IMG/VR virus record: IMGVR_UViG_3300008255_000103
Span: 118,880 to 138,879 of that record
Strand: one strand, 5' to 3'
DNA from: an uncultured virus (IMG/VR IMGVR_UViG_3300008255_000103)
Taxonomy: Duplodnaviria > Heunggongvirae > Uroviricota > Caudoviricetes
DNA: 20,000 nucleotides
Under the pieces are notes generated by a model. The model searched no databases and was not told where the DNA came from. It saw only the letters and a program-made list of their open reading frames with translations. The position numbers and the translations under genes are program-made. This document shows, piece after piece, positions 1-20,000 of the stretch; within the stretch, counting starts at the first letter, position 1; the number at the start of each line of letters is the position of its first letter.

Positions 1-174
1 TGAAGCACGAATATCTTGCTCTGCTACGCCAGGTATTTGCAGTAAATCTCGTGTTTGATTAAAATTAATAGGATATTGAAAAATTGTAATTGTTTTATTG
101 CGATCTGAAGTAATATTTCTTACTATAAAACAACCGTATCTTTTTAAATAAGGAGCAAATTGATCTACAGTCAT
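1..174 (-). CDS. Hypothetical phage protein, N-terminal part only (runs off the left edge)
   Basis: Not in the ORF track. ATG at 174, preceded by GAGGAG that abuts the stop of the upstream gene. Translates MTVDQFAPYLKRYGCFIVRNITSDRNKTITIFQYPINFNQTRDLLQIPGVAEQDIRAS with no stop before base 1. Confidence 0.75.
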   Translation of the reverse strand, partial: MTVDQFAPYLKRYGCFIVRNITSDRNKTITIFQYPINFNQTRDLLQIPGVAEQDIRAS

Positions 175-178
175 AATC

Positions 179-1054
179 TTACTCCTCTATTGAAATTACA
201 TCATCTTTATCATCATTAGGTTGATCATCTGATATTATTTTTTGATCAGTAGCAGTTTCTTCTGAGCTAGATTTACTAATGGGTTTTTCATTAACAATCT
301 TATCTTTAATGGTAATCATTACAGATCTTTCTACTTCTGGATTATCTTTTGTTGCTTTAACATCAAATAACTTATTAGTTAAATTATCATCTGGAGCGGC
401 TTGTTTCTGATTTGCCATAACAGTAGCTAATGTAGTTAACATCTTATCTACTAAAGTATCATAACTAAATTTAGAAACGTCCATAGGAGTTATTTGCTCA
501 TAATTTTTATCGCCATGAACTAATAGTTCATCCTTTTGTAAAATAGCTTCTTTTAATGTTTCCGGTGACATAGCTAATAAATTATCTGGTGTTAATCTGT
601 AACGTACATACATTAACTCTTCTAAATAATCTAAACTTCCAACTGATGGTTGGGTATCACTATAATCGCCATCTTTAATATTAGTGCGTATACCTTTATC
701 AACAGATGATAACAATACTCTTGTATAACTATCTTGCCAAGCTGGTTGTTTTCCAAATTCTCGTTTTAATTGTGTCAAAACATCAGCTAATTTTGTGAAT
801 GCTTCTAATTTATGAGACATAGATTCTGATAGAAACGCCTCACTTCTATGATAATTTTGCAATCCTCGTCTTGGAATATAATCAGTTTCTTGATTAATTC
901 TTCTTGTATCAAAAGCATTCTTAGTAAAACCAAAACTGTTTGATAAAGAATTTTTACGAATAGAAAACGAACGTCTTCTTTGTGCAATATCATCGGCACT
1001 TTTTATAATGACACAGTATATGTCTAATACATCTAACAATTCCATTTTTACCAT
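179..1054 (-). CDS. Hypothetical phage protein (291 aa; start could be ATG 1045)
   Basis: Long ORF, tightly coupled to the next gene, with an acidic C-terminal tail and K-x-A motifs near the N-terminus (IIKSA, TKNA). No family recognised. Confidence 0.75.
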   Translation of the reverse strand: MVKMELLDVLDIYCVIIKSADDIAQRRRSFSIRKNSLSNSFGFTKNAFDTRRINQETDYIPRRGLQNYHRSEAFLSESMSHKLEAFTKLADVLTQLKREFGKQPAWQDSYTRVLLSSVDKGIRTNIKDGDYSDTQPSVGSLDYLEELMYVRYRLTPDNLLAMSPETLKEAILQKDELLVHGDKNYEQITPMDVSKFSYDTLVDKMLTTLATVMANQKQAAPDDNLTNKLFDVKATKDNPEVERSVMITIKDKIVNEKPISKSSSEETATDQKIISDDQPNDDKDDVISIEE

Positions 1055-1139
1055 ATATTAAGGTTGCAAGTGACATTACAGGCTATTATGATACAGAAAT
1101 ATTACCCAAAGAAATATAATGTAACAAATATTAACGGGC

Positions 1140-1168
1140 TTGACAGGATTTTTTTTTGATATTACATT
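1140..1168 (+). promoter_or_regulatory. Sigma70-type promoter for the CCA-adding enzyme
   Basis: TTGACA at 1140-1145, a 17-bp spacer and TACATT at 1163-1168. The predicted +1 falls at about 1175, the A of the start codon. Confidence 0.65.
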
Positions 1169-1174
1169 TTTACC

Positions 1175-3419
<2,245 letters not shown>

Positions 3420-3448
3420 ATTTAGATTTTAATCAGCGTTCTAATAAA

Positions 3449-4462
3449 TTAGACACCGACTACTACAGACTTACGTCCAGCAGCAACACCACGTGGGTTT
3501 ACGATTGCGATTCCGATGATTTCGGAAACAACCCAACCTAGCTTCAATTGCTTTGGTTCATCAGCTGGCAAGACTTCAATGTCTTGACGGATAGGCATAA
3601 CACCTACGAATTCAGGATCAGCAGCGCCATAAATTGTTCCAGGTGGAACGATCTTGGAAACCATAATATCAGTTCCCCAAATGTGTGCATATAGACCGGT
3701 TTGTAGAACTTCTCTCATTGTGACGGGATCGAAATCTCCGCCGCCTGTGCCCTGTCCACCGCCTGCTCCCCACTTAAGGATATCGGTGAATTCATTAATG
3801 TTCATGAAATACTTGGTAGTCACAAGGTCCCAGCGGTCGATCTGTTGCTTGATTTCAACAAGGTCTCTCTTCAAAAGACCAGCGTCAGCGATGTCAGTCA
3901 ATGTATTTTCGACAGAGGCTGCTGCATCTAATGCTGCGAATACGTTTGCGTCTTCTTGTGCCATCATTTCCTGGCGAGCCTTTTGGACTGCACGGTCAAT
4001 GACGTTGAATCTACGACGCTTTACTTCAGCAATACGTACTGTTGGGTTTGCGTAGATTTCGAATTCAGGAACTACAACACGGTCACCGAATACACGGGAT
4101 TCTGGACCAGTACCGTTGCTGGAAATAACAACAGCGGCTACATCGATATCTCTATCGTAAGTAGGCGTTGCACCTTGTGGCAAAGGATCTACAACCAATG
4201 CTCTACGGGCAATTCCATGGTAGTCTAAGTTTCTGCGGATTGGGTTTGCCATAGCCTGAGCTAAAGCAATCTTTCCGTCTTGAGTCATAATAGCGCGGGA
4301 AATCAATTCATCGCGTCTTTCGTCACTTAATGCAGTTTGTCCAGCCATACCCATATTTGATGGTTGATTCTCTTCGAGAATAGCAGCATATTTAACAAGT
4401 GTTTGAAGGGCATCTTTGAGTGAGCTTGCATTCATTTGCCCACCATTATTAAACATATTCAT
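3449..4462 (-). CDS. Major capsid protein, HK97-type fold
   Basis: 337 aa. HK97-like order: N-arm helix (ALAQAMANPIRRNL), ARRALVVDPLP, E-loop strands, spine helix (VIDRAVQKARQEMMAQEDANVFAAL), GTDIMVSKIVPPG and terminal GIAIVNPRGV. Visibly higher GC and biased codons, GGAGA SD, strong terminator, downstream of a decoration-like gene. Confidence 0.85.
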   Translation of the reverse strand: MNMFNNGGQMNASSLKDALQTLVKYAAILEENQPSNMGMAGQTALSDERRDELISRAIMTQDGKIALAQAMANPIRRNLDYHGIARRALVVDPLPQGATPTYDRDIDVAAVVISSNGTGPESRVFGDRVVVPEFEIYANPTVRIAEVKRRRFNVIDRAVQKARQEMMAQEDANVFAALDAAASVENTLTDIADAGLLKRDLVEIKQQIDRWDLVTTKYFMNINEFTDILKWGAGGGQGTGGGDFDPVTMREVLQTGLYAHIWGTDIMVSKIVPPGTIYGAADPEFVGVMPIRQDIEVLPADEPKQLKLGWVVSEIIGIAIVNPRGVAAGRKSVVVGV

Positions 4463-4468
4463 ATGTTA

Positions 4469-4524
4469 TCTCCACAATTAAAGGAATTGTTTGCCAATTT
4501 CTTAGCAATACACATTATGTGTAT
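4469..4524 (-). promoter_or_regulatory. Structured 5' leader and RBS of the capsid gene (three adjacent hairpins)
   Basis: On the minus strand: ATACACA-TAA-TGTGTAT, TTGCTAA-GAAA-TTGGCAA and ACAATT-CCTTT-AATTGT, immediately followed by GGAGA and ATG. Confidence 0.55.
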
Positions 4525-4625
4525 GATAAAATATGATAATATTAGCTTTTTTAGAAAAAAAAAATACTGCACTTACTATACATATTATGATATAGTATAA
4601 TCTGCATCTTAATTTGGAAATAATT

Positions 4626-5765
4626 ATGAATTTAATTGGTAAAAAATTTAATAAATTAACAGTAATATCTAAGGCTGATAGTATTTTAGGCGGACAAAAA
4701 ATAAAAAGATATTGGGGTGCATGGAATTGTCAATGTGATTGTGGAAATGTAATTATTGTAAAAACTATTGATTTAAATAGAGGTAGTGTTAAGTCTTGTG
4801 GATGTTTGTATAAATTACACGGCAAATCATATAAACCAGGACAAAAATTTAATAGGTTAACATTAATATCATATAAAAAAGGTAAATGGTTATGTTTGTG
4901 TGATTGTGGTAATCATATTGAAGTATTAACTGAAAATATAAAAAGAAATACCAAATCTTGTGGATGTTTAAAATCAGAAATATCATCAAATAATTCTATA
5001 AAATTAATATCTGGAAGGCGTAAATTTGAACCAAAAATTGCATCTGCTAGAAGAATTTGGAAAAATTATTGTTATAAAGATAAATTATGTAATATTACAT
5101 TTGAACAATTTCTAGTAATATCTAAAGAAAATTGTATTTACTGTGGCACTTCTCCAAATACTCAATATAATTATTTCAATACTTTATCAAGCAATAGTTC
5201 ACAAAAATCAAAAAATGAAGGATTATTTATTTATAACGGATTAGATCGTATTGATAATACAAAACCACATACACTAAATAATAGTGTTCCATGCTGCCAA
5301 ATATGTAATAGAGCCAAAAATAATAGGTCTGTCATTGATTTTTTATCATGGGTTAACTTATTAAAAATTAATTCATTTGAACAACTAAAAATAATTCCAA
5401 TTCAGCTACCCAAAATATCTCTATCTATAAAATGTATTTATAACTCTGGATATAATGATGGAGATTTAAAAATAGAAGAATTCTATTTTTTATCTCAACA
5501 ACAATGTTATTACTGTGGTTCCTATCCACAAAATATCTTTAATAAAGCAAAAAATGATAAAAAATCATCTCAATATGCAAAAGATAATGGTAATTTTATT
5601 TATAATGGGCTAGATCGTATTGATAATACAAAGCCACATAATAAAAATAATGTTGTACCTTGCTGTAAATACTGTAATTTTACAAAAAGCAAACTCATAT
5701 TAATAGAATTTCAAATTTGGATTAATAAAATTCAGCAATATCAAAAAGAAAAGCACGGCTATTAA
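4626..5765 (+). CDS. Free-standing HNH-type homing endonuclease with duplicated DNA-binding and nuclease domains
   Basis: Two G.KFN.LT.I...W.C.CDCGN...KSCGCL modules, then two C.YCG..P...YNGLDRIDNTKPH..N..VPCC..CN..K modules. Very AT-rich and antisense to the operon. ATG 4626 has an upstream GGA and TATAAT at 4596-4601. Confidence 0.85.
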   Translation: MNLIGKKFNKLTVISKADSILGGQKIKRYWGAWNCQCDCGNVIIVKTIDLNRGSVKSCGCLYKLHGKSYKPGQKFNRLTLISYKKGKWLCLCDCGNHIEVLTENIKRNTKSCGCLKSEISSNNSIKLISGRRKFEPKIASARRIWKNYCYKDKLCNITFEQFLVISKENCIYCGTSPNTQYNYFNTLSSNSSQKSKNEGLFIYNGLDRIDNTKPHTLNNSVPCCQICNRAKNNRSVIDFLSWVNLLKINSFEQLKIIPIQLPKISLSIKCIYNSGYNDGDLKIEEFYFLSQQQCYYCGSYPQNIFNKAKNDKKSSQYAKDNGNFIYNGLDRIDNTKPHNKNNVVPCCKYCNFTKSKLILIEFQIWINKIQQYQKEKHGY

Positions 5766-5777
5766 GCCGTGCTTTTT
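5749..5777. terminator. Bidirectional intrinsic terminator between the convergent HNH and decoration genes
   Basis: aaaagcacggct-atta-agccgtgctttt, a 12-bp stem overlapping the HNH stop codon. Confidence 0.85.
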
Positions 5778-5807
5778 AGATTATTCAATCAAAGATTATT
5801 CAATCAA
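5778..5807. repeat. Exact 15-bp tandem duplication
   Basis: agattattcaatcaa occurs at 5778-5792 and 5793-5807. Confidence 0.9.
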
Positions 5808-6473
5808 TTAGAACTGTGGATTGAAGTGGAATACTGCCCATGCATAAGTTCTAGTACCAAGAGCCGAAGCTAAGTAATTTGGAGTATTTACCAAAGAACC
5901 ATTGGTTTCGAAGCTTACAAAGTGACCGACTACGATTGTGTTACCACCAGCAGCAGTACTTCCAACTGGAGTTAACTTTCCACCTACGGTTGCGGATGCT
6001 GGTACCCAAGTTAATGAAGTTCCAGTATCAAGAGCTGCATTTCCAGGGACTAAGCCGTCTGCTGCTTGGTCACAAGCTGCATCTAAGGTTACTGCATAAA
6101 GTCCTGGCTTATCCCAAAGAGTGACTTTGCCAGATCCAGTAGCGGTGTGAGGACCTAAGACTGCGCCACCAGTTGCTACTTGACCAACTGTTCCACCGAC
6201 TACAGATCCAAATAGAGTTCCATATCCAGTGATACCATCATCAGCTAACATCAATGGACGAGCAGAGGTTGCTACGTTACGAGTAACAACAACTCTCTTT
6301 AAAGAATTAACATATCCATCAAATACATCATAAGCAGCTTTATCAGTTGCAGAAGTTGCGACAACAGATGCAAAAGTAACGACTTCGCCGCCCATAAGGG
6401 TTAATACTTCTGTATCAAGTCCATCGAACTGACCTAATGGTTGAACACCCGGTTGTAAAAGTTTTAGAGCCAT
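5808..6473 (-). CDS. Putative head decoration/cement protein (paralog B)
   Basis: 221 aa, Gly/Ala/Thr/Val-rich beta protein, the nearest same-strand gene upstream of the MCP. Carries T.GSGKVTLW, AGGA SD and its own terminator. Confidence 0.65.
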   Translation of the reverse strand: MALKLLQPGVQPLGQFDGLDTEVLTLMGGEVVTFASVVATSATDKAAYDVFDGYVNSLKRVVVTRNVATSARPLMLADDGITGYGTLFGSVVGGTVGQVATGGAVLGPHTATGSGKVTLWDKPGLYAVTLDAACDQAADGLVPGNAALDTGTSLTWVPASATVGGKLTPVGSTAAGGNTIVVGHFVSFETNGSLVNTPNYLASALGTRTYAWAVFHFNPQF

Positions 6474-6680
6474 TTTGTTTTCCTATAATCTCTAATGCTG
6501 TTAAAAACAGCATCGTTACTTACACCTTAAACTTACTAAATATAACATATATTTTTTTATGCCCATATAACAAACGATTATTTAATTAATGTACTGGATT
6601 AAAGTGAAAAACCATATATTCATAAGTTTTTATGCTTGATAATGAAGATAACGTATATTTTTATGCCTATGGATATACTG

Positions 6681-7958
6681 TTATAGTGCGAATTTTAGTC
6701 CACTAAGCTCTTCTTCTAATTTACTAGCCATTTCTTCTGTAGATTTTCGTACAGATTCTGGTGTTTTTTCTGGCATTGGACCTGCGCCTTCAGGAACTGT
6801 AGAAGGTTCATTTATAATAGTATTATTCTCTGTAGCAGCCTTATCAATTTGTCTTTTTGCATTTGCTTCAATACTTTTAGCACGATATAATATAATAAGT
6901 ATATATTGAAGTGATGCTTTATATGGAGGAAATGCTCTTACTATATCTTCAAAATCATTAGCAATTAATCCTTTACCACCCTCTAATATTTGTGTCTTAT
7001 CAACAAATTTGTTCAAATACCCCTTATCTTCTATTTGTTCTGCTTGATAAGTTTGTGAACTTAAATTTTCTGTAGCTTGATTTATTAATGTAGCATTTTC
7101 ATCAACTACCGTTTTAAATAGCTCATAAGACCTTATTACAATTGAACTTTCAGGCGATTTAGCTAATTGCAATAATTCACTAGCCGTTCTAGTTCTTTGT
7201 AATGTATTGATAACTGGTACAATTTTTTCATAAGTATCATAAATGTCCATTACATGTTTTCTAAGCTTTCGCATTTCTTCCAAAAAATTACTACTATAAG
7301 TTGTACCAGTAAATAATCCAGCCGAATCATTTAAAATATCATCAATTTCAGCAATTAATTTCTTATTGTTTCCTCTAAAACCTTCATTAATAAATGGAAG
7401 TTTCTGCTGTATATAAAGTGCTCCTAAAGTTGCAGCAATAGTTCCAGCTACTAACAAAAAGGGAAACGCAGCAGTAGAAATCAACTCAGCTTTTTTTTTT
7501 AAGCTGGCTGTTTGTTCTAAACAAACATCAGCAAGAATACGTAATTCTTCTTTGTTTTGATTATCTAAATCATTACCTAATCTAACTAACGACAATAATA
7601 ATTGCTGCTCAGCATATTTTCTTTGTGTTACATGACCATCAGGCATCTTCTGAACAATATTCATTAAAATATCTTGTCTTTCATTTAAATTCTCAACAAG
7701 ACCATTTAATTTATCATATGATGGTGAAACGACTACTGCATTTGGATGAGCATCTTCAATAATATTTCTCTTATACTCCATATCTTTAGGAGTATCTGGT
7801 TTAATACCATATAGTGCTTCAATTGCAGAAATATCTAAAGAATCAATCCTTGGATCATCCTCTAACTTCCTTCTGATTTCATCGGGATCAGCCTTTGAAA
7901 TTAAGCCCCTCTCTTGGGCAATTTTAGCAAATTCTTCAAAAATGTCGCTATGTCTCAT
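6681..7958 (-). CDS. Putative internal head/ejection protein with AHP box and a hydrophobic segment
   Basis: About 425 aa (ATG 7958 preferred over GTG 7970). Contains EDAHPNA...KMPDG, the helix LVRLGNDLDNQ and hydrophobic FPFLLVAGTIAATLGALYI after KKKA. Confidence 0.7.
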   Translation of the reverse strand: MRHSDIFEEFAKIAQERGLISKADPDEIRRKLEDDPRIDSLDISAIEALYGIKPDTPKDMEYKRNIIEDAHPNAVVVSPSYDKLNGLVENLNERQDILMNIVQKMPDGHVTQRKYAEQQLLLSLVRLGNDLDNQNKEELRILADVCLEQTASLKKKAELISTAAFPFLLVAGTIAATLGALYIQQKLPFINEGFRGNNKKLIAEIDDILNDSAGLFTGTTYSSNFLEEMRKLRKHVMDIYDTYEKIVPVINTLQRTRTASELLQLAKSPESSIVIRSYELFKTVVDENATLINQATENLSSQTYQAEQIEDKGYLNKFVDKTQILEGGKGLIANDFEDIVRAFPPYKASLQYILIILYRAKSIEANAKRQIDKAATENNTIINEPSTVPEGAGPMPEKTPESVRKSTEEMASKLEEELSGLKFAL

Positions 7959-8010
7959 TATTTGGCTCACAGTGGGGGTAATTTATTTATATGCTTTCAT
8001 ATGCCGTTGA

Positions 8011-9108
8011 TTATGGTACTTTTTTTGCAAGATCATCAATGAACATATCTACAATTTGTTTTTTGCTGACGAAGTTGTTGGGTAAATAGACAGTATTTGA
8101 ACCTTCAGCAGTCTTATTAATATCAGTAATTGTAAACACAATTTCTTGAAATGTAGGTAAATTTTTCATTAATGATTCTAATCCATCTAAACCGCTATAA
8201 ACTTGTTTAGCAAATTTAACTAACATATCACTAATACCATTAATATTATTTGTGGCAGCTTCTGTCCAAATAGAATCTCCAGTATGTCTAATATCTTGAT
8301 AACCAGAATTTAATTTAAATTTTGTTTGTGTAGAAACATATGCTGAAACTGGTGCTGTTGGAGTTTTACTTGAAAAGAATCCGCCACCACTATCACCTTT
8401 ACCTTTACCTGGATTAACGAATTCATTAATTGTTTCTCCAGCTATAATAAAACCAACAGATGATAATGCAATCTTAAATATTATTCCTAAAAACTTAATA
8501 AGAACAGAAAGTACTTTTCCTTGTAATAATTTAAATGTTAAACCACCTAACCAAGCTCTTTTATCTAATGTTCCTTCTTGAAATTCAATTATAGCTAACT
8601 TAACAATTCTAGCATCTCTCATCTGTTTTCTAACATCATAAGAAGCGCTCTTATTTTTCTCTAACTTATCAAGGACTGCTTTTTCATCTGCATCAGTTAC
8701 TGGTGTATAATTTGCACTAACAGCATTACTAACTGCAGAATCAACTTGTTGTGAAGTGGTCTGTTTTCCGCCAGTAATTATTCCTTTAATAGTCTCATAA
8801 ATAGACATTAACATTCCACCAACATTAACTTTAAATACTTGTTGTGCTAAAGCTAATAATGCACCAATCCAGGGTGCTCCCAATGCAGAAAATAATATGC
8901 TTATTGCGCCAGGAGCAATTAAATTAAGTATACTTGCTTCTTTATTATTAGGATCTATTTTTGATACGAAATAATCTTTAATTTTCCCCATTAAAGATAT
9001 AATTGTATCACCAACTCCCGCCTCTTTAATAATTGAGGGATTGTCTAATAATGACTCAACAACCATCATATCAACATAAAGTTTTATTTCGCTATTATCT
9101 ATAGTCAT
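8011..9108 (-). CDS. Putative virion protein with two hydrophobic/membrane-interacting regions
   Basis: 365 aa with AAGG SD. Hydrophobic stretches LIAPGAISILFSALGAPWIGALLALA and VLSVLIKFLGIIFKIALSSVGFIIAG. Confidence 0.7.
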   Translation of the reverse strand: MTIDNSEIKLYVDMMVVESLLDNPSIIKEAGVGDTIISLMGKIKDYFVSKIDPNNKEASILNLIAPGAISILFSALGAPWIGALLALAQQVFKVNVGGMLMSIYETIKGIITGGKQTTSQQVDSAVSNAVSANYTPVTDADEKAVLDKLEKNKSASYDVRKQMRDARIVKLAIIEFQEGTLDKRAWLGGLTFKLLQGKVLSVLIKFLGIIFKIALSSVGFIIAGETINEFVNPGKGKGDSGGGFFSSKTPTAPVSAYVSTQTKFKLNSGYQDIRHTGDSIWTEAATNNINGISDMLVKFAKQVYSGLDGLESLMKNLPTFQEIVFTITDINKTAEGSNTVYLPNNFVSKKQIVDMFIDDLAKKVP

Positions 9109-9117
9109 TATAACCTT

Positions 9118-10734
9118 TTATCTTCTACTACTAAGTTTTTGCTCGGTAGCAAACTGCCAACGTCCTACAGATGCAGCATTATCTCTGGTAAATTGTTGTA
9201 ATTGCTGATTAACTAATGTCTTAAACTTTGGATTCGTATCAATTATATATCCATAAGTACCATATAAAGCGCCTATAACATTTGATGTTGTAGAAACTAA
9301 TTGTCTTAAGTTATCACAGAAAACCATCATTCCACTCCAACCATTTTTCAACATTTGTGAAGTTAGTTGTGCATTCTGAGTTAAATTAATATATGGATAA
9401 GTATTATTCATTATTTGGTGTTGAAGAATATCTATAATCTTAAGAGCATCGGCAGCTGCACGTATACCCATACTTCCGCCACCACCAGCAACACTTGTAT
9501 CAAAATTAGCATACATCTTTATAAACTGTTGTATCTTAGTAAAGTTTATTGCATTTGGTTCAAGTGGTAATGAAGTTAATAAACTAGTCAATGCATTTCT
9601 TTGTGCAACACTCATTCCTCCTGCACCACCAGCCCCAGCACCAGCACCAGTATCTCCAGTAGCTCCAGTAGCTCCAGTTGCTCCGGTTGCTCCAGTTCCA
9701 GTTACGCCAGTTAATGAACAATTAGCTTGCGTTCTAGAATCTCTTAATTGAGGACCAAATTCTTTAATTGCTTGCAAATAACGAACTGCCATTTTTTCAT
9801 ATTCAGGTTGCCTTTCTACATGGGCAGAAGCAACACTACTTAACATCATGGCTCTATTATACAAAATACGAACTGCTAAACAAGGATCCCCCTCATTTGG
9901 ATCCATAACATCATAAGCTTTTGTTTCATTTGGCTTTTTTATTTGCATTCCATATAGCCATCTTATAAGTGCTCCAAGATTTTCTAAATTACCCATAGTA
10001 AGTTTAACTGGAGTATCTCTAAAATCTGGCACAGAAGATAATCCTCTGGTATCTCTACCATTAGCATCAGGAATTAATACACTATCTGGGAATGCATCTA
10101 CTACCAAATTAGGATCTATATCCGGTGTTTTGCCTTCAGGAGCCACCTTAACTTCTTGCTTTTCACCTTGTGGTAAGCTTCTATTTAATTCACCTATAAG
10201 ATTTTTTACTACAATTTCAAAAGGCTTAGAGTCTTTAGAATTTGGAACTGCAACATCTCTAAGATAACTTAAATAACCAATAAGTGCATCTTTATCTGCA
10301 TAAGCCAACTTCTTTAATGGTTGTCCTTTAGCATCTCTTTTATTTAAATCAGCATCTAAACTTTCAAACGTCCAAGCATCTTGAGGTCTATTAGTGTCAG
10401 TGCTTAACCAAGCAATTCTTTTACCATTCCATTTTACTTGACTTCTTGCTGCCCACTCTAAAAAGTGACCTAGAGTACGACCATCAGCCATTGTAAAATT
10501 CGCTGGAGCACCAGATTCAGTGCTTATAGGAACTACCTTGGGTGGTGCTTTAGGATCTTTTAGATTCCTTTGCATATTTGTTCCAAGAGCTTTTGCCAAC
10601 TCAAATACTCTTACTTGATGATCATAAGCTGGATTAGAAGCCACTGGAGTATCAGGTGCGGCAAATTTTTGGTTAAAATCAACGCCAGCATTGATTAACG
10701 AATTAATTAGTTCTGTGTTATCAAAAATAGACAT
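9118..10734 (-). CDS. Hypothetical virion-module protein with a GAT/Gly-Ala linker
   Basis: 538 aa with AGGA SD and N-terminal NQKFA. The linker [29 protein letters not shown] separates two domains. Confidence 0.75.
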   Translation of the reverse strand: MSIFDNTELINSLINAGVDFNQKFAAPDTPVASNPAYDHQVRVFELAKALGTNMQRNLKDPKAPPKVVPISTESGAPANFTMADGRTLGHFLEWAARSQVKWNGKRIAWLSTDTNRPQDAWTFESLDADLNKRDAKGQPLKKLAYADKDALIGYLSYLRDVAVPNSKDSKPFEIVVKNLIGELNRSLPQGEKQEVKVAPEGKTPDIDPNLVVDAFPDSVLIPDANGRDTRGLSSVPDFRDTPVKLTMGNLENLGALIRWLYGMQIKKPNETKAYDVMDPNEGDPCLAVRILYNRAMMLSSVASAHVERQPEYEKMAVRYLQAIKEFGPQLRDSRTQANCSLTGVTGTGATGATGATGATGDTGAGAGAGGAGGMSVAQRNALTSLLTSLPLEPNAINFTKIQQFIKMYANFDTSVAGGGGSMGIRAAADALKIIDILQHQIMNNTYPYINLTQNAQLTSQMLKNGWSGMMVFCDNLRQLVSTTSNVIGALYGTYGYIIDTNPKFKTLVNQQLQQFTRDNAASVGRWQFATEQKLSSRR

Positions 10735-10745
10735 ATTGATCCTAC

Positions 10746-12122
10746 TTATTTGCCTGTTGGTTGTCTACGAAGTATTTTTCTACGGAACCAAGACCTATCA
10801 TCTGGTTTCTGAGCCCATTCCCAGCCATCGCCAGCTGGTGGTAATTGTCCTGGTGGAACTGGAGCTAATGGTCCGCCAGATCTAAATGGATCGTTTGGTC
10901 CTTGAACAAGTTTTTGTCCACCACTCAAATTACCAGAACTCAATCTTTCATTAATTTGTTGCATTACATGTCTAAGAAAGCGTACTTGCATATCATGACT
11001 TATTGCATTTCTTTGGTAACCGCCCCAACGACTCATCATATCAAGTAATACATATTGTTTTGTTAGTGCTGTTAATGGAAACTGATCTATTACTTTAGGG
11101 GTTCCACTTGCATCTAAAATAGTAAGACGAGGAATATATAATTCATCGATATCCTTCATCAGATCTTCATATCCAGATGTATCACCTAAATCTTTTTCTG
11201 CTTCAGGTTTTCCTGGTGATTCATACAAAGGACTAGAGCTATCAGTAAATCTTCTGTATGCTGGGTTTTTTGTAACATTATTAGCAAAATATAGATAGAA
11301 TTTTGTTAACTTAATTATTAGATTAGTTAATCCTGCTGCTTTTGCAACTTTATTTTTAGGAGGTAATTTTGTTAACTCATAATTAGTTGGTATAAGAATT
11401 TTCATTTTAGCAGCATCTGATTTAGTAAAAAGATTTCTTACAGAATCAGGAGCTTCAAAATCTTCAGATACTCTAATTATTGCATCTCCGAATGCATATA
11501 GATTTCTTAATGCATTTTGTGTTCTAGGTCCCCAAACACCATCAACGAATCTTTCATTACCCTTACCACCAATTCTAGCGATATTATCAACAACATTTTC
11601 CATTTTAATTAGTTGATCATCATATACTGGATTCTTTTGTTCTGGAGTATTTGCTTCTTCAGATGTACTCCACTCATTTCCATGTAATGGAGAACTATTT
11701 AGATAATTAAGCGTAACAAAATCATTGAAATTTGCAAAACCTTGTGAGGGTTGGTCTCCAGCACTAGGATTTTGTAATGAAATGGGCGTTTGTCTGGCTG
11801 TCTGTGAATCTCGTTTAAAATGATAATTTATTGCAGTGCTTGCAAAATTTTGAATTGCTTTTTGCATTTCACTAACAGCTATTTTAACGTTTCCTACATC
11901 TGATGATACTGATTTTGTTCCTGGTTTCACATCTGGTTTTGTTCCTGGTTTTGCCTCTTCTGGTTTCGGTAATCTTCCCGGTGTAGATGTTCCTGCTGGT
12001 GCTGGTGCTGGTGCTGGTGCTGCTGATGCTCCTGCAGATGTTTCTGCAGGTGTTTCTGGTTTTGGCAATCTTTTTGCTGTTTTTTGTATTTCTGATACTA
12101 ACTGTTTAAATCTATTGGACAT
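10746..12122 (-). CDS. Hypothetical virion-module protein with a peptidoglycan-binding-like motif
   Basis: 458 aa with AAGGTGG SD, N-terminal IQKTA, a Pro/Ala/Lys low-complexity region (RLPKPE twice, KPGTK twice) and VDGVWGPRTQNAL. Confidence 0.7.
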   Translation of the reverse strand: MSNRFKQLVSEIQKTAKRLPKPETPAETSAGASAAPAPAPAPAGTSTPGRLPKPEEAKPGTKPDVKPGTKSVSSDVGNVKIAVSEMQKAIQNFASTAINYHFKRDSQTARQTPISLQNPSAGDQPSQGFANFNDFVTLNYLNSSPLHGNEWSTSEEANTPEQKNPVYDDQLIKMENVVDNIARIGGKGNERFVDGVWGPRTQNALRNLYAFGDAIIRVSEDFEAPDSVRNLFTKSDAAKMKILIPTNYELTKLPPKNKVAKAAGLTNLIIKLTKFYLYFANNVTKNPAYRRFTDSSSPLYESPGKPEAEKDLGDTSGYEDLMKDIDELYIPRLTILDASGTPKVIDQFPLTALTKQYVLLDMMSRWGGYQRNAISHDMQVRFLRHVMQQINERLSSGNLSGGQKLVQGPNDPFRSGGPLAPVPPGQLPPAGDGWEWAQKPDDRSWFRRKILRRQPTGK

Positions 12123-12133
12123 AATCAGCCACC

Positions 12134-13399
12134 TTATTTTGCATAACCGGGACTAGTTAATGTTGCATAATCATCATTATTTTCGGCAATTACTGTATTA
12201 ACTTTTGCTCTAAAACTTGTTAAATTTTGTGCAGCTAATTTATCTTTAAGTTCTGTTGAAAATAATGCTGATATTTGATTTGGATGCATTATTCTTAATT
12301 CAGCACCTTGTGATTTATTAAGTTTAGCAATCACTCTATGTATATCTGAATTTTCTAAACCAATATTTTCAATCCATGTTGAAACAGCAATACGATATTT
12401 ATCATTTATATTATTTAGATCTATTTGACTTACTTTTTGAGATAAGTCTTCATAGTGTAATCTTAATGGGGTTAAAGCCTCTATAATATCTCCGAATGGA
12501 ATTTGTTGTTCTTGAAATATTGCTGATTGTTGTCTACCAACTCTAAATGCTTGATTTGCTGCCCAAATAAGAGAAATTCCTCTATCTATTTGAGCTATTG
12601 CATTAAAAGCCGTTCTTTTATCTTGTTCTGCAACATTAAATGAATTAAAATTAAGTTTTACAAAAGCGTCTCTTTTAATTCTAACCTGATGAATATAGTT
12701 AAAAACTATATTCATTTTATATTGGTCTATCTTAACATCAGAATCTGCTTCTTTCTTAAAATTTGCAATATCTTTGTTTATTTGTTTAAGATCATCAATA
12801 TAGTTAGATGCAATTCCTGATGGCAAAAAATTTGGTAAAACAGTTATTAAACTATTTGCTCCAGCAGATATATTTTCATACCCTTTACTAAGATAGTCTT
12901 TTCCAAGTAATTGTTTTCTAGAATCATCAATATCTATTGGTAATTCTTCGCCTAAAGAAGTCTTAACGGCATTAATTATACTTTTAGCATTAGATAACTT
13001 ACCAGTAGGCATTTTCTCAACTACTCTCATCATTGCTAAATGTTCATCTATAATTGTTTCAATAACTGCATCACCAGCAACACCCTCTAAAAATGGGCTT
13101 CCTTTTGGATGAGCATCTTGAATTAATTTATTATCACATTCAGAAGCAGCAGCTTGTTTATATTGAATGAAGGTTAATTCTAATTCTTCAGCATATTTTT
13201 CCATACCAGAGGCTCGTAGACCGCTACATAATTTCATAAGATTTTCTGACAAATTTTCTGTTGGTCTCAAATCTAATTTTGGTTTTCTTGAAGCTATCTT
13301 TTTTAATGGATCCTCTTTCACTAATCCCTTTTCTTTAGCTAATTTTACTAAAGAACGCATTGTCTCAGAATCTTCAAAATTTATATGCTTAAAAGTCAT
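12134..13399 (-). CDS. Putative internal head protein with AHP box (N-terminal region paralogous to 6681-7958)
   Basis: 421 aa with GAGG SD. Contains LVKLAKEKGLV, LMKLCSGLRASGMEKYAEEL and QDAHPKG...KMPTG. Confidence 0.72.
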   Translation of the reverse strand: MTFKHINFEDSETMRSLVKLAKEKGLVKEDPLKKIASRKPKLDLRPTENLSENLMKLCSGLRASGMEKYAEELELTFIQYKQAAASECDNKLIQDAHPKGSPFLEGVAGDAVIETIIDEHLAMMRVVEKMPTGKLSNAKSIINAVKTSLGEELPIDIDDSRKQLLGKDYLSKGYENISAGANSLITVLPNFLPSGIASNYIDDLKQINKDIANFKKEADSDVKIDQYKMNIVFNYIHQVRIKRDAFVKLNFNSFNVAEQDKRTAFNAIAQIDRGISLIWAANQAFRVGRQQSAIFQEQQIPFGDIIEALTPLRLHYEDLSQKVSQIDLNNINDKYRIAVSTWIENIGLENSDIHRVIAKLNKSQGAELRIMHPNQISALFSTELKDKLAAQNLTSFRAKVNTVIAENNDDYATLTSPGYAK

Positions 13400-13479
13400 G
13401 TTGCCTCGAATGGATCAATTTATTCTATAATATGCAGAATTATAGCATGCTCATACTAAATAAAAAGATATGCAGTAAT

Positions 13480-14262
13480 TTACTGTTTTATTGTATCAAG
13501 ACGTCCATATCTTAACATACGCAGACCGTGCTTGTTACAATACCTTATACCATCAATAATCTTATATTTCGCCTTGCCACAAATATTACAACCAGGAACA
13601 CTGCACTTTATATCTGTATAATCAATTCGCCTTTTCCAAGCATCAATAGCACTTATAGATTTATTTTTCTTTGTATTCTCAGAATCTTTGTGCCCTATAT
13701 GAACTTCAGACATATGCTTTCTTACTTCCTGTGTATAAATAGATTCATTATCTTTAGATTTCTGAATCATACTCATATTGGCTTTCTGTTCTGCAGTACG
13801 TTTAGTTCCTAATGCAGGATGTCCTTGTGTAGCAATTTGTTTTATTGTTGCTTCTCTTTGTTGCTGTTTGATTTTTTCTTTTTCTTCAATAGATAATGAC
13901 GCATGCCAATCTCTCATCATTTTCTTAAACTTATCAGATTTAGGGGCATTCATTCCACCATAGGTAACATTATAGCCAGTATTAAACTGTATATATGTAT
14001 TATACTGTTTTACTAATTCCGTTTCAAGATAGTTTGCATCATCTTGCGATTTACAAGAAGCTATTATTTCAAATTTGAAATTATCAATTCCATATTTTAA
14101 GAAAGCAAAATGAATAGCTTGACTTGGCTTATTTTTATAAAAAGCTCTACGATGATCGGAAAATCTTTTAGCGATATTAGTTGTTTGACCAATATATTTT
14201 TTGTCATTAACTGCATTTGTGATTATGTAAAGTGACCATATTTTCTGTATATGTTGCGCCAT
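13480..14262 (-). CDS. Free-standing GIY-YIG homing endonuclease with NUMOD3-like repeats
   Basis: SLYIITN...KKYIGQT...RF..H, FKFEII, catalytic-position E (YLETEL) and GYNVTYGG. NUMOD3-like G.K.(T/S).E.K...S repeats, a C-terminal C..PGC...CNKH zinc motif and GGAGGT SD. Confidence 0.9.
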   Translation of the reverse strand: MAQHIQKIWSLYIITNAVNDKKYIGQTTNIAKRFSDHRRAFYKNKPSQAIHFAFLKYGIDNFKFEIIASCKSQDDANYLETELVKQYNTYIQFNTGYNVTYGGMNAPKSDKFKKMMRDWHASLSIEEKEKIKQQQREATIKQIATQGHPALGTKRTAEQKANMSMIQKSKDNESIYTQEVRKHMSEVHIGHKDSENTKKNKSISAIDAWKRRIDYTDIKCSVPGCNICGKAKYKIIDGIRYCNKHGLRMLRYGRLDTIKQ

Positions 14263-14302
14263 ATTGCACCTCCAATACAGTATATATCACTTGTTCCGGA
14301 AG

Positions 14303-14992
14303 TTAAAACCAAAGGCACTCGATCATAGGGTTCATGCTTGTAGGAGGTGCCGTAACCATCGCGACAGCAGGGTGGATACTACTTGGACGTCTAGTAGTCA
14401 AAAATCCAATCTCGCTAACATATAAATTAGCCCTGACCGGATATTGCTGGTTTGTCTCAAACTGATCTGTTTGGAAAAACATTCTATTAAACCAAACTGT
14501 CATTCTACCAGATCCTTGGGTACTATCATCACCGGGAATATTTGGAACATAATAAGTATAATTTACAATAGTTCTAATTCCATTTGGAGAACCAGTTCCG
14601 GTCAAATCAAAATTTAATGGAGTTCCTGCTAAAAATGTAATAACACCATTAACTGGATTTAATACTACATTTGTCGTAGAATTAAAACTAGATGAAAGAA
14701 TATTAGGCTTTTTTAATTCGGCTTTAATATCTATTGGAGTAACTAATTGACCGCTGGGACCTACAACTCCAGTAGCGGGAACAATTACCACTTCGTTCCA
14801 AGAAACATTTGTAAATGCTTTTGTTTTAATATCATCAATTAACCCAATTGGAGCAGTACCATTACTAACAGTTGCCATTACTTGATTACCAATAACGGTT
14901 AATTCAGCAATCTGACCGGGTTGAAATTCTGCTGACGGGTCACATATAAAATAAGATGGAAGCGTATTTCCAACCTGAACAAGTCTTAACAT
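14303..14992 (-). CDS. Putative head decoration/cement-like protein (paralog A)
   Basis: 229 aa beta-rich protein. Shares its N-terminus (MLRLVQVG..L.S.F vs MALKLLQPG..PLGQF) and STQGSGRMTVW vs TATGSGKVTLW with 5808-6473. GAGAGGA SD. Confidence 0.6.
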   Translation of the reverse strand: MLRLVQVGNTLPSYFICDPSAEFQPGQIAELTVIGNQVMATVSNGTAPIGLIDDIKTKAFTNVSWNEVVIVPATGVVGPSGQLVTPIDIKAELKKPNILSSSFNSTTNVVLNPVNGVITFLAGTPLNFDLTGTGSPNGIRTIVNYTYYVPNIPGDDSTQGSGRMTVWFNRMFFQTDQFETNQQYPVRANLYVSEIGFLTTRRPSSIHPAVAMVTAPPTSMNPMIECLWF

Positions 14993-15018
14993 TGCATATC
15001 CTCTCTAAACTCCACATA

Positions 15019-15043
15019 CTTTCATATAACCTAAATATGAAAG
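15019..15043. promoter_or_regulatory. Inverted repeat upstream of decoration paralog A
   Basis: ctttcatat-aacctaa-atatgaaag: 9-bp arms with a 7-nt spacer. Confidence 0.5.
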
Positions 15044-15061
15044 AATGAATAGAAAATATGC

Positions 15062-16210
15062 TTAATCGACCTCTTCTTCAAATGACATAGATGATGATGT
15101 TGGGACTTCTAATTCATCTGACATATCTGCGTCTAATAAATCATCTACAGAATTATAATCTGTAGAATTAAAAACTGTGCCATTCTCTAATAAATTCTTA
15201 ATCATTTGAGCTGAGTTTATTGAATTATTTTGAGGAGATCTAGCATCTTGCTTATCAATCTTCTTTTCCATATCATCTAAATAATCATAATAATTTGGAT
15301 TTTCTGTCAAATGATCCATAGTTATTTCTGTAGCTACATGTTTATCATTTGTGTGTTCCATTTCAACTTTGATACCTTTAGCTAAAGCTTTTGGATCAAA
15401 ATCTTCAGGCTTTTTCTTGTCAGCTAAACCACCGGGAATTTCATCTTCCCAAAGAGCATCTTCTGCCATCTTGTATAAAACACCCATAATTTGATCTGCT
15501 TGGCTTTGCATTCCAGCATCTTCAAAAATATCAATGGCACTATTCAAATAATCAACAGCTTTTGATACAGAAATACCTTCTTCTTGACCACTCAATATCT
15601 TAAACATTGAATCTTCAATTGTACTTGCAGTTGCATTTGGATTAGCGTTTGAATTTGTATTTGTATACATGTTTGCACCCATATTTACATTTACATTTGG
15701 ATTTACATTTAGATTTTTATTTGACAACGAACTTATCCTTTGTTTAACTGCAACCGCATCTTTAGGACTGGTGCTTAAATATTGCTTAAGTAACGATATA
15801 GCAGCAATATTATTGCCGAGTTTTTGATAATTAATAGCCGCATTATATAAACATATGCTTACTGGTTTACCTCTGTAAGCCGCTAAATAAGCCCTTGCCG
15901 ACTCGTCATATTTGCCTTGAGTATAAAAATTACCACCACGAGTAAATTCAATTGAATATAACTGTTCCTTTGCATTAGAATCGTTTGGATTCACTGTTAA
16001 AACTCTATTAATTAATGAAAGCGCTGCATCAAAATTATTAAGCTTTTTATAACATATTGTTTGATTATATAGATAAGCAGAACGATGATCTATCTCAAAA
16101 GCTTTAGCCCAATATTTTGCTGCATTTGTATAATCTTTTTGCGAAAATAACTCAGCAGCTTTATCACTAAATTGCTTAGAATGTTGCTGCGTATAGGGAC
16201 TACTTGGCAT
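15062..16210 (-). CDS. TPR-repeat protein fused to a DUF5661-like domain
   Basis: Two TPR pairs (F...DY..AA..W..AF...YLYN...CY..L; FY..G.Y..SA..Y..AY...LYN.A..Y..LG), an Asn-rich linker and the shared head helix. Then IPGGLAD...LAKGIKVEMEHT.D...A.EI.MDHL.E.PNYY, which matches the DUF5661 pattern as I recall it. Confidence 0.75.
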   Translation of the reverse strand: MPSSPYTQQHSKQFSDKAAELFSQKDYTNAAKYWAKAFEIDHRSAYLYNQTICYKKLNNFDAALSLINRVLTVNPNDSNAKEQLYSIEFTRGGNFYTQGKYDESARAYLAAYRGKPVSICLYNAAINYQKLGNNIAAISLLKQYLSTSPKDAVAVKQRISSLSNKNLNVNPNVNVNMGANMYTNTNSNANPNATASTIEDSMFKILSGQEEGISVSKAVDYLNSAIDIFEDAGMQSQADQIMGVLYKMAEDALWEDEIPGGLADKKKPEDFDPKALAKGIKVEMEHTNDKHVATEITMDHLTENPNYYDYLDDMEKKIDKQDARSPQNNSINSAQMIKNLLENGTVFNSTDYNSVDDLLDADMSDELEVPTSSSMSFEEEVD

Positions 16211-16219
16211 TTACGATCC

Positions 16220-16753
16220 TTAAACGATAAACTTTGCAAGATTTATTGCTTTAACAGCAGTAGCAAATTTACTAGCAATATCATCCTTGATTTCACTCCA
16301 AGCGGCTTCTCTTTCATCCTCATCAGTAATTTTTTCATATAGATTAACTAATGTATTTTTAATTGCTTCAAATGGTCCTTCTTGACCAACTTTCTTTAAT
16401 ACATTATAAATTATTGAGGTAACTTTTATAGCCATACCAAGAGGGCTTGCTACAAACAAATTCTTCAAATCTTCAGCATTTAAAAGATCTAAATGTTTTA
16501 ATAATTTACCAATATCATCAGTAGAAAAAGCATTACTGATTAACTCTTGTGTAGCTAATACTCGTAATACTTTTTCTACCTCTCTTGATTCTTTTTGTAA
16601 TCCTGCTTTATCAAATATGTCAGCAGCAGCATTAAGATAATCAAATGCTTTAGCTAATTTATTGAAATTATGCTTAGTTTCAATTTGACTTGAAACTAGC
16701 GTTTTCTCCATAGAATGCATTAACTCATTCTCAATGCTGCCACTTTTAAACAT
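16220..16753 (-). CDS. Small helical virion-module protein
   Basis: 177 aa with AGGA SD. KAFDYLNAAADIFDKAGL is nearly identical to a segment of the neighbouring gene. Confidence 0.75.
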   Translation of the reverse strand: MFKSGSIENELMHSMEKTLVSSQIETKHNFNKLAKAFDYLNAAADIFDKAGLQKESREVEKVLRVLATQELISNAFSTDDIGKLLKHLDLLNAEDLKNLFVASPLGMAIKVTSIIYNVLKKVGQEGPFEAIKNTLVNLYEKITDEDEREAAWSEIKDDIASKFATAVKAINLAKFIV

Positions 16754-16778
16754 ATTATATCCTATTCAAGGTTAAGAC

Positions 16779-17462
16779 TTACTTATTTTTCTTAGCAAAT
16801 GGATTTGTTTTTCCAGATTTGCCAGTGTCTTTTCCTTTAACAGCAGGTTTCTTGGTTGACTGAGTTGACTTAGTTGACTTTGGTTTATCTGTTGACTTTG
16901 GCTTATCTTTTGCAGCATTAGAATCTGTCTTCTTCGTGCTTTTCTTGGTATCTTTCTTAGTATCTTTCTTGGTATCTTTCTTACCCTTAGCACTAGAGTC
17001 TTTCTTGCCTTTTGTATCTTTACTCTTAGCAGTTTCTTTCTTGGCTGCTAGAACTAAAGATGCTAATTTTAGACTTACAGTTGAGCTTTTTTCTAAGCCT
17101 ACAGAATCTAAAGCGGCTGATGCTGTAAGTAGACTATCAATTGCAACGTCGTAATTAGCAGAAACATCATACAATCCTGCATTTAGATCGTCAGCACTAT
17201 CGCTGTCACCAGCTTCATCTTCTTCATCTACATCTGCATCATTGTCATCTACTTCGATGTCATCTGCACAAGAAGTGTCTTTCATTTCGTCATCGTCGTC
17301 ATCAGCACTACAGCTATCTTCTTCATCTTTTTCCATAGTACTTGCATCATTTTCATCTGAAGCAAATTTATATGTAGTGTTAAACAAAGAATTGTGTTCT
17401 TGGCTTTTTAATACTGCATCCATTGTTGCAGCTACAAAATCTGATACACTTTTATTATTCAT
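16779..17462 (-). CDS. Bipartite acidic / Lys-rich (histone H1-like tail) protein
   Basis: 227 aa with AGAGGA SD. An Asp/Glu-rich block follows YKFA, then the shared helix, then about 85 aa of K/T/S/D repeats (KKDT x3, DKPKST x2). Confidence 0.8.
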   Translation of the reverse strand: MNNKSVSDFVAATMDAVLKSQEHNSLFNTTYKFASDENDASTMEKDEEDSCSADDDDDEMKDTSCADDIEVDDNDADVDEEDEAGDSDSADDLNAGLYDVSANYDVAIDSLLTASAALDSVGLEKSSTVSLKLASLVLAAKKETAKSKDTKGKKDSSAKGKKDTKKDTKKDTKKSTKKTDSNAAKDKPKSTDKPKSTKSTQSTKKPAVKGKDTGKSGKTNPFAKKNK

Positions 17463-17487
17463 AGTATCCTCTAATAGTTATCTTATC

Positions 17488-20000
17488 TTAGAACGACCCT
17501 TTGGAAGTCTTAGATAGTGCTGCTGACAATTGAGCAACTAAATTTTCATCGTTAGAACTTGCTGGGGCGAATTCTCCAGATCCAATCATTCCGACTTGTG
17601 GTATATGTCCAGCTTCCTTACGAAGTACTGGTGTATGCTTTGCAACAACTCTCTTAAGAGAATCAAAGCTATCATCATTAAACTTCATAATTTCATCAAC
17701 CTGAAAAGAAACGGCTTGTCTATCATTATGACACAAACCACGATCTACCATGTCATAAGCAAGTTCATAAGCTCTTGCCATTTTCACACGATACTTGTTA
17801 AGTTCTGCTTCCATTTCTGCCTTAACATGTTCCTTTACAAGTTCGCTTGCGAATTCAGATCCACCGTCAACCTGTCCCCAGTATTTCTTATAATAAGAAA
17901 CTGCGTCCTTGTCTAAACCTTCTACAATTAATGCGTCTAGGTCTGCCGGATCTAATTTACCTTCGCTAACTAATCTATGAATAGCTTCTGCTTCTTTACG
18001 AACCTTTGGAGGTGCATTAGCAAGATCTAACATTGCTTTTTGAGTTTCCTCTAATCCTTCAATAGTTCCTAAATTACCAGATGGTTTTACATCAAGTTGA
18101 GTTGTAGCATTTCCCTTTGGATGTGCTTCATGTAGATGAGGGCTGGTCTTCATTGCTTCTGCAGCTAACTTAGCGCGCATTGCAGATCTACCTTCTAATG
18201 AATTAAAGCTGGCTAATTCTACTTCTGCATTAGGATCTTTTTGAACGATTTCAGCAGCCATTTCTGGATCATCTGTCTTAACTGCATCATTATCGTCAAC
18301 TTCACCAGTATCACCTAAGCCAAGAATATCCATTAGATCTGTGGTATCTTCGCCTTCGCCTTCGTCACCACCCAATAATTCTTCTATACTAGCATCTGAT
18401 CCTTCTTCTTCTAAAGAAAGATCATCTCCAGAATCAACATCTTCAATCATGTCACTAACTTCATCTAAAGCATTATCTGTATCAGTGATTAGAGCAGATA
18501 AATCATCTACAGAATCTAGATCTATATCTGTTACACCCATAGTATTATCTCCTTCAGCGGCTAATGATTCAAGTTCTGCCTCGATTTCAGCGCGCTTTAC
18601 TATAGCTTCTGTACCACGAGCGTATTTAACAAAAGCTGTCATTAATTTAAATCCATCAGCAACAGCTGTCTTGGCTTCAGTTAACGCGTCTTCTATGATA
18701 GAGCCAACAAATTCCTTATTAGAGGCAGTGACCGCGCCCTTATCATACATACCTGCAATCATCATTAATTCTTGTTGATGATCTTGAAGTTCTGCAACTG
18801 ATTCTTTCATTGCATTTGTTAATGCACCATTAAGTTCTTTTCTTAATGTATTAAGAGTTCTTGTTTCAGATGCGGCGGCACCCATTTCTGGGGCTCCCAT
18901 TTCTGAAGCAGCTTCGCCACCCATTTCATTTTGTTCTCCGGTTAATGCTCTAACAGCTTCAACTAAATCGGAGCTAAGATCTCTAACTTTTTCAGCTAAT
19001 TCTAATGCAGTTTCTTTTGGATCGCCAGATTTGCCGGTGTCTTCAGCTTCACCTTCTGGGGCTGCATCCATTGGTTCTGCAGGGGGTGCAGGAGGTGCAG
19101 GTGGTGCTACTTGTGCTCCCTTTACAAGAGCGCGAACTTTATCGGCACCAAAAGATTTAACATTTTCAATAAGTTTGGCTCCAAATGCTTTAGTTGCAAT
19201 ATTGTTGTATAATGTATCAGTTCTATTTCCAGATAATTCATCAACAGATGCTGTCAATAGCAATTTGTCTCCCAAGAATACTTCCCAACCACTCTTGCCA
19301 TAGTTTTGTGTTCCGTCAGCATTAGATGCTTTTTGAAAACGTGCTCTTAGAGATGCTCTCTGGATCATTTCCTTACGCTTCTCTTCATCATTTACTTTGA
19401 CAGATGCTGGACTTGGATGCATTCCATCAACTGGTCCTACGCCTGGGAATGGTTTTTGACCATTCATATGTTTATCACCGCTACCACGAAGTTGCTCATT
19501 CATCTTATCTGGTGCATATTTTGTTTTACCTGGAGTTGGCTCTTGTGGATTCTTATCACCCTGTTGGAAGTATGCTTCTTTCTTTTGTTCCAATGCTTGT
19601 TTAGCTAAGTTTACAACCGCATTACGACGCATTGCGCGTTCCTCGGCATCAGCGCGAGCAAGCATCTTCTTGCGCTCTAAATCTCCGGGGTATAATTGTT
19701 CTGGACTGCCCATATTATCGACATCCATTTGCTTATCTCCATCAGTTCTCAACTTTTCATTCATTGGGTCTTTTGGATACTTTGGCTTACCTGGGCTTGG
19801 CTCGTTTTCATTGCCAGCACCTTGAAAATAACCTTGTTTATTAATATTTGATCCAGACATATTTTCCTCTTGTGTACTTGTGGAAGTGTTTGCTAACTTA
19901 TCTAAGCTTGTTTTCATTTGATTTAACTTAGTCTCTATAGACGCCGTAACTACTCTAAGCTCAGAAACTAGGTCTGCTTCCACATTAGTAGAAGCATATC
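17488..20000 (-). CDS. Large capsid scaffold-like protein, possibly the C-terminal part of a protease-scaffold gene (N-terminus beyond the right edge)
   Basis: The frame stays open upstream of GTG 19983 to the edge (..YASTNVEAD). Coiled-coil, acidic and Pro-rich segments, many K-x-A sites, an AHP box and a short C-terminal helix (LVAQLSAALSK). Lies upstream of the decoration and MCP genes. Confidence 0.65.
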   Translation of the reverse strand, partial: YASTNVEADLVSELRVVTASIETKLNQMKTSLDKLANTSTSTQEENMSGSNINKQGYFQGAGNENEPSPGKPKYPKDPMNEKLRTDGDKQMDVDNMGSPEQLYPGDLERKKMLARADAEERAMRRNAVVNLAKQALEQKKEAYFQQGDKNPQEPTPGKTKYAPDKMNEQLRGSGDKHMNGQKPFPGVGPVDGMHPSPASVKVNDEEKRKEMIQRASLRARFQKASNADGTQNYGKSGWEVFLGDKLLLTASVDELSGNRTDTLYNNIATKAFGAKLIENVKSFGADKVRALVKGAQVAPPAPPAPPAEPMDAAPEGEAEDTGKSGDPKETALELAEKVRDLSSDLVEAVRALTGEQNEMGGEAASEMGAPEMGAAASETRTLNTLRKELNGALTNAMKESVAELQDHQQELMMIAGMYDKGAVTASNKEFVGSIIEDALTEAKTAVADGFKLMTAFVKYARGTEAIVKRAEIEAELESLAAEGDNTMGVTDIDLDSVDDLSALITDTDNALDEVSDMIEDVDSGDDLSLEEEGSDASIEELLGGDEGEGEDTTDLMDILGLGDTGEVDDNDAVKTDDPEMAAEIVQKDPNAEVELASFNSLEGRSAMRAKLAAEAMKTSPHLHEAHPKGNATTQLDVKPSGNLGTIEGLEETQKAMLDLANAPPKVRKEAEAIHRLVSEGKLDPADLDALIVEGLDKDAVSYYKKYWGQVDGGSEFASELVKEHVKAEMEAELNKYRVKMARAYELAYDMVDRGLCHNDRQAVSFQVDEIMKFNDDSFDSLKRVVAKHTPVLRKEAGHIPQVGMIGSGEFAPASSNDENLVAQLSAALSKTSKGSF

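Follow-up and report, generated by a model that had tools for sequence, protein, structure and literature searches.

The window studied here is a stretch of 20,000 nucleotides from an uncultured virus of the Caudoviricetes, at one edge of which an open reading frame on the minus strand runs out of the available DNA. Two ATGs inside this frame are preceded by Shine-Dalgarno (SD)-like motifs, raising the question of whether the gene directs the synthesis of one protein or of several that share a C-terminus. Nested protease/scaffold genes are classic in tailed phages and herpesviruses; the nesting sets how much of a scarce enzyme is made relative to a plentiful assembly protein and directs both to one place. 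Up to three co-terminal products had been suggested for this gene in the initial annotation, and the suggestion gains support from a protease domain predicted upstream and from the conservation of both SD+ATG pairs. We consider it reasonably probable that the locus is a nested protease/scaffold gene of the phage lambda C/Nu3 type, with predicted co-terminal products of 1189, 790, and 350 aa.

Identity and Full Length of the Gene

The frame occupies positions 17,488 to 20,000 of the window and comprises 836 codons and a stop codon (17,488–17,490); all features described below likewise lie on the minus strand. As the initial annotation stated, it is open, without a stop, up to the window edge. 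Because the window ends where the 138,879-bp contig ends, this record cannot be extended, and for the same reason only the extension part of the gene is present in the window. Of the sequencing runs listed, one DNA run, possibly from the source sample, contains most of the stretch and the others contain small shares; no RNA run is among them. The protein P0002 (1189 aa), encoded on a 444,127-bp contig, differs from the 836 residues of the window at a single position and runs 353 residues further upstream, and 17 full-length relatives likewise extend upstream of the window part. In P0002 and in these 17 full-length loci, a protease domain and a long C-terminal extension lie in one uninterrupted frame. 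It had been conceded that a stop just beyond position 20,000 would turn the first internal ATG into a simple gene start; no such stop occurs in P0002 or the 17 relatives, which instead show where the true start lies and supply, in approximately 353 upstream codons, the prohead-protease domain whose presence had been left as a point to check. The corresponding 353 or so codons of the present gene, including the protease domain, are expected beyond the contig end.

Most likely, therefore, in the light of these relatives, the frame represents the 3′ two-thirds of a head-maturation (prohead) protease gene of an uncultivated phage, with Bacillus phage G as its nearest relative in cultivation. Four parts can be distinguished in the complete protein of 1189 aa, i.e., an N-terminal protease domain of approximately 250 aa, a linker of approximately 150 aa, an acidic extension that is mostly helical, and a C-terminal domain that is conserved. 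The next gene after the frame starts with AGAGGATACT-ATG at 17,462, and the gene for the major capsid protein (3,449–4,462; phrog_2522 “major head protein,” E 5e-78) is found on the same strand, 13 kb downstream in transcription order.

The N-Terminal Protease Domain

Profile and pairwise comparisons establish the N-terminal domain as a homolog of phage prohead proteases of the phage G gp19-like type. Residues 105–215 match phrog_18299 “head maturation protease” (E 4.4e-14), N-terminal residues also match phrog_2774, and residues 127–245 match the protease part of the NCBIfam model NF045541 (E 6.5e-8). The score of the last match, 31.6 bits, is far under the whole-protein cut-off of 525 because the model describes a protease-capsid fusion. 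Phage G gp19, whose gene is placed between the portal and major capsid genes, aligns with the protease domain at an hhalign probability of 99.6%, with 33% identity over residues 34–238, and the two share a Cys/His cluster and DH..SMG motifs. More distant tblastn matches are annotated as prohead proteases in Rhodococcus phage E3 and Erwinia jumbo phages.

Within the domain, 16 sequences share His132 (DHK), His139, and Ser183 (VSMG) without exception, and no triplet of the gene is more conserved in its codons than DHK. The His and Ser of DHK and VSMG may be catalytic, by analogy with T4 gp21. In an hhalign comparison, the DHK His falls opposite a T4 His and VSM opposite T4 VSS; at a probability of 0.65%, this alignment is not significant, and T4 gp21 was rejected as a sequence relative. 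A Pfam scan of the full protein returned only sub-threshold noise, and sequence searches of the PDB, including a profile search with the protease domain, gave no match. An AF2 model of residues 1–275 was unusable (mean pLDDT 39.4), having been built on a shallow alignment of 16 sequences that are approximately 80% identical.

The First Putative Internal Start Site

Site 1 consists of an SD-like GAGGAA (19,864–19,869), which encodes Glu-Glu and lies 4 nt (AAAT) before an in-frame ATG (19,858–19,860) specifying Met400; initiation there would yield a product of 790 aa and 85 kDa. The first reading of this site, as CAAGAGGAAAAT followed by ATG at 19,860–19,858, in frame on the minus strand and opening 790 aa, was borne out. 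Met400 is present in all 28 sequences that cover the position and GAGGAA in 27 of 28, and the two occur together in 55–56 of 57 distinct haplotypes. Further afield, a Met stands directly before a Y[YF]xG module in 113 of 116 close and 85 of 98 distant full-length members among the matches listed.

Part of this nucleotide conservation is protein-level, since the amino-acid motif QEE(N/T)M at the site is itself conserved. The codons point to an additional constraint. GAG serves as the first Glu codon in 18 of 20 sequences, against a background of 22%, which places this position at the top of 34 conserved Glu columns; in the same sequences, the third base varies in 29 of 31 invariant Glu/Lys/Gln columns. 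By exact-codon conservation, the site ranks 12–13 among 1061 three-codon windows, within a variable linker. In the loci L026 and L027, GAGGAA is intact though shifted by one codon. Upstream of the site lies a stretch in which synonymous identity is raised. The mRNA around site 1 is less structured than the gene as a whole in each of the 21 sequences compared (mean z +1.4).

The Second Putative Internal Start Site

Site 2 comprises an SD-like GGAGA (18,548–18,552), 7 nt before an in-frame ATG (18,538–18,540) that specifies Met840 and would open an acidic product of 350 aa and 38 kDa. Here too, the earlier description (GAAGGAGATAATACT followed by ATG at 18,540–18,538, minus strand, in frame, 350 aa) held. 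A column-wise scan of synonymous identity did not flag the site (rank approximately 290 of 1049) because the alignment shifts there, and a motif-based count was therefore used instead. The ATG is found in 30 of the 35 sequences covering the region, with a slightly shifting codon position, and is absent from L026, L027, L028, L034, and L035. GGAGA with a spacer of 4–7 nt precedes it in 23 of 23 non-redundant sequences that possess the ATG, and the combination occurs in 52–53 of 60 haplotypes. In 19 of these 23 sequences, the motif is coded as x-GGA-GAx, with Gly specified by GGA in 19 of 19 (background 28%), and in the other four it is read in another phase, as ACG/TCG-GAG-AC (backgrounds of 3.7% for ACG, 2.4% for TCG, and 22% for GAG). 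Thus, GGAGA is retained though the encoded residues switch from Glu-Gly-Glu to Thr-Glu-Thr.

The distribution of site 2 is narrower than that of the family-wide site 1. Of 60 haplotypes, 8 lack it, as do 4 further loci, and it has been lost in divergent lineages; being absent from these, it cannot be family-essential. Among the matches listed, only 32 of 98 distant members contain the motif used to anchor the site, 8 of which carry a Met and an upstream Gly/Glu-rich stretch, so that outside the close clade the site can be traced in few. The mRNA-structure signal is also weaker at this site (z +0.75; positive in 19 of 23 sequences and negative in 4). These observations favor a gene in which only site 1 works, giving two products, the protease and a 790-aa scaffold, with site 2 as a clade-limited SD-like element plus a Met that has little or no initiation, perhaps a pause site or a side effect of encoding Glu-Gly-Glu. 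We regard such a two-product gene as unlikely. The occurrence of GGAGA in two codon phases with rare codons, in every one of the 23 ATG-bearing sequences, would be surprising unless the RNA motif and the ATG were under joint selection, and the motif is of the type found at the gene's own start (GGGAGATAA..ATG) and at the start of the capsid gene.

The initial annotation had placed both sites at domain boundaries, which is roughly right: site 1 follows the variable linker behind the protease domain, and site 2 falls in a linker predicted with low confidence (residues 432–451 of the 790-aa model), which is flanked by long helices and shortly followed by the acidic disordered region.

Chance Level of SD+ATG Pairs

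An SD-like core was defined as GGAG, GAGG, or AGGA located 4–10 nt upstream of an ATG. By this definition, a core precedes 5 of the 32 in-frame ATGs of the frame, and pairs taken from one sequence alone are weak and not beyond chance. They rise above chance because they are conserved among relatives. In 29 non-redundant orthologs, the core was found before 78 of 898 in-frame ATGs versus 64 of 1582 out-of-frame ATGs, and sites 1 and 2 contribute 43 of the 78 in-frame cases, the former in 20 of 21 sequences and the latter in 23 of 28. Any other ATG column of these orthologs has the core in at most 10 of 22 sequences. The haplotype counts given above refer to 57 distinct 180-nt haplotypes for site 1 and to 60 haplotypes for site 2. 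The counts overstate the number of independent events because the sequences are related by descent, although pairwise nucleotide identity among the compared sequences is no higher than 0.51–0.88 (median 0.65).

Other candidates were rejected as further starts. The pairs at 19,728, 19,632, and 18,885 are not conserved and their upstream bases vary synonymously; the same synonymous variation is seen upstream of the Met columns 1179, 1206, 1564, and 1756. A scan for sigma-70 promoters inside the gene returned 6 sites versus 6.7 expected, i.e., without enrichment.

True gene starts in the window, as well as the gene's own start in relatives, display the same SD types as sites 1 and 2. The resemblance of both internal pairs to bona fide starts, for which AGAGGATACT-ATG had served as an example, is therefore upheld, and the conservation in orthologs that had been named as a check was found at the nucleotide level, beyond the amino-acid requirement. 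Taken together, codon-level comparison among relatives demonstrates selection at the nucleotide level on both SD+ATG pairs.

The Extension and C-Terminal Domain

The part of the protein downstream of site 1 contains two tandem modules of approximately 80–95 aa each (19,282–19,830), which belong to the long product and not to the short one. Each has the layout YFQG..EPxPG..KYP..DK.M..PFPGVGPVDGMHPSP, followed by a basic helix; compared by BLASTP, the two halves are 40% identical (E 7e-13), and all 21 aligned sequences conserve the modules. The short product would carry, close to its N-terminus, an acidic, low-complexity stretch (18,286–18,441) that is predicted to be disordered, with a pLDDT below 50 at residues 474–525 of the 790-aa model. 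Asp and Glu make up 36% of the first 110 residues after Met840, and both the length and the sequence of the stretch vary among relatives. All three products would end in a conserved C-terminal domain of 241 aa (17,491–18,213), predicted to be helical, with a mean column identity of 71% in 28 sequences. At E ≤ 1e-3, at least 381 proteins are related to this domain; of the 150 matches listed, 98 are at least 1000 aa long. It is a candidate for the capsid-binding end; a complex prediction with the capsid protein scored 0.00, which speaks neither for nor against binding. A search for stand-alone versions among representatives returned mostly fused forms of 1100–1580 aa. Short matches to the domain start at assorted positions and are likely fragments or truncated calls, and hence they are uninformative on stand-alone versions.

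The extension has several traits that resemble those of scaffolds. The 790-aa product was modeled with low confidence (pLDDT 55) as a set of long helices separated by disordered linkers, together with a small beta domain. The extension has a pI of 4.3–4.6 and, among the matches listed, evolves much faster than the capsid protein (55–65% versus 87–96% identity). Searches of Pfam, PHROGs, and NCBIfam with the 836-aa window part identified no family, scaffold families included; Foldseek against the PDB with the 790-aa model gave none at E ≤ 0.001; and a wide VIA-align search recovered generic helical bundles only (best Z 11.2, under the level meaningful for helical models). In a protein atlas, the nearest named clusters were scaffold PF09306 (0.86) and T7 capsid assembly PF05396 (0.85), both below 0.9 and thus leads only.

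The internal starts might be used to make something other than a classical scaffold, for instance proteins inside the head or ejected from it, or a component of the core or of size determination that is retained in the virion. The heads of giant phages, phiKZ and SPN3US among them, contain numerous internal proteins, and many processed head proteins have been described in giant phages. Similarity to any scaffold family is not significant, the two atlas leads being sub-threshold, and the tandem proline-rich modules and small beta domain of the long product are unlike simple helical scaffolds. We nevertheless hold a non-scaffold role to be distinctly unlikely, as nested scaffold genes are characteristically marked by fusion to the prohead protease and a common C-terminus, the extension is helical, acidic, and fast-evolving in keeping with a scaffold, and the neighboring genes scanned yielded no other recognizable scaffold candidate.

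A Proposed Nested Protease/Scaffold Gene

In the nested gene that we favor, ribosomes would start not only at the gene's own start but also at Met400 and Met840, via two in-frame internal ribosome-binding sites. One gene would in this way give three proteins with the same C-terminus, namely a 129-kDa protease, a long protease-free form of 790 aa, and a short form of 350 aa. The shorter forms would act as the abundant assembly scaffold, by analogy with lambda C/Nu3, Mu I/Z, UL26/UL26.5, and gp17/gp17.5, and a few protease molecules would enter the procapsid alongside them by way of the C-terminal domain that all three have in common. We infer initiation at Met400 and Met840, a scaffold role for the shorter products, and the relative amounts of the three products; the proposal as a whole is a comparative one.

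The nested protease/scaffold idea itself is already known, and the two conserved internal starts would represent a three-level form of it. Full-text literature searches turned up the nested scheme for lambda, HSV-1, and HFTV1, and nothing on phage G gp19 or the present family. The family is large, with many of its at least 381 relatives on contigs of 350–500 kb. Gene callers give one “hypothetical protein” and miss two probable products. The gene also offers a likely scaffold candidate for phage G-like megaphages, where no scaffold family match exists, and the lineages with and without the second start provide a natural comparison for the sizing of very large capsids.

A bolder extension of the nested model, which at present must be called doubtful, is that a very large capsid is assembled on a graded core made up of all three co-terminal products. 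If so, three ribosome-binding sites of different strengths would fix the ratio of protease to long scaffold to short scaffold, and the tandem modules and beta domain of the long form would reach a second partner, such as the portal, the inner core, or cargo. Head size or the loading of internal proteins would then be tuned as lineages acquire or lose the second start, and scaffold isoform sets, rather than a single scaffold, would size the heads of phage G-like megaphages.

Comparison With Known Systems

Phage P2 gpO resembles the present gene in combining protease and scaffold in one polypeptide and, as outlined in one report, is made full-length and then self-cleaved, without a nested start (10.64898/2026.09.13.751334). 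That the protein studied here is likewise a single 129-kDa protease-scaffold that cuts itself without internal initiation, its conserved motifs being protein-level signals such as cleavage or targeting sites, is very unlikely: this autoprocessing precedent, the conserved amino-acid motif of site 1, and two conserved hydrophobic-x-Lys-x-Ala/Gly motifs (LVKGA and LRKEA), which may be cleavage sites, are in its favor, but protein-level selection leaves unexplained the fixed synonymous choices (GAG, GGA, and ACG/TCG), the GGAGA kept through the change of residues at site 2, and the displaced yet intact GAGGAA of L026 and L027. Unlike in P2 gpO, nucleotide-level conservation here points to nested starts.

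Phage T4 gene 21 also encodes a head maturation protease, and RefSeq annotates internal initiation within it that gives a smaller co-terminal protein. In contrast to the sites described above, the T4 internal start lies 22 codons into a 212-aa protease, so the protease domain is kept; the T4 scaffold gp22 is a separate gene, unlike the fused gene here. Phage G gp19 shares the homologous protease domain and the location in a head module, whereas it has 300 aa only and lacks the extension. Two genes downstream of gp19, gp21 (486 aa) matches the C-terminal domain weakly (probability 30%, E 5e-4, 54 columns), and gp20 gave no match to the extension. Because gp19 is without the extension and gp21 provides a weak separate match, protease and scaffold functions may be split between genes in phage G.

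The UL26.5 product of herpes simplex virus (HSV) has its own transcript, and the present gene differs in showing no enrichment of sigma-70-like promoters inside it. For HSV UL26/UL26.5 and gp17/gp17.5 of the archaeal virus HFTV1, the report cited above outlines the same division, with the protease as the full-length protein and the scaffold as an in-frame product shortened at its N-terminus; for HFTV1, Ribo-seq with an initiation inhibitor and mass spectrometry showed this (10.64898/2026.09.13.751334). HSV and HFTV1 have one nested product each, whereas two SD-led sites are predicted for this gene.

A close parallel in arrangement is phage lambda C/Nu3, in which an in-frame internal start in the protease gene gives rise to a co-terminal scaffold; in the lambda record, C spans 4418–5737 and nu3 (“capsid assembly protein”) spans 5132–5737. 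Phage Mu I/Z similarly makes its scaffold from an internal start in the protease gene. Lambda C, of 439 aa with one nested start, is annotated as a member of another protease family, the S49 peptidases, whereas the gene described here would encode a protein of 1189 aa with a phage G gp19-like protease and two predicted nested starts.

The truncated gene, a probable protease-scaffold fusion

A minus-strand open reading frame whose stop codon lies at 17488-17490 reaches the edge of the window (20000) with no upstream stop before it. The window forms the final 20 kb of a viral contig 138,879 bp long with a completeness rating of 32%, and the frame (17488..>20000) is cut at its 5' end because the contig ends there. 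As the initial annotation had indicated, the frame stays open at the edge: it continues in 17 full-length IMG/VR loci, where an MFIK.GE N-terminus is conserved at the frame start, and in P0002, a near-identical 1189-aa protein recovered by protein search and encoded on a 444,127-bp contig. Read by eye, P0002 differs from the 836 residues of the window at one position (V/A in LDALI-EGL). Hundreds of relatives 1150-1250 aa long were found in the same search, many of them encoded on contigs of 350-500 kb. Because P0002 and its relatives are longer than the window frame, approximately 353 codons are absent from this record.

Pfam and PHROG scans of the 836-aa window part gave no match. The protease domain suspected upstream is present in full-length relatives, which yield profile matches to head maturation proteases. 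In P0002 numbering, residues 105-215 are matched by phrog_18299 ('head maturation protease', E 4.4e-14) and phrog_2774 (E 1.4e-14), and NCBIfam NF045541 ('prohead protease/major capsid protein fusion protein') is matched through its protease part at E 6.5e-8, with a score far below that model's cut-off for the whole protein. The best cultivated relative is gp19 of Bacillus phage G (33% identity over residues 34-238; hhalign probability 99.6%), a 300-aa protein whose gene lies between the portal and major capsid genes; weaker tblastn matches include genes of Rhodococcus phage E3 and Erwinia jumbo phages that carry a prohead protease annotation. Mean column identity in the alignments is 84% for the N-terminal domain versus 60% for the rest of the protein; no variation occurs at His132, His139, Ser183 or a Cys/Cys/Cys/His cluster. 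PDB sequence searches with the protease protein were empty, the alignment of T4 gp21 to the domain was not significant, and the AF2 model of the domain (pLDDT 39) was unusable for fold.

The invariant Cys-x2-4-Cys ... Cys-x-His cluster (C193, C198, C209, H211) follows the putative catalytic Ser, before the domain end, and is common to the protease domain of the related locus L002 (L002:3912-4736) and phage G gp19 (L037:7875-8777). The cluster is a possible zinc-binding insert, to our knowledge an unusual feature among prohead proteases. In another related locus (L026:4180-5295, on the contig shared with L068), the protease domain is split by an intein of 372 aa, inserted after PYKN and before (S->C)NGDIF. 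The intein contains Hint/intein splicing domains as well as a LAGLIDADG homing endonuclease (PF14528, E 1.8e-14). The same intein may be present in many of the ~1500-1585 aa family members found by the representative search.

Two conserved candidate internal start sites

The initial annotation proposed two nested starts. Reading of the minus strand reproduced their sequences exactly: CAAGAGGAAAAT-ATG at 19860 (site 1, Met400) and GAAGGAGATAATACT-ATG at 18540 (site 2, Met840), with products of 790 and 350 aa, alongside the next gene's start, AGAGGATACT-ATG, at 17462. A GGAG/GAGG/AGGA core 4-10 nt before ATG occurs at 5 of the 32 in-frame ATGs of the window frame; family-wide, the core precedes 78/898 in-frame and 64/1582 out-of-frame ATGs. 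From this single sequence, the pairs are not more than chance. What decides is conservation among relatives, a sequence comparison that sets both sites apart from chance. When 35 loci plus the window were reduced to 29 sequences less than 97% identical to each other (pairwise nucleotide identity 0.51-0.88, median 0.65), core and ATG were found together at site 1 in 20 of the 21 sequences covering it and at site 2 in 23/28. The third-ranked ATG column has the core in 10/22, with upstream bases varying synonymously (GGA/GGT/GGC/GGG), and every remaining column in at most 4/28. The conserved columns are thus precisely the two starts originally picked, and the proposed check in orthologues came out positive at both.

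At site 1, Met is present in all 28 sequences and follows GAGGAA in 27, the sole exception being L034, a divergent locus with AGGGAT. GAG encodes the first Glu in 18/20, against a background of 22% of Glu codons in these genes; of the conserved Glu columns, 34 in all, this one has the highest GAG fraction. L026 and L027, the two sequences that differ, keep the whole GAGGAA shifted one codon upstream. Across the same 21 sequences the third base varies in 29 of 31 columns of invariant Glu/Lys/Gln, and therefore synonymous sites are well mixed at this depth. The site 1 triplets, directly downstream of a variable linker, rank 12-13 of 1061 in exact-codon conservation, alongside active-site-like motifs such as DHK. 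Predicted mRNA folding around the ATG (positions -25 to +20) is less stable than the gene average in 21/21 sequences (mean z +1.4). A second viral-contig scan gave 57 distinct 180-nt haplotypes, 55 with GAGGAA and 56 with a core at 4-10 nt; the one without is L034, where the Met-picking rule settled on an incorrect Met. This rule found no Met in three further loci, among them L042, whose peptide does contain QEENMSGS. A crude pattern, written to accept a Met 4-12 residues before the Y[YF]xG module, is matched in 113/116 close and 85/98 distant full-length members.

The strongest synonymous codon identity excess in the whole gene is clustered shortly before site 1, at a distance of ~10-100 codons (KDTNDLAF.., TDSGLA.., KLANT..), in columns 704-737 and 789-809 of the alignment of L002 and relatives, the former mapping beyond window position 20000. 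It could reflect an extended translation-initiation region, RNA structure or another embedded signal.

At site 2, the ATG is found in 30/35 sequences, its alignment position shifting slightly, and GGAGA stands 4-7 nt before it in all 23 non-redundant sequences having the ATG. In 19 the motif is coded x-GGA-GAx, with Gly as GGA in 19/19 against a 28% background; in the other four it lies in another codon phase, ACG/TCG-GAG-ACx, encoding Thr/Ser-Glu-Thr (backgrounds: ACG 3.7%, TCG 2.4%, GAG 22%). Because the motif survives a change of phase and of amino acids, GGAGA is under selection as RNA. The gene's own start in most of the 17 relatives (caGGGAGAtaa..ATG) is of the same type, as is the capsid gene start in the window (GTGGAGAtaacatATG).

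Initiation at site 1 only is an unlikely alternative, though the best placed of those considered. In its favor, the mRNA-structure signal is weaker at site 2 than at site 1 (z +0.75, positive in 19/23) and the site 2 pattern is rarely recognisable among distant family representatives; against it stands the phase-independent conservation of GGAGA. In the larger set, GGAGA occurs in 53/60 haplotypes; the core is missing at the correct spacing from eight, and the Met from four further loci. Absence of site 2 is mostly confined to the most divergent lineages (L026, L027, L028, L034, L035; 41-53% identity). From these distributions across haplotypes and lineages, site 2 is clade-specific and site 1 family-wide.

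Predicted products and the C-terminal extension

The predicted products are a full-length protease from Met1 (1189 aa, 129 kDa, pI 4.75), a long form from Met400 (790 aa, 85 kDa, pI 4.6) and a short form from Met840 (350 aa, 38 kDa, pI 4.3), all sharing a conserved helical 241-aa C-terminal domain. A low-confidence model of the 790-aa form (pLDDT 55) consists mostly of long helices with disordered linkers between them and one small beta/alpha domain; the short form starts in a linker (residues 432-451 of this model). At the start of the long form, a proline-rich module followed by a basic helix is present in two tandem copies (40% identity, E 7e-13), and the short form contains an acidic disordered stretch (36% Asp+Glu). 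Conserved hydrophobic-x-Lys-x-Ala/Gly motifs were also seen on the minus strand: LVKGA-Q (LVKGA at 19111-19125), ahead of a Pro/Ala-rich linker, and LRKEA-G (LRKEA at 17611-17625), close to the C-terminus.

Identity among relatives is mostly 55-65% for the protease-scaffold proteins versus 87-96% for the major capsid protein (3449-4462, minus strand; 120 relatives listed), and thus the assembly protein evolves much faster than the shell. From this rate, the protease fusion and the helical and acidic character, we infer that the extension is a candidate scaffold. Structural and family searches of the extension returned no identifying match, and the C-terminal domain gave only a weak match (probability 30%) to gp21, which phage G encodes separately from gp19 but close to it. 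A non-scaffold, head-internal role of the products seems improbable, somewhat more so than initiation at site 1 only.

Neighboring genes

The head-gene block includes genes for a GIY-YIG homing endonuclease (13480-14262, minus; PF01541, phrog_314), an HNH/endonuclease VII-like homing endonuclease (4614-5765, plus; phrog_374, phrog_1035) and a 382-aa protein with TPR repeats and DUF5661 (15062-16210, minus). Directly downstream of the capsid gene, a collagen-repeat protein (2340-3374, minus) matches PHROG tail-fibre families and, weakly, the BclA C-terminal domain (24 bits versus the 38-bit Pfam cut-off); it may serve as a fibre or decoration of the head instead of a tail component. A tRNA nucleotidyltransferase gene of the CCA-adding enzyme family lies at 1175-2419 (plus; PF01743, phrog_2244, E 1e-69). 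Among 16 proteins searched with the C-terminal-domain profile, two unannotated neighbors (6681-7970 and 12134-13399, both minus) gave marginal matches (E 0.005 and 0.15) over a short V-E-x-L-x-E...M...P segment, too weak for a claim.

Proposed mechanism and known systems

In the proposed mechanism, a single late mRNA with three initiation sites would yield three co-terminal proteins; a scan for sigma-70-type promoters inside the gene gave no sign of an internal one. The common C-terminus would take protease and protease-free forms into the procapsid together, and the protease would digest them afterwards. That a single long protein is made and cleaves itself, in the manner of P2 gpO, is the least probable alternative and quite doubtful, and the synonymous-site evidence argues against any purely protein-level reading.

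A nested protease/scaffold gene is of a known kind. What sets the present variant apart is its size (~1200 codons), its occurrence in phage G-like megaphages and a pair of conserved candidate starts nested within it, of which the second has come or gone between lineages; full-text literature searching found no published account of a two-nested-start variant. The same logic is found in phage lambda C/Nu3, whose record places C at 4418-5737 and nu3 at 5132-5737, and in HSV-1 UL26/UL26.5 and HFTV1 gp17/gp17.5, the nested product of the latter being supported by Ribo-seq and mass spectrometry (10.64898/2026.09.13.751334). T4 gene 21 also has an annotated internal start, but that start leaves the protease domain in place.
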